A DNA stretch of 64,000 nucleotides from Candidatus Moraniibacteriota bacterium (lineage in GTDB: Bacteria > Patescibacteriota > Minisyncoccia > Moranbacterales > UBA1568): positions 80,627-144,626 of the forward strand of contig JAQTYF010000001.1 in NCBI GenBank assembly GCA_028688415.1. Reading direction: 5' to 3'. The position numbers were made by a program, and so were the translations under genes. This document shows positions 1 to 64,000 of the stretch, piece by piece. Positions within the stretch are counted from its first letter, which is position 1, and each line of letters begins with the position of its first letter. The notes under the pieces were generated by a model. It saw only the letters and a program-made list of their open reading frames with translations. It did not search any database and was not told the DNA's origin.

Positions 1-66
1 ACTTTTTTTGTCTCGATTTTTTATTCTTTTATTGAAAAATGAAGTATTGATTAGAAATTCTTTTCT

Positions 67-774
67 ATGATCATCAGTGGTATTCAAAAATTCACTCTCT
101 TGGACTTTCCTGGGAAAATAGCGTGCATCATCTTTACCGGTGGGTGCAATTATCGTTGTGGTTTTTGTCACAATCCGGAATTTGTTCTGCCGGAAGAACT
201 GGCGAAGATTTCCAAGAATTTCATTCCCGAAGAAGTAGTATTCAATTTTCTGAAGGAACGACAAGGGATGCTTCAGGGAGTAGTGATTACGGGTGGCGAG
301 CCGACGATTATGCCTGATCTCGAAGCATTTATTATGAAAGTGCGAGCGCTCGGATTTGCCGTGAAGCTCGATTCCAATGGCAATCGTCCAGAAGTACTCC
401 GTTCACTTATCGAGAAAAAATTGGTAGACTATATCGCGATGGATTTCAAGACGAGTCTCCCAGAATATCAGAAGCTCGTCGGGAAGTGGGCCGACAGAGA
501 GAAATTGCAGGAGAGTATCGATATGCTCAAGGATGGGAATGTCGACTATGAATTTCGTTCTACACTCATCAGAGAAATTCACACACCAGAAATTCTGCAA
601 GCGATGAGTGAAACGCTCGAGGGAGCCAATCGCCTCTATCTCCAGACATTTCGTAACGGCATCACACTTCATCCTGATTTCAAGAACTACCACCCATTTT
701 CTTCTGATGAAATGGAAGATATCGCCAAGCTTTTCAGAACAACAATTTCGGAGGTGTTCGTCCGCGGAGAATAA
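67..774 (+). CDS. Radical SAM glycyl-radical-enzyme activating protein family (NrdG/PflA-like activase)
   Basis: Seen in translation: Cys cluster 'GGCNYRCGFCHNPEF' (CxxxCxxC) near the N-terminus and 'VITGGEPT' SAM-binding-like motif. 235 aa is the typical length for this activase family. An upstream partner gene would lie off-window. Confidence 0.6.
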   Translation: MIISGIQKFTLLDFPGKIACIIFTGGCNYRCGFCHNPEFVLPEELAKISKNFIPEEVVFNFLKERQGMLQGVVITGGEPTIMPDLEAFIMKVRALGFAVKLDSNGNRPEVLRSLIEKKLVDYIAMDFKTSLPEYQKLVGKWADREKLQESIDMLKDGNVDYEFRSTLIREIHTPEILQAMSETLEGANRLYLQTFRNGITLHPDFKNYHPFSSDEMEDIAKLFRTTISEVFVRGE

Positions 775-795
775 GAGATGTGCTAGAGTGGAGGT

Positions 796-1605
796 ATGAA
801 ACAGAAATTCCTCTTTATTCTTTTGATGTTTTGTACGCTCGGAATGGCGATAGGATTTTTTGTTGTTTCTGTTGTGAGACAATCGAATGTCACTTCGGTT
901 CAGGATATCCCTCAGGGAGAGAAGGTAGAAGAAGAAAAGAACAGACCAATTGTTACTTCAGATGAAAAGAAAGAGTCTGATGAAAACAGGTCTGTCGAAA
1001 GAGAACCAAAAAAAGTGAGAGAAAGTAGTTTCCTCGAGAACGTTCCTTTTACGACACAGGCACCATTCGGAGAATGGGATGATCCAGTGTTTCAGAACGG
1101 TTGCGAGGAGGCAGCTCTCGTGATGGCAGAGTATTGGCTCACAGGAAAACCGTTGACGAAAGAAATCGCCAAGAAAGAAATCATCGCTCTCTCGAAATTT
1201 CAGAAAAAGACAATAGGACAATCAATCGACACATCTACAGAAGATACGGAAAAACTTCTCAGAGAATATTATAGTGTCACGACATCGACTGTGCAGACAA
1301 ATATCACACTTCTCGATATACGGGAAGCACTTTCTTCTGGAGTGCTCGTCATCGTACCAGCGGATGGGAGGAAACTTCATAATCCGAATTACACACAACC
1401 AGGACCGACGACACATATGTTGGTTATCATCGGATATGATGCCGAAAAGCAGGAATTCATCACCAATGATTCAGGCACTCGGAATGGCAAGGGATATCGA
1501 TATAGGGAAGATGTCTTGTTTGAAGCGATCAGAGATTATCCTACGGGGAATCATCTGCCTATACCAAAAATCGAAAAGAGTATGATCATTGTGAGAAAAG
1601 AGTAG
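796..1605 (+). CDS. Membrane-anchored protein with C39-like (papain-fold) peptidase domain
   Basis: N-terminal hydrophobic helix (LFILLMFCTLGMAIGFFVVSVV). Segment 'QAPFGEWDDPVFQNGCEEAALVMAEYW' and downstream 'HMLVIIGYD' resemble the Q...C...H catalytic arrangement of the Peptidase_C39-like family. Family assignment is from memory. Confidence 0.45.
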   Translation: MKQKFLFILLMFCTLGMAIGFFVVSVVRQSNVTSVQDIPQGEKVEEEKNRPIVTSDEKKESDENRSVEREPKKVRESSFLENVPFTTQAPFGEWDDPVFQNGCEEAALVMAEYWLTGKPLTKEIAKKEIIALSKFQKKTIGQSIDTSTEDTEKLLREYYSVTTSTVQTNITLLDIREALSSGVLVIVPADGRKLHNPNYTQPGPTTHMLVIIGYDAEKQEFITNDSGTRNGKGYRYREDVLFEAIRDYPTGNHLPIPKIEKSMIIVRKE

Positions 1606-1659
1606 ATTTTTTGTGATATAATAGAGGTATAATATGCTAATTAAAAAAGACTGTCGTTT

Positions 1660-1795
1660 TTTACAAGAATCTTTCTGGGAGAGTTGGAGTTTTTTCGAGC
1701 ACGGTGCCGTCGTCTTCGACGGATCGAAAAAAATCCATAAGAGAAATTCACCGCTGGGTGAATGAATGGCTCCCAGAAAGGTTACTTGTAAAAAA
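1660..1795 (+). repeat. Intergenic structured repeat element, copy A (family also at 27381-27512 and 51918-51988)
   Basis: Shares 'caagaatctttctggga...gagca.ggt.ccg.cg..ttcg.cggatc.aaaaaa...ccgctggg...aatgg.tcc.a.aaaggtt.cttg' with copy B. Terminal arms are inverted complements of each other. Internal hairpin 'ccgtcgtcttcgacgg'. Preceded by extended -10-like 'tgtgatataat' and 'ggtataat'. Confidence 0.5.
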
Positions 1796-1816
1796 CATGG
1801 TAAATAATATACACCT

Positions 1817-2164
1817 ATGGGACTTTTTTTCTCATCGAAGAAACCAGCCGTTCCTACGACACCGAGTGCGAAAGGAAGCGTTTCTTTGGCACACAAATAT
1901 GATCGCAATAGTAGAGGGCGCATCACTGAAACGGAATTCAAATTTCTCGAAACGAGATTGAAACAAGAAATGAGTCATTCTGATGCGAAGCGAATTCTCG
2001 AGGGGATCCGTCCAAACCTCGATTCCGATGGACACTATGGTGGCAAGAATATCAGCACAAAAGAAGCGAATGACTCACTGGACTATATGAAAAGGAATCA
2101 TCACAGCGGATTGTCAAACAGCGATATCGAAAAAGCGCGAGATATTTTGAGCGAATACCAATAA
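1817..2164 (+). CDS. Hypothetical protein (115 aa), no recognisable domain
   Basis: Plus-strand ORF in an otherwise unannotated gap, same strand as neighbours. No motif recognised. Overlapping minus ORFs are judged spurious. Confidence 0.35.
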   Translation: MGLFFSSKKPAVPTTPSAKGSVSLAHKYDRNSRGRITETEFKFLETRLKQEMSHSDAKRILEGIRPNLDSDGHYGGKNISTKEANDSLDYMKRNHHSGLSNSDIEKARDILSEYQ

Positions 2165-2183
2165 TACGATTCTGGAAGTTTGT

Positions 2184-2741
2184 ATGAGAGAGATGACTGT
2201 GTCTGATGAAAATGGCAACATTGTCTGTGTGGTCAAGAAAAATATACGGGCTCGTGCTCTGCGACTGGTCATCCAGAAGGATGGAAGAATAACACTTACT
2301 CTTCCATTTTTCATTTCGTATGAGCAGGGGCGACGTTTTCTCCAGAGTAAGCAAGAATGGATTTGTGAGAAAGTACGAGCATTCCTCTCGGCACCACAGC
2401 ACCTCATCCATCGAGGGAGTGTAGAAGAATACAAGGCGTCTCAGAAAGAGGCAAGAAAACTTATTGAAGCTCGTCTCATATATTTCCAGAATGCGTACGA
2501 TGTACATTGGAATCGTGTGAGTATACGCAATCAAAGTACGCGCTGGGGGAGCTGCTCACGTCATGGCAACCTCTCATTCAACTACCGTTTGCTTCTCCTC
2601 CCTCCGCACCTCTGTGACTATGTGATTGTGCACGAACTCTGTCATTTGCGAGAAATGAATCATTCACCGAAATTCTGGGCACTCGTAGCGCTCACCTTTC
2701 CAGACTATAAGAAACTTCGACAAGAAATGCGATTGTTGTGA
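2184..2741 (+). CDS. YgjP/DUF45-family (M48-like) zinc metallohydrolase
   Basis: C-terminal motif 'HELCHLREMNHSPKFWALV' (HExxH...NHSxxFW) is characteristic of the YgjP/WLM-like metal-dependent hydrolase family. Confidence 0.7.
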   Translation: MREMTVSDENGNIVCVVKKNIRARALRLVIQKDGRITLTLPFFISYEQGRRFLQSKQEWICEKVRAFLSAPQHLIHRGSVEEYKASQKEARKLIEARLIYFQNAYDVHWNRVSIRNQSTRWGSCSRHGNLSFNYRLLLLPPHLCDYVIVHELCHLREMNHSPKFWALVALTFPDYKKLRQEMRLL

Positions 2742-2759
2742 AACATATGAGAAATCTAT

Positions 2760-3460
2760 AGTTTTTGATTTATCTTTTTAGAGAATTATCAAAAGCCAAT
2801 TTTTCATCATCGTTCCACCTCTCACAAGAGCTCTCAGTATTACGAAAAAAGCAGTCTCCAATCTACACAATCACAACTTCTTTTTTCGATCTGAGAGCTC
2901 TTGCTCAGTCAGTGTGGAAAGGATGATGAAAAATTCTTTTGACAATTCTCCTCACAAGTTGGGCTGTTTTATGAGAATGTGAGGTCTCTTCTCCTCTCTT
3001 TCAATACCCAAAAGAATTTTTTGTTGGTTGCTCCACTTGTTTGAGACGGCCTTCTTTGATCGAAAAATTTCCTATGGATGCCGTAGAATGAGGGAATATT
3101 TTTCATAAGCAAAGAAGGCCGGTGAGGCTGGAGCAGAGACAAAAGATTGCTTTTGGGTTTTGAAAGAGTTGCACTTCAGAATAGAATTCAGTTACTCAGG
3201 CTTGACAGGACTGCTTTTTCCTGCTTTAATGAAGTTCTTACTCTAGAGCCTTTTAGATGGTTCTACATTCCTTTGATTGAGTCATATCCTCTAATCTGAA
3301 GGGAAGAGATAAGACTTAATCACTAAGGGGTCTTTCCTTTTAGCACATTTCTTTGTTACAAGTTCCGGTACTCACCGCTGTATGCGACATACAGCTTGTT
3401 CTGTTCCTCACTTGCGCCTCGAACTGTACATAAAAGTAAAAAACCCTCTATATATCGAAT
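2760..3460 (+). promoter_or_regulatory. Roughly 700-nt ORF-free, hairpin-rich region upstream of DEAD-box helicase (candidate long structured 5' leader or unrecognised ncRNA)
   Basis: No + strand ORF of 60 aa or more. Multiple perfect inverted repeats: 2929-2941 'aaaaattcttttg' with 3009-3021 'caaaagaattttt'; 'gagctctcag'/'ctgagagctc'; 'ggccttctttg'/'caaagaaggcc'; 'cctcaca'/'tgtgagg'. Confidence 0.4.
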
Positions 3461-4666
3461 ATGTTTAGTAGAAACTCGAGGGGACGATCTCCTCAAAGAA
3501 GCGTGTCCGCAAACCGTGCTGGCCGACCAAATATGAGAGGACGACGCAAACGTCCCGCAGAGCGTGAGCTCGATTTCACACAATTTGTGAAAAAAGCAGT
3601 GCAAACAACAGAAGTAGAAGCTTTCAATCCGACACACAAGTTCGCTGATTTTGAAATGCACAGCAAATTGAAGGCCAATGTCGCCAAAGCAGGATATGTT
3701 CATCCGACACCTATTCAGGACGGGGCTATTCCTCATATTTTGGAAGGCAAAGATGTGATCGGCGTAGCGAACACTGGTACCGGGAAAACAGCAGCTTTCC
3801 TTTTGCCACTCATTCACAAGACATTCAAGCACCCGACAGAAAAAGTATTGATCATTATCCCAACTCGCGAACTCGCACTTCAGATCGAAGACGAACTCCG
3901 TAAATTTGCTGATGGATCAGGACTCCGTTCTGCACTTTGTATCGGTGGATCACACATGGGAGATCAGATTCGTAGTCTCTCCCGCAATCCGAGCTTTGTT
4001 ATCGGAACACCGGGACGATTGAAAGACCTCGTCGAACGTGGCAAACTCCATCTCACAGATTTCAACAATGTGGTGCTCGACGAAGTAGATCGTATGCTTG
4101 ATATGGGATTTATCAACGATATCAAATATCTCATCGCACTGCTCAAAACCCCTCGTCAGTCTCTTTTCTTCTCTGCTACGATGCCGAGAGAAATTGCAGA
4201 ATTGACCAAGAAGTTTTCGAACAACGCTGTGACCATCACGATCAAATCCCGAGCGACTTCAGAAAATGTCGATCAGGATGTCGTACGAGTCTTGCCGAAA
4301 GAAGACAAGCTCGAGGTACTCCATAACCTCCTCCTCAAACCAGAGTTTACGAAAGTCCTCATTTTCGGACGAACAAAACACGGTGTAGAGAAACTCGCGA
4401 TGCGTCTCGAAGAACGTGGTTTCAAATCTGATTCTATTCATGGTGATAAATCACAGTCTCAACGCCAGCGTGCCCTCCGTCGTTTCAAACAGGATGAAAT
4501 CATCATCCTCGTCGCAACCGATGTAGCTGCTCGTGGACTCGACATCCCGGATGTTTCACACGTCATCAACTACGAACTCCCGGAAAATTACGAAGACTAT
4601 ATCCACCGCATCGGTCGTACCGGTCGTGGATCCAAGAAAGGCAATGCTTTGACATTCGTCGACTAA
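3461..4666 (+). CDS. DEAD-box ATP-dependent RNA helicase with Arg-rich N-terminal extension
   Basis: Motifs seen: Q-motif region 'TPIQ', Walker A 'ANTGTGKTAAF', 'PTRELA', 'DEVD' box, 'SAT', 'HRIGRTGR'. Start may be at a downstream Met. Confidence 0.9.
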   Translation: MFSRNSRGRSPQRSVSANRAGRPNMRGRRKRPAERELDFTQFVKKAVQTTEVEAFNPTHKFADFEMHSKLKANVAKAGYVHPTPIQDGAIPHILEGKDVIGVANTGTGKTAAFLLPLIHKTFKHPTEKVLIIIPTRELALQIEDELRKFADGSGLRSALCIGGSHMGDQIRSLSRNPSFVIGTPGRLKDLVERGKLHLTDFNNVVLDEVDRMLDMGFINDIKYLIALLKTPRQSLFFSATMPREIAELTKKFSNNAVTITIKSRATSENVDQDVVRVLPKEDKLEVLHNLLLKPEFTKVLIFGRTKHGVEKLAMRLEERGFKSDSIHGDKSQSQRQRALRRFKQDEIIILVATDVAARGLDIPDVSHVINYELPENYEDYIHRIGRTGRGSKKGNALTFVD

Positions 4667-4746
4667 GCAGGAATCTTCATTCCAAGAAATACGAAGAATG
4701 TACTGAGCGGTTGAATCGCTCAGTGAAGTCTTCACTGGCAAAAAAA

Positions 4747-4779
4747 GTTCTGCTGTGTAGCAGGACTCTTTTTTTTAGG
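4747..4779 (+). terminator. Rho-independent terminator after helicase
   Basis: Hairpin 'gttctgct-gtgt-agcaggac' followed by a T9 run. Confidence 0.6.
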
Positions 4780-4800
4780 CTATACTAAAGAAGCTCTTTT

Positions 4801-5517
4801 TTGAAGATTACTATGCATTTCTTTCATGCTATCGAACAATTTATTACTCATTTTTCGACGACAGTGCCTCTGCCGGTGTTTGTGTTTGTAGGATCTTTTT
4901 TAGAAGAAGTCATTAGTCCTATCCCTTCTGCTCTCGTGATGGGAACGGCTGGGACGCTGGCGATGATTGAGGGCAATCCGTTCTCGTACCTTTTTCTTCT
5001 GGCCGCTATCGGCAACATAGGAAAGGCGAGTGGTGCCTGGATCTACTATTTCATCGGTGACAAACTTGAAAATATTCTCGTGAAGCCACTAACAAAATAT
5101 TTCGGTATCAATCATCATGATATCGAGAATATCGGAAAACGTTTTACAGGACATCACTGGAAGGATGGAGGTGTTTTGTTTCTTATCCGTCTCTTCCCAC
5201 CGTTCCCGACGACACCAGTTTCTCTTGCGTGTGGAATTATCAAGATGGATACCAGAGTGTTTCTCGCTGCGACCTACGCCGGGAACTTTTTCAAAGATCT
5301 TCTTTATCTGTATATCGGGTACGCAGGTTTCGCGAGTCTCCATTTTCTCTGGCATCAGACCAACAAAATGAAACTCGGAGTAGATATTATAGTTACATTG
5401 GCCATTATTGCATTTTTCGTCTTTTTATTCTTTCATCAGAGAAGGGGAAAGAAATTTCTTCGCCATTGTCAGAGTCATTCTGTTGATTTTTTGAATTTTT
5501 TGAAGAGAAAAAAATAG
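4801..5517 (+). CDS. DedA/VTT-domain family membrane protein
   Basis: Multi-pass hydrophobic profile and DedA-type motif 'FLEEVISPIPS'. Real start may be the Met at 4813 (MHFF...). Confidence 0.65.
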   Translation: MKITMHFFHAIEQFITHFSTTVPLPVFVFVGSFLEEVISPIPSALVMGTAGTLAMIEGNPFSYLFLLAAIGNIGKASGAWIYYFIGDKLENILVKPLTKYFGINHHDIENIGKRFTGHHWKDGGVLFLIRLFPPFPTTPVSLACGIIKMDTRVFLAATYAGNFFKDLLYLYIGYAGFASLHFLWHQTNKMKLGVDIIVTLAIIAFFVFLFFHQRRGKKFLRHCQSHSVDFLNFLKRKK

Positions 5518-5518
5518 T

Positions 5519-7606
5519 ATGTCCGTATTCACATTACGAAGCAAATACAAACCAGCAGGGGATCAGCCAGAGGCCATCGCTTCTTTGATGCGTGGATTGA
5601 AGAAAAAAATGCGGTTCCAGACACTCCTCGGTGTCACAGGATCAGGCAAGACTTTTACTGCGGCCAATATCATTGCTCAGAATGACCAACCGACCCTCGT
5701 CATCGCTCACAACAAGACACTCGCCGCTCAACTCGCACAGGAGTATCAGGAATTTTTTCCCGATCATGCCGTGCACTATTTCGTCTCATACTACGACTAC
5801 TATCAGCCAGAAGCATATATGCCAGCCTCTGATACGTACATCGAGAAAGACGCACAGATCAACGCAGAGATTGACCGTCTCCGTCACGCTACCACGCAGT
5901 CGCTCCTCACCCGTCGTGACGTGATCATTGTCGCTTCCGTTTCCTGTATCTATGGATTAGGGAGTCCAGAAGAATACAAGAAAGAAAATATGCATCTCGA
6001 AATCGGTATGCGGATGGTGCGGACAGAGCTCCTTCACAAGCTCGTCTCTATCTTCTTCGAACGCACCAATGCTGATCTTGGCCCGGGACAATTCCGTAGT
6101 ATCGGCAATCGAGTCGAGATCATGCCAATCTCGGATACATTCACCTATTTGCTCGAGATAGAGAGTGGGAAACTCGTACATATCACCAAGATCGATCCTG
6201 TCTCCCAAAAAATCCTCGATACACCAGAAAATATTTTTCTTTTTCCTGCAAAACATTTCATCACTGATCCAAAACAGAAAGAAAAAGCGATCGTCTCGAT
6301 CCGTCAGGAACTTACGAAACAATTGAAAGTACTGGAAGCTGAAGGCAAACCACTCGAGGTGGAGCGTCTGAAACGTCGGACGAACTATGATCTCGCGATG
6401 ATGCAGGAGATCGGCTATTGCAATGGTGTCGAGAACTATTCCCGTCATCTCTCTGGAAAAAAACCAGGTGATCCGCCAGAAACACTGCTCTCATATTTCC
6501 CACACCATGAGGATGGAACACCAGACTTCCTCACGATCATCGATGAGTCACACGTGACCATACCTCAACTGCGTGGTATGTATGCCGGTGACCAGTCTCG
6601 CAAGAAGACGCTCGTCGAATACGGTTTCCGTCTCCCGAGTGCTCTCGACAACAGACCACTCCGTTCTGAAGAATTCCTCGAACGAGTAGGACAGATTGTA
6701 TTCACTTCGGCGACACCAGCAGACTATGAACGAGAGGTGAGTAGCCAGATAGTGGAGCAGGTTATCCGACCGACTGGACTGATCGATCCTGAGACGACGG
6801 TGCTTCCTGTACGAGAGAAAGACGAGCCTGTCCGCAATGCTTCCGTTTCGGATGCAGGAGGGTATCCAGGACAGATCGGAGATTTTATCAGACAGACTGA
6901 AGAAGAAATAAAAAAGGGTGGACGTGTCATCGCGACGACACTGACGAAGAAAATGGCCGAAGACCTGAGTACCTATCTGAAAGAACGTGGCGTGAAAGCA
7001 GAATACCTCCACAGTGATATCAAAACGATCGATCGTATCAAAATCCTCACGTCTTTTCGTAAGGGTGATTTCGACTGTCTCGTCGGAGTGAACCTGCTCC
7101 GCGAAGGTCTCGATCTTCCCGAAGTTACATTCATCGGTATTCTCGATGCTGATAAAGAAGGATTCCTCCGCTCCGAGACATCGCTCATCCAGATCATCGG
7201 GAGGGCTGCTCGCAATGTGAACGGACGAGTCGTCCTCTATGCTGATCGTATGACGGGATCGATGGAATATGCTCTCCGCGAGACCAATCGTCGTAGGAAA
7301 TTGCAGATAGAATATAATACGAAACACGGTATCACTCCGCAAACCATTCAGAAAAAAATTCACGATATTACCGAATCGATGGAGAGCGATCATGCCAAAG
7401 CCGTACGTGCAAACGTCACCCTCGATGAAGAAATATTTGCCAAGAATCCAGAGAAACTCATCCGTTTGAAAGGAAAAGAAATGCAGTCAGCCGTGAAAGA
7501 ACTCGATTTCGAGACGGCCGCTATCCTCCGCGATGAGATACGTGCCCTCGAAGAATCGATAGGCGGGAAAAAGAAGAAGCGCCCCGTCCGTTCCAAGATG
7601 TTTTAG
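5519..7606 (+). CDS. uvrB: Excinuclease ABC subunit B (UvrB)
   Basis: Walker A 'GVTGSGKTFT', helicase motifs, and C-terminal UVR domain 'ETAAILRDEIRALEE'. 695 aa. Confidence 0.95.
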   Translation: MSVFTLRSKYKPAGDQPEAIASLMRGLKKKMRFQTLLGVTGSGKTFTAANIIAQNDQPTLVIAHNKTLAAQLAQEYQEFFPDHAVHYFVSYYDYYQPEAYMPASDTYIEKDAQINAEIDRLRHATTQSLLTRRDVIIVASVSCIYGLGSPEEYKKENMHLEIGMRMVRTELLHKLVSIFFERTNADLGPGQFRSIGNRVEIMPISDTFTYLLEIESGKLVHITKIDPVSQKILDTPENIFLFPAKHFITDPKQKEKAIVSIRQELTKQLKVLEAEGKPLEVERLKRRTNYDLAMMQEIGYCNGVENYSRHLSGKKPGDPPETLLSYFPHHEDGTPDFLTIIDESHVTIPQLRGMYAGDQSRKKTLVEYGFRLPSALDNRPLRSEEFLERVGQIVFTSATPADYEREVSSQIVEQVIRPTGLIDPETTVLPVREKDEPVRNASVSDAGGYPGQIGDFIRQTEEEIKKGGRVIATTLTKKMAEDLSTYLKERGVKAEYLHSDIKTIDRIKILTSFRKGDFDCLVGVNLLREGLDLPEVTFIGILDADKEGFLRSETSLIQIIGRAARNVNGRVVLYADRMTGSMEYALRETNRRRKLQIEYNTKHGITPQTIQKKIHDITESMESDHAKAVRANVTLDEEIFAKNPEKLIRLKGKEMQSAVKELDFETAAILRDEIRALEESIGGKKKKRPVRSKMF

Positions 7607-7617
7607 TCAAAAAAAAT

Positions 7618-8319
7618 ATGAACCCAGAAATTCGTGAACGATTCATCATTACTGCCGATGATTATGGAATCCGTCAAACAGCGGAGCCTATACTTCGTCT
7701 CGTACGTGCGGGCAAACTCGACCGTGTCGCCGTGATGATCCGCTATATCTCACCCGAGGAGGCACAGGCACTCCTTGAGACGGGCGTGAAAATTGATCTC
7801 CATCTCGAGCTTATCGATATATTAAAAAGCGGTGAGAAGATGTATGATGGAGTGATCAAACGCGGAATCAATTTCGTCTTTCGTCTCGGACTCGGTATCG
7901 TGACCGCAAAGAAAGCAGAGGAGGCATGGCGTACCCAGATCGATCATTTCCAGGAACTCTTCGGACGTGTGCCAGACGGACTCGACTCGCATGAGCATCT
8001 CCATTATTTCCCCTCATTTTTCAGAGCGTGTGCACGCCTCGCCGAGGAATATCATATTCCTTTCATTCGTTTTGGGAGAGAGGGACTCCTGCCAGGACTG
8101 CACGGATCTCTCACGGGGAAGATTCTTCATTTCTTCTCGAGGAGAACACAGAGACCGTTTGCTGAGACGCACCTCACCACGACTGACTATGTCGTCAGTC
8201 TCGACTGGTTTTCTGATTTCGCAGATTTCATCACCCATCTTCCGAAAGAGGGGACGATCGAGCTCGTCGTCCATCCCGAGCGAGACGAGGACTATGATTC
8301 AATATTGAAGCACTTCTAA
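7618..8319 (+). CDS. YdjC/ChbG-family carbohydrate deacetylase-like protein
   Basis: N-terminal 'FIITADDYGIRQ' matches the 'I(T)ADDFG' signature of the YdjC/ChbG family. Length is 233 aa. Confidence 0.65.
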   Translation: MNPEIRERFIITADDYGIRQTAEPILRLVRAGKLDRVAVMIRYISPEEAQALLETGVKIDLHLELIDILKSGEKMYDGVIKRGINFVFRLGLGIVTAKKAEEAWRTQIDHFQELFGRVPDGLDSHEHLHYFPSFFRACARLAEEYHIPFIRFGREGLLPGLHGSLTGKILHFFSRRTQRPFAETHLTTTDYVVSLDWFSDFADFITHLPKEGTIELVVHPERDEDYDSILKHF

Positions 8320-8321
8320 CA

Positions 8322-8346
8322 AGCCATTTGGTGGCTTTTTTTTCTT
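8322..8346 (+). terminator. Rho-independent terminator after ydjC-like gene
   Basis: 'aagccat-ttg-gtggctt' stem followed by a T9 run. A TTGACA box for the next gene overlaps its 3' end. An extended -10 'tggtatact' lies at 8468-8477. Confidence 0.5.
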
Positions 8347-8498
8347 GACAACCTTTCTCCCCAAGGTGTATCATGCTATATGTAACTAGAGTAAACAAAT
8401 AAAATACTCTGAGAAAAGAATCATTCTTTTTGATTCGCAATTGAGAGTTGATATTTCTCTCGTTCTCTGGTATACTACATTTCCTTTTGATGATATGT

Positions 8499-11084
8499 AT
8501 GACGAAAAAAATCGCACCAAAAAACACGTCGCACACCGCTCAGCCATCCGAGTGGATCATCGTTCGGGGTGCGCGTACGCACAATCTGAAGAACGTGACA
8601 GTACAGATGCCACGGAACAAAATGGTTGTTTTCACTGGTCTCTCTGGATCAGGCAAATCGTCTCTCGCATTTGATACCATATTTGCCGAAGGACAGCGTC
8701 GCTATGTGGAGTCACTCTCTGCGTATGCACGGCAGTTTCTGAACACGATGCAGAAGCCGGACGTGGATGAAATCGTCGGACTCTCACCGGCCATCTCTAT
8801 CGATCAGAAATCCGCGAGTCGAAATCCTCGTTCGACCGTGGCGACGATCACCGAAATCTATGACTACCTGCGTGTACTCTACGCTCGTCTCGGTCGTCCG
8901 CACTGTCTCGTGTGTGATCGGGAAATCCAGAAACTTTCTACTGAAGAAATGCTCCTCATCGTCTCCGACAAAGTGAAGCAGGCCCTTACTGTCGCCAAGA
9001 AGAAAAAAATGTTACTGAGTATCACCGCTCCGGTCGTCCGTGGACGCAAGGGAGAATACTATCAGTTGCTCTACAATGCACTGAACAAAGGATTTGCAGA
9101 AATATTTCTCGATGGGGAACGCAAGAGTCTACGTGAGCGTGTCCTCCTCTCCAAAACCAAGAAACATAACATCGATCTGATCGTCGATGAGTTGCCATTG
9201 TTCGAATTTGAAAAATTTCCCGAGACATCGAGAGAACGATTGTCCGAAGCAGTGGAGCGAGCTCTCGAAGAAAGTGACGGACTCGTCAATGTGCGTATCG
9301 GTGATGAGAGTCTCGTTCTGTCCGCCAAGTTTTCTTGTCCGTACGATGGTTTCTCCTACCCGGAAGTCGAGCCGAGGCTGTTCTCGTTCAACTCTCCCTA
9401 TGGTGCATGTGAGGCCTGCAATGGACTCGGGACGAAACATTTTTTCGGTGATGAACCGTGCGAAGTCTGTCATGGATCACGTCTTCGCGAAGAGGCTCTT
9501 CATATCCGTATCGGTGGAAAAAATATCGTGGATGTGACGACGATGATGACCGAGGATGCCAAGAAATTTTTTGACACACTCGAGCTGACTGAACGTGAGA
9601 AACAGATCGCTGCTGTCGTACTCAAGGAAGTCGGTGGACGTCTCCAATTCCTCCTCAATGTCGGACTGAATTATCTCTCACTTTCTCGTCGTGCCAATAC
9701 GCTTTCAGGAGGAGAGGCTCAGCGTATCCGTCTCGCTTCTCAGCTCGGTTCACAACTCGTGGGCGCTCTCTATGTCCTCGATGAACCGACCGTCGGACTG
9801 CATCAGCGTGACAATGATCGTCTCATCGCGACACTCAAAGACCTTCGTGATCTGGGCAATACTATTATCGTCGTCGAACACGATGAAGACACGATCTATG
9901 CTTCTGATTATCTCGTCGATATCGGACCGGGTGCAGGGGTGCATGGTGGTAATGTTGTCGTGTCCGGGTATCTCGATGATTTGCTTCAGTCACCGAAGAA
10001 TGATTCACAGTCACTCACACTCGCGTACTTGCGAGGCGAAGAAAAAATCCGGGTCCCAGAGAAGAGACGCACCAAAGAAAAAGGAACACTGAAAGTGCGT
10101 GGTGGGAAACTGTTCAATATTCATGATATGAATGTCGATGTCCCACTCGGACGGCTCAACGTCATCACCGGTGTCTCCGGCTCGGGCAAGTCGACATTGC
10201 TCTATGAAATCATTCACAAAAACCTCCAGGCTCGTTTCGACAGACGCTACAAATCCAACGAAGTATTTCACTGCAACACATTTACCGGTTCTGAATATTT
10301 GTCGCGCGCCGTACTTATCGATCAGAGTCCGATCGGTCGTACACCAAGATCGAACCCAGCGACGTACACAGGAGCATGGACACATATCCGTGATTTGTTC
10401 GCATCGAGTGAGGACGCTCGGGTACGTGGTTGGAAGGCTGGACGTTTCTCATTCAACCGTCCTGGTGGACGCTGTGAGACCTGTGAAGGAAACGGATTCA
10501 TCGCTGTCGAAATGCATTTTCTCCCGACAGTCTATGTGCCGTGCGATGTCTGCAATGGCAAACGATTCACCAAAGAAACGCTCGAGATTCTCTACAAACA
10601 CAAGAACGTTTTTCAGGTGCTCGATATGACGATCGAAGAAGCGTTCTCGTTCTTCGTGGACATCCCAGCCATCGCTGATCGTCTGAAAACACTGAACGAA
10701 GTCGGTCTCGGATATCTCAAGCTCGGTCAATCGGCGACGACACTGTCGGGTGGTGAAGCGCAACGTGTGAAAATTTCCTCGGAACTCTACCGCAAGATGT
10801 ATGAACGCACGATCTATCTCCTCGATGAACCGACGATCGGACTGCATTATGAAGACGTAAGAAAACTGATCGAGATTCTCGAGAGCCTCGTTCAAAAGGG
10901 GAATACAGTGATCCTCATCGAACACAATATGGATATTATCAAATCAGCGGACTATATCATTGATATCGGTCCCGAAGGTGGAGCAGGTGGTGGCAAGATC
11001 GTCGCTTTTGGTACGCCGGAGGAAGTAGCTCAGATGCCACGCTCGTATACTGGTCAGTATCTGAAAAAAGTCTTGAAAAAATAA
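8499..11084 (+). CDS. uvrA: UvrA paralog (short form, lacks the insertion domain between the first Cys cluster and the second zinc finger)
   Basis: '[12 protein letters not shown]', Walker A '[14 protein letters not shown]', two 'LSGGEAQR' ABC signatures, zinc-finger cysteines. Between 'CEACNGLG' and 'CEVCHGSRL' there are only about 10 aa, versus about 120 aa in the second copy. Start moved to Met at 8499 (MTKKIAPKN), which follows the extended -10. Confidence 0.85.
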
Positions 11085-11111
11085 GGTTGCTTGTGATAAT
11101 AAAGTCTGATA

Positions 11112-11143
11112 AAAAGTCAAAAAAACCACTCAATGTTGAGTGG
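11112..11143 (-). terminator. Rho-independent terminator for - strand ORF 11263-11544
   Basis: Perfect hairpin 'ccactcaa-tg-ttgagtgg' (11126-11143). On the - strand it is followed by a U7 run (plus-strand A-run 11119-11125). Confidence 0.5.
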
Positions 11144-11262
11144 GATAAAAAAAGAGGGATGCCACGTGACACAATGTCTTTCGTAGCATCCCTGTAAAGT
11201 CTGATTCCCCTTGAATTCAGGAGGAGGGGACCTGAGAGGAATCAGCATGGCAACAAACCCCG

Positions 11263-11544
11263 TTACAATTCGTATCTCGATTTCGGTTGAAGTGTCGGCA
11301 TACGAACCGATGTGAGTACAAATTTCTTCGGTTGCGCGTTATATTTTTTGATCAACCGTTTGACTTCTCTTTCGGTTTCTCTTTTGAAATAAGGATAGGC
11401 TCCTGATTCAAAACTTCCTCTATTCATCTCAACGACTTTTTTGAAGTAAAAGAGAAATATCTCAAAAGAGAATTTTTGTTTTTCTGTGGCGAGAAAGAGA
11501 TCAAATGTCTCCTGCCCCATCTTTTTTACGAGAGGATAAGCCAT
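11263..11544 (-). CDS. Hypothetical small protein (93 aa), - strand, embedded in the NER cluster
   Basis: One of only two plausible - strand ORFs in the window. Has its own downstream terminator and hairpin-rich 3' region. Divergent from a good + strand promoter (TTGTCA-17-TATTAT at 11570-11598) for uvrC. No domain recognised. Confidence 0.45.
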   Translation of the reverse strand: MAYPLVKKMGQETFDLFLATEKQKFSFEIFLFYFKKVVEMNRGSFESGAYPYFKRETEREVKRLIKKYNAQPKKFVLTSVRMPTLQPKSRYEL

Positions 11545-11629
11545 GTTGAACCCTTTCTTGTTCGGTGTTTGGTTGTCAAAGAAACGTATTTAGTATATTA
11601 TACACCTTATTTCTCTCATTGTCAAGTAT

Positions 11630-12946
11630 ATGACACCGATCTCAGACTCTCACAGCCTGTCTCAAGAATGGAAAAAGCTTTTGAGCATAGACTCTTTTCA
11701 TAAAGAAAATAAGCTCCCAGAAGTGCCGGGGGTGTATTTCTTCTTGGACGAGAACCGAGAAATCCTCTATATAGGCAAGGCGACATCGCTCCGTGATCGG
11801 GTGAAGAGCTATTTCTCCCGAGATATACAGGAAACTCGCGGACCGAAAATCAGTTTGATGCTCGACCGTGCACGATACATCGCGTATCGAGAAACCGATT
11901 CGGTACTCGAGGCGCTCATCCTCGAGAGCAACCTCATCAAAGCAAAACAACCTCCGCACAACACCGATGCCAAAGATGACAAAAGCTATTATCTGGTCGC
12001 GATAACAAAAGAGCTCTATCCTCGTGTCCTCATGGTGAGAGGGAGGGACATCGAACAGAAAAAATTTATCGATCCTGTGAAATATCTTTTCGGACCATTC
12101 CCATCTGGAGGAGGATTGCGCGAAGCACTCAAAATCGTGCGAAAACTCTTTCCATTCCGAGACAAATGCAAGCCGTTCGAAAGAACAGCGAAGCATCCTG
12201 AGTTTGTCGAAGAGTTGCATATGAAAAATATTCCGCACCCTTGTTTTTCTGCACAAATAGGACTGTGTCCAGGAGTGTGTTCAGGAAGAATTTCTCGACA
12301 AGAGTATGGAAAAACAATCAATCATATCCGACTTTTCTTTGAAGGACATAAAAACGATATCATCAAACAATTGAAGAGAGAAATGAAAGTGTCTGCAAAA
12401 GAACTCCGATTCGAACGAGCAAACGAAATCAAAAAAACATTGTTCGGATTGCAACATATCCAAGACATCGCTCTTATCAAAGATGATCTGAAAGAACGAC
12501 ATGCGCATCGTATCGAAGCATATGATGTCGCGCATCTCGGAGGAACGGCGAGTGTCGGTGTGATGACCGTTGTAGAACAGAGTCGGAGCAATCCAAGTGA
12601 GTACCGGCAGTTCAAGTTGCGAGGGAAGCACAATGGCAATGATCTGACTGCGCTCGAAGAAATCCTGACACGACGTCTGAAGCACACAGAATGGGCACTA
12701 CCAGAAATCATCGTGGTGGATGGATCGTTGCCCCAAGTGGCAGTAGCGGAAAAAGTACTCACATGTGTGGGTCTTACCATCCCTGTCCTCGGTGTGGTAA
12801 AAGATGAGAAACATCGTCCAGACCATTTTGTCGGAGAAGAGGCGCTTACAAACCGTTTCAAAAAAGAGATGCTTCTCGCGAATAGTGAAGCGCATCGATT
12901 TGCTATTACCTTCCATAGAAAACGTCGTGCAAAAGAATTCCTCTAA
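11630..12946 (+). CDS. uvrC: Excinuclease ABC subunit C (UvrC), compact form without C-terminal (HhH)2 domain
   Basis: GIY-YIG 'PGVYFFLDENREILYIGKATSLRDRVKSYF', Cys motif 'CPGVCSG', UVR domain 'KELRFERANEIKKTLFGL', RNase-H-like endonuclease domain 'IEAYDVAHLGG...YRQFKL...IIVVDGSLPQ'. Ends at 438 aa before any HhH region. Confidence 0.85.
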   Translation: MTPISDSHSLSQEWKKLLSIDSFHKENKLPEVPGVYFFLDENREILYIGKATSLRDRVKSYFSRDIQETRGPKISLMLDRARYIAYRETDSVLEALILESNLIKAKQPPHNTDAKDDKSYYLVAITKELYPRVLMVRGRDIEQKKFIDPVKYLFGPFPSGGGLREALKIVRKLFPFRDKCKPFERTAKHPEFVEELHMKNIPHPCFSAQIGLCPGVCSGRISRQEYGKTINHIRLFFEGHKNDIIKQLKREMKVSAKELRFERANEIKKTLFGLQHIQDIALIKDDLKERHAHRIEAYDVAHLGGTASVGVMTVVEQSRSNPSEYRQFKLRGKHNGNDLTALEEILTRRLKHTEWALPEIIVVDGSLPQVAVAEKVLTCVGLTIPVLGVVKDEKHRPDHFVGEEALTNRFKKEMLLANSEAHRFAITFHRKRRAKEFL

Positions 12947-13096
12947 ACCGATCAAAAGAGCAGAGAAATCACATTTCTTAAAGAGAGAACGTTTCCTTTA
13001 CACCGCGTGAAAAAGGGTGTATCATTGAAACCAATGTATGTTTTTTCGAGGAGGAGTTTCATCTGTTCTAAAACGTTTTGAGAAAGAAATGACGTT

Positions 13097-15895
13097 ATGC
13101 CAGAGAAAAAATCAGTGATTGAGGTGCGCGGTGCTCGAGTCAATAATTTGAAGAACGTGGATGTCGATATACCGCGCAATTCCCTCGTGGTTATCACAGG
13201 ACTTTCTGGATCAGGAAAATCTTCACTGGCTTTTGATGTTCTTTTTGCAGAGGCGAATCGTCGTTATGTGGAGTCCCTTTCCTCCTACGCACGCAATTTC
13301 CTGGATGGTTTCAACAAACCAGATGTCGATGCGATTCACAATCTTTCTCCTGCTATTTCTATTGATCAGAAGAGTGTCTCTCGCAGTCCTCGTTCGACGG
13401 TTGGTACGATGACGGAAATCTATGATTATTTGCGTATTCTCTTCGCCAAGATAGGTGTGCCACATTGTCCGGACTGTGACAAACAATTGACACGTAAGAG
13501 TGTGAGATCCATCTTAGATGAGATACTCCTCTTGCCTACGGATACCTCTATTGCTTTCCTTGCTCAGAATAAAACGCTTGCTACCAAGACAGAACGAGAA
13601 GCTCTTGCGCTCATCAATACATGGGGGTATGTTCGTGTTTGTTTTCATGGAGCGTTGGTGCCGATCGCACAAGCGATAGCAGAAGCTTCTTCGACAGAAA
13701 TATCTGAAGTAATCATCGTGGTGGATCGACTCGTGTTGGATCTCACTCGTCCTGACAAAGAACGTATTCTCGATTCTCTCCAAACAGCTTTTCGTGTCGG
13801 CGAAGGAACACTGACGCTTCGTATCAATGGTACCGAAGAAGAGCGCGTCTATAATGAAGAATATCGTTGTGAAGAATGTGGAGTGAGTGTGCCAGAATTC
13901 ACACCAAGCAAATTCTCTTTCAATAGTCCAGAAGGAGCCTGTGTCAAATGTGCCGGACTCGGTGTGACGCTCGAATTCGATCCGGAATTGGTTATTCCGA
14001 ATAAGAATCTTTCTCTGGCAGAGGGAGCGATCCGTCCGTGGAGTAAGATGAATGGCGATCGTCATATGGGTAATGGACCAATGCAGTGGCTTCGGAGCGC
14101 GAGCCGTCGACAGAAATTTTCTCTTGATGTACCAGTGAAGAAATTATCGGCTAAACATCTCGCTCTTATTTTGAACGGTGAACTCGATGTACAGCAGGAT
14201 GCCTTTCCTGGAGTGATTGCTTTGCTTGAAAAAAAATACCGTGAGACAAAATCGGATCATTTGAGAGGGGATATCGAAGCCTATATGCTCACGAAACGTT
14301 GCCCGGTCTGTGAAGGGAAACGATTGCGACTTGTTTCTCTTGCGGTGAAGATTGAGGGGATGTCTATCTATGATTTTGTTTCACGAAGTGCCGAAGATTT
14401 TCTTCAGATGATCATGACACTCCATCAACATCTACTCAAAACGGAAGAACGAGGCGTGATCGATCCGCTCTTTCGAGAAATGGAATCTCGAATACGAGCA
14501 GTGGACAAAGTTGGTCTCGGATATATCGAATTGGCGCGAAGTGCTGATACGCTGTCTGGTGGTGAGGCTCAGCGTATACGCCTTTCTGTACAGATGCGAT
14601 CGGGACTATCAGGAATTATCTATGTCCTTGACGAACCGTCTGTCGGTCTTCATAGTCGAGATACTGAACAGCTGATCAGCGCACTCGAAGATCTACGCTC
14701 TGCGAACAATTCTCTCGTCGTTGTCGAGCACGATGTCGCTATTATGAGAAAAGCGGACTATATCATCGATCTCGGACCAGGAGCAGGGAGTGAGGGTGGT
14801 GAGATTATTTTTGCTGGTACTCCAGAAAAATTGATGCATTCCAAGATGTTGACTGGAGAATATCTTTCGGGAAAACGAAACATATCAAATAAAAAAATAA
14901 CACGGAAACTTACCAAAGAAGCTATCACTATTTTTGGAGCGACAGAACATAATCTGAAACATATCGATGTCAGTATTCCTCTCGGAATGCTCGTAGCGGT
15001 CTCAGGTGTTTCTGGCTCTGGAAAATCGACACTCATTCACGATATTCTTTCACGTGCATTATCGAAATATTTCTTCCGTGCCAAGACTGAACCGGGAGCG
15101 TATGAGAAAATGGAGGGATTTTCGAATATCGATAAAATAATCACTGTCACACAAGATCCTATCGGACGTACTCCTCGTTCCAATGCTGCTACATATACCG
15201 GTGTTTTTAGTCTGATTCGAGATCTTTTTGCAGAGACAACAGAAGCAGAACGAGAACGATATTCAGCGAGCTATTTTAGTTTCAATATGCGTGGTGGTCG
15301 GTGTGAGGCGTGTCAGGGTGGGGGACTGAAGAAAATAGAAATGTATCTCTTGCCGGATGTCTATGTACCGTGCGAAGTTTGTCAGGGGACGAGATATAAT
15401 GCGAAAACACTTGCTATTAAATATCGAGGAATGAGTATCGCTGATGTGTTACAGATGACTGTGACAGAAGCGAGACGCTTTTTCTTGGACCAGAAAATGA
15501 TCGAAGAAAAGTTGCGTGTGCTCGAAGAGGTAGGTCTTGGATATCTCGTCTTGGGACAGAATGCGACCAATCTCTCTGGTGGCGAGGCTCAGCGTATCAA
15601 GCTTGCTACGGAACTCGCTCGCAAATCGACCGGCAAAACACTTTATATCCTCGATGAACCGACAATTGGTCTTCATTTTGAGGATGTCCGTCGTTTGCTT
15701 GAAGTTCTCGAAGCACTGGTGGACAAAGGGAATAGTGTACTCGTCGTAGAACACAATATTGATGTGATACGGAGCGCTGATTGGGTGCTCGAACTCGGGC
15801 CTGATGGAGGCGCGCGAGGAGGAGAACTCATTTTTTCTGGACCACCAGAAAAGTTGAAACAATGCAAACGGTCTCCTACTGCAAAGTATCTGTAG
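13097..15895 (+). CDS. uvrA: Excinuclease ABC subunit A (UvrA), canonical full-length
   Basis: 932 aa. '[12 protein letters not shown]', '[13 protein letters not shown]', both ABC signatures, both zinc fingers and an intact insertion domain. Confidence 0.95.
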
Positions 15896-15950
15896 GTTGG
15901 AGATTTCTTTAGGAATTAGGTAGGTATTCGATATTAGGTATTTTATTCTT

Positions 15951-16874
15951 ATGTCCTATCGTTTAGGAAAAAACATCTTGGCAACCGTGACATATTATGA
16001 TGTTTTGGAGATGCCTCTGACTTCTTTCGAAATATGGAAACACCTCATCACGCAGAGTACGGACCAGCTTGCGTGTGATCGTCCTTGTACAATCGGTGAT
16101 ATTGTGAAATTTCTTCGGACGGGTCAATTAGAAAAGAAAATTGAAGAAAAAAATGGATTTTATTTTCTTCCTGGGCGAGAGGTACTCGTAGAGCATCGTA
16201 TCCGAGCGGAGAAAATCTCTGTTGCGAAACTGAAGCGTATGCAGAAACTCGTTGCTCTCCTCGCTTACCTTCCGTACGTCCGCATGCTCGGAGCGACTGG
16301 CAGTCTGGCAATGAAGAACGGCACACGTGAGAGTGATTGGGATATGTTTGTCGTCTTGCGATCAGGAAAAATCTGGATCGGACGAACCCTATTGACAGGT
16401 TTTCTCCATATCATAGGCAAGAGACGTCATGGCAGGAAGATACAGGATCGTGCCTGTCTGAATTATTTTATTACCGATGATAATTTAGAAATCGGAACAA
16501 AAGATCTTTTTTCGGCACACGAATATCGTTTTCTTATACCGTTTTTCGAGAAAAAGCTCTTTCAGACATTTGAGATAAAAAATCGTTGGATTGTGGAATA
16601 TAGACCAAATTTTACCCTGACCACGATACCTGCACTCTGGACAGTGAAAATGAAAAAGCAAAGAACAGCGATACAAGAGCGACTGGAGCAGTTTTTTGAT
16701 CTGCTTCATTTCGAAACATGGCTTGCCAAGTGGCAGAAGGAAAAAATCAAGCGAAATCCCAATACGTTTTTGGAAGGAAGTTTCATCAAGGCAGATGATC
16801 ATAATCTTATTTTTCTGCCTCGTCCACGTGGTCCGCAGGTATTTGAAAAATATAAAAATCGTCTGAGTGCATGA
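15951..16874 (+). CDS. Hypothetical protein with nucleotidyltransferase-fold signature
   Basis: 'GATGSLAMKNGTRESDWDMFVV' fits the minimal nucleotidyltransferase pattern hG[GS]-x(9-13)-DhD. Rest of the protein unrecognised. Confidence 0.45.
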   Translation: MSYRLGKNILATVTYYDVLEMPLTSFEIWKHLITQSTDQLACDRPCTIGDIVKFLRTGQLEKKIEEKNGFYFLPGREVLVEHRIRAEKISVAKLKRMQKLVALLAYLPYVRMLGATGSLAMKNGTRESDWDMFVVLRSGKIWIGRTLLTGFLHIIGKRRHGRKIQDRACLNYFITDDNLEIGTKDLFSAHEYRFLIPFFEKKLFQTFEIKNRWIVEYRPNFTLTTIPALWTVKMKKQRTAIQERLEQFFDLLHFETWLAKWQKEKIKRNPNTFLEGSFIKADDHNLIFLPRPRGPQVFEKYKNRLSA

Positions 16875-16951
16875 TAGAAGTCTACCTTTTTGAAATGAAT
16901 TGTGTTACAATAATGATATCGAAAAGTATTTTTGAACACACAAAAACAAAA

Positions 16952-18172
16952 ATGTCGAAATTTTTTTATACTGCAAAAAATATCACGACTGGAGAAAGTT
17001 CTGGTGGTGAATTGGAAGCCAAGGATGAAAAAAGTCTTGCTCAAGAATTACGTTCACAGGGACTTCTTTTGACTTCTCACAAGGCTCTAGAGGAAGAAAA
17101 AACTCTCAATATCAAATTCTTTGATCGTTTTTCGACAGTTCCTCTCAAAGAAAAAATGGTCTTTACTCGCAACTTGTCAGTAATGGTTTCGTCAGGTCTC
17201 ACTGTTTCTCGTGCTGTGCAAAACCTGAGTATCCAGACAAGTAATGCTCGATTCAAAGGTGTTCTCACTTCTGTCTATGATGATGTTCAGGCAGGTAGGA
17301 CGCTCTCCGAAGGTCTCGCACGTTTCCCGAGTGTTTTTGATGAGTTGTTTGTCAATATGGTGAGTGTCGGAGAGATGAGCGGAAACCTGGAAGAAATTCT
17401 CGATATCCTCGCTCTTCAACTCGAGAAAGAGCAGGATCTCTCGAGTAAAGTCAAAGGAGCACTCATCTACCCTGCAGTGATTGTGGTAGCGATGGTCGGT
17501 ATTTCTATATTGATGTTGACCTATATCCTCCCGAAGATCACAGGTGTTTTCAAGGATATGGACGTGACACTTCCTGCAACGACACTTTTCATCATGAAGA
17601 TGAGTGATCTCCTCCGAAATAATGCTATTATGGTGATTATTTTTACCATCATCTTTATTATTGGGGTAAAGATCTTTGCAGGGACTACCACCGGGAAGCG
17701 TTTCTTTAGTCTCTTGTACCTCTATTTGCCTATCGTAGGCGGTATCGTCATCAAGGTGAACTGTGCTCGTTTTGCTCGTATCTATAGCTCACTTTTGAAA
17801 AGTGGTGTTTCTGTAGTGACTGGACTAGGGATTGTCTCCAAGACACTCGGAAATGTGTACTATCAAGATGCTCTCGCAGAAGGTATCGAAGAGGTGCAGA
17901 AAGGCGTTGAACTCAGTAAAATCATCAGAAGATACCCTCATATTTTTCCGATTCTTGTTCCGCAGATTCTTGAAGTAGGTGAAGAAACTGGAAAAACCGA
18001 GACAGTACTTCGTCGTCTGGCAGAATTCTATGAAGAAGAAGTGTCTCAGATTACCAAAAATATGTCATCGATCATTGAACCGATTCTCATGCTTGTTATT
18101 GGTGGTGGTGTAGGATTTTTCGCGGTTGCTATGCTTCAGCCGATGTATAGTGTTCTCGAAAATATCAAATAG
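16952..18172 (+). CDS. pilC: Type IV pilus assembly / T2SS platform protein PilC (GspF family)
   Basis: Two GspF-type repeats, three hydrophobic segments, N-terminal 'MSKFFYTAKNITTGESSGGELEAKDEKSLAQELRSQGLLL'. Start moved from 16871 to the Met at 16952. Confidence 0.85.
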   Translation: MSKFFYTAKNITTGESSGGELEAKDEKSLAQELRSQGLLLTSHKALEEEKTLNIKFFDRFSTVPLKEKMVFTRNLSVMVSSGLTVSRAVQNLSIQTSNARFKGVLTSVYDDVQAGRTLSEGLARFPSVFDELFVNMVSVGEMSGNLEEILDILALQLEKEQDLSSKVKGALIYPAVIVVAMVGISILMLTYILPKITGVFKDMDVTLPATTLFIMKMSDLLRNNAIMVIIFTIIFIIGVKIFAGTTTGKRFFSLLYLYLPIVGGIVIKVNCARFARIYSSLLKSGVSVVTGLGIVSKTLGNVYYQDALAEGIEEVQKGVELSKIIRRYPHIFPILVPQILEVGEETGKTETVLRRLAEFYEEEVSQITKNMSSIIEPILMLVIGGGVGFFAVAMLQPMYSVLENIK

Positions 18173-18174
18173 TT

Positions 18175-18297
18175 TCAAAGTATTTTTTTTGGAAAATTTC
18201 ATTGTTAGACGCTCTGGTACTCGACACGGTACTCTGAGTACCGCTTACTCCATTCCTCACGTCTGTCGCGAACTTTTCTCAAAAAAAATACTTTGAA
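18175..18297 (+). repeat. Long inverted-repeat element between pilC and first pilin gene
   Basis: Arms 'tcaaagtatttttttt' (18175-18190) and 'caaaaaaaatactttgaa' (18280-18297). Inner perfect hairpin 'cggtactc-t-gagtaccg'. Arm motif shared with the 27110-27316 element. Confidence 0.5.
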
Positions 18298-18398
18298 GCT
18301 TATTACAAAAATCGTTTCTCAATAACAGATTTATAAACAGGGTTATTTGAGGAAATATTTTGATATTTTTTATGCTCGTTACGAGTCGCAAATTACAA

Positions 18399-19781
18399 AT
18401 GATAAGCCGTAAGGGCTTTACTCTTATTGAAGCACTTGTTTTGTTGTTTATTTTTTCTGTCGTATCGGTGACATTTTTTCAGACGTATGCTGTTGGAACA
18501 CGACTTATTCTCGATGCGAAGAATCGTCTCGGTGCGACGGCCCTCGCGAACCAAAAAATGGAAATTATCCGGAGTATTGATTATGATGCCATCGGGACAA
18601 AACATTGGAACGGAAGCGCATGGGTAACTGGTGTCCCAGCAGGAGATATCCTCGAAGATGAAGACGTAGCAGTGAGTACGACAATGTACCATGTTTATAC
18701 CGTTGTTCAGTATATCGATGATTCTTTTGATGGAGTATTTGGAGGCAGTCCGAATGATGCTATCCCGAATGATTATAAACGAGTGCGGCTGGAAGTGTCA
18801 TGGGGAGATGGTACTCCTGCGAGAACTGTTTCGCTTATTTCTACGCTCACACCAAACGGTATCGAGACTTCAGCTGGTGGTGGAGTGCTCGTGATCAATG
18901 TCTTGGACTCTGGTGGGGCAGGTATTTCGGGTGTACATACTCATATCGTCGGAAGCTCGACTGGTGTCGATACTACCACTGATACCGATGCAACAGGCAA
19001 CATCACTCTGCCTGCTACCCCAGCGAGTATCCCTCTCGGGGCTCAGGATTATGCTATCACTGTTTCCAAAGCGAATTATTATGGAACAACGACGTATGTG
19101 CCATATCCGACAACGACGTATGATCCTGTCGATGAACACATTTCAGTCGTAGCAGATACTCTCAATCCCATAACAATTGTTATGGATCAATCATCAGATA
19201 TTACGCTTCATACTGTCGATCCTTTTGGTACTGCTATACCTAATGTTGACTTCTCTCTCGTAGGAGGAAGGATACTTGGAAATAGTGTTCCGCCAGCCAC
19301 GATGGAATATGGATTTTCTCAAACGACGAGTACGGATGCATCAGGGAATAGAGTTTTTTCGAACGAAAGTTACGGACAATACACACTAACAGTCTCTCCT
19401 TCGGCACCATATGAATTGTACAAGATTGATCCTCCAGAGGCAGCTGCCGATATCCTTGTTGTTTCTCCTGGTGTTGACAAGGAAACGAATATTGTTCTTC
19501 TCGATACTTCGATCGCATCCGCAAAAATAAAAGTAGTGAATGATGCTGATAGTACTGTTCTTACTGGAGCTACCGTACGACTTTCGAACACGCTTCTTGC
19601 ATATGACGTGACGCTGACTACTGATTCGAATGGTTTCGTTTACTTTCCTTCTACATTACCAGCTCTTACCTCGGGAACGTACGATATTGCTGTATCTGTC
19701 GCTGGCTTTGCGGATAAAACAGATACTATTACGATAGAAAGTACTCTACAGAATAAAACGATAAGTCTGACAGCAAATTGA
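18399..19781 (+). CDS. Large type IV pilin-like protein (class III signal peptide) with repeated beta-sandwich (carboxypeptidase-regulatory-like) domains
   Basis: Prepilin motif 'RKG|FTLIEALVLLFIF' with Glu5. Two Thr/Val-rich segments resembling CarboxypepD_reg-like folds. 461 aa from the Met at 18399. Confidence 0.7.
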   Translation: MISRKGFTLIEALVLLFIFSVVSVTFFQTYAVGTRLILDAKNRLGATALANQKMEIIRSIDYDAIGTKHWNGSAWVTGVPAGDILEDEDVAVSTTMYHVYTVVQYIDDSFDGVFGGSPNDAIPNDYKRVRLEVSWGDGTPARTVSLISTLTPNGIETSAGGGVLVINVLDSGGAGISGVHTHIVGSSTGVDTTTDTDATGNITLPATPASIPLGAQDYAITVSKANYYGTTTYVPYPTTTYDPVDEHISVVADTLNPITIVMDQSSDITLHTVDPFGTAIPNVDFSLVGGRILGNSVPPATMEYGFSQTTSTDASGNRVFSNESYGQYTLTVSPSAPYELYKIDPPEAAADILVVSPGVDKETNIVLLDTSIASAKIKVVNDADSTVLTGATVRLSNTLLAYDVTLTTDSNGFVYFPSTLPALTSGTYDIAVSVAGFADKTDTITIESTLQNKTISLTAN

Positions 19782-19788
19782 TGCTTTT

Positions 19789-20415
19789 ATGACAAAAAAA
19801 AATCTCAAAGGGATGACTCTTGTGGAGCTTATGGTAGCGATCAGTATTATGCTGATTGCTATGGGAGGTTTTACGACGCTTTTTATTAAGAGTTGGGATA
19901 CGAATAAGTTTGTTCTCGAGGAAGGTATGGCATCCTCGAATGCTTCATATGCCTTGGGAAAAGTGATCAAACAGCTCCGTGGTGTGAAGCAAGCGGACAA
20001 TGGAGATTTTCCTGTTGAATCCGCTGATGATTTTGATCTGAAAGTCTATGTCGACATCGATCATGATGACGTGACAGAGCGTGTACACTATTTCCTCGAT
20101 CTCGATACACACGAGCTACAAAGAGGAGTGACCAATCCCACCGGATCAGCACCGGTCTCATATCCAGCATCCGATGACTCTGTCTCTGTGATTGCCGAGC
20201 ATATCACGAATACGAATGCCAATCCGCTTTTTCTCTATTACAACAAAAACTATCCTGGTGATACGACCAACAATCCAATCGCGACACCGGCCGATGTCTC
20301 TGCTATCCGATTGATTCAGGTGCATCTCTGGGTAGATGTCAATCCGGCTCATCCACCGAATAATATCAATATGGAATCATTTGTCGATCTGCGTAACCTG
20401 AAATATTATGAGTAG
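19789..20415 (+). CDS. Type IV pilin-like protein
   Basis: 'MTKKNLKG|MTLVELMVAISIMLIA': prepilin cleavage motif with Glu5. Confidence 0.7.
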   Translation: MTKKNLKGMTLVELMVAISIMLIAMGGFTTLFIKSWDTNKFVLEEGMASSNASYALGKVIKQLRGVKQADNGDFPVESADDFDLKVYVDIDHDDVTERVHYFLDLDTHELQRGVTNPTGSAPVSYPASDDSVSVIAEHITNTNANPLFLYYNKNYPGDTTNNPIATPADVSAIRLIQVHLWVDVNPAHPPNNINMESFVDLRNLKYYE

Positions 20416-20416
20416 T

Positions 20417-21958
20417 ATGAGTGCAAAACAAAAAGGTTCAGCATTGGTGTATGGTCTGGTCATTATGACAGCTGTGGCTATTATATTGACATCTCTTTTG
20501 ACATATATTACTTCACAAATAAAATACTCGTTGCGTATACATTCACGCGAACAATCGTTTCAGATAGCAGAGTCGGGCATTAGCTTTTATCGTTGGTATC
20601 TGGCACATCAGGCAGAAGGGAGAACCGCCCAACAGCTCGCTACCTTCTGGTCGAGTGGGAATCCATATGGTGTCGGAACTCCATATGTCGGGGTGTATTA
20701 TGATCCTTTCGGAACGGCGATAGGGGAATACTCTCTCACAGTGATTCCTCCGGCAGTAGGATCGACAATTGTCAGAGTGACATCGATTGGTGCAACGTAC
20801 AAATATCCGACTGATACTCGGACACTTACCGTACGTTTTCGTCGTCCTTCGTGGAGCGAGAGTGCGGTACTCGCCAATGATTTTATGCGTTTTGGAAATG
20901 GTACAGAAGTATTTGGCAAGATTATGTCCAATAAGGGCATTCGTTTTGATGGTTTGTCACATAATATTGTTTCCAGTGCTGTTTCTACATTCGATGATCC
21001 TGATCACACTGGTGCCAGTGAGTTTGGTGTTCATACACACAAAAATGTCCCTCCGACTACAGGGGTAAATGATACATTTCGTTCTGCGGAAGCACCGAAC
21101 TCTGCTGTTGCGCTACGATCCGATGTGTTCGAAGCCGGTCGATCTTTTCCTGTAGCGACGGTGGATTTCAATGGCGTGATCGGGGATATGAGTTTAATGA
21201 AATCAGAAGCGCAAGCAGGGAATGGAGAATATTTCAATACAACTGGTTTTGGACGAGAAATCGTACTCAAAACAAATGGTACTTTTGATATCTGTACGGT
21301 GAATACCTATGATGCCACCACTTATCAGCCGTCTAATTATGTCGGTGCTGTTTCGGGTGCGAGCGGTTCCTATGCCGGAACCAATGGAAATAGTTGTGTT
21401 GCAACAACTTGCTGTGTAGGAGTTGCCTGTCCATTGATTCAAAATAGTAAACCTACAAGAGGAAGATGTGCGAGTCAATCGAATCATACTATTGTGGATA
21501 ATGGAGTGATATTTGTTGAGAACAACGTGTGGGTGTCGGGTCAGATAGATACCAAGAAGATCACGATAGCTGCTGCGAATCTTGTCGGAGGCACTATTCC
21601 TTCGCTCTATGTGATGCACAATCTCTTGTATACCAATTATACAGGGACGGATATTATTGGTCTTATCGGACAGAAAAATGTCGATATTCCACGGAACAGC
21701 GATACGACACTTCGAATCGATGCTGCGCTCCTCGCTCAACAAGGGAGAGTGGGACGTGCGTGGTATAGCGGTCTGACAAAAAATACTATTACTATCTACG
21801 GAGCCATCGCTACGAGTCTTCGATACGGTTTTGCTTACACTGATGGCACCGGATATATAAATCGTAATTTGTATTATGATAATAATCTATTGTATTATCC
21901 ACCGCCATATTTCCCTACAGGGACACAATATCAGATGGATTTGTGGGAAGAAGATTAG
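20417..21958 (+). CDS. Large minor-pilin-like protein (non-canonical N-terminus, no Glu5)
   Basis: 'MSAKQKG|SALVYGLVIMTAVAIILTSLL': hydrophobic pilin-like N-terminus but with Tyr at +5. Sits in the pilin operon. An alternative start at 20408 overlaps the upstream stop. Confidence 0.5.
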   Translation: MSAKQKGSALVYGLVIMTAVAIILTSLLTYITSQIKYSLRIHSREQSFQIAESGISFYRWYLAHQAEGRTAQQLATFWSSGNPYGVGTPYVGVYYDPFGTAIGEYSLTVIPPAVGSTIVRVTSIGATYKYPTDTRTLTVRFRRPSWSESAVLANDFMRFGNGTEVFGKIMSNKGIRFDGLSHNIVSSAVSTFDDPDHTGASEFGVHTHKNVPPTTGVNDTFRSAEAPNSAVALRSDVFEAGRSFPVATVDFNGVIGDMSLMKSEAQAGNGEYFNTTGFGREIVLKTNGTFDICTVNTYDATTYQPSNYVGAVSGASGSYAGTNGNSCVATTCCVGVACPLIQNSKPTRGRCASQSNHTIVDNGVIFVENNVWVSGQIDTKKITIAAANLVGGTIPSLYVMHNLLYTNYTGTDIIGLIGQKNVDIPRNSDTTLRIDAALLAQQGRVGRAWYSGLTKNTITIYGAIATSLRYGFAYTDGTGYINRNLYYDNNLLYYPPPYFPTGTQYQMDLWEED

Positions 21959-22038
21959 TCAGAGAACAAAGAGAAAAACACAAAGAAACAAAACAGAAAA
22001 AATATGTTATACTACAAAAGAAATAAACATACAGACCA

Positions 22039-23133
22039 ATGAGTATTTTACAGAAGAATTTTTTCAATGTTTTCCCGAATGCTTTCGGACTTGATTTGAG
22101 TGATCTCTCTATCAAAGCTGTGTGGCTGGAACGTATGGGAAAACTCGACTCTATTTCGAGTTTTGGTTCCGTGCCATTACCTCTAGGCAGTGTTGTTGAT
22201 GGGGAGATTGTCAATCCTGATGCAGTTCAATCTGCAATTATAGATTTGCTTGACAAAACTGGACCTGGACGAATCACAACCCGAAAAGTAATATGTTCTC
22301 TCCCTGAAACCAAGGCTTTTTTACGTATCATATCTATCCCCATGATGGCTTCCAAGGAGGTAAAAGAGGCTATTAAATGGGAGATTGAAGCCAATATTCC
22401 GTTGACACTTGATCAGGTATACTATGATTGGCAGATTCTCGATGAGAATTTTATTCAAGAAAAAGGGAAAATGAGCGTGTTAGTTGTAGCTGTGGCACGC
22501 AGTGTTGTTGATCAGTTTCAGTCCGTTCTCACTTCTGCTGGACTCGAAGTTGTCGGACTCGAAACAGAATCTATTGCTCAGGCACGAAGTCTCTTGGCGG
22601 AGAAAAATGAGAAACAAACAACACTTATTGTTGACATCGGTGATCGACGTTCGAGCTTCTTGATTGCTATCGGAAGTACGACGTGTTTCACTTCGAGTGT
22701 CCCTCTCTCTTCTCAGATGATCACTGATGCTATTTCCAAATCACTTCAGATTCCTTTTGGAGAAGCAGAAGAGATCAAAATCAAGCAAGGCTTAGGATCA
22801 CTTGCTTTACAGAGTCCAGTGCTCAAAGCTGCTTTACCAGTACTCGAAAGCATTGCGACAGAAATAGAACGATCAATTGATTTCTACCTGAGTAATCTCC
22901 ATTATTCTGAAAATATCGATTCGATTGTGCTCTGCGGAGGAGGAGCTAACATGCAAGGACTTGTACCATTTCTGTCTCGACGGTTGGGACGATTGGTCGA
23001 ATTTGGAGATCCTTGGGTCAACGTCAATCTCGGTAAGAAAATACCTCTTATTGATCACAATCGTTCCGTACAGTATTCAACCGCTATCGGCCTCGCACTC
23101 CGAGGTCTCGACGAATATGAAAACTTTGCTTAA
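22039..23133 (+). CDS. pilM: Type IV pilus assembly protein PilM (actin-like ATPase fold)
   Basis: 'FGLDLSDLSIKAVWL' N-terminus and overall actin/FtsA-like layout. Followed by pilN and pilO with overlapping start/stop. Confidence 0.85.
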   Translation: MSILQKNFFNVFPNAFGLDLSDLSIKAVWLERMGKLDSISSFGSVPLPLGSVVDGEIVNPDAVQSAIIDLLDKTGPGRITTRKVICSLPETKAFLRIISIPMMASKEVKEAIKWEIEANIPLTLDQVYYDWQILDENFIQEKGKMSVLVVAVARSVVDQFQSVLTSAGLEVVGLETESIAQARSLLAEKNEKQTTLIVDIGDRRSSFLIAIGSTTCFTSSVPLSSQMITDAISKSLQIPFGEAEEIKIKQGLGSLALQSPVLKAALPVLESIATEIERSIDFYLSNLHYSENIDSIVLCGGGANMQGLVPFLSRRLGRLVEFGDPWVNVNLGKKIPLIDHNRSVQYSTAIGLALRGLDEYENFA

Positions 23134-23677
23134 CCTCTTACCAGAGGAAAATAAAAAAGATATCGAACGTAAAACACGCTTCCATTTTTTTCTGTGGCAG
23201 TTGTTTCTTATTTTTATGTTGGAAGTGTTATATGTCAGTATACTGGTTAGTTCCTATATCATTCTCGATTTTCAATTAAAAAATTTGACGATGTCCAAGA
23301 AGATAGAGAATGTAGAAAATGCGAAACAATCGACACTTGATACGTATCAGAAAAAATTCAAAGAAACAAACACGACAGTAGGTATAATAAAAAAAATAAG
23401 TGACAATCATTTTTCTTTTTCTCAGATTTTTCCATTACTAGACAGCTTGATTCCAGAGGGTATCGTTATCGATCAAATATCAACAAAAAACTACACGGTA
23501 TCCCTTAAAGGAAAAGCGAACACAAGAGAGCATTTCTTGATGCTTGATGCGAAACTCAAAGAATCAGCGTGTACAGAAAATGTCAATATTCCTCTTTCGA
23601 GTCTTTTTTCTCAGGAAAATATTGAATTTCAGATTGATTTTGAAATAAAGAAAGAATGTTTGAAAAAAACTCTATGA
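23117..23677 (+). CDS. pilN: PilN-like protein
   Basis: 'MKTLLNLLPEENKKDIERK' followed by a single TM. Start at 23117 overlaps the pilM stop by 17 nt. Typical pilMNO gene order. Confidence 0.65.
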   Translation: MKTLLNLLPEENKKDIERKTRFHFFLWQLFLIFMLEVLYVSILVSSYIILDFQLKNLTMSKKIENVENAKQSTLDTYQKKFKETNTTVGIIKKISDNHFSFSQIFPLLDSLIPEGIVIDQISTKNYTVSLKGKANTREHFLMLDAKLKESACTENVNIPLSSLFSQENIEFQIDFEIKKECLKKTL

Positions 23678-24426
23678 CAAGTCACTCATTTTCATTAAAA
23701 AAGTCTACACCATCGATTCTTCTGATCACACTTTTAGTGGCCGTAGGAGGTATGGTTTGGTTTGGTATTTTTCCTTTGAAGACATCGCTTCTTAATAAAG
23801 CACGAATGACCCAAGAATTTTATGCCGATGAAGAAAATCAATTGAAACAAATCGGTCGTTTACCAGAATTGCAGAATCAGTATACTACCATAGAAAATGA
23901 TGCATCTAAACTTGATATTTTGCTTTATGAAGGACAAGTGATCGATTTTATCAAAACGCTCGAAACGCTTGCTTCTGAGGCAAATGTGAAATTGATTATT
24001 GCTTCCAAGGATACAGGGAAAATCGTCGAGCCCAAAGCAACAACTAAAAAGCCTCCTGTCACAGCAGAAAAAGAAACAAAAACTGATACATCGAGTACGA
24101 CAAAAGCAAAAACAGTCGATATTCTCGAAGATATTCCCTTTGATAGATATCTGCGGTTGAGCATCAGTGCCACTGGACAATACGCCAATATCATCAATTT
24201 TCTCCATAAGATAGAGACATTGCCTGTTGGATTGGACGTGATCGGTATAGAAATAAAGAGAGCTGAGACAGAGAAGAAAGAAAAGCCTGTATTAGGAGCA
24301 GGTGTTCTTTTCTCGAGTGTTCCTTTGAATGGCAATCCACCTACTCAACCAGTAGCAGGAGAAGAAATTATAGAAAAAAATATTCTCGAGGGAGTATTTG
24401 ATCTTGTGGTGTATGTGAATAAATAA
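23674..24426 (+). CDS. pilO: PilO-like protein
   Basis: Single N-terminal TM (ILLITLLVAVGGMVWFGIF) then a coiled-coil. ATGA overlap with the pilN stop at 23674. Confidence 0.55.
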   Translation: MTSHSFSLKKSTPSILLITLLVAVGGMVWFGIFPLKTSLLNKARMTQEFYADEENQLKQIGRLPELQNQYTTIENDASKLDILLYEGQVIDFIKTLETLASEANVKLIIASKDTGKIVEPKATTKKPPVTAEKETKTDTSSTTKAKTVDILEDIPFDRYLRLSISATGQYANIINFLHKIETLPVGLDVIGIEIKRAETEKKEKPVLGAGVLFSSVPLNGNPPTQPVAGEEIIEKNILEGVFDLVVYVNK

Positions 24427-24436
24427 AAAGTATCGT

Positions 24437-24763
24437 ATGAATATTCCTTTTGGCGCTTCATTTAAAAAAATCAAAGAACAATCATCCTCCTGGCATATGA
24501 TTTTTTTCTGGTATCGTCATTATAAAGTGTTTTTCTTTCTTGGATTCCTTGTTGTGTGCGCATTGGGTGGATGGGATTATTACTACAGTGTTTTTCGGTT
24601 TCGCTTTACTGATGAAGAAAAGAAGCTCTATGTCGATTCATATTTCAAAGAAACGCTTTTTGATGAAGAGAAATTTCACAAAACAATTAATGGTCTCACA
24701 AATCGTGCTGAGCATCACAAAGAACCTCTTCATCTTGAAAAAAATATCTTTGAGGTGAAATAG
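24437..24763 (+). CDS. Small membrane protein (possible PilP-like accessory), hypothetical
   Basis: 108 aa with one TM (FFFLGFLVVCALGGW). Lies directly after pilO. Confidence 0.35.
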   Translation: MNIPFGASFKKIKEQSSSWHMIFFWYRHYKVFFFLGFLVVCALGGWDYYYSVFRFRFTDEEKKLYVDSYFKETLFDEEKFHKTINGLTNRAEHHKEPLHLEKNIFEVK

Positions 24764-24880
24764 TTTATTTGAAGTGATGTGTCTTGTGTGAACGGAATTG
24801 ACCCCGTATGTTTTTTGTCGTATACTGTTTGCTTACAGAGAAGAACGAATGAAGAACAAGTTACTTGAATTTTATAGAAT

Positions 24881-25930
24881 ATGCTTCTTTCCCGTAAACA
24901 ACAATTTGAAGCCTTATTTCCAGAAGCCCCCGCTTTCCGATGGCGTCAGATAGAAGAGGCTTTTTTTGATATTTCTCTCAAATCTGTGACAGAAATCTCC
25001 AATATTCCTCTTACTATGCGTGAAATTCTTGTAAAAGAATTACCCTGGCTTACTGTCAAAGAAGTACGAGTATTTGAAAGTGTCAAAAAAGACACATTCA
25101 AGGCAGTGGTAGAGATAGAAGGAGGCCATCGGGTAGAAACTGTGCTTATGAAAAATGCACGAGGACAATGGACGGTGTGTGTCTCATCGCAGGTAGGGTG
25201 TGCGATGGCGTGTACGTTTTGTGCGACGGGAACGATGGGTTTCACTCGTAATCTCATATCCGATGAAATTGTCGATCAGATACGTTTCTGGAATATTTTT
25301 CTTGCTTCGCGTCCAAATCTCGCCCCTCGTATCAGCAACGTAGTCTTTATGGGAATGGGAGAACCACTCGCTAACTACGATAATGTGAAAGAAGCGATTC
25401 GACAATTGCTTACTTATACTGATCTTGGACCGACACACATTACGGTATCGACTGTCGGACTGTTACCGATGCTTCGCAAGATTCTTACAGATGAGAAGTG
25501 GCCACCTGTCCGTCTCGCTGTCTCGCTTCATAGTGCTGTGACTGAAACACGGAAGAAAATGATGCCCAGCTCGTTTGAAACTTTTTTAGATGAACTCATT
25601 GTGTGGACTCATGAATATTTTGCAAAGAATGAGACGAGACGTCGTCATCTCACGTTTGAATATGTGATGTTGTCAAAGATCAATGATACCGAAGAACACG
25701 CTACCTCTCTTATTCGTTTTGCGAAACAGATGGAAAATGTGAAAATAAATCTCATTCCTTACAACTTTACCGGAAGCGTGTACAGAGATAGTCTTCCTGG
25801 AGACTTTGATCGCTTTCAAAAACAACTCGAAGATGCAGGTGTCACGGTTACTCGTCGCAAAACAATGGGAGATGATATCGCTGCCGCTTGTGGACAACTC
25901 ATTGTAGAAGGTAATACAACCACGAAATAG
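24881..25930 (+). CDS. rlmN: 23S rRNA m2A2503 / tRNA m2A37 radical SAM methyltransferase RlmN
   Basis: 'GHRVETVLM...TVCVSSQVGCAMACTFCATGTMGFTRNL' aligns with the RlmN core. Also 'MGMGEPLANY'. Confidence 0.9.
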   Translation: MLLSRKQQFEALFPEAPAFRWRQIEEAFFDISLKSVTEISNIPLTMREILVKELPWLTVKEVRVFESVKKDTFKAVVEIEGGHRVETVLMKNARGQWTVCVSSQVGCAMACTFCATGTMGFTRNLISDEIVDQIRFWNIFLASRPNLAPRISNVVFMGMGEPLANYDNVKEAIRQLLTYTDLGPTHITVSTVGLLPMLRKILTDEKWPPVRLAVSLHSAVTETRKKMMPSSFETFLDELIVWTHEYFAKNETRRRHLTFEYVMLSKINDTEEHATSLIRFAKQMENVKINLIPYNFTGSVYRDSLPGDFDRFQKQLEDAGVTVTRRKTMGDDIAAACGQLIVEGNTTTK

Positions 25931-25934
25931 ATGT

Positions 25935-27080
25935 ATGACAAAAAAATTTTTCCTCAAAACTTTCGGGTGTCAGCAAAATGTCGCTGATTCAGAACGGATC
26001 GAGAGTTTCTATCTCTCTCGTGGTTTTTCTCGTGCTGAAACAATAGAAGAAGCTGATGTGCTTCTTCTCAATACGTGCGTCATTCGTGATAAAGCGGAAG
26101 AGAAGGTGTACGGTATGATCAAAAGTCTCCGTACACGTCTCGGTAATAAATCACCGCATATCGTCGTGACAGGATGTCTCATCGGAGCGGCGAGTCGTGT
26201 CCCTGGTGGTAAAATGATGAAACGTCTGACGACACGTCTCCCTGATGTTGAATTTCTTCCTCTTGAAGAAGTCGGTTTTGAATATACGCCGACCCGAGCT
26301 TCTGGCAAGACAGCATCTATCGTCATTTCCAATGGGTGTAATAATTACTGTGCTTTTTGTATTGTACCGTTTTCTCGTGGCAAAGAACGATCACGAGCCT
26401 TCGCTGATATTCTTTCTGAAGCCAAACAGGTGATAGCAGATGGATATGAGGAAATAGTACTCCTTGGTCAGAATGTGAATTCGTACGGGGCTGATTTTTT
26501 GCAAGAAAAAATACAAGAAGAGGAAGAATATATTTTGCCAGATGGTAAGAAAGTGAAGCCAGTGATGGTAAAACATCTGAACCGACACCGTATTCCGACA
26601 TTGTTTCCATACCTTCTTGAAAGTGTTGCACAAATACCCAAAGTGAAAAAAGTCACTTTTATTTCTTCGAACCCATGGGACTTTTCCGATGAATTGATCA
26701 ATGTGATGGCACGATACGAAAATATCAATCGAGAGCTTCATCTCCCTGTGCAATCAGGAAATGATGAAATATTGAAAAAGATGAATCGTTGGTATACGCG
26801 TGAAGAATATCTCAGTCTCATTGACCGTATTCGTCAGGCAATACCCAAGATGACATTCACGACTGATATCATCGTCGGATTCCCTGGTGAGACGAGAGAA
26901 CAATTCGAAGACAGTATTGATATCGTAAAGCGTGTCGGTTTTGTCAAGACATTCATCGCGTGGTATTCACCACGTCCGGGAACATCAGCTACCAAAGGAA
27001 TGGAAGATGATGTTCGTATCGAAGAAAAACAGCGTCGTTTTCACGAACTTGATGCTATCGCGTTCAAAGGAAAGAAGTAG
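25935..27080 (+). CDS. MiaB/RimO-family radical SAM methylthiotransferase, short form apparently lacking C-terminal TRAM domain
   Basis: MTTase N-domain 'FFLKTFGCQQNVADSE...LNTCVIRDKAEEKV' and radical SAM 'GCNNYCAFCIVPFSRG'. 381 aa, ends right after the radical SAM core. Confidence 0.85.
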   Translation: MTKKFFLKTFGCQQNVADSERIESFYLSRGFSRAETIEEADVLLLNTCVIRDKAEEKVYGMIKSLRTRLGNKSPHIVVTGCLIGAASRVPGGKMMKRLTTRLPDVEFLPLEEVGFEYTPTRASGKTASIVISNGCNNYCAFCIVPFSRGKERSRAFADILSEAKQVIADGYEEIVLLGQNVNSYGADFLQEKIQEEEEYILPDGKKVKPVMVKHLNRHRIPTLFPYLLESVAQIPKVKKVTFISSNPWDFSDELINVMARYENINRELHLPVQSGNDEILKKMNRWYTREEYLSLIDRIRQAIPKMTFTTDIIVGFPGETREQFEDSIDIVKRVGFVKTFIAWYSPRPGTSATKGMEDDVRIEEKQRRFHELDAIAFKGKK

Positions 27081-27109
27081 TAAGAATTTTTATCTCTAGG
27101 GCGGTATTG

Positions 27110-27316
27110 TTTTTCAAAAGTATTTTTCTTCTTCCGTACCCCGCTTCGAACGATTCATGTCTTAGCGAAGAGAAAGTCGTCTCATTCTCGCTCTCAAAGA
27201 GCGAGTTCAGATAAAAACTGAACCATGAGACGATTTTCCTTGCTCCGCTTTCACCTCGAATCGTTATCGAATACAGGCTAAAGGAAGAGAAAAATACTTT
27301 TGAAAAATAATACCAT
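27110..27316 (+). repeat. Roughly 200-nt near-perfect nested palindrome (candidate MITE-like element or structured RNA)
   Basis: Outer arms 'ggtattgtttttcaaaagtatttttcttcttcc' and 'ggaagagaaaaatacttttgaaaaataatacc'. Nested pairs 'cgaacgattc'/'gaatcgtt', 'gtcgtctcat'/'atgagacgat'. Central hairpins 'gctctcaaagagcgag' and 'ttcagataaaaactgaa'. Confidence 0.55.
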
Positions 27317-27380
27317 CTGTAGACAGGGAGCGATATCAAAACAATATTTGCACCATCAAAAGATATGAGGAAATTTTCTG

Positions 27381-27512
27381 TCGCAAGAATCTTTCTGGGA
27401 AGCCTGAAGTTTTTTTGAGCATGGTTCCGACGTTTCGTCGGATCAAAAAAAGTTCACGCAAAGAGTTTTTCCGCTGGGAAAAATAAATGGTTCCAAAGAA
27501 AGGTTGCTTGCG
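27381..27512 (+). repeat. Intergenic structured repeat element, copy B
   Basis: Alignable to copy A over its whole length. Internal hairpin here is 'ccgacgtttcgtcgg' versus 'ccgtcgtcttcgacgg' in copy A, which is a compensatory change preserving pairing. Confidence 0.5.
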
Positions 27513-27682
27513 ATAGAAAATTCACAAACTCTATAGCAACAGAAGAAGTTTACCGATTTTTTCTATTGAAAGCCACAGAAGAAAAATATTTTTGGAGAAC
27601 AATGTTGTTCATTGATTTTTGAAAATTGATTGAAGATTATTGTTTGGATGTGCTAATATAGGGAAGTATTCTATCTATTATT

Positions 27683-28495
27683 ATGTCCAAAAAACTCCTC
27701 ACAATCATATCGTGGAATGTCAACGGTATTCGTGCTGTCCATAAAAAAGGCCTTTTTTTGCCATTTATAGAGAAATATCAACCAGATATTCTCTGTTTAC
27801 AAGAAACCAAGGCTCTCGAGGGTCAGGCGGAAATTGACTTACCAGAATACGAAGAGTATTGGAATTCTGCTGACAGAAAAGGCTATTCCGGGACAGCGAT
27901 ATTTACAAAAACAAAACCACTCTCTGTTATCAATGGCATTTTTCCTGAGATAGCTGAGCGATTTCATCTGACACACGATAGTTATGGTGATCCGACGAGA
28001 GAAGGACGAGTGATTACGGCAGAATATGATACTTTCTATCTTGTGACAGTGTATACCCCCAACGTGAAAGAAGATTTGAGTCGTCTCTCACTTCGTAAAA
28101 AACAGTGGGACCCTGCTTTTCTCGCTTTCTGTCAAGAACTAGAAAAGAAGAAGCCCGTTGTTTTTTGTGGAGATCTGAACGTGGCCTATACAGAAGACGA
28201 TCTCGCGAATCCAAAAGCCAATATCGGGAAGCATGGTTTCACCAATGAAGAACGAAATGGTTTCCATAATTTTATCACAGCAGGATTTGTCGACACGTTC
28301 CGTATTTTTCACCAGGGCAATGGTTTCTATAGTTGGTGGTCGTACTTCGCGAATTCACGATCCCGCAATGTCGGTTGGCGGATCGATTATTTCCTCACGA
28401 GTCAGTCTCTCACCCCGAGAATCCATGACGCGTATATCCTCCCCGAAGTGACAGGCTCGGATCATTGTCCTGTCGGTATCACATTTTCCTTATGA
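27683..28495 (+). CDS. xthA: Exodeoxyribonuclease III (AP endonuclease)
   Basis: 'ISWNVNGIRAV', 'LCLQETK', 'GDLNVA', 'GWRIDY', 'SDHCPV'. Extended -10 'tgtgctaatat' upstream. Confidence 0.9.
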   Translation: MSKKLLTIISWNVNGIRAVHKKGLFLPFIEKYQPDILCLQETKALEGQAEIDLPEYEEYWNSADRKGYSGTAIFTKTKPLSVINGIFPEIAERFHLTHDSYGDPTREGRVITAEYDTFYLVTVYTPNVKEDLSRLSLRKKQWDPAFLAFCQELEKKKPVVFCGDLNVAYTEDDLANPKANIGKHGFTNEERNGFHNFITAGFVDTFRIFHQGNGFYSWWSYFANSRSRNVGWRIDYFLTSQSLTPRIHDAYILPEVTGSDHCPVGITFSL

Positions 28496-29697
28496 ACACT
28501 ATTCCTCTCGCGGAACGGATGCGTCCGAAGACAATCGAAGAATTCTTGGGTCAGGAAAAAATATTTGGCGAAGGATCATTCCTCCGTGACGCTATCAAAC
28601 AGAATCACGTCCCATCACTCATCCTCTGGGGACCACCAGGGAGTGGCAAGACGACACTGGCACGCATCCTCTCGACGGCACTCGATGCGGATTTTATTGC
28701 TCTCTCGGCAGTGAGTAGTGGGAAGAAAGACTTACAAACAGTGCTCCTCCGAGCACAAGAGAATCATACACAAGGGAAGCAGACGATTCTCTTTCTTGAT
28801 GAAATACATCGCTGGAACAAGGCGCAGCAAGATGCACTCCTTCCTTTTGTCGAGTCCGGTATATTGACCCTCGTCGGTGCAACGACCGAGAACCCGAGTT
28901 TCGAAGTGAATTCTGCTCTTCTCTCTCGATCTCGAGTACTCGTACTTGAGAAGCATACGACTGCCACACTGACACTGCTTCTCAAACGTGCACTCACTGA
29001 TGATGCCGAAATGAAAAAGAAAAAAATAACCGCCCGAGACGAGACGCTTTCTTTTATTGCGGAAGTCGCAGGAGGGGATGGACGGCAAGCACTCAATATT
29101 CTCGAGGCTTGTGCAACTCGTACCAAAAATATCACTCCAGAAATCGTCGGCACTATCGTCGAGCGTTCGCACATTCTCTATGACAAGGGAGGGGAGCAAC
29201 ATTACAATATTATTTCTGCTTTGCACAAATCCCTGCGGGGAGGGGACGTCGATGCGAGTTTGTATTGGCTCGGACGGATGCTTGTCGCAGGAGAAGATCC
29301 TCTCTATGTTGCACGACGTCTCGTCCGTTTTGCTTCTGAGGATATCGGACTGGCGAACTCATTTGCATTACCACAAGCAGTCGCTGTTTTTCAGTCCTGT
29401 CAGATGCTTGGGATGCCAGAATGTGAAGTCCATCTCGCTCAGGCAGTGGTCTATCTCGCGAAGTCCAAGAAATCCAACGCACTCTATGTTGCTTATGGAA
29501 AGGTTAAGGATGATGTGGCTCGTTTCCCGAACGAACCAGTACCCCTCCATCTTCGTAATGCCCCGACAAAATTGATGAAAGAAATAGGTTATGGAAAAGA
29601 CTATAAATACACCCCTGATTTCAAGGACGAAAAATCAGCCAAACAAGACTATCTTCCAGAAAAACTCCGTGGGAGAAAATATATTGATTTTGTATAG
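28492..29697 (+). CDS. rarA: Replication-associated recombination protein A (RarA/MgsA AAA+ ATPase)
   Basis: 'LILWGPPGSGKTTLARIL', 'LFLDEIHRWNKAQQDALLPFVE', 'TENPSFEV'. ATGA overlap with the xthA stop. Confidence 0.9.
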   Translation: MNTIPLAERMRPKTIEEFLGQEKIFGEGSFLRDAIKQNHVPSLILWGPPGSGKTTLARILSTALDADFIALSAVSSGKKDLQTVLLRAQENHTQGKQTILFLDEIHRWNKAQQDALLPFVESGILTLVGATTENPSFEVNSALLSRSRVLVLEKHTTATLTLLLKRALTDDAEMKKKKITARDETLSFIAEVAGGDGRQALNILEACATRTKNITPEIVGTIVERSHILYDKGGEQHYNIISALHKSLRGGDVDASLYWLGRMLVAGEDPLYVARRLVRFASEDIGLANSFALPQAVAVFQSCQMLGMPECEVHLAQAVVYLAKSKKSNALYVAYGKVKDDVARFPNEPVPLHLRNAPTKLMKEIGYGKDYKYTPDFKDEKSAKQDYLPEKLRGRKYIDFV

Positions 29698-29833
29698 TAT
29701 TTCTTGATGATTGATAGGGAGTGTTTTTTTGTGCTATGATTGCAAAGCCGAGAAATGAGGAACAAGTTACCCGGTAGTGGTCTTTTGAGATCACTTTTCG
29801 TTTTTTGACAATTGAAACAAGAAGGATAATAGT

Positions 29834-30187
29834 ATGCAGGTATTTTGTGAGGTGGTAAAAAAAGAACAATATTCTTGGAAAAAACACGTAGTGTGGTTTC
29901 TTACTTTTTCAAAATCATATCTCGAAAAAGATATGACAATACAAAACAAGGAGAAAAAAATGATTGAAGACGTTATTAAACAGGCTGAAAAAGCTATCGA
30001 ACGAAGAGACCTCGTGGTCGCTCTCGCGGCACGAAAGGTTTTTGTCTATATCACTCGAGAGGAGCGATATCGGGATCATGAGTATTTCACGGCGAAATAT
30101 CGTGAGATATGTGCTGGCATAGATAAACTCATTTACGCCGATGAAGCACTAGGTGAATCGAAAACGACGAAAAGACTCGTTGCGTAA
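29834..30187 (+). CDS. Hypothetical protein (117 aa)
   Basis: ORF followed by a clear terminator. No domain recognised. Confidence 0.35.
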   Translation: MQVFCEVVKKEQYSWKKHVVWFLTFSKSYLEKDMTIQNKEKKMIEDVIKQAEKAIERRDLVVALAARKVFVYITREERYRDHEYFTAKYREICAGIDKLIYADEALGESKTTKRLVA

Positions 30188-30204
30188 ATATGCAATGAGT
30201 AGGG

Positions 30205-30248
30205 CTCGGTAATCAGGGAAACTTCCTTGGTTACCGAGTTTTTGTTTT
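30205..30248 (+). terminator. Rho-independent terminator
   Basis: 'ctcggtaatc...ggttaccgag' 10-bp stem (one mismatch) followed by 'tttttgtttt'. Confidence 0.5.
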
Positions 30249-30290
30249 CTCGTGAAAAATGATACACTAGAATACTTACTTTTTAAATAT

Positions 30291-30764
30291 ATGACTATGG
30301 CTCTCGCTCTCGGTACGCAAGCACCAGATTTTTCTCTCCCAGATCAGAATGGTGTTCTCCATCATTTTGAGACCTCTCTCGGAAAATGGGTGATTCTCTA
30401 TTTCTACCCCAAGGATGATACCCCTGGATGTACGATCGAAGCCTGTAGTTTCCGAGACAATTTTTCTGCACTTACAGAAGCTGGGATTGTTGTGCTCGGC
30501 GTTTCTGTCGATTCAGTGGTCAAACATGCAAAGTTCGTGTCGAAATATGAACTTCCATTCACACTTCTTTCTGATGAAGAAAAAGAGGTTGTTGCACTGT
30601 ATGGAGTGTGGGGGAAGAAGAAATTTATGGGACACGAGTATATGGGGACGAGCCGGGTGTCTTTTCTTATCGATCCGACAGGGAAGATTGTGAAGATCTA
30701 TGATCCGGTGAAGACGCTTGGTCATGCCAAAGAAGTATTGGCAGATGTTCAATCATTGAAATAA
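30291..30764 (+). CDS. bcp: Peroxiredoxin Bcp (thiol peroxidase, AhpC/TSA family)
   Basis: 'GTQAPDFSLPDQNG...WVILYFYPKDDTPGCTIEACSFRD' with peroxidatic Cys in TPGC context. Start at Met 30291 or 30297. Confidence 0.85.
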   Translation: MTMALALGTQAPDFSLPDQNGVLHHFETSLGKWVILYFYPKDDTPGCTIEACSFRDNFSALTEAGIVVLGVSVDSVVKHAKFVSKYELPFTLLSDEEKEVVALYGVWGKKKFMGHEYMGTSRVSFLIDPTGKIVKIYDPVKTLGHAKEVLADVQSLK

Positions 30765-30773
30765 TAGAGGACT

Positions 30774-32177
30774 ATGCAATTTCTTTTTACAAAAAATGTT
30801 TCCGAGAAAAGTGTGTTGGCGCATATTACAGACAAAGAAACTGATGAGGTAGTCCATAAAGGAGAAAGAGAAGAACTCTTGCTCGGTATTGGTTCACGAG
30901 AAAAAATGACCAGACGAAAGTTATTGCTTCTTCCTCGTCGTATGGTGATGCTCGCTCAGTCAAAGAATATGAGGGAAATTTCGATTGATTGGCAGGAATG
31001 GCACTTTCCACATTTGAATATCGATGAAGTGGAGCTGGCAGAAATATTTGCGACGAATGCACTCATGGCCGATTTCTCTTTTGATGTATTCAAGACAAAG
31101 CCGAAAAACGGCTTTTCAAAAGTAGAGAAAATATTTTTTGATATATCAGTCAGAAAACAAGTCCTCGCTGGACTAAACAAGGGAATCATCATTGGAGAAG
31201 AAGTGAATGCCTCACGTCATATTGCGACGATGCCCGGAGGGGAGATGACTCCATCAATACTGGCGATGCACGCAAAAAAGGCAATCAAAAATCTTCCCAT
31301 CAAACTCTCTGTCCTTGATGAAAAAGCGATGGGAAAATTGAAAATGGGAGGAATACTCGGTGTCGGTAAAGGTTCTATAGAGAAATCATATTTTATCGTA
31401 TTGGAATATTGGGGAGCTGGAAAGCCCGCCCAGGGCGGGTCCGCCTTTGACGGAAAAGGGCCAGTTGTTTTGGTTGGCAAAGGCGTGACTTTTGATACTG
31501 GTGGTATCAATCTGAAACCGAGTGATAGTATCCTCGGAATGAATATGGATATGTCAGGAGGAGCATCGGTAATACACGCTCTCGCTTCAGCTGCACGTCT
31601 GAAAATGAAAAAAAATATTGTCGCTTTGATTCCGGCGGTGGAAAATATGGCATCGGGTTCGAGTTATCGTCCAGGTGATGTGCTCCGTTCGATGTCTGGA
31701 AAAACAATTGAAGTTTTGAATACGGATGCTGAAGGAAGAATTATTCTTGCTGATGCACTCATCTATGCAAAGAGGTATCATCCGAAATTGGTCGTTGATG
31801 TCGCGACGCTGACCGGTGCGTCTCTCGTCGCGCTTGGTGAGCGAGCTTCAGCTCTGTTCACACAGGACGAGAAACTAGAACAACTGTTTCGTCATCTCGG
31901 TGAAGAAAGTGGAGATCATGTTTGGCCACTGCCACTTTGGGATGAATATGATGATGAAGTGAAGGGTACTTTTGGTGATGTTGCCAATCTCGGAAAGACA
32001 CGCTGGGGCGGTGCTATCACTGCTGCCGTTTTCCTGAAACAATTTGTCGACAAGGCATATCCGTGGGTACATCTCGATATTGCACCACGGATGACGACCC
32101 TTTCTGATGAATTTCTTGCCAGGGGATCAGCTGGCGCGCCAGTTCGTTTGCTGGTAAAATTATTGGAAAAATTCTAG
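30774..32177 (+). CDS. pepA: Leucyl aminopeptidase (M17 family)
   Basis: 'VGKGVTFDTGGINLKP' and 'NTDAEGRIILADAL' M17 signatures. Confidence 0.9.
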   Translation: MQFLFTKNVSEKSVLAHITDKETDEVVHKGEREELLLGIGSREKMTRRKLLLLPRRMVMLAQSKNMREISIDWQEWHFPHLNIDEVELAEIFATNALMADFSFDVFKTKPKNGFSKVEKIFFDISVRKQVLAGLNKGIIIGEEVNASRHIATMPGGEMTPSILAMHAKKAIKNLPIKLSVLDEKAMGKLKMGGILGVGKGSIEKSYFIVLEYWGAGKPAQGGSAFDGKGPVVLVGKGVTFDTGGINLKPSDSILGMNMDMSGGASVIHALASAARLKMKKNIVALIPAVENMASGSSYRPGDVLRSMSGKTIEVLNTDAEGRIILADALIYAKRYHPKLVVDVATLTGASLVALGERASALFTQDEKLEQLFRHLGEESGDHVWPLPLWDEYDDEVKGTFGDVANLGKTRWGGAITAAVFLKQFVDKAYPWVHLDIAPRMTTLSDEFLARGSAGAPVRLLVKLLEKF

Positions 32178-32204
32178 AGAAGATATCTTAAAAGAAAGAT
32201 ATAA

Positions 32205-32230
32205 TAAAAAAATGGCTTTTATGAGCCATT
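32205..32230 (+). terminator. Rho-independent terminator after pepA, followed by mraZ promoter
   Basis: 'aaatggct-tttatg-agccattttttt'. Then TTGACG-17-TAAAAT at 32256-32284. Confidence 0.6.
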
Positions 32231-32333
32231 TTTTTGGTGCATAACTTTTGTGTTGACGGCTGTGAGAGAGTGGCGTAAAATGGGGACATGTGAAAGAGAA
32301 GTGGGACAGAGTGGGGAAATTAACAAAAATGTT

Positions 32334-32768
32334 ATGTTCATCGGAGAATACTCACATACGATCGATCCCAAGAAGCGCCTCGCGCTTCCTTCAAAGTTTC
32401 GTGGTGAACTCGGAAGCAAAGTTGTAGTGACACGAGGACTCGATAATTGTTTGTTTGTGTATCCGATGAAGGTATGGGAAGAACTCGCAATCAAACTCGG
32501 GACACTACCAGTTGGTGAAGCAGGAACGCGAAGTTTTATTCGTGTGATGCTCGCAGGTGCGACTGATGTCGAGCTCGATAATCAGGGACGCATTCTTCTT
32601 CCGGAATATTTGAAGAATGATGGTGGCTTGAAAAAAGATGTCACGATTGTTGGACTCTTCAATCGTCTCGAAATATGGGACACGACGAAGTGGAACAAAT
32701 ACAAGAGTCAGGCAGAGAAGAATACAGGAAAGATTGCAGAGGATTTAGGTAAGCTGGGCATTTACTAA
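32334..32768 (+). CDS. mraZ: Transcriptional regulator MraZ
   Basis: 'MFIGEYSHTIDPKKRLALPSKFRGEL' and second repeat 'LDNQGRILLPEYL'. Start moved to the Met at 32334. Confidence 0.85.
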   Translation: MFIGEYSHTIDPKKRLALPSKFRGELGSKVVVTRGLDNCLFVYPMKVWEELAIKLGTLPVGEAGTRSFIRVMLAGATDVELDNQGRILLPEYLKNDGGLKKDVTIVGLFNRLEIWDTTKWNKYKSQAEKNTGKIAEDLGKLGIY

Positions 32769-32904
32769 AATACGAAAAATTCAAAAATCTCAGCCAAAGG
32801 CGGATCAGCCTTTGGCGGAAAACAGTTCTAAAGAAAAAACAAAAAAAATTCAAAACACAAAATATCAATACAAAATTTGCTTGCATTAATATTTTGAAGG
32901 TTGA

Positions 32905-33879
32905 ATGAATACTATGGAAGAAGTGAAACATATACCAGTTCTTTTGCAAGAAGTAGTCGATGGACTTTCTCTTCATCCAGGGGATATTGTCGTTGACGCA
33001 ACATTCGGTGGAGGTGGGTATACCAAAGAAATACTCACACGTATTCTCCCAGGAGGAAGAGTTATTGCTATTGATACCGATCTGTCTACTCTCGAATCTT
33101 TCCGAAAAAGAGTAAAGGAAGACGTGTTCCTTTCTCAAAGACTCGAGAAAGAAGAACTTGTACTCGTGCACAGTAATTATTCCGCACTGGAATCAGTACT
33201 CGAGAATCAAGGTATAGAGAGAATCGATGCTCTCGTCGCTGATCTCGGATTTTCCTCTGATCAGATAGAAGCAAGCGAAAGAGGATTGAGCTTTATGCTT
33301 GATGGACCGCTCGATATGCGACTCAATCGTGAAACAGGGATTACTGCTGGGGAAATAGTGAATACATTTTCTCTGGAAGCTCTCGAAAAAATCCTTCGTG
33401 ATTTTGGAGACGAAAGCGAATGTCGGCGTATAGCCAAGGCCCTTGTAAAAGAGAGAGAAGAGAAGCCTTTTACGACAACAGATGAATTACGAGAAATGAT
33501 CGAAAGAGTATATCCCAGAGGAAAACGATATAAGATGAAGATTCATCCTGCAACCAAGACATTTCAGGCACTCCGTATCGCTGTCAACGAAGAAGAAAAA
33601 CATCTGGACGAATTTCTCAAACAATCGGGAAATCGAATGAAGAAGGGTGGACGGATAGCTATCGTCACATTCCATTCTGGAGAAGATCGAAGAGTAAAAC
33701 AGTTTTGGAAAGAACAAGCAGAGGGTTGTGTCTGTCCACCAGGGTTCCCGGTCTGCCGTTGTGGGAATATGCCAAAAGTAAAAATACTCACGAAAAAACC
33801 AATTATCCCAACAGACGAAGAAATCAAAAAAAATCCGAGAGCTCGTAGTGCCAAGCTCCGTATCGCAGAAAAAATCTGA
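32905..33879 (+). CDS. rsmH: 16S rRNA m4C1402 methyltransferase RsmH (MraW)
   Basis: 'HIPVLLQEVVDGL...VDATFGGGGYT', 'DLGFSSDQ'. Follows mraZ. Confidence 0.9.
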   Translation: MNTMEEVKHIPVLLQEVVDGLSLHPGDIVVDATFGGGGYTKEILTRILPGGRVIAIDTDLSTLESFRKRVKEDVFLSQRLEKEELVLVHSNYSALESVLENQGIERIDALVADLGFSSDQIEASERGLSFMLDGPLDMRLNRETGITAGEIVNTFSLEALEKILRDFGDESECRRIAKALVKEREEKPFTTTDELREMIERVYPRGKRYKMKIHPATKTFQALRIAVNEEEKHLDEFLKQSGNRMKKGGRIAIVTFHSGEDRRVKQFWKEQAEGCVCPPGFPVCRCGNMPKVKILTKKPIIPTDEEIKKNPRARSAKLRIAEKI

Positions 33880-33915
33880 TAGAGTGGCACCAAAAAATAA
33901 AAAACAAAAAAGAAT

Positions 33916-34284
33916 ATGAGAACGTATTACTGCAAAATAGCAGAGACAAAAAGAAAAAGGGAAGATAGCAGATCTCGAACATTGACCGGGTCTGTTCATA
34001 TTGCTCTCCTTAGTATGCTTATGATGACTTTTGTAGGAGGAGGTATCTATCTCTATTCTGTCAATAAAAGTGCCGTCCAGGGATATCATATGAGGACTCT
34101 TGAAAAAGAAATCGGAGTATTGAAACAAGAAAATGAAAATTTGAGAATAAGTGAAGCAGATGCTCGTTCGCTCTATCGTATGGAAACAGTCAGAGAAGAC
34201 CTCCATATGCAAAAAATTGAAGCCCCTCTCTTTCTCGAGGATACCGAAAGAGAAAGCCACGATCGTTCAGTAGCTCTCAGATAG
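33916..34284 (+). CDS. ftsL: FtsL-like cell division protein
   Basis: Small protein with one TM (IALLSMLMMTFVGGGIYLY) then a coiled coil. Positioned between rsmH and ftsI as in dcw clusters. Confidence 0.5.
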   Translation: MRTYYCKIAETKRKREDSRSRTLTGSVHIALLSMLMMTFVGGGIYLYSVNKSAVQGYHMRTLEKEIGVLKQENENLRISEADARSLYRMETVREDLHMQKIEAPLFLEDTERESHDRSVALR

Positions 34285-34313
34285 CATCAGATATTTCTGG
34301 AGATAAATCATAG

Positions 34314-36101
34314 ATGAGACAGGCAGATATGCAAGGCTCTAGAAATCTTTTTTTGAAAAAGACAACAAAGAACACTTCTGGTTCGAGATATATGAGTCGT
34401 ACCCATTCTCTCTTCTTCATCTTTCTTTTCATTGGAACTTTGCTCACGGGTCGTATGATTTTTCTTCAAATCATCGATCATGAAAAATGGGTCGCGATAG
34501 CAGAAAATCAACACACGGTCTCTCAAGGACTTTCAGCGGATCGTGGGGAGATATACATTCATGATGGTGATAGTCGATATCCTCTGGCAGTCAATCGTGA
34601 ATATCAGACCGTCTATGTCTCACCCAAAGATGTTGTAGAGAAAGATCGGATGACACTGGAACTCTCACGCATTCTTGGATTGGAAACAGATTTTGTGCAG
34701 AATAAGCTCAAGATTCCTGACGATCCGTTTGAAATACTGAAAAAACGTTTGACGGATGATGAAATACAAGGTATTAAAAATCTTCATCTTAAAGGAGTTT
34801 CTTTCTTGTCCGAGAAATATCGATACTATCCAGGCGGACAACTTGCTGCGCATGTTGTGGGATTCGTCGGTTCCAACGAAAATGGAAAATCGAATGGATA
34901 TGGTATAGAAGCATCAAAAAATATTCTCCTTCAAGGTGAGTCTGGCACTGTCTCTCAAGAGAAAGATGCTTCAGGAAGGTGGCTTCCTCTTTCTGATCGT
35001 GAAATGATAGCTCCGAAAAATGGTGATAATGTGGTATTGACTATTGATCGTGTTGTACAGTATGAAACAGAAAAGATTCTCAAAGAATCAGTAGAACTTT
35101 ATGGTGCCGATGGCGCTACGGCTATCGTGATGGATCCGAAGACAGGAAATATTCTTTCTATGGCAAGTTTTCCCCAATTTGATCCTAATTCATATGGCGA
35201 GCAGGAAGATTATTCGATATTTCTCAATCCAGCAGTGAGTGTTTCGTATGAGCCAGGATCAATCATGAAACCAATTACGATGGCTATTGGCATTGAAGAA
35301 GAGAAGGTGTCTCCTCGAACAGAATATGTCGATACAGGATCAGTGAACGAATCTGGATATGTCATTCGTAATTCGGAAGAAAAAGTGTACGGAAGGAGTA
35401 CAATGACACATGTTTTGGACATGTCAATCAATACTGGTGTTATTTTTGTAGAGAAACTCGTCGGTAATCAGTTGTTTGGTGAATATCTGAAAAAATTTGG
35501 TTTTGGAGAGAAAACGAGTATAGATTTACCAGCAGAACTTTCTGGAAACATAAGTAACTTACGCAATCCTCGAGCAACACTCAACTTCTTCACAGCTTCT
35601 TTTGGTCAGGGGATTGCAGCGACACCTCTTCAAATGATCACAGCCTATGCTGTTCTCGCTAATGGTGGTAATTTGGTGAAACCAAGGATTATTGAGAGTA
35701 TTTCTGACGAAAATAATCAGGAAGAGACTGTGCCAACAGAAATTGTACGACGAGTCATTAGAGAAGAAACGAGTCGGTCCATGGGAGAAATGTTACGGAG
35801 TGTTGTTGTGAATGGACACGGAAAACGAGCTGATGTCCCTGGATATCTCGTTGGCGGAAAAACAGGAACAGCTCAGGTAGCCAAAACAGGAAGCAAAGGA
35901 TACGAAGACAGTGTCACAATAGGATCATTTGTGGGTTATGCGCCGATTAATAATCCAAGATTTGTTGTGCTTGTGAAGCTTGATAATCCAAAAAATGTAG
36001 AATGGGCAGAGTCGAGTGCTGCACCAGCATTTGGTAGAATCATGAAATTTCTGCTAGAATACGCCAAGATTCAACCGACTGAGACAATTCCAATAAAGTG
36101 A
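34314..36101 (+). CDS. ftsI: Penicillin-binding protein (FtsI/PBP2-type transpeptidase)
   Basis: N-terminal TM, 'SxxK' (GSIMKP), 'KTGTA' motif, PBP dimerisation region. True start possibly the Met at 34392. Confidence 0.85.
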   Translation: MRQADMQGSRNLFLKKTTKNTSGSRYMSRTHSLFFIFLFIGTLLTGRMIFLQIIDHEKWVAIAENQHTVSQGLSADRGEIYIHDGDSRYPLAVNREYQTVYVSPKDVVEKDRMTLELSRILGLETDFVQNKLKIPDDPFEILKKRLTDDEIQGIKNLHLKGVSFLSEKYRYYPGGQLAAHVVGFVGSNENGKSNGYGIEASKNILLQGESGTVSQEKDASGRWLPLSDREMIAPKNGDNVVLTIDRVVQYETEKILKESVELYGADGATAIVMDPKTGNILSMASFPQFDPNSYGEQEDYSIFLNPAVSVSYEPGSIMKPITMAIGIEEEKVSPRTEYVDTGSVNESGYVIRNSEEKVYGRSTMTHVLDMSINTGVIFVEKLVGNQLFGEYLKKFGFGEKTSIDLPAELSGNISNLRNPRATLNFFTASFGQGIAATPLQMITAYAVLANGGNLVKPRIIESISDENNQEETVPTEIVRRVIREETSRSMGEMLRSVVVNGHGKRADVPGYLVGGKTGTAQVAKTGSKGYEDSVTIGSFVGYAPINNPRFVVLVKLDNPKNVEWAESSAAPAFGRIMKFLLEYAKIQPTETIPIK

Positions 36102-37483
36102 TATTCTTTGAAAGATTTTCTTTTAAAGAGGGGGTAAATGTATATATGATGAATCATCAGAAAAAAAATTTTTTGCAGAGCATACTGCGATTTATGGCAC
36201 AAGTGATACTGAAAAAGTATCATCCGCTTGTAGTTGCTATTACTGGATCTGTAGGAAAGAGTTCGACCAAAGAAGCAATAGCATTGGTATTGTCACGAGC
36301 GTATAATATCCGTAAATCAGAGGGGAATTATAATAATGAGATCGGAGTACCGTTAACGATTATTGGTATTGAAAGTGGTGGATCATCGATAATAGCCTGG
36401 ATCAAAGTTGTCTTTTTTTGGTTGCAAAGAGTTCTGTTCCCTGTGAAGTATCCACAAATATTGATTCTTGAGATGGCCATTGATCGTCCTCTCGATATGC
36501 AGTATCTGCTCAGTTTTGTTCCGGTAGACATCGGTATTATCACTCAAATCTCTTCGAGTCATTTGGAATTCTTCGGATCATTGGGAGAAATTGCGAAGGA
36601 AAAAGGAAAGCTTGTTTCTGCTATACCTGAGAATGGATTTGCAATACTCAATTTTGACGACAAGCGAGTGATGAAAATGCAAGAGAAGACGAAGGCCAAA
36701 GTGTTGACATATGGTTTTGGTGAAGGAGCGATGTTTCGTGTTGATAACATACTCTTCCACCGCGATATCAAACAAACAGAAGGACTTAGCTTCAAATTGA
36801 ATTATGCCGGAAAAACTATTCCAGTGCGACTGCCAAAAATTATTGCGCAGCATTCTTTGTCAGCCGTTTTGTCTGCGGTGGCAGTGGGCATTGCTCTCAA
36901 GATGCATTTAGTAGAAATTGCAGAAACGTTAGAGGGTTTTGAGTCATTACCAGGAAGACTGCGATTGCTCCCGGGGAAGAACGGTATGTTTCTTTTTGAT
37001 GACACCTACAACGCTTCGCCTGTTTCTACTCTGGTCGCCCTGGAAACGTTGAGAGAATTTATGGCACCTCGTAAAGTAGTTGTACTCGGTGATATGCTGG
37101 AACTCGGACCAAGCGCGAAGGAAGAGCATCAATCTTTGAAGGACGCTGTCATTACCTCAGGTGCTTTGATAGTCATCCTTGTCGGAACATATATGAAGGC
37201 ACTTGCAGATGTATTACGGAAAGAGGGTTTTTCACAGAAACAGTTGTACTGGTTTCCTGATGAGACATCTGCTCGTATAGAAATCTCAAATATTGTCCGG
37301 TCAGAGGATCTCATACTCATCAAGGGTTCTAGAGGAATGCGTATGGAAAAAATTACCGAGATGCTTCTTCAGGATCCTCGTGATGCAAAGACACTGCTTT
37401 GTTGTCAGTCCAAGGAATGGCGTGATCGTCCATTTATAGCACCAAAGGAATGGGAGAAAAATGAAGATACTCTATTCCGATGA
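36098..37483 (+). CDS. murF: UDP-N-acetylmuramoyl-tripeptide--D-alanyl-D-alanine ligase MurF
   Basis: Mur ligase P-loop 'VAITGSVGKSSTKEA' and 'DDTYNASP' (MurF-type). Confidence 0.8.
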   Translation: MIFFERFSFKEGVNVYMMNHQKKNFLQSILRFMAQVILKKYHPLVVAITGSVGKSSTKEAIALVLSRAYNIRKSEGNYNNEIGVPLTIIGIESGGSSIIAWIKVVFFWLQRVLFPVKYPQILILEMAIDRPLDMQYLLSFVPVDIGIITQISSSHLEFFGSLGEIAKEKGKLVSAIPENGFAILNFDDKRVMKMQEKTKAKVLTYGFGEGAMFRVDNILFHRDIKQTEGLSFKLNYAGKTIPVRLPKIIAQHSLSAVLSAVAVGIALKMHLVEIAETLEGFESLPGRLRLLPGKNGMFLFDDTYNASPVSTLVALETLREFMAPRKVVVLGDMLELGPSAKEEHQSLKDAVITSGALIVILVGTYMKALADVLRKEGFSQKQLYWFPDETSARIEISNIVRSEDLILIKGSRGMRMEKITEMLLQDPRDAKTLLCCQSKEWRDRPFIAPKEWEKNEDTLFR

Positions 37484-37603
37484 TTGTTTTATAAAATAAA
37501 AAGTGTGAAGGATAGAGAGGACTTGCACACCTCGAAAAAGAAAGCTATACTAGCAAGAGAAGATGTATTCTTCAATAATGATTTAATCCGTATATCAAGT
37601 CTT

Positions 37604-37981
37604 ATGACAGACAATGTGAAAGACAGAGATTTTATCGAGTACGCTGTGAAGATGCTCGTAGACAATCCAGAAGATGTGAAGGTAGAAAGAAAGATCGATG
37701 AGATGGGAGTGCTTATTACACTCGATGTAAATCCGAAAGATATGGGTATGGTAATTGGTCGTGAAGGTATGACCGCCAAGGCTTTGCGAACTCTGCTTCG
37801 TGTGATTGGAGCACGCAACAATGCTCGTGTGAATCTTAAAATCAATGAACCAGAAGGATCGGAGCGTCCACCACGTGAACCTCGTGAACATGTCGCACCT
37901 GTAGTTTCTTCAGTAACTGAAACTCCTAAATCAGAAGAGAAGAAAACCTTGGATGACGTGATGAATGATATTCAGATATAA
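37604..37981 (+). CDS. KH-domain RNA-binding protein (KhpA-like) with C-terminal extension
   Basis: 'LVDNPEDVKV...GMVIGREGMTAKALRTLLRVIG' KH fold with GxxG loop. Start moved to the Met at 37604. Confidence 0.65.
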   Translation: MTDNVKDRDFIEYAVKMLVDNPEDVKVERKIDEMGVLITLDVNPKDMGMVIGREGMTAKALRTLLRVIGARNNARVNLKINEPEGSERPPREPREHVAPVVSSVTETPKSEEKKTLDDVMNDIQI

Positions 37982-38000
37982 TTTTTGTTGATAGTATCGA

Positions 38001-38029
38001 AAAACCACCCTCATTGGGTGGTTTTTTTG
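38001..38029 (+). terminator. Rho-independent terminator
   Basis: 'aaccaccc-tcatt-gggtggtt' followed by T7. Confidence 0.65.
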
Positions 38030-38093
38030 CTTTTCTTTCTTGGATATTTTATAATGGAAATATTGTGAAAATAATTTTAAAAAATTGCTACGT

Positions 38094-38654
38094 ATGCAGA
38101 CAGAAAAAACACCCCTGGAAGGAGTGATAATTATTACACCAGATATTTTTTCAGATGAACGAGGTTTTTTTGTGGAAACGTTTCAAGAAAAACGTTATCA
38201 GGAAATATTTGGTGCCGATGTGCATTTCGTACAGGACAATTTTTCTGCTTCCAAAAAAGGTGTGCTTCGAGGACTGCATTATCAGGCATCTCCATTTGCT
38301 CAAGCAAAACTTGTACAAGTAGTGAAAGGGAGGGTACTTGACGTAGCAGTCGATGTTCGTTTTGGATCGCCGACATTCGGACAATTTGTTTCTGTAGAAC
38401 TTTCAGAAGAAAATCACAAGCAATTTTTTATTCCTGCAGGTTTTGCTCACGGGTTTGTCGCTCTCGAAGATGATACATTGTTTCAATACAAATGTACGAA
38501 TGTTTATTCCAAAGAACATGAACGAGGAATTATCTGGAATGACAAAGCAATTGGGATAGAATGGGGTATAAAGCAACCTCTCGTTTCGGGAAAAGATAAT
38601 GAGCACCCGCTCCTTCAAGATATTGTACAAGATTTTGTATATCAGAAAAAATGA
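38094..38654 (+). CDS. rfbC: dTDP-4-dehydrorhamnose 3,5-epimerase
   Basis: 'TPLEGVIIITPDIFSDERGFFVETF' and the cupin core of RmlC. Confidence 0.9.
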   Translation: MQTEKTPLEGVIIITPDIFSDERGFFVETFQEKRYQEIFGADVHFVQDNFSASKKGVLRGLHYQASPFAQAKLVQVVKGRVLDVAVDVRFGSPTFGQFVSVELSEENHKQFFIPAGFAHGFVALEDDTLFQYKCTNVYSKEHERGIIWNDKAIGIEWGIKQPLVSGKDNEHPLLQDIVQDFVYQKK

Positions 38655-38703
38655 TAGGAAATATATTGAAACAATTTGTATAAGGAAAAGCATATTGAAA
38701 AAC

Positions 38704-38796
38704 ATCTGAAAATATCTTCAGAATGTTTTTTAGGAAACCATTGGGCGAAACCTCTTCGGACGGGTTTATCTAAAAATATTCTGAAGATATTTTCTT
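38704..38796 (+). repeat. Intergenic long inverted repeat between rfbC and rfbB
   Basis: Arms 'tctgaaaatatcttcagaatgttttt' and 'aaaaatattctgaagatattttct' (about 24 bp, 2 mismatches) flank a roughly 45-nt loop containing 'gaaacctcttcggacgggttt'. Confidence 0.5.
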
Positions 38797-38834
38797 TCTA
38801 TTAAGCATCGCATTTAATTTATCTCTTTCTTATT

Positions 38835-39812
38835 ATGAAAATACTTGTTACCGGAGGAGCTGGATTTATAGGGAGCAATTTTGTTCATCATATTCTGAAT
38901 ACCTATCCTCTTTATGAAGTCATCAATCTTGATGTACTGACATACGCAGGAAACCTAGAAAACCTGAAACAATGGGAAGATGATAAGCGATATCGTTTTG
39001 TGAAAGGGAGTATTACTGATTCGACCATCGTTGACCCTCTTGTAGCAGAATCTGACGTAATAGTGCATTTTGCAGCGGAATCACACGTGGATCGTTCTAT
39101 TACTGGGCCGGATGTTTTTATTGATACCAATATCAAAGGTACATTTACACTCCTCGAATCAGCCCGCAAACAGAACAAACGTTTCCACCATGTCTCTACT
39201 GATGAAGTATTTGGAGCGCTCGGACCAAATGATGCACCTTTTGATGAATCCACCCCGTATGATCCTCGAAGTCCGTATAGTGCTTCCAAGGCATCCTCTG
39301 ATCATCTCGTTCGTTCATATTTTCATACGTATGATCTTCCGGTGACGATTTCCAATTGTTCGAATAATTATGGCCCGTATCACTTTCCAGAAAAACTCAT
39401 TCCTCTTATTATTACCAATCTTCTCGAAAATAAAAAAATACCAGTTTATGGTGACGGACTACAGGTACGCGATTGGCTATACGTCGAGGATCACTGTAAG
39501 GCTATTGATCTCATTTTGCATCAGGGAAAAATCGGTGAAACATATTGTATCGGAGGGAATAGTGAACGAGAGAACATTTGGATTGTCAAGAAAGTGATTG
39601 AGCTGTTAGACAAAGACGAGAATATGATCGAATATGTGAAAGATCGTGCCGGACATGATCGGAGATATGCAATCAATTATTCTAAAATTGAGCGTGAGTT
39701 GGGCTGGCGCCCAGAGGTCAATTTGGAAGCCGGACTTCTAAAAACAGTGGAGTGGTTCAGAGAGCATGAAGCTTGGTGGAAAAACATCAAGTCTGGAAAT
39801 TATCAAAAATAG
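38835..39812 (+). CDS. rfbB: dTDP-glucose 4,6-dehydratase
   Basis: 'MKILVTGGAGFIGSNFV' Rossmann motif, 'YSASKAS' catalytic YxxxK. Confidence 0.95.
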   Translation: MKILVTGGAGFIGSNFVHHILNTYPLYEVINLDVLTYAGNLENLKQWEDDKRYRFVKGSITDSTIVDPLVAESDVIVHFAAESHVDRSITGPDVFIDTNIKGTFTLLESARKQNKRFHHVSTDEVFGALGPNDAPFDESTPYDPRSPYSASKASSDHLVRSYFHTYDLPVTISNCSNNYGPYHFPEKLIPLIITNLLENKKIPVYGDGLQVRDWLYVEDHCKAIDLILHQGKIGETYCIGGNSERENIWIVKKVIELLDKDENMIEYVKDRAGHDRRYAINYSKIERELGWRPEVNLEAGLLKTVEWFREHEAWWKNIKSGNYQK

Positions 39813-39893
39813 TATTAGCAGTACTTACAAAAAATGATAAAAAAGAAGTGATCGGAGCAGTTGCTGCCAATCACTTTTTTTATGTACGATCAG

Positions 39894-40223
39894 TCAGTCA
39901 ATGAGCTGACAAATATCGTATGGAAAGCGAGAAACAATAGGATGAAGACGTCTCCATTGTTCTGCTATTTCATTTTTATCGAGGTATACCAAGACCTCAG
40001 TAACGGTTATGGTAGGGACTGCAAAACCATTTGGATTATTTCTGTCCCTCCAGTCACCACCGTCTGGATTTTCAGAAGGCAACGGAAAAATGATACCAAT
40101 CCATTGCCTATAGAACAACTCCCCCGGAACATTTCTTGGAGGTATGTCAATAATTTTTATTTTCACTATTTCTCCTTTCGATGTGGTGTTGTAGATATGC
40201 ATCCGTTTATGCAATGTGTGCAT
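39894..40223 (-). CDS. Hypothetical protein (109 aa), - strand
   Basis: Convergent with rfbB. A bidirectional terminator-like hairpin 'gaagtgat...atcactttttttt' lies in the 82-nt gap. No domain recognised. Confidence 0.4.
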   Translation of the reverse strand: MHTLHKRMHIYNTTSKGEIVKIKIIDIPPRNVPGELFYRQWIGIIFPLPSENPDGGDWRDRNNPNGFAVPTITVTEVLVYLDKNEIAEQWRRLHPIVSRFPYDICQLID

Positions 40224-40326
40224 TTTAACACTGCCTTATTTTTTGTAAAGTACTGGTGCTCTATTTCCTCAAAAAGCTCTTTTTTGTTAAAATATAAAAA
40301 GAAGGTATTTTTAGATATATATAAAT

Positions 40327-41196
40327 ATGATGACTACAAAGGTTCTGATCCTTGGGGCAAAGGGGATGCTCGGACAAGAATTGGTTGATGTTTTCTCTCA
40401 GGATGAAAAGTATACGGTGACGAGTTGGGATTTCGAAGATATTGATGTGACTGATTTTGTCTCAGCAGAAGAGAAGATTCGTTCTTTCGCGTCAGATATT
40501 ATTGTTAATGCAGTTGCATACAACGCTGTTGATAAATGTGAAGAGAGTGATGAAGAATATGAGAAAGCAATGATGCTCAATGCTCTCGTGCCGAAATTTC
40601 TCGCGCATCTTGCTCAGACATTGGACAATATTTTTGTACATTATTCTACTGACTATGTATTTGATGGAACGAATCAATCGGGTTATGCTGAGAATGCTCT
40701 TCCTCAGCCTCTTTCACGGTATGGTATGAGTAAAAGAATGGGAGAAGAAAATGTACTTGCCGTAGATGGGAAAAATTATATCATCCGACTTTCCAAGCTT
40801 TTCGGGAAACCGGCAATTAGTACTATCGCCAAAAAGAGCTTTTTTGATGTGATGTTACAAATTGCCAAGACAAAAGAACGAGTACAGGCAGTTGATGATG
40901 AGAAGAGTTGTTTCACTTATGCTCCAGATCTTGCTCAGGAAACGAAGGCTCTTCTGGAAGATAGGGCTCCCTGGGGGATTTATCATTTACCCAATAGTGA
41001 TGATGTAACGTGGTATGAGGCCGTACAAGAGCTCTATACACAAGCCAAAATTGGGGTTACAATACAACCTGTAGGCAGTGATGCCTTTCCTCGTCCTGCC
41101 AGGCGCCCACAATATTCGAAACTTCTCAATACCAAGCGCGTACCGCTTCGATCATACAAAGAAGCGTTGCAAGCATATCTCGCACATATGGAATAA
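40327..41196 (+). CDS. rfbD: dTDP-4-dehydrorhamnose reductase
   Basis: 'KVLILGAKGMLGQELV' and overall RmlD similarity. Confidence 0.85.
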   Translation: MMTTKVLILGAKGMLGQELVDVFSQDEKYTVTSWDFEDIDVTDFVSAEEKIRSFASDIIVNAVAYNAVDKCEESDEEYEKAMMLNALVPKFLAHLAQTLDNIFVHYSTDYVFDGTNQSGYAENALPQPLSRYGMSKRMGEENVLAVDGKNYIIRLSKLFGKPAISTIAKKSFFDVMLQIAKTKERVQAVDDEKSCFTYAPDLAQETKALLEDRAPWGIYHLPNSDDVTWYEAVQELYTQAKIGVTIQPVGSDAFPRPARRPQYSKLLNTKRVPLRSYKEALQAYLAHME

Positions 41197-41252
41197 AATT
41201 TTCAATACGGAGTTTGATACAATACAATACACTGAAAATTTACTGTAATACT

Positions 41253-42497
41253 ATGATGAAATATACGACTATCAAAAAACAAGATGCAAAAGTGTACGAC
41301 GCGCTGATGGGTGAGACGAAGAGGCAAGAAGAAGGTTTTGAAATGATTGCTTCAGAGAACTACGTCTCCCTCTCTGTATTAGAAGCTATTGGTACAGTTT
41401 TCACAAACAAATATTCCGAAGGCTATCCAGGCCGTCGTTATTATGGTGGTCAGGAGTTTACTGATATTGTCGAAACACTCGCCATCGAACGTGCAAAAAA
41501 ATTGTTCGGAGCAGAGCATGCGAATGTCCAGCCTCACGCTGGTGCTCCAGCCAATCTCGCGGCATATTCCGCCATCCTCAAGCCAGGAGATGTTGTCCTT
41601 GGTATGGACCTCTCTCACGGAGGGCATCTCACTCATGGTCATCCTCTCACTTTGCCTGCACAGATCTATCGATTTGTGGGATACAAAACAGAAGCAGACG
41701 GCACTATCGATTATCGTAAACTCGAAGCTCTCGCCAAGCAGGAGAAACCAAAACTTATTTTGGCAGGATTTTCCTCATACACACGACAACTCGATTATGA
41801 AAAAATTACGGCTATTGCCAAGAAAGTTGGCGCTTATTCAATGATGGATATGGCTCACATTGCAGGTTTGGTAGCGGGCAAGGTAGTTCCGAGTCCTGTA
41901 CCGTATTTTGATATCGTGACGACAACGACACACAAGACACTTCGTGGTCCTCGAGGAGGGATGATTCTTTGTAAAGCAGAATTGGCAAAACAGATAGATA
42001 GGGCAGTGTTCCCAGGACTTCAGGGTGGACCACTTATGAATACTATTATGGCCAAAGCGGTAGCTTTTGAAGAAGCGCTCCAGCCAGCTTTCAAAAAATA
42101 TGCGAAGCAAATACTGAAGAATGCAAAGACGCTCGAAAAAGAAATGCGGAAATATGATGCAGTCCTTCTTTTCGGTGGAACTGAGAATCATATGATTATG
42201 CTTGATACGGTGAAAAGTTATGGGATTTCAGGGAAGGAAGCAGAGAAATTTCTCGATATTGTGGGTATTACTGTGAACAAAAATGTGATTCCTGATGATC
42301 CTCGCGGACCGATGGACCCGAGTGGTATCCGTGTCGGCGTGCCTGCTGTGACCACTCGCGGATTGAAAGAGAAAGAAATAAAAATGATTGCGAAGTGTAT
42401 TCATTTTACACTTTCTTCTGGTGGAGATACTGAGGTGCTTTCTAGTATACGTACGACCGTGAAAAAACTCTGTCGTCAGTTTCCTGTGTATCGCTAG
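41253..42497 (+). CDS. glyA: Serine hydroxymethyltransferase
   Basis: 'MIASENYVSLSVLEAIGTVFTNKYSEGYPGRRYYGG', PLP lysine region 'TTTTHKTLRGPRGG'. Start moved to the Met at 41253. Confidence 0.95.
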   Translation: MMKYTTIKKQDAKVYDALMGETKRQEEGFEMIASENYVSLSVLEAIGTVFTNKYSEGYPGRRYYGGQEFTDIVETLAIERAKKLFGAEHANVQPHAGAPANLAAYSAILKPGDVVLGMDLSHGGHLTHGHPLTLPAQIYRFVGYKTEADGTIDYRKLEALAKQEKPKLILAGFSSYTRQLDYEKITAIAKKVGAYSMMDMAHIAGLVAGKVVPSPVPYFDIVTTTTHKTLRGPRGGMILCKAELAKQIDRAVFPGLQGGPLMNTIMAKAVAFEEALQPAFKKYAKQILKNAKTLEKEMRKYDAVLLFGGTENHMIMLDTVKSYGISGKEAEKFLDIVGITVNKNVIPDDPRGPMDPSGIRVGVPAVTTRGLKEKEIKMIAKCIHFTLSSGGDTEVLSSIRTTVKKLCRQFPVYR

Positions 42498-42522
42498 GCA
42501 TGTAATTGTTAATGAAGATTCT

Positions 42523-43317
42523 ATGAAAGGTATTATTCTTGCAGGAGGGACAGGCACGAGACTTCTTCCTTTGACTGCTGTCACTTCCAAACAGCTCTTG
42601 CCAGTCTATGATAGACCGATGATTTTCTATCCACTCAACACACTTATCAGTGCTGGTATCAAAGATATTCTCATCATCGTTGCACCAGATCATTCGGGGC
42701 ATTTCCTTAATCTGCTCGGTTCAATGTTTCATAAGTTTGGTATCAATATTTCTTTTATTGTACAGAAACAGCCTCGTGGTTTAGCAGAAGCATTTATTCT
42801 TGCTGAGGATTTCATCGATGGAGAATCGACGACGCTTATTCTTGGTGATAACATTTTTGAAGATGATTTTACGGAAGCGATTCAATCATTTACTGCTGGT
42901 GGACGTATTTTTGCAAAACACGTTTCAGATCCAGAGAGATTTGGTGTTGTAGAATTTGATGAGAAGAATGAAGTAATTTCTATCGAAGAAAAACCGAAAA
43001 TGCCCAAGAGTTCTTTTGCTATACCAGGGATTTATATTTTTGACAAGGAAGTAGTAGAAGTAGCAAAATCTATCGTACCGTCAGAACGTGGAGAACTCGA
43101 AATTACTGATGTGCACAAATATTATTTGAAGAAAAAAAAGCTTGATGTGAGAGTGATAGAAGGAGCATATTTCGATACTGGTACACACGAGTCACTTTTC
43201 GAAGCAAGTAATTATGTGAGAGAGCACGATTTTCGGAGTCGTTTCCATCCGATGGTCAATGATGCAATTACTGAGTTTAATACAGAGTTTAAGAAAACTG
43301 TTTCCCTTAAAAAATAA
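42523..43317 (+). CDS. rfbA: Glucose-1-phosphate thymidylyltransferase
   Basis: 'MKGIILAGGTGTRLLPLT' nucleotidyltransferase motif, 'LGDNIF'. Confidence 0.9.
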   Translation: MKGIILAGGTGTRLLPLTAVTSKQLLPVYDRPMIFYPLNTLISAGIKDILIIVAPDHSGHFLNLLGSMFHKFGINISFIVQKQPRGLAEAFILAEDFIDGESTTLILGDNIFEDDFTEAIQSFTAGGRIFAKHVSDPERFGVVEFDEKNEVISIEEKPKMPKSSFAIPGIYIFDKEVVEVAKSIVPSERGELEITDVHKYYLKKKKLDVRVIEGAYFDTGTHESLFEASNYVREHDFRSRFHPMVNDAITEFNTEFKKTVSLKK

Positions 43318-43331
43318 TTTTCTACACATAT

Positions 43332-44219
43332 ATGGATAATGCAACGCCGAGAAAAATCAAAAAAGCCATTCTTCCTGTTGCTGGTTTTGGAACACGTTTT
43401 TTGCCTGCGACCAAGGCTCAACCAAAAGAAATGCTCCCAGTTGTTGATAAACCTGTCGTACAATATTTGGTTGAAGAGGCAGTTGCATCAGGAATCGAAG
43501 AAATTATTTTTGTGACTGGTCGTGGCAAAAGAGCTATTGAAGATCATTTTGATATTTCATATGAACTCGAAGATACCCTCGTGGAGAAAAATAAACACGA
43601 TTTACTCGAAGTAGTACAAAAAATATCGACACTTGCAAAGTTCTCTTATGTGAGACAGCCTATTCCGCTCGGTGATGGACATGCTCTTCTCCAGGCCGCC
43701 CATCTGATCGATGATGATGAATCGGTACTCGTGATATTTGGTGATTGTATCTACGATAGCAATGTTCCTGCTGCCAAACAGCTCATCGATGCGTATGCGC
43801 AATATCAGACACCAATTATAGGACTTTCAGAAGTGGCACTCGAGGATGTATCAAAGTTCGGTGTTGTCGCAGGGGAAAAAGTGAGTGACAATGATTGGAA
43901 AGTGACACGTATCGTCGAAAAACCAAATCCAGAAGATGCTCCGAGTCGACTCGTGGCTGTGGGAAAATATATTATTACTCACGATGTTTTTCAAACACTC
44001 GCCAGTATGGAATCAGGAAAATCAGGTGAGATTCGTCTCGCCGATGCCTTTGATGTCATGCTGGAAAAAGGTCTGCCAATACATGGACGAACACTCGAAG
44101 GAGAATGGCTCGATACAGGAGACAAATTCAACTTCCTCAAAACAACGATTCATTTCGGATTAAAACATCCTGAAATAGGAGAAAAATTCCGTGCATATCT
44201 GAAAGGTCTTTCACTGTAA
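43332..44219 (+). CDS. galU: UTP--glucose-1-phosphate uridylyltransferase
   Basis: 'KAILPVAGFGTRFLPATKAQPKEMLPVVDKP' and 'VEKP' motifs typical of GalU. Confidence 0.9.
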   Translation: MDNATPRKIKKAILPVAGFGTRFLPATKAQPKEMLPVVDKPVVQYLVEEAVASGIEEIIFVTGRGKRAIEDHFDISYELEDTLVEKNKHDLLEVVQKISTLAKFSYVRQPIPLGDGHALLQAAHLIDDDESVLVIFGDCIYDSNVPAAKQLIDAYAQYQTPIIGLSEVALEDVSKFGVVAGEKVSDNDWKVTRIVEKPNPEDAPSRLVAVGKYIITHDVFQTLASMESGKSGEIRLADAFDVMLEKGLPIHGRTLEGEWLDTGDKFNFLKTTIHFGLKHPEIGEKFRAYLKGLSL

Positions 44220-44269
44220 AGAGATTACCGACATTTTTGACGCATTAAATACTTGAATACTGGTAAGTT

Positions 44270-44983
44270 ATGTATTGGATATATCTCGCAATCTTTATTT
44301 TTATTGTTTTCGTTCCAAAAATTATCCAAACAGGCTACTTTTTCTTTCAAGAGGAAGACATTGAGTCGCTTATTCTTTTCTTTTTTGGTATTTTTATTTT
44401 CATTCTTTATTTTTCCAAAGAAAGGACTTTGCTCCATGTTTTTCAAGAAAAACTCCATCTGCAGAAAAAAACCAACATCGTTACCAAGGATCTTTCTGAT
44501 TCGTATTCTTATATAGGGGGACTTAACAGAAAGTTTGATATCGTAAAAGATTTCATCTTTCATATTCCGGAAGATACTGCGGATGTACTCCTCTCAAAAA
44601 AACAAGAAACGTATCGATCAGTGTTGAACACTGTAAAAATCCTCGCAAAGTCAAAGTCGATATCGCTTCGTTTTGTAAATGTGAAGAAGAAAACAATTGA
44701 AACAGTGGTGGAGGTTGGAAAAAATGACGAATTCCATCTTTTCACGGCACAGGTACTTTTGAAGTCCAAAAAGAAATCTCTAGAAAAAAATGGTTACGCT
44801 ATTGTGCAATCACCTTCTCTCGCGCACAGTATGACTGCCTTCCTTATTTTTCCGAAGCTCACCAATCAGATAGAGGATGTAGAAATGTTCAAGATTCTTG
44901 CATCACAAGCACTTCTTTTATTCTGTATAAACAAATATATTCTTCCGAATAACGACACCCTCCCTCCCACCAAGAAAAAATAA
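44270..44983 (+). CDS. Hypothetical membrane protein
   Basis: Two N-terminal hydrophobic helices then a soluble domain. No motif recognised. Confidence 0.4.
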   Translation: MYWIYLAIFIFIVFVPKIIQTGYFFFQEEDIESLILFFFGIFIFILYFSKERTLLHVFQEKLHLQKKTNIVTKDLSDSYSYIGGLNRKFDIVKDFIFHIPEDTADVLLSKKQETYRSVLNTVKILAKSKSISLRFVNVKKKTIETVVEVGKNDEFHLFTAQVLLKSKKKSLEKNGYAIVQSPSLAHSMTAFLIFPKLTNQIEDVEMFKILASQALLLFCINKYILPNNDTLPPTKKK

Positions 44984-45006
44984 TTATCAAAAGAGCGTAC
45001 TGAAAT

Positions 45007-46170
45007 ATGAAAATAGGTATAGATGCCAGGTTCTATGGCTCCATTGGGAAAGGACTCGGTCGTTATACGGAAAAACTTATCGAGTATCTTGAGCGAGTGG
45101 ATTCAGAAAACGATTACGTCGTTTTTTTGTTGCCAGAAAATTTTGATGAGTACATTCCGAAAAATGTACGTTTTCAGAAAGTTCTCTCACGGTATCCATG
45201 GTATGGTTTCTCAGAACAGTTTTTCTTTCCTTTTCAGCTTCTTTCGTATCATTTTGATCTCATGCACTTCCCTCATTTCAATGTCCCTATTCTGTATTGG
45301 AAGAAATTTGTCGTGACCATCCATGATTTGATACTTCTTCATTATCCGACAGCAGAGAATACTACCCGTTCACGATTTTTCTACGCAATGAAATTTATCG
45401 CATATCGTTTTGTGATTGCGTGTGCCGTATATCGATCCCATCATATTATCACTGTCTCTGCTTTTACGAAGGAGGATATCATTGCTACCTATCCCTCAAC
45501 ACAGAAGAAAATATCAGTGACGTATGAAGCAACGGATGAATGGTGTCAATTTCTTCTAAGAGAACAAGAATTAAAGTTATTTCGAACATTTGATTTACTG
45601 AAGTCTGATGTATCGGAAGAGCCTCTATCCAAACAGGTGAAATCGTATGTGCTCTATGTCGGCAATGCGTATCCGCATAAAAATCTGGATATATTCCTTG
45701 AACTTTCACCACGATTTCCAGAACAACTCTTTGTGCTCGTTGGAAAAGAAGATTTCTTCTATAAACGTCTTAAAAAAAGAGTGCAGGATAGACGTATTCA
45801 AAACATTCTTTTTCTTGGTTTCGTCGATGATTGGCAACTGAATACACTCTATCGTTTCGCTTCTTGTTATTTTTTCCCATCACTGTATGAGGGTTTCGGA
45901 CTCCCTCCTCTTGAAGCAATGGCACGAGGAATACCAGTACTTTCTTCTTCTCGAGGATCTCTCCCTGAGATTTTAGGCAATGCCGCACTTTATTTTGACC
46001 CCGATAGAGTAGATGATGGAGAGAAGAAACTTACAGAAATCCTTATTTCTGATACACTACGTATGAAGTGTATACGTCTGGGATATGCACATATCAGGCA
46101 ATACAGTTTTGATCGCATGGCAAGAGAAACGCGAGACGTGTATGAACGGAGTATAAAAAACAAACAGTAA
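45007..46170 (+). CDS. Family 4 (GT-B) glycosyltransferase
   Basis: '[20 protein letters not shown]' GT4 E-x7-E region. Confidence 0.8.
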
Positions 46171-46179
46171 AAAAGTGTT

Positions 46180-48360
46180 ATGGCGTTTCTTCCTCATCGA
46201 CAGTCATCACGTTTTTCTGATATCCGATCGGTCACGCCATCATCGGAGTTTATGTCGACCAAGAAATACCCGTTGTATACAAAACCACTTTCAAAACAAT
46301 TCTCAAAGGAGAATATTTTGTATACTCCGATATCTTCTGCATCAATAATTGCTCGAAAGGAAAAACAAGAAGAACAAGGAAAGATATTAAGAAAGAAACG
46401 AAAAATTTTTCTTCAAATCGCTATCGTGATGGTGATTATTTTTTCGATATATGGTATTGTTCACAAAATTTCTGATACTGAACAAAAAGTATTAGCAGAT
46501 GGTGAAACAGGTTTTCGATCCCTTTTATTTGCTGTTGAAAATATCAAATCTGGAGAGTTTGATAAAGCACATCAATCGTTTGAGAATGCATATCAGGCAT
46601 TTTCGAGAGGAGAAAAACGTCTTTTGTGGTTTGGTGGTTCGATGCTTCGGTTGACGAGATTCGTCCCAGGACTGTCTCAGGTGGCAAGTGGTTCGTATGT
46701 GCTCGAATCAGGAAAGCATTTTTCTCTGGCTGGTATTTCGTCAGTCGCTATTATTGAAGAACTGTTTCTTTCCAAAGAGGCCTCGGCCCAAGGAGAGAAA
46801 GTATCTTGGCTTGATTTTTTCTCTCGTGTCGAGAAACCCTTGGAGGACATATTGGCAGAGCTTACTTTGGGTAACCAGTCTATCGAAAAAGTCCATCTCG
46901 ATGATATCCCAGAAGAAAAGCGCGAACAATTTCTTTTGGCACGAAAGAGTCTACCGACCACTATCGGATTGATAAAAAGTGTTCATCAAAACAAAGCGAT
47001 TATTCAGGAATTGCTCGGAGGCAATGGTCCTCGCAAGTATCTTTTTTTGTTGCAGAATAATCAAGAATTACGAGCCACAGGAGGATTTATCGGAACGTAT
47101 GCACTCATGGATATACAGACTGGTTCCGTCAAACAATTTTTTGTGGATGGTATTTTCAATCCCGATGGACAGTTGAAAGAAAATATTGTCCCACCAAAAC
47201 CCATACAAAAGATCAGTGCTGCGTGGAGTCTCCATGATAGCAATTGGTTTCCTGATTTCCCGACATCAGCAGAAAAGGCAATCTTTTTTTATGAAAAAAC
47301 AGGTGGTCCAACAGTAGATGGAGTGATTACTCTGACACCGACAGTGATGCAAAAATTATTGGTTGTGACAGGCCCGATCACTCTGCCTCAATACGGAATT
47401 ACTGTTGATGCAGAGAACTTCATCCCTATTATTCAGGAACAAGTAGAAACAAAATATGATAAGGAAGAAAATCAACCAAAAAAAGTATTAGCAGACCTGA
47501 CGGCATTATTAGTCGAGACCGTACTTGCTTCTCAAGACAAAGAGACGCTGTATGGCATGATGAGCGCTCTTACTGAGGGTTTGAATGAGAAGCAGATACT
47601 TATCTATATGCGCCATGCGGAAACAGAAGCGTTGATAGATGAGGCTGGTTGGTCTGGTCGCATACTTTCAACTGAGAAAGATTATCTAAGTGTCGTGCAT
47701 TCGAATATCAATGGATACAAGACAGACGGTGTGATAGACGAAACGATTCACCACAGCGCCGAGATACAGGAGAATGGTTCTATCATAGATACTGTTACGA
47801 TCACGCGTATTCATAAGGGAGGGGATACCCCGTATGATTGGTGGAACAAAGTAAATGCTGATTATATGCGAGTGTATGTACCAGAAGGATCGACACTGTT
47901 GTCTGCCAAGGGTTCCACATGGGAATTTGGAGAGGATCCACTTGATTACAAAGCACTTGGTTTCCGTGTCGACGTTGATGTGGAACGTGAGGAAAAATCG
48001 ATTACTGTCGATGAGAAAACGGGGACGAGAATATATTCCGAGGCAGGAAAAACAGTTTTTGGAGGATGGGTATATGTGAGTCCTCAAGAATCAGTAGTCG
48101 TGGAATATCGGTATCTGTTGCCTTTCACTCTCGATATGTCGAATATTCAAAACGGAGGAGTGGATTCATACACGACACTTTTTCAGAAACAATCAGGATC
48201 GATCGGAAGTAAACTTCTTCTTTCTGTGCATTTTCCGAATACGATAGAGCCTGTTTGGCAGACGGGCGGGAATTTGATACCGTATAATAGACAATGGAAA
48301 TGGGAAACCAATCTCAAGACTGATGTATTCTCTGGTATGGTTTTCAATGCTAAAAAATAA
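46180..48360 (+). CDS. Large membrane-anchored extracytoplasmic protein (DUF4012-like; assignment from memory)
   Basis: Single TM (IAIVMVIIFSIYGIV) near the N-terminus. Segment 'LLQNNQELRATGGFIGTYALMD' resembles the E-L-R-x-T-G-G-F-I-G core I associate with DUF4012. 726 aa. Confidence 0.5.
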   Translation: MAFLPHRQSSRFSDIRSVTPSSEFMSTKKYPLYTKPLSKQFSKENILYTPISSASIIARKEKQEEQGKILRKKRKIFLQIAIVMVIIFSIYGIVHKISDTEQKVLADGETGFRSLLFAVENIKSGEFDKAHQSFENAYQAFSRGEKRLLWFGGSMLRLTRFVPGLSQVASGSYVLESGKHFSLAGISSVAIIEELFLSKEASAQGEKVSWLDFFSRVEKPLEDILAELTLGNQSIEKVHLDDIPEEKREQFLLARKSLPTTIGLIKSVHQNKAIIQELLGGNGPRKYLFLLQNNQELRATGGFIGTYALMDIQTGSVKQFFVDGIFNPDGQLKENIVPPKPIQKISAAWSLHDSNWFPDFPTSAEKAIFFYEKTGGPTVDGVITLTPTVMQKLLVVTGPITLPQYGITVDAENFIPIIQEQVETKYDKEENQPKKVLADLTALLVETVLASQDKETLYGMMSALTEGLNEKQILIYMRHAETEALIDEAGWSGRILSTEKDYLSVVHSNINGYKTDGVIDETIHHSAEIQENGSIIDTVTITRIHKGGDTPYDWWNKVNADYMRVYVPEGSTLLSAKGSTWEFGEDPLDYKALGFRVDVDVEREEKSITVDEKTGTRIYSEAGKTVFGGWVYVSPQESVVVEYRYLLPFTLDMSNIQNGGVDSYTTLFQKQSGSIGSKLLLSVHFPNTIEPVWQTGGNLIPYNRQWKWETNLKTDVFSGMVFNAKK

Positions 48361-48374
48361 CTTTCTCAATATTC

Positions 48375-50030
48375 ATGGTTAGGAAATGGTACAACAATTT
48401 CTCTTCTTGGACCCTCACTCCAAGTAAGACGGTAGGAAGCGCTGCACTGCTTATTGCGCTGGCTGGTATCGTTAGCCGTATTCTCGGATTTTTCCGTGAT
48501 CGTATTTTGGCATCGCAATTTGGTGCTGGAGATGTATTGGATGCATATTATGCCGCTTTTCGTATTCCCGATTTGCTTTATAGCCTCCTTGTTCTCGGTG
48601 CTCTGAGTGCGGCATTCATCCCTGTGTTTACTGAGTTAGTTGCAGAAAAGAAACAAGAAGAAGCCTGGAGATTGACCTCAGGTGTTTTGCAATTGCTTTT
48701 TCTCGTACTTGGCAGTCTTTCGTTGTTAGGTATTATATTCGCTCCAATGCTGATACCACTCATCACCCCAGGATTTTCTCGTGAGAAGACGGATATTGTG
48801 ATCCTTTTGACTCGAGTCATGCTCCTTTCACCTATTTTCCTTTCAGTGAGCGCTGTGTTTGGGAGCGTGCTTGTTTCTTTCAAACAATTTGTAGCATATT
48901 CTCTTGCTCCGATTTTTTATAATGTTGGTATTATTATCGGAGCAGTTCTTTTTGTTCCTTTTTTTGGTCCTGTTGGATTGGCATGGGGAGTCGTGATGGG
49001 TTCGATGCTTCATATGACAATACAGTATCCGTCATTGAAAAAATCAGGATTTCGTTTTGTTCTGCAACCTTTTATTTTTTGGCGAGATCCGACCGTACGA
49101 AAAGTTGTTCGGCTGATGATTCCTCGGTCACTTGGTTTGGCAGTGAGTCAGATGAGCCTTTTTACAATGACGATATTTGCTTCGACCCTTGCTTCGGGAA
49201 GTCTCGCCGTATTCACGCTTGCAAATAATATCCAGAGTGTCCCTCTCGGACTTTTTGGTATAGCATTTTCTGTCGCTGTTTTCCCATCACTTGCCTTTTT
49301 CTCTGCCAAGAAAAAAGAAAAAGATTTTTTCGTGATATTGTCACAGACATCAACACGTATTCTTTTTTTCGTAGTACCTATCTCCATGTTTATGGTTTTG
49401 TTCCGGGCTCAATTCGTACGCGTGATTCTTGGTGCAGGACAATTCGATTGGGAGGATACGATACTTACATTCGAAACATTGGAAATACTTGCCCTGAGTC
49501 TCTTCGCACAGAGTCTGATCCCTCTTTTTGCACGAGCCTTCTTTGCTCTCCAGGATACCAAAACACCGTTCTATATTGCCCTCGTGAGCGCAGGAGTACA
49601 GATAGCTCTCATACCATTTTTTCTTCCAGCATATTCTGTTCTTGCTCTTGCTCTCGCTTTTTCTTTGAGTAACGTGCTCAATGTGATTCTTTTGTATCTC
49701 TTCTTGCGCTCCAAACTCACTTTCTGGAATGATCGAGAATTCTTTCTTCCTATTATAAAAATTATTTTTGCAACACTTGGGGCTGGCATTATTGCTCAGA
49801 TTTCGAAATCTGTTTTCGCTCTAACGATAGATGAACTTGATACATTTGCAAAAGTGTTTTTCCAGCTGTGTTCAGGAATTGCTATCGGAGGCGTATCTTT
49901 CCTCGTTTTCTGTCACTGGCTCGGAGTAGAGGAGCTTGGTATGGTGAAACGATTTATTTTGTGCAAGATCTTGCGTCAACCGGAAACAGCGACGGTAGCA
50001 GAAGATCACCCAGAACGAGGTGATTGGTAA
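48375..50030 (+). CDS. murJ: Lipid II flippase MurJ (MviN)
   Basis: 'SRILGFFRDRILASQFGAGDVLDAYYAAFRIPDLLYSLLVLGALSAAFIPVF' plus the multi-TM profile throughout. Confidence 0.85.
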   Translation: MVRKWYNNFSSWTLTPSKTVGSAALLIALAGIVSRILGFFRDRILASQFGAGDVLDAYYAAFRIPDLLYSLLVLGALSAAFIPVFTELVAEKKQEEAWRLTSGVLQLLFLVLGSLSLLGIIFAPMLIPLITPGFSREKTDIVILLTRVMLLSPIFLSVSAVFGSVLVSFKQFVAYSLAPIFYNVGIIIGAVLFVPFFGPVGLAWGVVMGSMLHMTIQYPSLKKSGFRFVLQPFIFWRDPTVRKVVRLMIPRSLGLAVSQMSLFTMTIFASTLASGSLAVFTLANNIQSVPLGLFGIAFSVAVFPSLAFFSAKKKEKDFFVILSQTSTRILFFVVPISMFMVLFRAQFVRVILGAGQFDWEDTILTFETLEILALSLFAQSLIPLFARAFFALQDTKTPFYIALVSAGVQIALIPFFLPAYSVLALALAFSLSNVLNVILLYLFLRSKLTFWNDREFFLPIIKIIFATLGAGIIAQISKSVFALTIDELDTFAKVFFQLCSGIAIGGVSFLVFCHWLGVEELGMVKRFILCKILRQPETATVAEDHPERGDW

Positions 50031-50099
50031 AGTATCTTTTGTAGAAACAAAGAGAGCATGCGCCTTGCTTTTAGGGCGTTTTTGCTTTATTCTGAGGAA

Positions 50100-51917
50100 A
50101 TGAATGAAATTACCCCACAAAAAAATATTCGAAACTTTTGCATTATTGCTCATATTGACCATGGAAAATCTACTCTAGCTGACCGTTTGATCGATCTGAC
50201 ACATACGGTGGAAAAACGGAAAATGAAAGAACAATTGCTCGATCAGATGGATCTCGAACGAGAACGTGGCATCACTATCAAGCTTCAGCCAGTCCAGATG
50301 CACTATATCTATGAGGGAGTGGAGTATATGTTGAATCTGATCGACACACCAGGACACGTAGACTTTCATTACGAAGTATCGCGCTCGCTTGCTGCAGTCG
50401 AGGGCGCTATCCTTCTCGTGGATGCTACCAAAGGAGTGCAGGCTCAGACACTTGCCAATCTCTATCTCGCTATTGAACAGGGTCTTGAAATCGTTCCTGT
50501 GATCAATAAAATTGATTTGCCGAATGCACAGGTAGAAAAAACCAAAAAAGAAATTGTTCATATTCTCGGATGCAAAGAAGAAGACATTCTCCTCGCTTCT
50601 GGGAAGACAGGGATGGGTGTACAAGCAGTACTCGAGCGAGTTATTACTCTTGTCCCTCCACCAAATGGAGATGCGGAAAAACCTCTTCGGGCACTTATTT
50701 TTGATTCTGTTTACAACACGTACAAAGGAGTCGTCGCGTATGTGAAAGTTGTTGATGGAAGTGTGAAGCGTGATGATATGCTCCATATGCTCGGAACAGA
50801 GAAAGAAGGAGTAACTGTTGAAGTAGGACTTTTTCATCCAAACCTCGTACCAACTGATATTCTTCGTGCTGGAGAGATCGGTTATATCGCTACAGGACTC
50901 AAAGAAGTGGGACACTGTCGCGTCGGAGATACAGTGACGTGGCGACTCAGAGACCGAGAAAAAGTGTTCGTGGAACGTCTCCCAGGGTACAAAGAAATCA
51001 AACCAGCCGTGTATGCGAGTTTCTATCCGCTTGATGGTGATGATTATACATTGATGCGTGACGCCTTGGATAAACTCAAGCTCAATGATGCTGCGTTCAC
51101 TTTCGAACCAGAAAGCAATCAGGCTCTCGGAAGAGGGTTTCGTTGTGGATTTCTCGGACTGCTCCATCTCGAAATTATTCAGGCCAGACTTGAGAGAGAA
51201 TTCGATCTCAGCCCGACGATTACAACACCGTCAGTTGTCTATGAAATTGCTTTGCATGGTGAGGAGAAACGCATTCCGTTGTATTCACCGACAAATCTTC
51301 CTGATCCATCAAGTATCGAGAAAATTTACGAACCATATGTCGCTCTTTCTATCGTGACGCCGAGTGAATATTTGGGAAATGTGATTACACTGACTTCGTC
51401 TATTCGTGCGGAATACAAAAATACAGAATACATCGATGAGGAACGGGTGCTCCTCTCTTTTGAAGCACCCCTGATGGATGTTATTGTCAACTTTCATGAT
51501 GATCTGAAAAGCGCTTCCTCGGGATATGCTTCGATGAATTATGAACCAATAGAATATCGAGCAAGCGACGTTGTCAAGCTTGAGATTCTCGTTGCGAATG
51601 AACACGTGGACGCTTTTGCTCGTATGATCCCTCGTCGGGATGCATACGGAGAAGGAAAACGTGTGGTAGAGAAATTGAAAGAAGTAATTCCGAAACAGAA
51701 TTTTGCTGTGGCTATCCAGGCTGCTATCGGAGGAAAAGTCATCGCTCGTGAGACGATCGCTGCGTTCCGTAAGGATGTGACAGGTGGTCTCTATGGGGGA
51801 GATTTTTCACGGAAGAAAAAGCTCCTTGAGAAGCAGAAAAAAGGGAAGAAGAAGATGCGTGATATCGGGAAAGTTTCTATTCCAGGAAGTGCTTTTCTCG
51901 CTGTGCTGAAGAAATAA
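50100..51917 (+). CDS. lepA: Elongation factor 4 (LepA)
   Basis: 'IRNFCIIAHIDHGKSTLADRL', 'DTPGHVDF', 'NKIDL', and the LepA C-terminal domain. Start moved to the Met at 50100. Confidence 0.95.
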   Translation: MNEITPQKNIRNFCIIAHIDHGKSTLADRLIDLTHTVEKRKMKEQLLDQMDLERERGITIKLQPVQMHYIYEGVEYMLNLIDTPGHVDFHYEVSRSLAAVEGAILLVDATKGVQAQTLANLYLAIEQGLEIVPVINKIDLPNAQVEKTKKEIVHILGCKEEDILLASGKTGMGVQAVLERVITLVPPPNGDAEKPLRALIFDSVYNTYKGVVAYVKVVDGSVKRDDMLHMLGTEKEGVTVEVGLFHPNLVPTDILRAGEIGYIATGLKEVGHCRVGDTVTWRLRDREKVFVERLPGYKEIKPAVYASFYPLDGDDYTLMRDALDKLKLNDAAFTFEPESNQALGRGFRCGFLGLLHLEIIQARLEREFDLSPTITTPSVVYEIALHGEEKRIPLYSPTNLPDPSSIEKIYEPYVALSIVTPSEYLGNVITLTSSIRAEYKNTEYIDEERVLLSFEAPLMDVIVNFHDDLKSASSGYASMNYEPIEYRASDVVKLEILVANEHVDAFARMIPRRDAYGEGKRVVEKLKEVIPKQNFAVAIQAAIGGKVIARETIAAFRKDVTGGLYGGDFSRKKKLLEKQKKGKKKMRDIGKVSIPGSAFLAVLKK

Positions 51918-51988
51918 TAAAAAAGTTCACGCAAAGAGTTTGCCCGCTGGGGCAAATGAATGGCTACCCAGAGAGATTGCTTGTGATA
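51918..51988 (+). repeat. Intergenic structured repeat element, copy C (3' half only)
   Basis: 'aaaaaagttcacgcaaagagttt.cccgctgggg.aaatgaatggct.cccaga.ag.ttgcttg' matches the 3' halves of copies A and B. Begins immediately after the lepA stop. Confidence 0.4.
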
Positions 51989-52080
51989 AGAAATCTTCCA
52001 TCTAAAGAATGGAATGATTTTTGCAAAATTGGGACGAAAACGGTATAATAAATGTGTAATATATTTTTATATAAATTCTT

Positions 52081-52398
52081 ATGGCAATGCAATTTACAGA
52101 CGCAAATTTCGAAGCAGAAGTATTGAAAAGTGATAAAATAACACTCGTCGATTTTTGGGCACCATGGTGTGGACCTTGTCAGTTGATGGGGCCAGTAATT
52201 GATGAACTCGCAGGAGAGATGACTACAGCCAAAATTGGTAAAGTAAACGTTGATGAAAACCCCAAGACAGCTGGCGCATACGGTATTATGTCTATTCCTA
52301 CCATCAAGGTGTTCAAGGCAGGTCAAGTAGTGAAGGAATTCGTCGGTGTTCAGGCCAAGGACAAATTGAAAGGTGAGCTCGAAAGTCTCGCAAAATAG
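52081..52398 (+). CDS. trxA: Thioredoxin
   Basis: 'WAPWCGPCQ' active site, 105 aa. Confidence 0.9.
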   Translation: MAMQFTDANFEAEVLKSDKITLVDFWAPWCGPCQLMGPVIDELAGEMTTAKIGKVNVDENPKTAGAYGIMSIPTIKVFKAGQVVKEFVGVQAKDKLKGELESLAK

Positions 52399-52435
52399 AT
52401 TCTTTGCGTCTTCTCGTTTATAAAAACAAAAAAGT

Positions 52436-52876
52436 ATGAAAATCCACAATGAAAAAATTTTGTTGGAAAGCAAAACTCAGATAGAGTTTATAGACATCAC
52501 TGATCGAGTCCAAGAAATCATCGATCATTCTGGTATCCGTGAAGGACAGGTGCTCGTGTATGTGCCTCATACGACTATGGGTGTCTGTATCAACCATAAT
52601 GAGCCGATGCTTATCCAGGACTTTATGCGGATTCTCTACAAAACGGTTCCTGTGGATGATCATTATTCTCATGACCTTTTTGAACTGCGTCGCGAGTCTG
52701 GCTCGGATGGTCGGAGCAATGGACACTCACACTGCAAATCTATTCTCTTGGGGAATAGTGAGACCGTTCCTCTCGAGAAAGGCAAACTTTCTCTTACGGA
52801 ACGTCAGAATATTTTCGCTGTCGAATTTGATGGCTCTCGGAAACGCGACATCAGTATCCAGGTCATTGGATTATAA
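52436..52876 (+). CDS. YjbQ-family protein (UPF0047, secondary thiamine-phosphate synthase-like)
   Basis: 'VPHTTMGVCINHNEP' and C-terminal 'GKLSLTERQNIFAVEFDGSRKR' match the YjbQ signature. Confidence 0.75.
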   Translation: MKIHNEKILLESKTQIEFIDITDRVQEIIDHSGIREGQVLVYVPHTTMGVCINHNEPMLIQDFMRILYKTVPVDDHYSHDLFELRRESGSDGRSNGHSHCKSILLGNSETVPLEKGKLSLTERQNIFAVEFDGSRKRDISIQVIGL

Positions 52877-52906
52877 TCTTTTTCTTTTGTAAGACAGTAT
52901 TCTTCT

Positions 52907-53920
52907 ATGCGTGTATTTCTTTTTATTGCTCTTACTCTCTCCCTTCTCACTCTCGGAGCTTTCTTTTTTCTTTCGTATGCGGAGGATGATTCTCATGGAT
53001 CCAGACGAGACATGCAGCGTTTTGTCGTGAACGAGGGGGATAATGTACTTACTCTATCGGAACATCTCGAGGATGCTCAGATTATCACATCACGTTATAT
53101 TTTGATGTGGCATCTGGCTCGTATCGGCAAGACACATGATCTCGTAGCAGGAACCTATAGTTTGAGCGGGGATCTCTCACCAACAGAAATTGCCTTCTTG
53201 ATTACTGAGGGCCGAGTCATTCCTCGAGATATCAAGGTGACCTTTCCAGAAGGATGGGAAAGCAAGAAGATGGCAGAACGACTCACTGCAAATAGTCTCC
53301 CTGGTGCGGATTTTTTGGCGTTGGCACAGACGCCAAAAGCTGAATGGCGAGAGAGATTTGATTTTTTGAAAGAAATCCCAGAAGATGCTTCTCTCGAAGG
53401 TTTTCTTTTCCCTGATACATACCTCTTTGATCGAGAAGCGTCGGCTCAGACTATCATCGAAAAAATGCTGACGAATTTCGAGAAAAAATGGAATACTTCT
53501 TTCCGTACCACAGCAAGAGATGAGAATAAAAATATTTATGAAATAGTGACGCTTGCCAGTATTGTCGAAAATGAAGTGAAATCGAATGCAGATCGAGCAA
53601 TGGTTGCTGACCTCTTCCTTCGTCGATTGAGTATCGGTCAAGCGCTGCAGAGCGATGCGACACTTCAATACATACTCGGATTGGACAAGGTAAAACATTC
53701 TTTCGAAGAGACCCGCACAGAGTCACCCTACAATACGTATGTGAATCCTGGTCTCCCACCGGGACCAATCGGTAATCCTGGAACATCCTCTCTACAAGCA
53801 ACCCTTTTTCCCAAGAAAAATCCTTATTTTTATTTTTTGAATGATACAAAGACAGGAGAAACTATTTTCTCGGTCACATTCGAAGAACACGTGAAAAACA
53901 AAAGTCTGCACGGATTGTAA
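52907..53920 (+). CDS. mltG: Endolytic murein transglycosylase MltG (YceG family)
   Basis: N-terminal TM, 'SPYNTYVNPGLPPGPIGNPG' YceG signature. Confidence 0.85.
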   Translation: MRVFLFIALTLSLLTLGAFFFLSYAEDDSHGSRRDMQRFVVNEGDNVLTLSEHLEDAQIITSRYILMWHLARIGKTHDLVAGTYSLSGDLSPTEIAFLITEGRVIPRDIKVTFPEGWESKKMAERLTANSLPGADFLALAQTPKAEWRERFDFLKEIPEDASLEGFLFPDTYLFDREASAQTIIEKMLTNFEKKWNTSFRTTARDENKNIYEIVTLASIVENEVKSNADRAMVADLFLRRLSIGQALQSDATLQYILGLDKVKHSFEETRTESPYNTYVNPGLPPGPIGNPGTSSLQATLFPKKNPYFYFLNDTKTGETIFSVTFEEHVKNKSLHGL

Positions 53921-53941
53921 GATTGATAGGATGTTTGTAGT

Positions 53942-55042
53942 ATGAAAATAGCTCTGGTACATGATTATTTGGTGCAATACGGGGGAGCAGAGCGAGTACT
54001 CGAGGCTTTCACTGAGCTGTTTCCGTATGCCCCGATCTATACACTCATCTATGACAAAGAAGCGATGCATGGGGTTTTCGAAAACAAACGTATCTACACG
54101 TCATTTCTCCAGCACTTTCCCTTTTCACGCAAACGACATCGTTTTTTTCCACCGCTTATGCCACTGGCTATTGAGCAGTTTGACTTGAGTAAGTATGATG
54201 TCGTATTGTCGGATTCATCGAGCTATGCCAAGGGTATCATCACTCGTCCTGAGACCCTCCATATCTGCTATATGCACACCCCGATGCGCTACGCGTGGGA
54301 TGATTGTCAGAAGTATACTCAAGATTTCGGATTTCCAGCGCTGGTGAAAAAAATTGTTCCATTTTTTATGAACCCGATTCGTCTCTGGGACAAATCTTCA
54401 GCTGACCGTGTGGATCATTTTCTGACGAATTCACAATTTGTTACTAAACGTATCAAGAAATATTATAACAAAGAAGCTCTCGTTGTTCATCCGCCAGTCA
54501 ATGTCAACCATTTCTTTCTTTCAGAAGAAAGACAGGATTATTTTCTTATTGTCGGTCGTCTCATTGCTTACAAGCGTCACGACATCGCTATCGAGGCCTT
54601 CAATCGGTTGAAACTCCCACTCAAAATTATCGGACGAGGACCAGAACTCGAACGTCTGAAGAAAATAGCTGGTCCGACGATCGAATTCCTTGGTCGTGTT
54701 CCCGAAGAAGAATTGCCAACATACTATGCCAAGTGTCGGGGATTTATTTTTCCTCAGGAAGAAGATTTTGGTATTGTGGCGATAGAAGCGATGGCGTCCG
54801 GTCGTCCGATCATTGCCTATCGTGCTGGAGATATCGTAGAACATCTGGAAGAGGGAAAGATGGGAGTTTTCTTTGATACACAGACGCCAGAAGCAATCAT
54901 TGATGCCGTACATCGTTTCCGTGACGACGACTACGACCCGGCGTATATCAGGAGTAGAGCCCTCCCTTTTGACAAAGAGCGATTTAAGACTACAATAAAG
55001 GACTATATAGAAAAAGCTTTGAAGAATCACCTTCAAAGCTAA
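53942..55042 (+). CDS. Family 4 glycosyltransferase
   Basis: GT-B fold, 'FPQEEDFGIVAIEAMASGRPIIAY'. Confidence 0.8.
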   Translation: MKIALVHDYLVQYGGAERVLEAFTELFPYAPIYTLIYDKEAMHGVFENKRIYTSFLQHFPFSRKRHRFFPPLMPLAIEQFDLSKYDVVLSDSSSYAKGIITRPETLHICYMHTPMRYAWDDCQKYTQDFGFPALVKKIVPFFMNPIRLWDKSSADRVDHFLTNSQFVTKRIKKYYNKEALVVHPPVNVNHFFLSEERQDYFLIVGRLIAYKRHDIAIEAFNRLKLPLKIIGRGPELERLKKIAGPTIEFLGRVPEEELPTYYAKCRGFIFPQEEDFGIVAIEAMASGRPIIAYRAGDIVEHLEEGKMGVFFDTQTPEAIIDAVHRFRDDDYDPAYIRSRALPFDKERFKTTIKDYIEKALKNHLQS

Positions 55043-55127
55043 AAATGATACAATGAACTAATTTCGAAATTGTGACATTAGAAATTGTTTGAAAATTAGA
55101 AATTGAAAATTGGTTAATTAAATTCGT

Positions 55128-55739
55128 ATGGAACTGAGAGAATATCTCGACATTTTCAAGAGACAAATCAAATGGTTTTGGATAACTATTCTTTTGTTTC
55201 TTTTCATAGCGGGAGCATGGCAACAAAATCAGCCAGAGACATTGGAAGCCACACTGCTCCTCAATATTGGTCGTGCCAGTGTTCAAGATACTCGAGACTA
55301 CACATTCGATAGTTTTTATCGATTGCAGGCAGACGAACGTTTTGCCGATACAGTAGTGAGGTGGCTCGGTTCTTCTCGTGTCGCAGAAGATATCTATAGA
55401 GCAGTTGACAGAGAGACGAGAGATATGAGCACTCAGACACTCGAGAACGTTTTTGAAGCGAAGCGCTTGTCTTCTCAGATGATCGAAGTGACGTATGCAC
55501 ATCCAGACTATGAGACACTCCAAAAAATGTCTGAAGCGACAGTCACGCATCTGAACAACTACGCAGAACAATTGAACAAAGAAAGTCGTGAACAAACCCA
55601 TTGGTTTACGATTGTGGGCAGCGACCCTATCATTCGTGATGTACGGATTACTCTTTCTTTTGCTCTTTCGGTCGGACTGGCTTTTGGAATATTTATCGGA
55701 TTTTGGGTGGCGCTTATAAAACACTATTTCTCAAAGTGA
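55128..55739 (+). CDS. Wzz-like polysaccharide chain-length determinant family protein (short form)
   Basis: 'LREYLDIFKRQIKWFWITILLFLFIAGAW' Wzz N-terminal pattern. TM at both termini. Confidence 0.5.
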   Translation: MELREYLDIFKRQIKWFWITILLFLFIAGAWQQNQPETLEATLLLNIGRASVQDTRDYTFDSFYRLQADERFADTVVRWLGSSRVAEDIYRAVDRETRDMSTQTLENVFEAKRLSSQMIEVTYAHPDYETLQKMSEATVTHLNNYAEQLNKESREQTHWFTIVGSDPIIRDVRITLSFALSVGLAFGIFIGFWVALIKHYFSK

Positions 55740-56899
55740 TGCGGATAGGAATCGATATACGGTGTCTGGCAGAAGGAAAACGTACGGGAGTGGAAGAATA
55801 TACTATTGCTCTTCTTTCTGGACTTTTCGAACAATTTCCAGAGAATGACTACATTCTTTTTTTCAATGCATGGAAGAAGCAACTTCCTGATTTCTCGTGG
55901 GCGACTCGGTATCCCAATGTGACACTGCGAGTGTTCCATTTTCCAAATAAATTGCTCAATTTCTCACTCTGGTACTTCCGTTTTCCGAAACTCGATACAC
56001 TTATTGGCGGTACGGATGTATTTTTTCTTCCGAATTTGAACTTCTCCGCTGTTTCTCGTAAGACGAAACTGGTGGTGACAGCACACGACCTGTCATTCGA
56101 ACTCTTCCCAGACACTTTCTCTCTGAAACGTCGTATCTGGCATTTTTTCATCAATTTCAGAAGTCTAGTTCGGAACGCTGACGCTGTGATTGCCGTATCA
56201 GAATCGACCAAGAATGACCTCATAGATTACTACGGTGTTTCAGAAAAGAAAATAACCGTGATCCACAGTGGCATAGGAGAACAATTCTCCGTGATGAGTC
56301 GTAATGATACGAACCTTGTTCGAGTACAGGAGAAATATCATCTGCCATACAAATTCATCCTTTCTCTTTCGACATTCGAACCACGCAAGAACCTACTTGC
56401 TCTCATATCAGCCTTTGATGCATTGATGGCACTCGACCATCCTGTACTCAAGAAATATATGCTCGTGATTGCTGGTACACGTGGGTGGAAATATCGAGAG
56501 ACGTTTCAAGCGATCAAAAACTCTCCATACAGAAAAAACATTCTCCTGACGGGATTTATCGCCGATGAGGACAAATCCGCGCTTTATAATCTTTCGAGTC
56601 TTTTTGTTTACCCATCATTTTATGAAGGATTCGGATTTCCACCTCTCGAAGCGATGGCGTGCGGTGTGTCTGTCATCGCTTCCCATTCGTCTTCTCTCCC
56701 AGAAATAGTCGGTTCGGCAGGGATACTCGTCGATCCGTATCGACCAGACGAGCTCTTCCAGGCGATGAAACAGGTCTTGCTCGATCCAGAACTCCTAGAC
56801 ACACTCCGTAAACAAAGCGAACTGCGAGCACGTGATTTCCAGTGGAGCACTTCCATCGCATCGACGGCTCATATCTTCTCTTCGATTGTTGAAAACTGA
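55739..56899 (+). CDS. Family 4 glycosyltransferase
   Basis: 'YEGFGFPPLEAMACGVSVIAS'. Start at the Met at 55739 (MRIGIDIR) overlaps the previous stop by 1 nt. Confidence 0.8.
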   Translation: MRIGIDIRCLAEGKRTGVEEYTIALLSGLFEQFPENDYILFFNAWKKQLPDFSWATRYPNVTLRVFHFPNKLLNFSLWYFRFPKLDTLIGGTDVFFLPNLNFSAVSRKTKLVVTAHDLSFELFPDTFSLKRRIWHFFINFRSLVRNADAVIAVSESTKNDLIDYYGVSEKKITVIHSGIGEQFSVMSRNDTNLVRVQEKYHLPYKFILSLSTFEPRKNLLALISAFDALMALDHPVLKKYMLVIAGTRGWKYRETFQAIKNSPYRKNILLTGFIADEDKSALYNLSSLFVYPSFYEGFGFPPLEAMACGVSVIASHSSSLPEIVGSAGILVDPYRPDELFQAMKQVLLDPELLDTLRKQSELRARDFQWSTSIASTAHIFSSIVEN

Positions 56900-56927
56900 G
56901 CATTGTTTCGAAAAATGATGTTTTTTC

Positions 56928-56956
56928 GAGCTTCCTTGACAGCTCGTTTTTTTTTG
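56928..56956 (+). terminator. Rho-independent terminator after glycosyltransferase
   Basis: 'cgagct-tccttgac-agctcg' followed by T9. Confidence 0.55.
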
Positions 56957-57102
56957 CAAAAAATATGATACAATTACCACAGAGAGATGTCGATATCTCT
57001 TCTCGTTAGACTCTCTGACGAAAATGTAAGAAAACAAACAGTTGTGCGTCATAAGAAACAGAGAGGAATATAATCCTCATAGTAAATAATAATAAAAAGT
57101 GT

Positions 57103-58506
57103 ATGAAGGAGAAAAACACAAAGAAGATAGGCACAGGAGCAGCATTACTCATAGCAGTAATGTCTTTTAGTTCGTTTTTTGCCGTGGCATCGTTGGTAGG
57201 GAAGAACCAATCTCCTCTGACTCCAGTCAGTCTTGCGAGTGATAATGAGGGGGAAGATGGTAATGATTCAGATGAGAACAAAGACGAGGAAGATGATGAC
57301 AAGGATGAGGTGAAGTCTGCTTCTGAAAAAGCTAAGAAAGAGAAAGAAAAATCTCGAGAAGATTTGAAGAAGCGTTCTGAACGTGCAAAAGAGTCCAATA
57401 AGCAAACCACAGAACAAGATTCTGATGATGAAGAAGATAATAATGATGAAAACGAAGGAGATGAAAACGACGAGAACGACGACAATGATGGAGATGTAGA
57501 TGACGATATGGATGAAGAAGATGATGATTCTTATGGTCAGGCACGAGGAGGGGATTTCGAGGGCATGTACAAAGACAGCGCGAAAACCCTTTCAAAATTG
57601 CAGGAAAATATAGCAGAAGCTGAGAAACATATTCTCGAAAAACAAGCAGAAGGAGTCGATGTGACTACTGCTCTTGCTGAGCTGAGTCTTGCCAAGGCCA
57701 AATTGGCTGGAGTAAGTACAGCATTTACTGCAAGCAATTTCGAGATGGCCAAGAAATTGTCCAAAGAAATCAAAAAAGAATCACTTTTCAGCGAGAAAGA
57801 TCTCGAGTTCAAGAAAGATATGACTGAGTCGATAGCAGAAGTGATGAAGAAATTTACGAAAGTAGAGAAGAAAATTGCCTCGCTCGTCGCTCTTGGTGGC
57901 GATTCGACGACGTTCAACACACAATTGGCGTCACTCCGAGCTGATTTTGATGTCTTACAAACTTCATCACTCGTGACACGAACTGATGCGAGAGCTTTCG
58001 AGAAAAAAGCTGAACGATTGAAGAATCTCGTCGAGCAATCAATTTTTGCTCTCGGTGGCACAGAAGAAGATGATGATCTCTATGCCGATCATGAAGAAGA
58101 TGCGGATGATCTCGATGAAGATTTGAATGATGTGGCTGAGATCGAAGACGGTGATGACAATGGTGTTGCGAAGAAGGTTCGTGCTATTGCAGCAGAACAC
58201 CGCTCATCAGTAGCTGATATCGCCAAAAGTTTGAGTGATATTCAGAATCAGAGCGGATTTACAAAAACAGTTTTTGGTCCTGATGCTACCGCCTTGAATG
58301 GTCTCACAGCACAGACGACTGCTATGACGGCTCGTGCTGATGCATTGACGACTGCCTCTACACAGGTGACCGATCCTGATGTGAAACAGATTCTCACAGA
58401 TCGTGCATCAGCACTGCGTAGTGAGGCTTCCAAGCTTCAGGCGTATCTCACTGCTACGACAAACCAGTTCAGTATCTTCGGAAAATTCCTCTCTCTCTTT
58501 CGCTAG
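57103..58506 (+). CDS. Membrane-anchored, highly acidic (D/E-rich) coiled-coil protein
   Basis: N-terminal TM (AALLIAVMSFSSFFAVASLV). About 100-aa Asp/Glu/Asn low-complexity region, then long helical heptad-like segments and a second acidic block (EEDDDLYADHEEDADDLDEDLND). Confidence 0.5.
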   Translation: MKEKNTKKIGTGAALLIAVMSFSSFFAVASLVGKNQSPLTPVSLASDNEGEDGNDSDENKDEEDDDKDEVKSASEKAKKEKEKSREDLKKRSERAKESNKQTTEQDSDDEEDNNDENEGDENDENDDNDGDVDDDMDEEDDDSYGQARGGDFEGMYKDSAKTLSKLQENIAEAEKHILEKQAEGVDVTTALAELSLAKAKLAGVSTAFTASNFEMAKKLSKEIKKESLFSEKDLEFKKDMTESIAEVMKKFTKVEKKIASLVALGGDSTTFNTQLASLRADFDVLQTSSLVTRTDARAFEKKAERLKNLVEQSIFALGGTEEDDDLYADHEEDADDLDEDLNDVAEIEDGDDNGVAKKVRAIAAEHRSSVADIAKSLSDIQNQSGFTKTVFGPDATALNGLTAQTTAMTARADALTTASTQVTDPDVKQILTDRASALRSEASKLQAYLTATTNQFSIFGKFLSLFR

Positions 58507-58526
58507 CGAAGAGAAGGAAAGAAAAC

Positions 58527-58557
58527 AATCCCTTATCCTTGATGAGGGATTTTTTCT
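58527..58557 (+). terminator. Rho-independent terminator
   Basis: 'aatccct-tatccttgatg-agggatt' followed by 'tttttc'. Confidence 0.55.
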
Positions 58558-58622
58558 TTTGTGATTTCTGTGATATTCTAATGGTGTAGCAAATTTTGTA
58601 AAATAAATCGACACGTATCACT

Positions 58623-59234
58623 ATGGATAAGAAATCAAAAATATTTTTTGCCGTATTTTTTCTACTCATTGTTCTCTCTGTTGGAGCGACCTACTATCGG
58701 TATGTCGTGGCGCATGACTATATGATTCAGGCAGAGTTAGACTGTGATCCCTATACTGAATCTTGTTTCGTCTATGTTTGTGATCCGGAAGCTGATGAAG
58801 AATGTACCGGAGATCCGATAGAAGATACTTCGTATTACAAACTTATCGATCGCAATGCCAAGAATATTCCTCTTTGTGATCCTGCCGATGAAAATTGTAC
58901 TGCTCTCGTGTGTGAAGAAGGGGAGGTAGACTGCTCATACACACTCTGTGATCCAGAGACAGCCGAAGAGGGTGAAGTGTGTAATGATCCAGTTGTGTAT
59001 ACAGCCGAGAATCCGATAGAAGAAGAAACAGATGAAGCAGTGGATGAAGAAGGAGCTACTACTCTGACTGAGGACGAAGAAAGTATCCCTGCTACCGAAG
59101 GCGAAGAAACAGCAAATGAAACAGTCGAAGGAGAAGAAACAACAGAAACTCCTGCAAATGCTAATGAAACAGAACCTGTATCTACCGAAGCATCCATCAC
59201 TCCTGCAGTTTCTGGGACGGTTATCGTGCCCTAG
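58623..59234 (+). CDS. Membrane-anchored Cys-rich protein with four C-D-P-x(n)-C repeats and acidic Glu/Thr-rich tail
   Basis: N-terminal TM (IFFAVFFLLIVLSVGATYY). 'CDPYTESC', 'CDPEADEEC', 'CDPADENC', 'CDPETAEEGEVC' repeats (12 Cys). C-terminal E/T-rich low complexity. Confidence 0.5.
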   Translation: MDKKSKIFFAVFFLLIVLSVGATYYRYVVAHDYMIQAELDCDPYTESCFVYVCDPEADEECTGDPIEDTSYYKLIDRNAKNIPLCDPADENCTALVCEEGEVDCSYTLCDPETAEEGEVCNDPVVYTAENPIEEETDEAVDEEGATTLTEDEESIPATEGEETANETVEGEETTETPANANETEPVSTEASITPAVSGTVIVP

Positions 59235-59365
59235 TATATTTGATTCATATCGCTATCGGTATTTAGCTATGACATAGCAGAAGAGGGTTTTTTCGGACAC
59301 GTTTCGAAGTCTTTTTTTATTTTGCAGATCTTACAAATATAGTAGCCAAGAAGCTCACACAATCT

Positions 59366-59394
59366 TTGAAAGTACAGGTGAAAACCGGTATAAT
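59366..59394 (+). promoter_or_regulatory. Near-consensus sigma70-type promoter (TTGAAA-17-TATAAT) about 100 nt upstream of the fusion gene
   Basis: 'ttgaaa' 59366-59371, a 17-nt spacer, and 'tataat' 59389-59394. Confidence 0.45.
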
Positions 59395-59494
59395 GGACGG
59401 GTATATCACCGATGCGCATGTGTACAAAAACACCTATGACGATGCATTCGATATCCTGAGTACGTATCTTAATCAAACAGCTACAGCTTAATAT

Positions 59495-61213
59495 ATGAAG
59501 CTTTATTGTATTTCAGGGAATAAAAAGAAACTTGATCATTATCAAGAATTGCAAAAGATATTTTCTTCACGTCTTTTTGACATTGTTCCCAAAGAGATAA
59601 CTACTTCCGAAATACAGTCAGTAAAAGGAGAAGAGGTTGTCCGGGAGAAAATGAATCAAATACGTAAACAAACATCGATGCCTTTTATTGTTGATGATGT
59701 TTCTTTGCTTGTTGGATCGAATGCTTACCCAGGAGCACTAATAAAGCATCTACTAGAAAATAATAATACCGAAACGATACCACAATTCTTGCCAGACAAA
59801 ACACCTGTTGTAGTGGTTTGTTATCTCGGATATTTTGATGGTTTTGACTCTTTCATATTTAAGGGTGAGTTACGAGGAGAAACTCACTTTGATTCTTTGG
59901 ATGTCCGTGCCCCGATTCAGTTGGATACTCTCATCTTTGCTCATGGTGTCCCTCTTGGTGTTGTTGATTCTACCGAAAATCATCGAGGGAAAGCCTTTCA
60001 GGAATTAGTGAAACACATTGAATCAGTCAGAGAAGAGCGTGAACGACATAATGTACAGGTAGCTGAACGTTGGAGCAAACGAGCAAACGAGTGGCAATCA
60101 GTACGTGAGGATGTTGCGTCCTATGTGAATCATGAGAATGGCTATGATCGTTTCGATACTGAAGTAAACCGTATTTTGCCTTTTATATTTGGTACGGCTA
60201 TTGATGTTGGTTGCGGTGATGGAGCTGTCACGAGGCTTATTTCCTCGAATGCGAACATAAAGAACATCATTGGAATGGACATCAGTTCAGAAATGATCCA
60301 AACAGCTACAAAGAACACAACAGACAGTCGAATTCGGTATGAAGTTAGTTCATTTTTGAATACTAATAAAAGAAAGTATCATCTTATCACCTCGAGAGGT
60401 GTCGTGTTGTCGCATATGCATAAGACAGATGTTCTTCCGACGCTTATAGCGTTTGCAGAGTCTCTTGAGACAGATGGTTTCCTCGTCTTTGATTATATTA
60501 GTAATATAGATAACAATGATGATGCAGGGAGAATGCAGAAAAATCAGTTGAGTAAAGAGTGGATCCTTGCCGTTTTGACAGAGCTTGGGCTCGTAAATAT
60601 TTCGTATAACGGATCCGAGACTCATAGAGTGAGTATACTCGTATTTCATAAACCAATTCCACAATCAGTATATTTTGCCACTGGCAATGCTACCAAGGTT
60701 CTCGAACTGAAAAATAAATGTAAGAATCATATCATTCATTTGGCAAATGTTGATGTTACAGAAATCAAGAGTGATGACATTGTGGAGATTGCAAAAGATA
60801 AGGCAATGAAGAGTTACACTGTATTACATCACCCTGTCATTGTGACCGATGGAGGTATATTTATTCATGCGTTGAATGAATTCCCTGGTCCAAATTCTAA
60901 ACAGGCAGCGATGCTTCTCGGGCCAAAAAAGATACTCGCCTTGATGGAGAATGAAATTGATAGAACTGCTATCAGGCGAAATTGTATGGTTTTTTTTGAC
61001 GGACATAACTATAAAATTTGTATTGCAGAAGTACCTCTTCTTATAAGTCATGATATTACGACGAGTAAATATGATGCCTATCCATTGGATTCTATACTGA
61101 TACCAATACATACTGACAATCTTAAAAAACAAACCTATAAGCAAATGACTGTTACGGAACGCTTGATGTTTACCGAATTACCATTTTTTGAAGAATTCCT
61201 TGCTACACTTTGA
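59495..61213 (+). CDS. Tri-domain fusion: HAM1/ITPase-like NTP pyrophosphatase + class I SAM-dependent methyltransferase + second HAM1/ITPase-like domain
   Basis: N-terminus: 'YCISGNKKKL...E', 'VDDVSLLVGSNAYPGALIKH', 'NHRGKAF' match the Ham1/RdgB motifs (ATGNxGKxxE; DDSGLxVxALxGxPGxYS; SHRGxA). Middle: 'AIDVGCGDGAVTRL...IIGMDIS' is MTase motif I/II. C-terminus: 'YFATGNATKVLE', 'VTDGGIFIHALNEFPGPNSKQAA' are a second Ham1-like set. Confidence 0.6.
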   Translation: MKLYCISGNKKKLDHYQELQKIFSSRLFDIVPKEITTSEIQSVKGEEVVREKMNQIRKQTSMPFIVDDVSLLVGSNAYPGALIKHLLENNNTETIPQFLPDKTPVVVVCYLGYFDGFDSFIFKGELRGETHFDSLDVRAPIQLDTLIFAHGVPLGVVDSTENHRGKAFQELVKHIESVREERERHNVQVAERWSKRANEWQSVREDVASYVNHENGYDRFDTEVNRILPFIFGTAIDVGCGDGAVTRLISSNANIKNIIGMDISSEMIQTATKNTTDSRIRYEVSSFLNTNKRKYHLITSRGVVLSHMHKTDVLPTLIAFAESLETDGFLVFDYISNIDNNDDAGRMQKNQLSKEWILAVLTELGLVNISYNGSETHRVSILVFHKPIPQSVYFATGNATKVLELKNKCKNHIIHLANVDVTEIKSDDIVEIAKDKAMKSYTVLHHPVIVTDGGIFIHALNEFPGPNSKQAAMLLGPKKILALMENEIDRTAIRRNCMVFFDGHNYKICIAEVPLLISHDITTSKYDAYPLDSILIPIHTDNLKKQTYKQMTVTERLMFTELPFFEEFLATL

Positions 61214-61288
61214 CAATTGACTCTTTTGAGAATAGTAAATGGTGGTGCAATAATGCAACATCATGCCTATTCTGAAAAGGAGAGAGCG

Positions 61289-61867
61289 ATGAAAAAGATA
61301 ACTATCTGTGTTTTTGGTGTCAATGGTGTTGGCAAGTCAGTTCTTTTGGAAGCTGTGCAGGATATACATCCTGATGCTATTGTTGTGCGTGGAAGTACTC
61401 TCCTCAAAGAGGCTTTGAGCGTAGCTTCTTATGAAGCTCTGGAATCGATGTCTTCATGCGTGAAGAAGAAGGCAATAATCGATAGTATCATAGCGCTGAC
61501 TGAGGATACGAAAAGTCCTATCACAATAGTGGACACACATTTGGTTGTGCCTATCCGTAAATCTCATGAATTGACTGTCGAAGATATGTGGGATGATGGA
61601 TTGCTTGGATGCTTTCAAGGCTTCATTTACATTCAGGCACATCCATCGATGGTTTCTGAACGACGTCAGATCAACGGAGATCGCGTATTACGTGCTCTCA
61701 ATTCCAGTTCAGAGGTCTGCTCTGAGGATCTTCGGTTGAATGCTTGTCGTTGGGATGAGATTTGCCCGAAGATGCAGAACAAGAAAGTGATAGTGAATGA
61801 CCAGTCAGTGTTTATTGGAGCGATGAAGATATCTCACTTCATCAGAGAATTGCAGGTATCTTTTTGA
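61289..61867 (+). CDS. P-loop NTPase, small kinase-like protein (putative nucleoside/nucleotide kinase)
   Basis: Walker A 'ICVFGVNGVGKS', Walker-B-like 'ITIVDTHLVV', Arg-rich lid-like 'RRQINGDRVLRAL'. About 190 aa. Start moved to the Met at 61289. Confidence 0.5.
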   Translation: MKKITICVFGVNGVGKSVLLEAVQDIHPDAIVVRGSTLLKEALSVASYEALESMSSCVKKKAIIDSIIALTEDTKSPITIVDTHLVVPIRKSHELTVEDMWDDGLLGCFQGFIYIQAHPSMVSERRQINGDRVLRALNSSSEVCSEDLRLNACRWDEICPKMQNKKVIVNDQSVFIGAMKISHFIRELQVSF

Positions 61868-61975
61868 CTTCACGAGATGTTGTGCGAGAGATGGGCGTTC
61901 CGAATAATATTTGGAGCCCCATTTTTTTATGTAAAGCTATTTTTTATGATAAAATAGGGTATAATCAAATAAAAT

Positions 61976-62761
61976 ATGTTAAATCTTTTGAAAAAAATAC
62001 TCATTGTAGGAAGTACTCACGGTCACGAAAGGATCGGTTTAAAGGTGATCGATGAATTGAAAAAACTGAATGTAGGGAGCGATGTGCTTCAGTTTGAAGT
62101 TGGCAATCCAAGGGCTTCAGAAAAAAACATTCCTTTTACTGAGAATGATTTGAATCGTGTTTTTCCAGGGAAAGAACATGGTACCTATGAAGAAATGCGA
62201 GCGTATGAATTGTCTCCGAAAATCAAAGAATCGGACTTGGTGATAGATATCCATTCGACAAATACTACAGATCTGAGTGATAGATCCGTGCTTATAGTGA
62301 CTAGCTATAACCAGGCGACGAAAGATATTATAGACGTAATCAAGCCACCCAAGGTTCTCTATATGAAGTATAAAGGAGACAACGCATTAATCTCTCAAGC
62401 AAAAGTTGGTATAGCTTTCGAATATGGTAAAGATTCGAGTACTGAAGTACTCAATGCTATTTTGTATGATATCGCAGAAGTATTGATGTATTACGGTCTT
62501 GTGGAAAAAAATCCCTATAAAACGATCAAACCTATAACTGAAACTGAAATATTTGAAGTGTATGATGTATTCAAGAAAGATTTCGTCGGTCCTCACAAAT
62601 TTTATCCAAATATAAAAAATTTCGTAAATGTAGCGAAAGGTGAGACAATCTGTAGTACAGAGAGTGATGAGCAGATACTCGCAGAAGAAGATTTTATACC
62701 AATATTATTTGGCGAGAACAGATATACGGATATACTCGGGTTCAAGGCGAAGAAGATTTAA
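61976..62761 (+). CDS. AstE/AspA-family (succinylglutamate desuccinylase/aspartoacylase-like) zinc hydrolase
   Basis: 'ILIVGSTHGHERIG' (HxxE zinc motif) and 'NRVFPG' are hallmarks of the AstE_AspA / M14-like family. TATAAT at 61956-61961 upstream. Confidence 0.65.
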   Translation: MLNLLKKILIVGSTHGHERIGLKVIDELKKLNVGSDVLQFEVGNPRASEKNIPFTENDLNRVFPGKEHGTYEEMRAYELSPKIKESDLVIDIHSTNTTDLSDRSVLIVTSYNQATKDIIDVIKPPKVLYMKYKGDNALISQAKVGIAFEYGKDSSTEVLNAILYDIAEVLMYYGLVEKNPYKTIKPITETEIFEVYDVFKKDFVGPHKFYPNIKNFVNVAKGETICSTESDEQILAEEDFIPILFGENRYTDILGFKAKKI

Positions 62762-62942
62762 TAATACACACTATTTTTTGCAAAAAATGGGGATTTGGGG
62801 TAGAACATGAGTGCAAGAAGTGCCTTTTTTTTGAAGAAGAGAGTTTTTAGATTTTTGACAGTTTTATACTTCTGATGTATTGTTTTATTTTAGTCGAATG
62901 AATCAATAATTCATTTTTTAAACTTTATTTTTTAAAAAATAC

Positions 62943-64000
62943 ATGAACACAATAGATACATCTGATAATATTAAGGGAAACAGTGAAGTTAATGTGAGTA
63001 AATTTGGAGTAGCTCCACAATTGGATGGTTACTATTTTTCACCAGAAAGAGCAAGAGAAGCGAGAGATCAGGGGCGACTATTGTCTATAAGGATTGAGCC
63101 AAGTTTTCGGTGTAATTTACGTTGTGAGTATTGTTATAATAAAAATTATCAATCTTTACCTGATGAAATTAGTTATTCTGAATTGGAAGACATTATTTAT
63201 CAAGCAAAAGAACTCGGCGCTGAATCTATTGTGAATATCGGAGGAGGGGAACCGACCATTTACCCTCGATTTAAGGATTTGACGATATTTATTAATTCGC
63301 TAGGTATGGTCCCTGTTATTTTCACGAACGCTCAAACAATGACAAAGGATCTCGCAAAGTTTTTATTTGATAATAACGTTTCGGTAATTATTAAATTTGA
63401 TTCATTAACGGAAAGTATACAAGATTCTTTATCAGGAGTGAAGGGTGCTCACAGAAATATTATGCAAGGGCTGGATAATTTATTGAAGGCCGGTTATGCT
63501 CACACAAAAAGTGACCAAAAGCTTAAATTAGGAGCCTCGTTCGTTATAAGCAAGAAGAATGCACATGAAGTTGTTGGCTTGTGGAAATTTTGTAGAGAGC
63601 GGAAAATATTTCCAAACTTGGAGATGATGACTCCTAATGAAACAGGAACGAATGCTGAGAAAAATCTTTTAAGCAGACAAGAATGGAAAGAAATTAAAAT
63701 GCAACTTCTGGAAATTGACCGGAACGACTACGGTTTTGATTGGTTACCATTTACTCCCTTAGTTGGAAGTGGTTGTTTCCAGTTAATGTATAGTTTTTAT
63801 ATTACTGCAAGAGGATTTGTTCGCCCATGCGCTGCGATTGAAGTAGAATACGCAAATATAAAAGATTATTCTTTAAAAAATATAATGAAACTTCCTTTTT
63901 ATCAGATGGCAAGAAATATTGACAAACATTTACAGGGGAAGTGTGGTGGATGTAAACATATATTAAATTGTCTGGGGTGTAGAGGAATGGCGTTCTCAAT
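62943..64000 (+). CDS. Radical SAM enzyme with C-terminal SPASM/twitch-like Cys-rich domain (partial; runs off window end)
   Basis: My own translation from ATG 62943 has no stop to position 64000. 'PSFRCNLRCEYCYN' (CxxxCxxC), 'NIGGGEPT'. C-terminal cysteines in 'GSGCF', 'RPCAA', 'GKCGGCKHILNCLGCRG'. Confidence 0.7.
   Translation, partial: MNTIDTSDNIKGNSEVNVSKFGVAPQLDGYYFSPERAREARDQGRLLSIRIEPSFRCNLRCEYCYNKNYQSLPDEISYSELEDIIYQAKELGAESIVNIGGGEPTIYPRFKDLTIFINSLGMVPVIFTNAQTMTKDLAKFLFDNNVSVIIKFDSLTESIQDSLSGVKGAHRNIMQGLDNLLKAGYAHTKSDQKLKLGASFVISKKNAHEVVGLWKFCRERKIFPNLEMMTPNETGTNAEKNLLSRQEWKEIKMQLLEIDRNDYGFDWLPFTPLVGSGCFQLMYSFYITARGFVRPCAAIEVEYANIKDYSLKNIMKLPFYQMARNIDKHLQGKCGGCKHILNCLGCRGMAFS

Follow-up and report, generated by a model that had tools for sequence, protein, structure and literature searches.

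The radical SAM gene that runs into the end of the window (the whole stretch of DNA analysed, 64,000 nt from Candidatus Moraniibacteriota) would, on our reading, encode a radical SAM/SPASM enzyme with three clusters whose substrate is a free small molecule, likely a basic or guanidino amino acid, and which serves as an O2-independent substitute for an oxygenase. We put the probability of this reading at roughly 0.55. The substrate would most likely be of the arginine, ornithine or lysine type, or a close derivative, and the enzyme most likely does not modify peptides. An earlier, sequence-only reading of the window had assigned the gene to the radical SAM/SPASM enzymes, which stands, and had taken its target to be a peptide or protein, which is at odds with the small-molecule neighbours of the gene, with its positional replacement by a TauD-family gene and with the lack of a precursor in our searches.

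Gene, motifs and predicted fold

The gene occupies 62943..64000 (forward strand, as are the features below whose coordinates are joined by two dots) as an ATG-initiated ORF whose codons 1-352 of 374 lie in the window; it reaches the window end, and its stop would fall 67 nt beyond. The complete 374-aa protein (P0001) is available from Candidatus Moranbacteria GCA_028699965.1, 100% identical over its full length. The ORF, the CNLRCEYC motif and the Pfam profiles all bear out a radical SAM gene at this position, as had been claimed. PF04055 (Radical_SAM) matches residues 51-186 with E=6e-18 and 66 bits against a cut-off of 29.5, and PF13186 (SPASM) matches with E=1.2e-6 and 29.1 bits against a cut-off of 21.5; since both scores exceed their cut-offs, the motif set is not there by chance.

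The CxxxCxxC motif, which in radical SAM enzymes binds the SAM-cleaving [4Fe-4S] cluster, is CNLRCEYC at residues 57-64 (63111..63134), inside the Radical_SAM match, and its three cysteines (C57, C61 and C64) are invariant in 23 homologues. The 'GGE' motif, whose role in the superfamily is SAM binding, is IGGGEPT (63237..63257), all of whose residues (I99, G100, G101, G102, E103, P104 and T105) are likewise invariant in the 23 homologues. With CxxxCxxC, a profile match above cut-off and the GGE motif all present, the protein belongs to the radical SAM superfamily.

The C-terminal cysteine array that had been read as a SPASM domain, a motif that binds two auxiliary [4Fe-4S] clusters, is upheld by the Pfam profile, the alignment and the predicted fold. 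It begins as C278-x12-G-x4-C296 ... C334-x2-C337-x5-C343-x2-C346 (63774..64000), and the earlier description of it, though correct that the array is present, was incomplete: its final cysteine, C372, lies beyond the window end, and C217 (63591..63593), 5' of the SPASM motif, could serve as an eighth ligand to the auxiliary clusters, by analogy with anSME, being at least 90% conserved in one family alignment (A1) and invariant in the other (A2). All seven cysteines of the array are invariant among the 23 diverse homologues. The spacing, Cx12Gx4C ... Cx2Cx5Cx2C ... C, fits the subfamily motif Cx9-15Gx4C - gap - Cx2Cx5Cx3C - gap - C except that the last spacing is x2, not x3. The other motifs quoted earlier (GSGCF, RPCAA and CGGCKHILNCLGCRG) are all found in the protein. 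As far as sequence and model go, it is a member of the SPASM subfamily, with predicted binding of the corresponding clusters.

Alignments of the AF2 model (pLDDT 87.8) with SuiB and anSME extend over 350-380 columns, and the predicted fold superposes on SuiB, anSME, SkfB and PqqE, with the C-terminal domain included for anSME and SuiB. The N-terminal part, about 45 residues before CxxxCxxC, is modelled as a short hairpin and one helix.

Homologues at 45-65% identity occur in CPR, DPANN, Thermoplasmatota, Methanosarcina, Planctomycetota, Chloroflexota and other groups and make up a widespread, unnamed family, in which the window protein groups with Thermoplasmatota and CPR members (51-82% identity). 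We defined the family, from alignments A1 and A2, by full-length identity of at least 43%, a length of about 355-400 aa and an invariant residue set (G29, Y30, R41, IGGGEPT, K151-x-DS, W214, C217, R218, P224-N225-x-E227, D259, W267, RPC296 and GCRG348), all of which the window protein shares.

Subfamily models and the search for a precursor peptide

Profile searches against TIGRFAM/NCBIfam subfamilies, which the sequence-only reading had proposed as a means of placing the enzyme, reached no equivalog model, and every peptide-maturase cut-off lay above the score obtained. The highest scores (68-82 bits, against cut-offs of 284-650) went to NirJ2, AhbD, the tungsten-cofactor maturase, AhbC and MoaA, with NirJ2/AhbD at the top (81 bits against 500). 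Taken at face value, these would make the protein an AhbC/AhbD/NirJ-like tetrapyrrole enzyme or a MoaA-like cofactor enzyme. We regard this as very improbable: the scores are 4-8 fold under the cut-offs (66-82 bits against 500-650 for the AhbC/AhbD/NirJ models, 68 against 284 for MoaA, the GTP 3',8-cyclase), the matches lie mainly over the generic radical SAM core (residues ~50-255), and heme, siroheme and molybdopterin genes are absent from every neighbourhood type of the family.

Another way to view the protein is as a RiPP or protein maturase that introduces a thioether, a C-C cross-link or a formylglycine into a peptide or protein encoded elsewhere, for instance the CDP-repeat protein described below. 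The SPASM architecture is common to peptide maturases, and, judged by sequence and fold, most of the nearest solved structures are of peptide or protein modifiers (SuiB, SkfB, anSME, CteB and PqqE, with ChlB also among the nearest), interleaved with the small-molecule enzymes BlsE and MoaA. Several NCBIfam peptide-maturase models also match weakly, at 45-65 bits, but far under their cut-offs of 265-725 bits; examples, with cut-offs in brackets, are DynA 58 (450), WgkB 55 (650), StsB 54 (625), KxxxW 53 (500), SkfB 47 (300), MftC 54 (265) and PqqE 56 (381). The 25 best-scoring NCBIfam families do not include anSME. Moreover, no PqqD/RRE domain is matched at E<=0.01, neither a sulfatase gene, as expected for an anSME, nor a quinohemoprotein gene occurs within 10 kb on either side, and the conserved partners of the family are metabolic enzymes.

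The spacers around the gene argue in the same direction. It had been suggested that a precursor might lie off the window, to be sought by extending the contig and scanning downstream. The extended contig has a convergent aminotransferase-like gene 70 nt after the radical SAM gene (33 nt in the 82%-identical relative), and among its downstream ORFs of at least 20 aa none is short and Cys/Gly-rich; a spacer of 33-70 bp is too small for a precursor. Upstream, the spacer had been said to hold only ORFs of 7-8 codons and a hairpin. There is in fact also a 22-codon ORF (62807-62875), which lacks both Cys and Gly and is not kept in the 82%-identical relative, so the statement that no convincing precursor is present survives this correction; the hairpin does not, as its fold is no better than that of shuffled sequence (z = -0.87). 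Compared between the window genome and this relative, the spacers are either unrelated or too short for a precursor. We clustered 1212 small ORFs (15-99 aa) from around about 85 loci and found none that is Cys/Gly-rich; beside about 160 family loci, no ORF of this size is conserved beyond a single genus. The small ORFs of the Gracilibacteria beside a 59% relative (a Zn-ribbon protein of 76 aa, a membrane protein of 64 aa and a lipoprotein of 149 aa) were considered as partners and discarded, being absent elsewhere. A search of the leader and the cluster for riboswitches and other RNAs gave only two matches, to eukaryotic snRNA/snoRNA and at chance level.

The CDP-repeat ORF itself is present as described (58623-59234), but we rejected its product as the substrate, a proposal that finds no support. 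The protein has 348 homologues across Moranbacteria and Patescibacteria in a homologue search, a lineage-wide distribution with a far broader phyletic spread, and its gene is absent by tblastn from the other 174 fetched loci, the 82% relative included, so that it lies beside the radical SAM gene in the window genome only. None of the features by which a RiPP maturase is recognised (an RRE, an adjacent conserved precursor, a curated model above cut-off) was found, an undetected precursor peptide is left without support, and we consider a role in peptide or protein maturation improbable.

The low-GC island and the slot after the PLP gene

The radical SAM gene is a border member of a 9-kb low-GC island (31-39% GC, against 40-45% in the flanks), whose other cargo is an APH kinase, a ligase of the glutamate-cysteine-ligase (GCL) fold, a HisC/CobD-like PLP enzyme, a class-III aminotransferase and a HAD phosphatase (HAD-IB). 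Just 7 homologues of the neighbouring GCL-fold protein turned up among 5.8 billion proteins; a profile search with it against PDB sequences gave nothing, and it took structure prediction to reveal the fold. An AstE/AspA-family (succinylglutamate desuccinylase / aspartoacylase-like) deacylase gene (61976..62761; PF24827 E=2e-13; NCBIfam aspartoacylase 60.7 bits, below cut-off) stands at the 5' edge of the island, where the GC drop begins, and is absent from the 82% relative; it is a possible member of the module.

We used the homologues of the GCL-fold protein to compare the cluster between genomes. The order APH kinase, ligase, HisC/CobD-like enzyme is kept in all their loci, and a PPase, the class-III aminotransferase, a protein of ~431-441 aa of unknown function and the HAD-IB phosphatase join the cluster wherever the contig is long enough. 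In four loci (L171, L172, L173/174 and L175) a TauD-family protein of 288-289 aa is encoded tail-to-tail after the PLP gene, and in the window genome and a relative (L001 and L008/L091) the same slot is held by the radical SAM gene. Thus, in a small sample of six lineages with the cluster, two carry the radical SAM gene and four the TauD gene, and never both within the fetched loci, as expected of functional analogues. The outer flanks differ in every cluster locus, which makes both genes border members of a conserved block. The best solved relatives of the TauD protein are L-arginine hydroxylases and a desaturase (VioC, OrfP and 6daz; E about 1e-17), followed by AsnO, CmnC, lysine 3-hydroxylase and clavaminate synthase, and its best NCBIfam models are GntD, VioC and CS1.

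It could be argued that the gene stands alone among functionally unrelated neighbours, its adjacency to the cluster and the apparent exchange with TauD being coincidences of island insertion. The radical SAM gene is convergent to the cluster, and a promoter-like site, TTGACA-17-TATTGT (62855..62883), lies 60 nt before its ATG with 10 of 12 consensus matches, in a region where the number of such sites is not above that in shuffled sequence. This suggests that the gene forms its own transcription unit, probably from this promoter, and any co-transcription with the cluster is only putative. In addition, the Gracilibacteria relatives (L009) adjoin recA and small unrelated genes, so that their neighbours are uninformative. 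Against this, the adjacency is kept in the two radical SAM-bearing genomes although their cluster proteins are only 53-63% identical and their outer flanks differ, the gene and the cluster share the low-GC island, and an association with a kinase and a ligase recurs in DPANN loci, where the radical SAM gene is accompanied by an ATP-grasp ligase, non-homologous to that of the window, and an APH kinase. We rejected orthology of the window and DPANN APH kinases, which at only 24% identity are related at the level of the family. Taken together, these observations leave coincidence a rather small chance.

Elsewhere in the family, the commonest operon consists of the radical SAM gene, an EgtD/EasF-like methyltransferase (Methyltransf_33) and an arginine-deiminase-like protein, and is present in Methanosarcina, Planctomycetota, Dehalococcoidia and others. 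The latter two genes lie directly downstream in 33 of the 63 dereplicated family loci with enough flank, a partner count that is a lower bound because the simple ORF caller mis-called high-GC loci (e.g. L004 and L017). Among the neighbours in other clades are a bona fide ornithine carbamoyltransferase, whose score exceeds the cut-off, as well as DAP/ornithine-type decarboxylases, CntL/NAS-like enzymes, PaaK-like ligases and B12-radical SAM proteins; further neighbours are HAD phosphatases, GT28/MGDG-synthase-like glycosyltransferases and UbiA prenyltransferases.

Some of these neighbours would also suit a radical dehydrogenase of sugars, cyclitols or lipid head groups, of the BtrN/DesII/BlsE/calditol-synthase type. 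By a streptidine-like or glycolipid logic, a hydroxylated carbon ring would be oxidised or rearranged and then aminated, phosphorylated, amidinated or glycosylated, for which the APH-family kinases, aminotransferases, amidinotransferase-fold (arginine-deiminase-like) protein, HAD phosphatases, glycosyltransferases and UbiA could be enlisted, and BlsE is among the structural matches. However, the enzyme exchanged for the radical SAM protein is of an amino-acid/guanidino hydroxylase clade and not a sugar oxidoreductase, the deiminase-like partner matches only arginine deiminases in the PDB, and the family has no conserved inositol or NDP-sugar genes beside it. The UbiA genes, for their part, are on the opposite strand and among operon-bearing loci are limited to Methanosarcinaceae, although other archaeal clades of the family also carry them. 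We therefore consider such a dehydrogenase unlikely, and return to the amino-acid enzyme as the preferred reading.

Proposed reaction and comparison with known systems

In the reaction that we propose for the amino-acid enzyme, the CxxxCxxC cluster would cleave SAM to give a 5'-deoxyadenosyl radical, which would take a side-chain hydrogen from the substrate, and the two SPASM clusters would accept the second electron. The net result would be an O2-independent two-electron oxidation, either a desaturation or, after addition of water, the equivalent of a hydroxylation. The enzyme would thereby supply in the Moranbacteria genome the step that a TauD/VioC/GntD-like Fe(II)/2-oxoglutarate oxygenase would perform in the sister clusters, and its product could then be handled by the APH-family kinase, the GCL-fold carboxylate-amine ligase, the HisC/CobD-like PLP enzyme, the class-III aminotransferase-family enzyme and the HAD-IB phosphatase. 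We know of no direct hydroxylation of amino acids by radical SAM enzymes, and the product should therefore not be equated with that of the oxygenase. O2-independent radical SAM enzymes stand in for O2-dependent ones in several systems, namely HemN/HemF, BchE/AcsF and anSME/FGE.

A more far-reaching version, which we offer tentatively and hold to be possible at best, is that the family as a whole would be the first among radical SAM enzymes to parallel the hydroxylases and desaturases of amino acids that use Fe(II) and 2-oxoglutarate. It would carry out an anaerobic attack on an unactivated side-chain C-H in free arginine or in another guanidino or basic amino acid related to it; the methyltransferase and deiminase-like operon would lead to an unknown arginine-derived betaine or ureido metabolite, and in CPR and DPANN the enzyme would supply a pathway with a kinase and a ligase. 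Since radical SAM enzymes with a SPASM domain are commonly taken for peptide maturases, genome miners look for missing precursors; here is a large, cross-phylum family for which the gene context suggests the chemistry of free amino acids instead. If the replacement of TauD by radical SAM reflects a shared function, it gives a concrete and testable substrate hypothesis for hundreds of unannotated anaerobe genes, including those of genetically tractable methanogens; C-H oxidation of amino acids would join the reactions that are solved separately with and without oxygen, and arginine-derived metabolites yet to be discovered would be expected in methanogens, in planctomycetes and in the ultra-small cells of CPR/DPANN.

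The best PDB matches, SuiB, SkfB and CteB (E=1.4e-11 for SkfB, Foldseek E=1e-15 for SuiB, TM up to 0.68), share the SPASM or twitch architecture with the protein. They differ from it in that SuiB and CteB have an N-terminal RRE and SkfB a [2Fe-2S] domain, neither of which it possesses, and in being encoded beside their own precursor peptides, a neighbour that the radical SAM gene lacks. BlsE, BtrN, AhbD and NirJ are SPASM/twitch enzymes that oxidise or decarboxylate free metabolites, and include one of its top structural matches (BlsE) and its top NCBIfam matches (AhbD/NirJ2), but they act on a nucleoside sugar, an aminocyclitol and tetrapyrroles, their gene contexts differ, and the scores are far under the family cut-offs.

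A full-text literature search found no paper on the family or on its operon with the methyltransferase and the deiminase-like protein, and gave only an analogy with sinefungin. In that pathway (SinC/F/R/D; bioRxiv 10.64898/2026.05.21.726688), the radical SAM enzyme SinC functionalises free L-arginine beside a kinase, a guanidine-removing hydrolase and a phosphatase, much as proposed here. SinC is, however, a B12-binding radical SAM enzyme and not a SPASM protein, and forms a C-C bond to an adenosyl group, so the two are likened by function alone.

The arginine hydroxylases and desaturases of the VioC/OrfP/GntD/NapI type, members of the TauD/clavaminate-synthase-like family and relatives of the slot holder in the sister kinase-ligase-PLP clusters, would share the substrate class and the pathway role. 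They are analogues and not homologues: their fold and cofactors are wholly unrelated, they depend on O2, and any identity of the products is putative. In architecture and logic, anSME (AtsB/anSMEcpe; PDB 4k36-4k39) offers another parallel. It resembles the window protein in size, in the absence of an RRE and in combining a radical SAM core with a full SPASM domain carrying two auxiliary clusters, although the Foldseek TM of about 0.6 represents generic similarity and identity is 17-18%. Its substrate is a Cys or Ser of a sulfatase, unlike anything encoded near the radical SAM gene, but it carries out a two-electron oxidation after hydrogen abstraction, and does so as the O2-independent counterpart of the O2-dependent FGE, which is the same logic as we propose here.

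An uncharacterised radical SAM/SPASM family

The gene under study begins with an ATG at window position 62943 and stays open past the window end, so that 62943-64000 (forward strand) holds codons 1-352 of 374. The translated sequence has CNLRCEYC at residues 57-64, together with IGGGEPT and the C-terminal cysteine array quoted in the sequence-only reading, and matches Pfam Radical_SAM (E=6e-18, 66 bits against a cut-off of 29.5) and SPASM (E=1.2e-6, 29.1 bits against 21.5). Searching 5.8 billion proteins gave a full-length, 374-aa protein from a Candidatus Moranbacteria MAG with 100% identity to the window protein. On its contig (GCA_028699965.1, JAQVTP010000002.1; locus L001), position 10001 corresponds to window 62943, and the sequence past the window end could therefore be read.

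Of the 12 cysteines in the full-length protein, C57, C61 and C64 of the radical SAM motif do not vary across 23 aligned homologues drawn from many phyla, nor do C278, C296, C334, C337, C343, C346 and C372 of the SPASM motif (Cx12Gx4C ... Cx2Cx5Cx2C ... C), and C217 is nearly invariant. An AlphaFold2 model (mean pLDDT 87.8) superposes on SuiB, SkfB, anSME, BlsE, PqqE, MoaA, ChlB and CteB with TM of 0.55-0.68. Because profiles, cysteine conservation and predicted fold all recognise the two domains, the original identification of the gene and its auxiliary-cluster domain is confirmed.

The same search gave over 200 homologues (E<=0.001), none named past 'radical SAM protein'. Identity is 45-50% even to proteins of Planctomycetota, Dehalococcoidia, Actinomycetota, Methanolobus/Methanosarcina and Nanoarchaeota, and the closest non-CPR relatives are from Thermoplasmatota (61-65%). 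The gene belongs to this large, uncharacterised group of SPASM proteins. The TIGRFAM/NCBIfam profiles proposed earlier assign it to no subfamily below the rSAM/SPASM level: no equivalog is reached (the best, NirJ2/AhbD, scores 81 bits against 500), and scores for curated peptide-maturase models all fall far below their cut-offs. Weak core-domain scores, and nothing else, point to a tetrapyrrole or cofactor role.

The search for a peptide substrate

The sequence-only reading cast the enzyme as a peptide modifier whose precursor was undetected or off-window, or was the CDP-repeat protein at 58623-59234. The nearest solved structures are indeed mostly peptide or protein modifiers, and such a maturase is possible; however, every defining feature of one that we tested proved absent. 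On the extended contig, the next downstream gene is convergent, 70 nt past the stop codon (33 nt in a relative 82% identical), and the ORFs after the stop are short, overlap neighbouring genes and are in no case Cys/Gly-rich. When 1212 small ORFs near the family gene, from about 85 genome loci, were clustered, no cluster reached past one genus, which, like the downstream result, argues against an overlooked precursor. The protein has no PqqD/RRE match and just ~45 residues ahead of its core. The 181-nt upstream spacer contains a 22-codon ORF that lacks both Cys and Gly and a promoter-like TTGACA-17-TATTGT (62855-62883); it has no Rfam match, folds no better than shuffled sequence (z = -0.87) and shows no similarity to the spacer of the 82% relative. 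This spacer had been described as holding only 7-8 codon mini-ORFs and a hairpin, an account that the 22-codon ORF and the fold result correct.

The CDP-repeat protein, Cys-rich and N-terminally anchored, matches no Pfam domain. It has 348 homologues (48-79% identity), and those with a name all come from Moranbacteria/Patescibacteria. It is missing from all 174 other fetched loci. Both observations speak against it as the substrate, and the phyletic pattern is likely that of a lineage-wide envelope protein unrelated to the rSAM enzyme. Framing the gene as one with a missing precursor is most likely wrong.

Other upstream genes include a 572-aa fusion (59495-61213) of unusual architecture, in which a class-I SAM methyltransferase domain lies between two Ham1/ITPase-like regions (non-canonical NTP pyrophosphatase), and a 467-aa protein (57103-58506) with a signal/anchor-like N-terminus, long Asp/Glu-rich stretches and no Pfam match. 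At 53942-56899, a small Wzz-like (chain-length determinant) gene sits between two GT4 glycosyltransferase genes; this trio also lies upstream of the rSAM gene in the 82% relative (L008), so this stretch of synteny is ancestral to both.

One cluster slot, two kinds of enzyme

Downstream of the rSAM gene, on the opposite strand, lie genes for a HisC/CobD-like PLP enzyme (299 aa), a 344-aa protein without any family by profile and an APH-family kinase (269 aa). Divergent to this group are an inorganic pyrophosphatase, a class-III aminotransferase-family protein and an uncharacterised 441-aa protein, followed by a HAD-IB phosphatase. The 344-aa protein is modelled (pLDDT 83.7) with a glutamate-cysteine ligase/YbdK/glutamine synthetase fold, from which we predict an ATP-dependent carboxylate-amine ligase. 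Low GC (31-39%, with 40-45% in the flanks) marks out a 9-kb island (window ~61940-64000, on to L001 ~18000) that runs from an AstE/AspA-like gene (window 61976) through the rSAM gene (35.3% GC against 42% for the window) and the cluster to the HAD gene, which suggests a horizontally acquired module. The 441-aa protein (L001 15884-17209, off-window) is conserved in every cluster copy whose contig extends far enough, at 48-67% identity and with no Pfam/NCBIfam match; the adjoining aminotransferase-family protein is 78-89% identical, far above the rest of the cluster.

The predicted ligase has just seven homologues in the whole database, and we compared their loci. Kinase, ligase and PLP enzyme are kept in all of them, and pyrophosphatase, aminotransferase, 441-aa-type protein and HAD are also present wherever the contig extends. 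Directly after the PLP gene, tail-to-tail, four lineages (L171; L172; L173/L174; L175) carry a 288-289 aa TauD-family gene, of Fe(II)/2-oxoglutarate oxygenase type, and the window genome and its relative (L008/L091) carry the rSAM/SPASM gene in the same slot; the two never occur together within these cluster loci, and the genes on the far side of the slot differ in every locus. Among solved structures, the TauD protein is closest to L-arginine hydroxylases and a desaturase (VioC, OrfP, 6daz/6dax; E about 1e-17); AsnO, CmnC, lysine 3-hydroxylase and clavaminate synthase come next. Its best NCBIfam models (GntD, VioC, clavaminate synthase) all score below cut-off, and the HxD/E...H-type motif is kept (WHTEDAH ... 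SAHKRS). In L171 (11938-12807; 28% GC, on a 755-kb contig), this gene has TGA in frame at two positions where the aligned L172 orthologue has Trp. The organism apparently uses code 4, with UGA as Trp, in which case the cluster is not confined to standard-code CPR bacteria.

It is unlikely that the rSAM gene adjoins the cluster by pure coincidence, since the adjacency is kept in genomes whose cluster proteins share just 53-63% identity, gene and cluster lie in one compositional island, and kinase and ligase are seen again in DPANN. The simplest reading is non-orthologous displacement at one pathway step, between an O2-dependent Fe(II)/2-oxoglutarate amino-acid oxygenase and an O2-independent rSAM/SPASM enzyme.

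Family neighbours and the proposed substrate

Across the family, we fetched 170 loci, called and clustered their ORFs and annotated recurrent clusters with Pfam and NCBIfam. A tight same-strand operon of rSAM, Methyltransf_33 (EasF/EgtD-like) and a 315-aa arginine-deiminase-like protein (L003 10001-13088; L004 10001-13092; L010 8001-11033; ~30 further loci) was present in 33 of 63 dereplicated members (<90% identity, each followed by 2.5 kb or more of sequence), and in one further locus by the database's own gene calls. Its hosts are Methanosarcinaceae, Planctomycetota, Dehalococcoidia, Acidobacteriota, Aminicenantes, Actinomycetota, Fibrobacterota and Brocadiaceae, and full-text literature searches found no paper on it. 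Among solved structures, only arginine deiminases match the deiminase-like partner (E=2e-21). In Methanosarcina, two UbiA prenyltransferase genes follow the operon on the other strand.

In one archaeal clade (Thermoplasmatota and unclassified Euryarchaeota MAGs), the neighbours are a bona fide ornithine carbamoyltransferase (324 bits against 281), CntL/nicotianamine-synthase-like proteins, UbiA, PaaK-like ligases and B12-rSAMs. Clostridia loci have DAP/ornithine-type decarboxylases, an M20 deacylase (also in the archaeal relative L083) and a DapD-like acyltransferase; such decarboxylases recur, with a PEP-utilising phosphotransferase, in an unclassified metagenomic contig pair (L006/L007). In L006 (7529-13877), two rSAM/SPASM genes, mutually 25% identical, flank the decarboxylase, and a PEP-utilising kinase (PigC/rifampicin-phosphotransferase-like) and a CYTH-domain protein come next. 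DPANN loci combine rSAM, ATP-grasp ligase and APH kinase, and Omnitrophota-type loci a PaaK-like ligase and lipid-type glycosyltransferases. What these neighbourhoods share is basic/guanidino amino-acid metabolism with phosphorylation and ligation, not peptides. The neighbour sets would partly suit a sugar, cyclitol or lipid head-group as well, but such a substrate clashes with the identities of both the displaced oxygenase and the deiminase-like partner. The arginine-type affinity of that oxygenase agrees with the deiminase-like, ornithine-carbamoyltransferase and decarboxylase partners elsewhere in the family.

We therefore favour, at slightly better than even odds (about 0.55), an anaerobic substitute for a TauD/VioC-type oxygenase, with a free basic amino acid as its substrate. 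The mechanism of anSME and BtrN provides the model: a 5'-deoxyadenosyl radical would abstract a hydrogen atom, two SPASM clusters would carry the electron away, and a dehydro product, or a hydroxy/oxo product after hydration, would be converted further by the kinase, ligase and PLP enzymes. SPASM enzymes with small-molecule substrates are already known, as are anaerobic rSAM replacements of oxygenases; new here are the predicted basic amino-acid substrate class and this rSAM/SPASM family. The proposed logic has a precedent in sinefungin biosynthesis, for which a recent preprint (10.64898/2026.05.21.726688) shows an rSAM of another class that acts on free L-arginine alongside a kinase, an arginase and a phosphatase.
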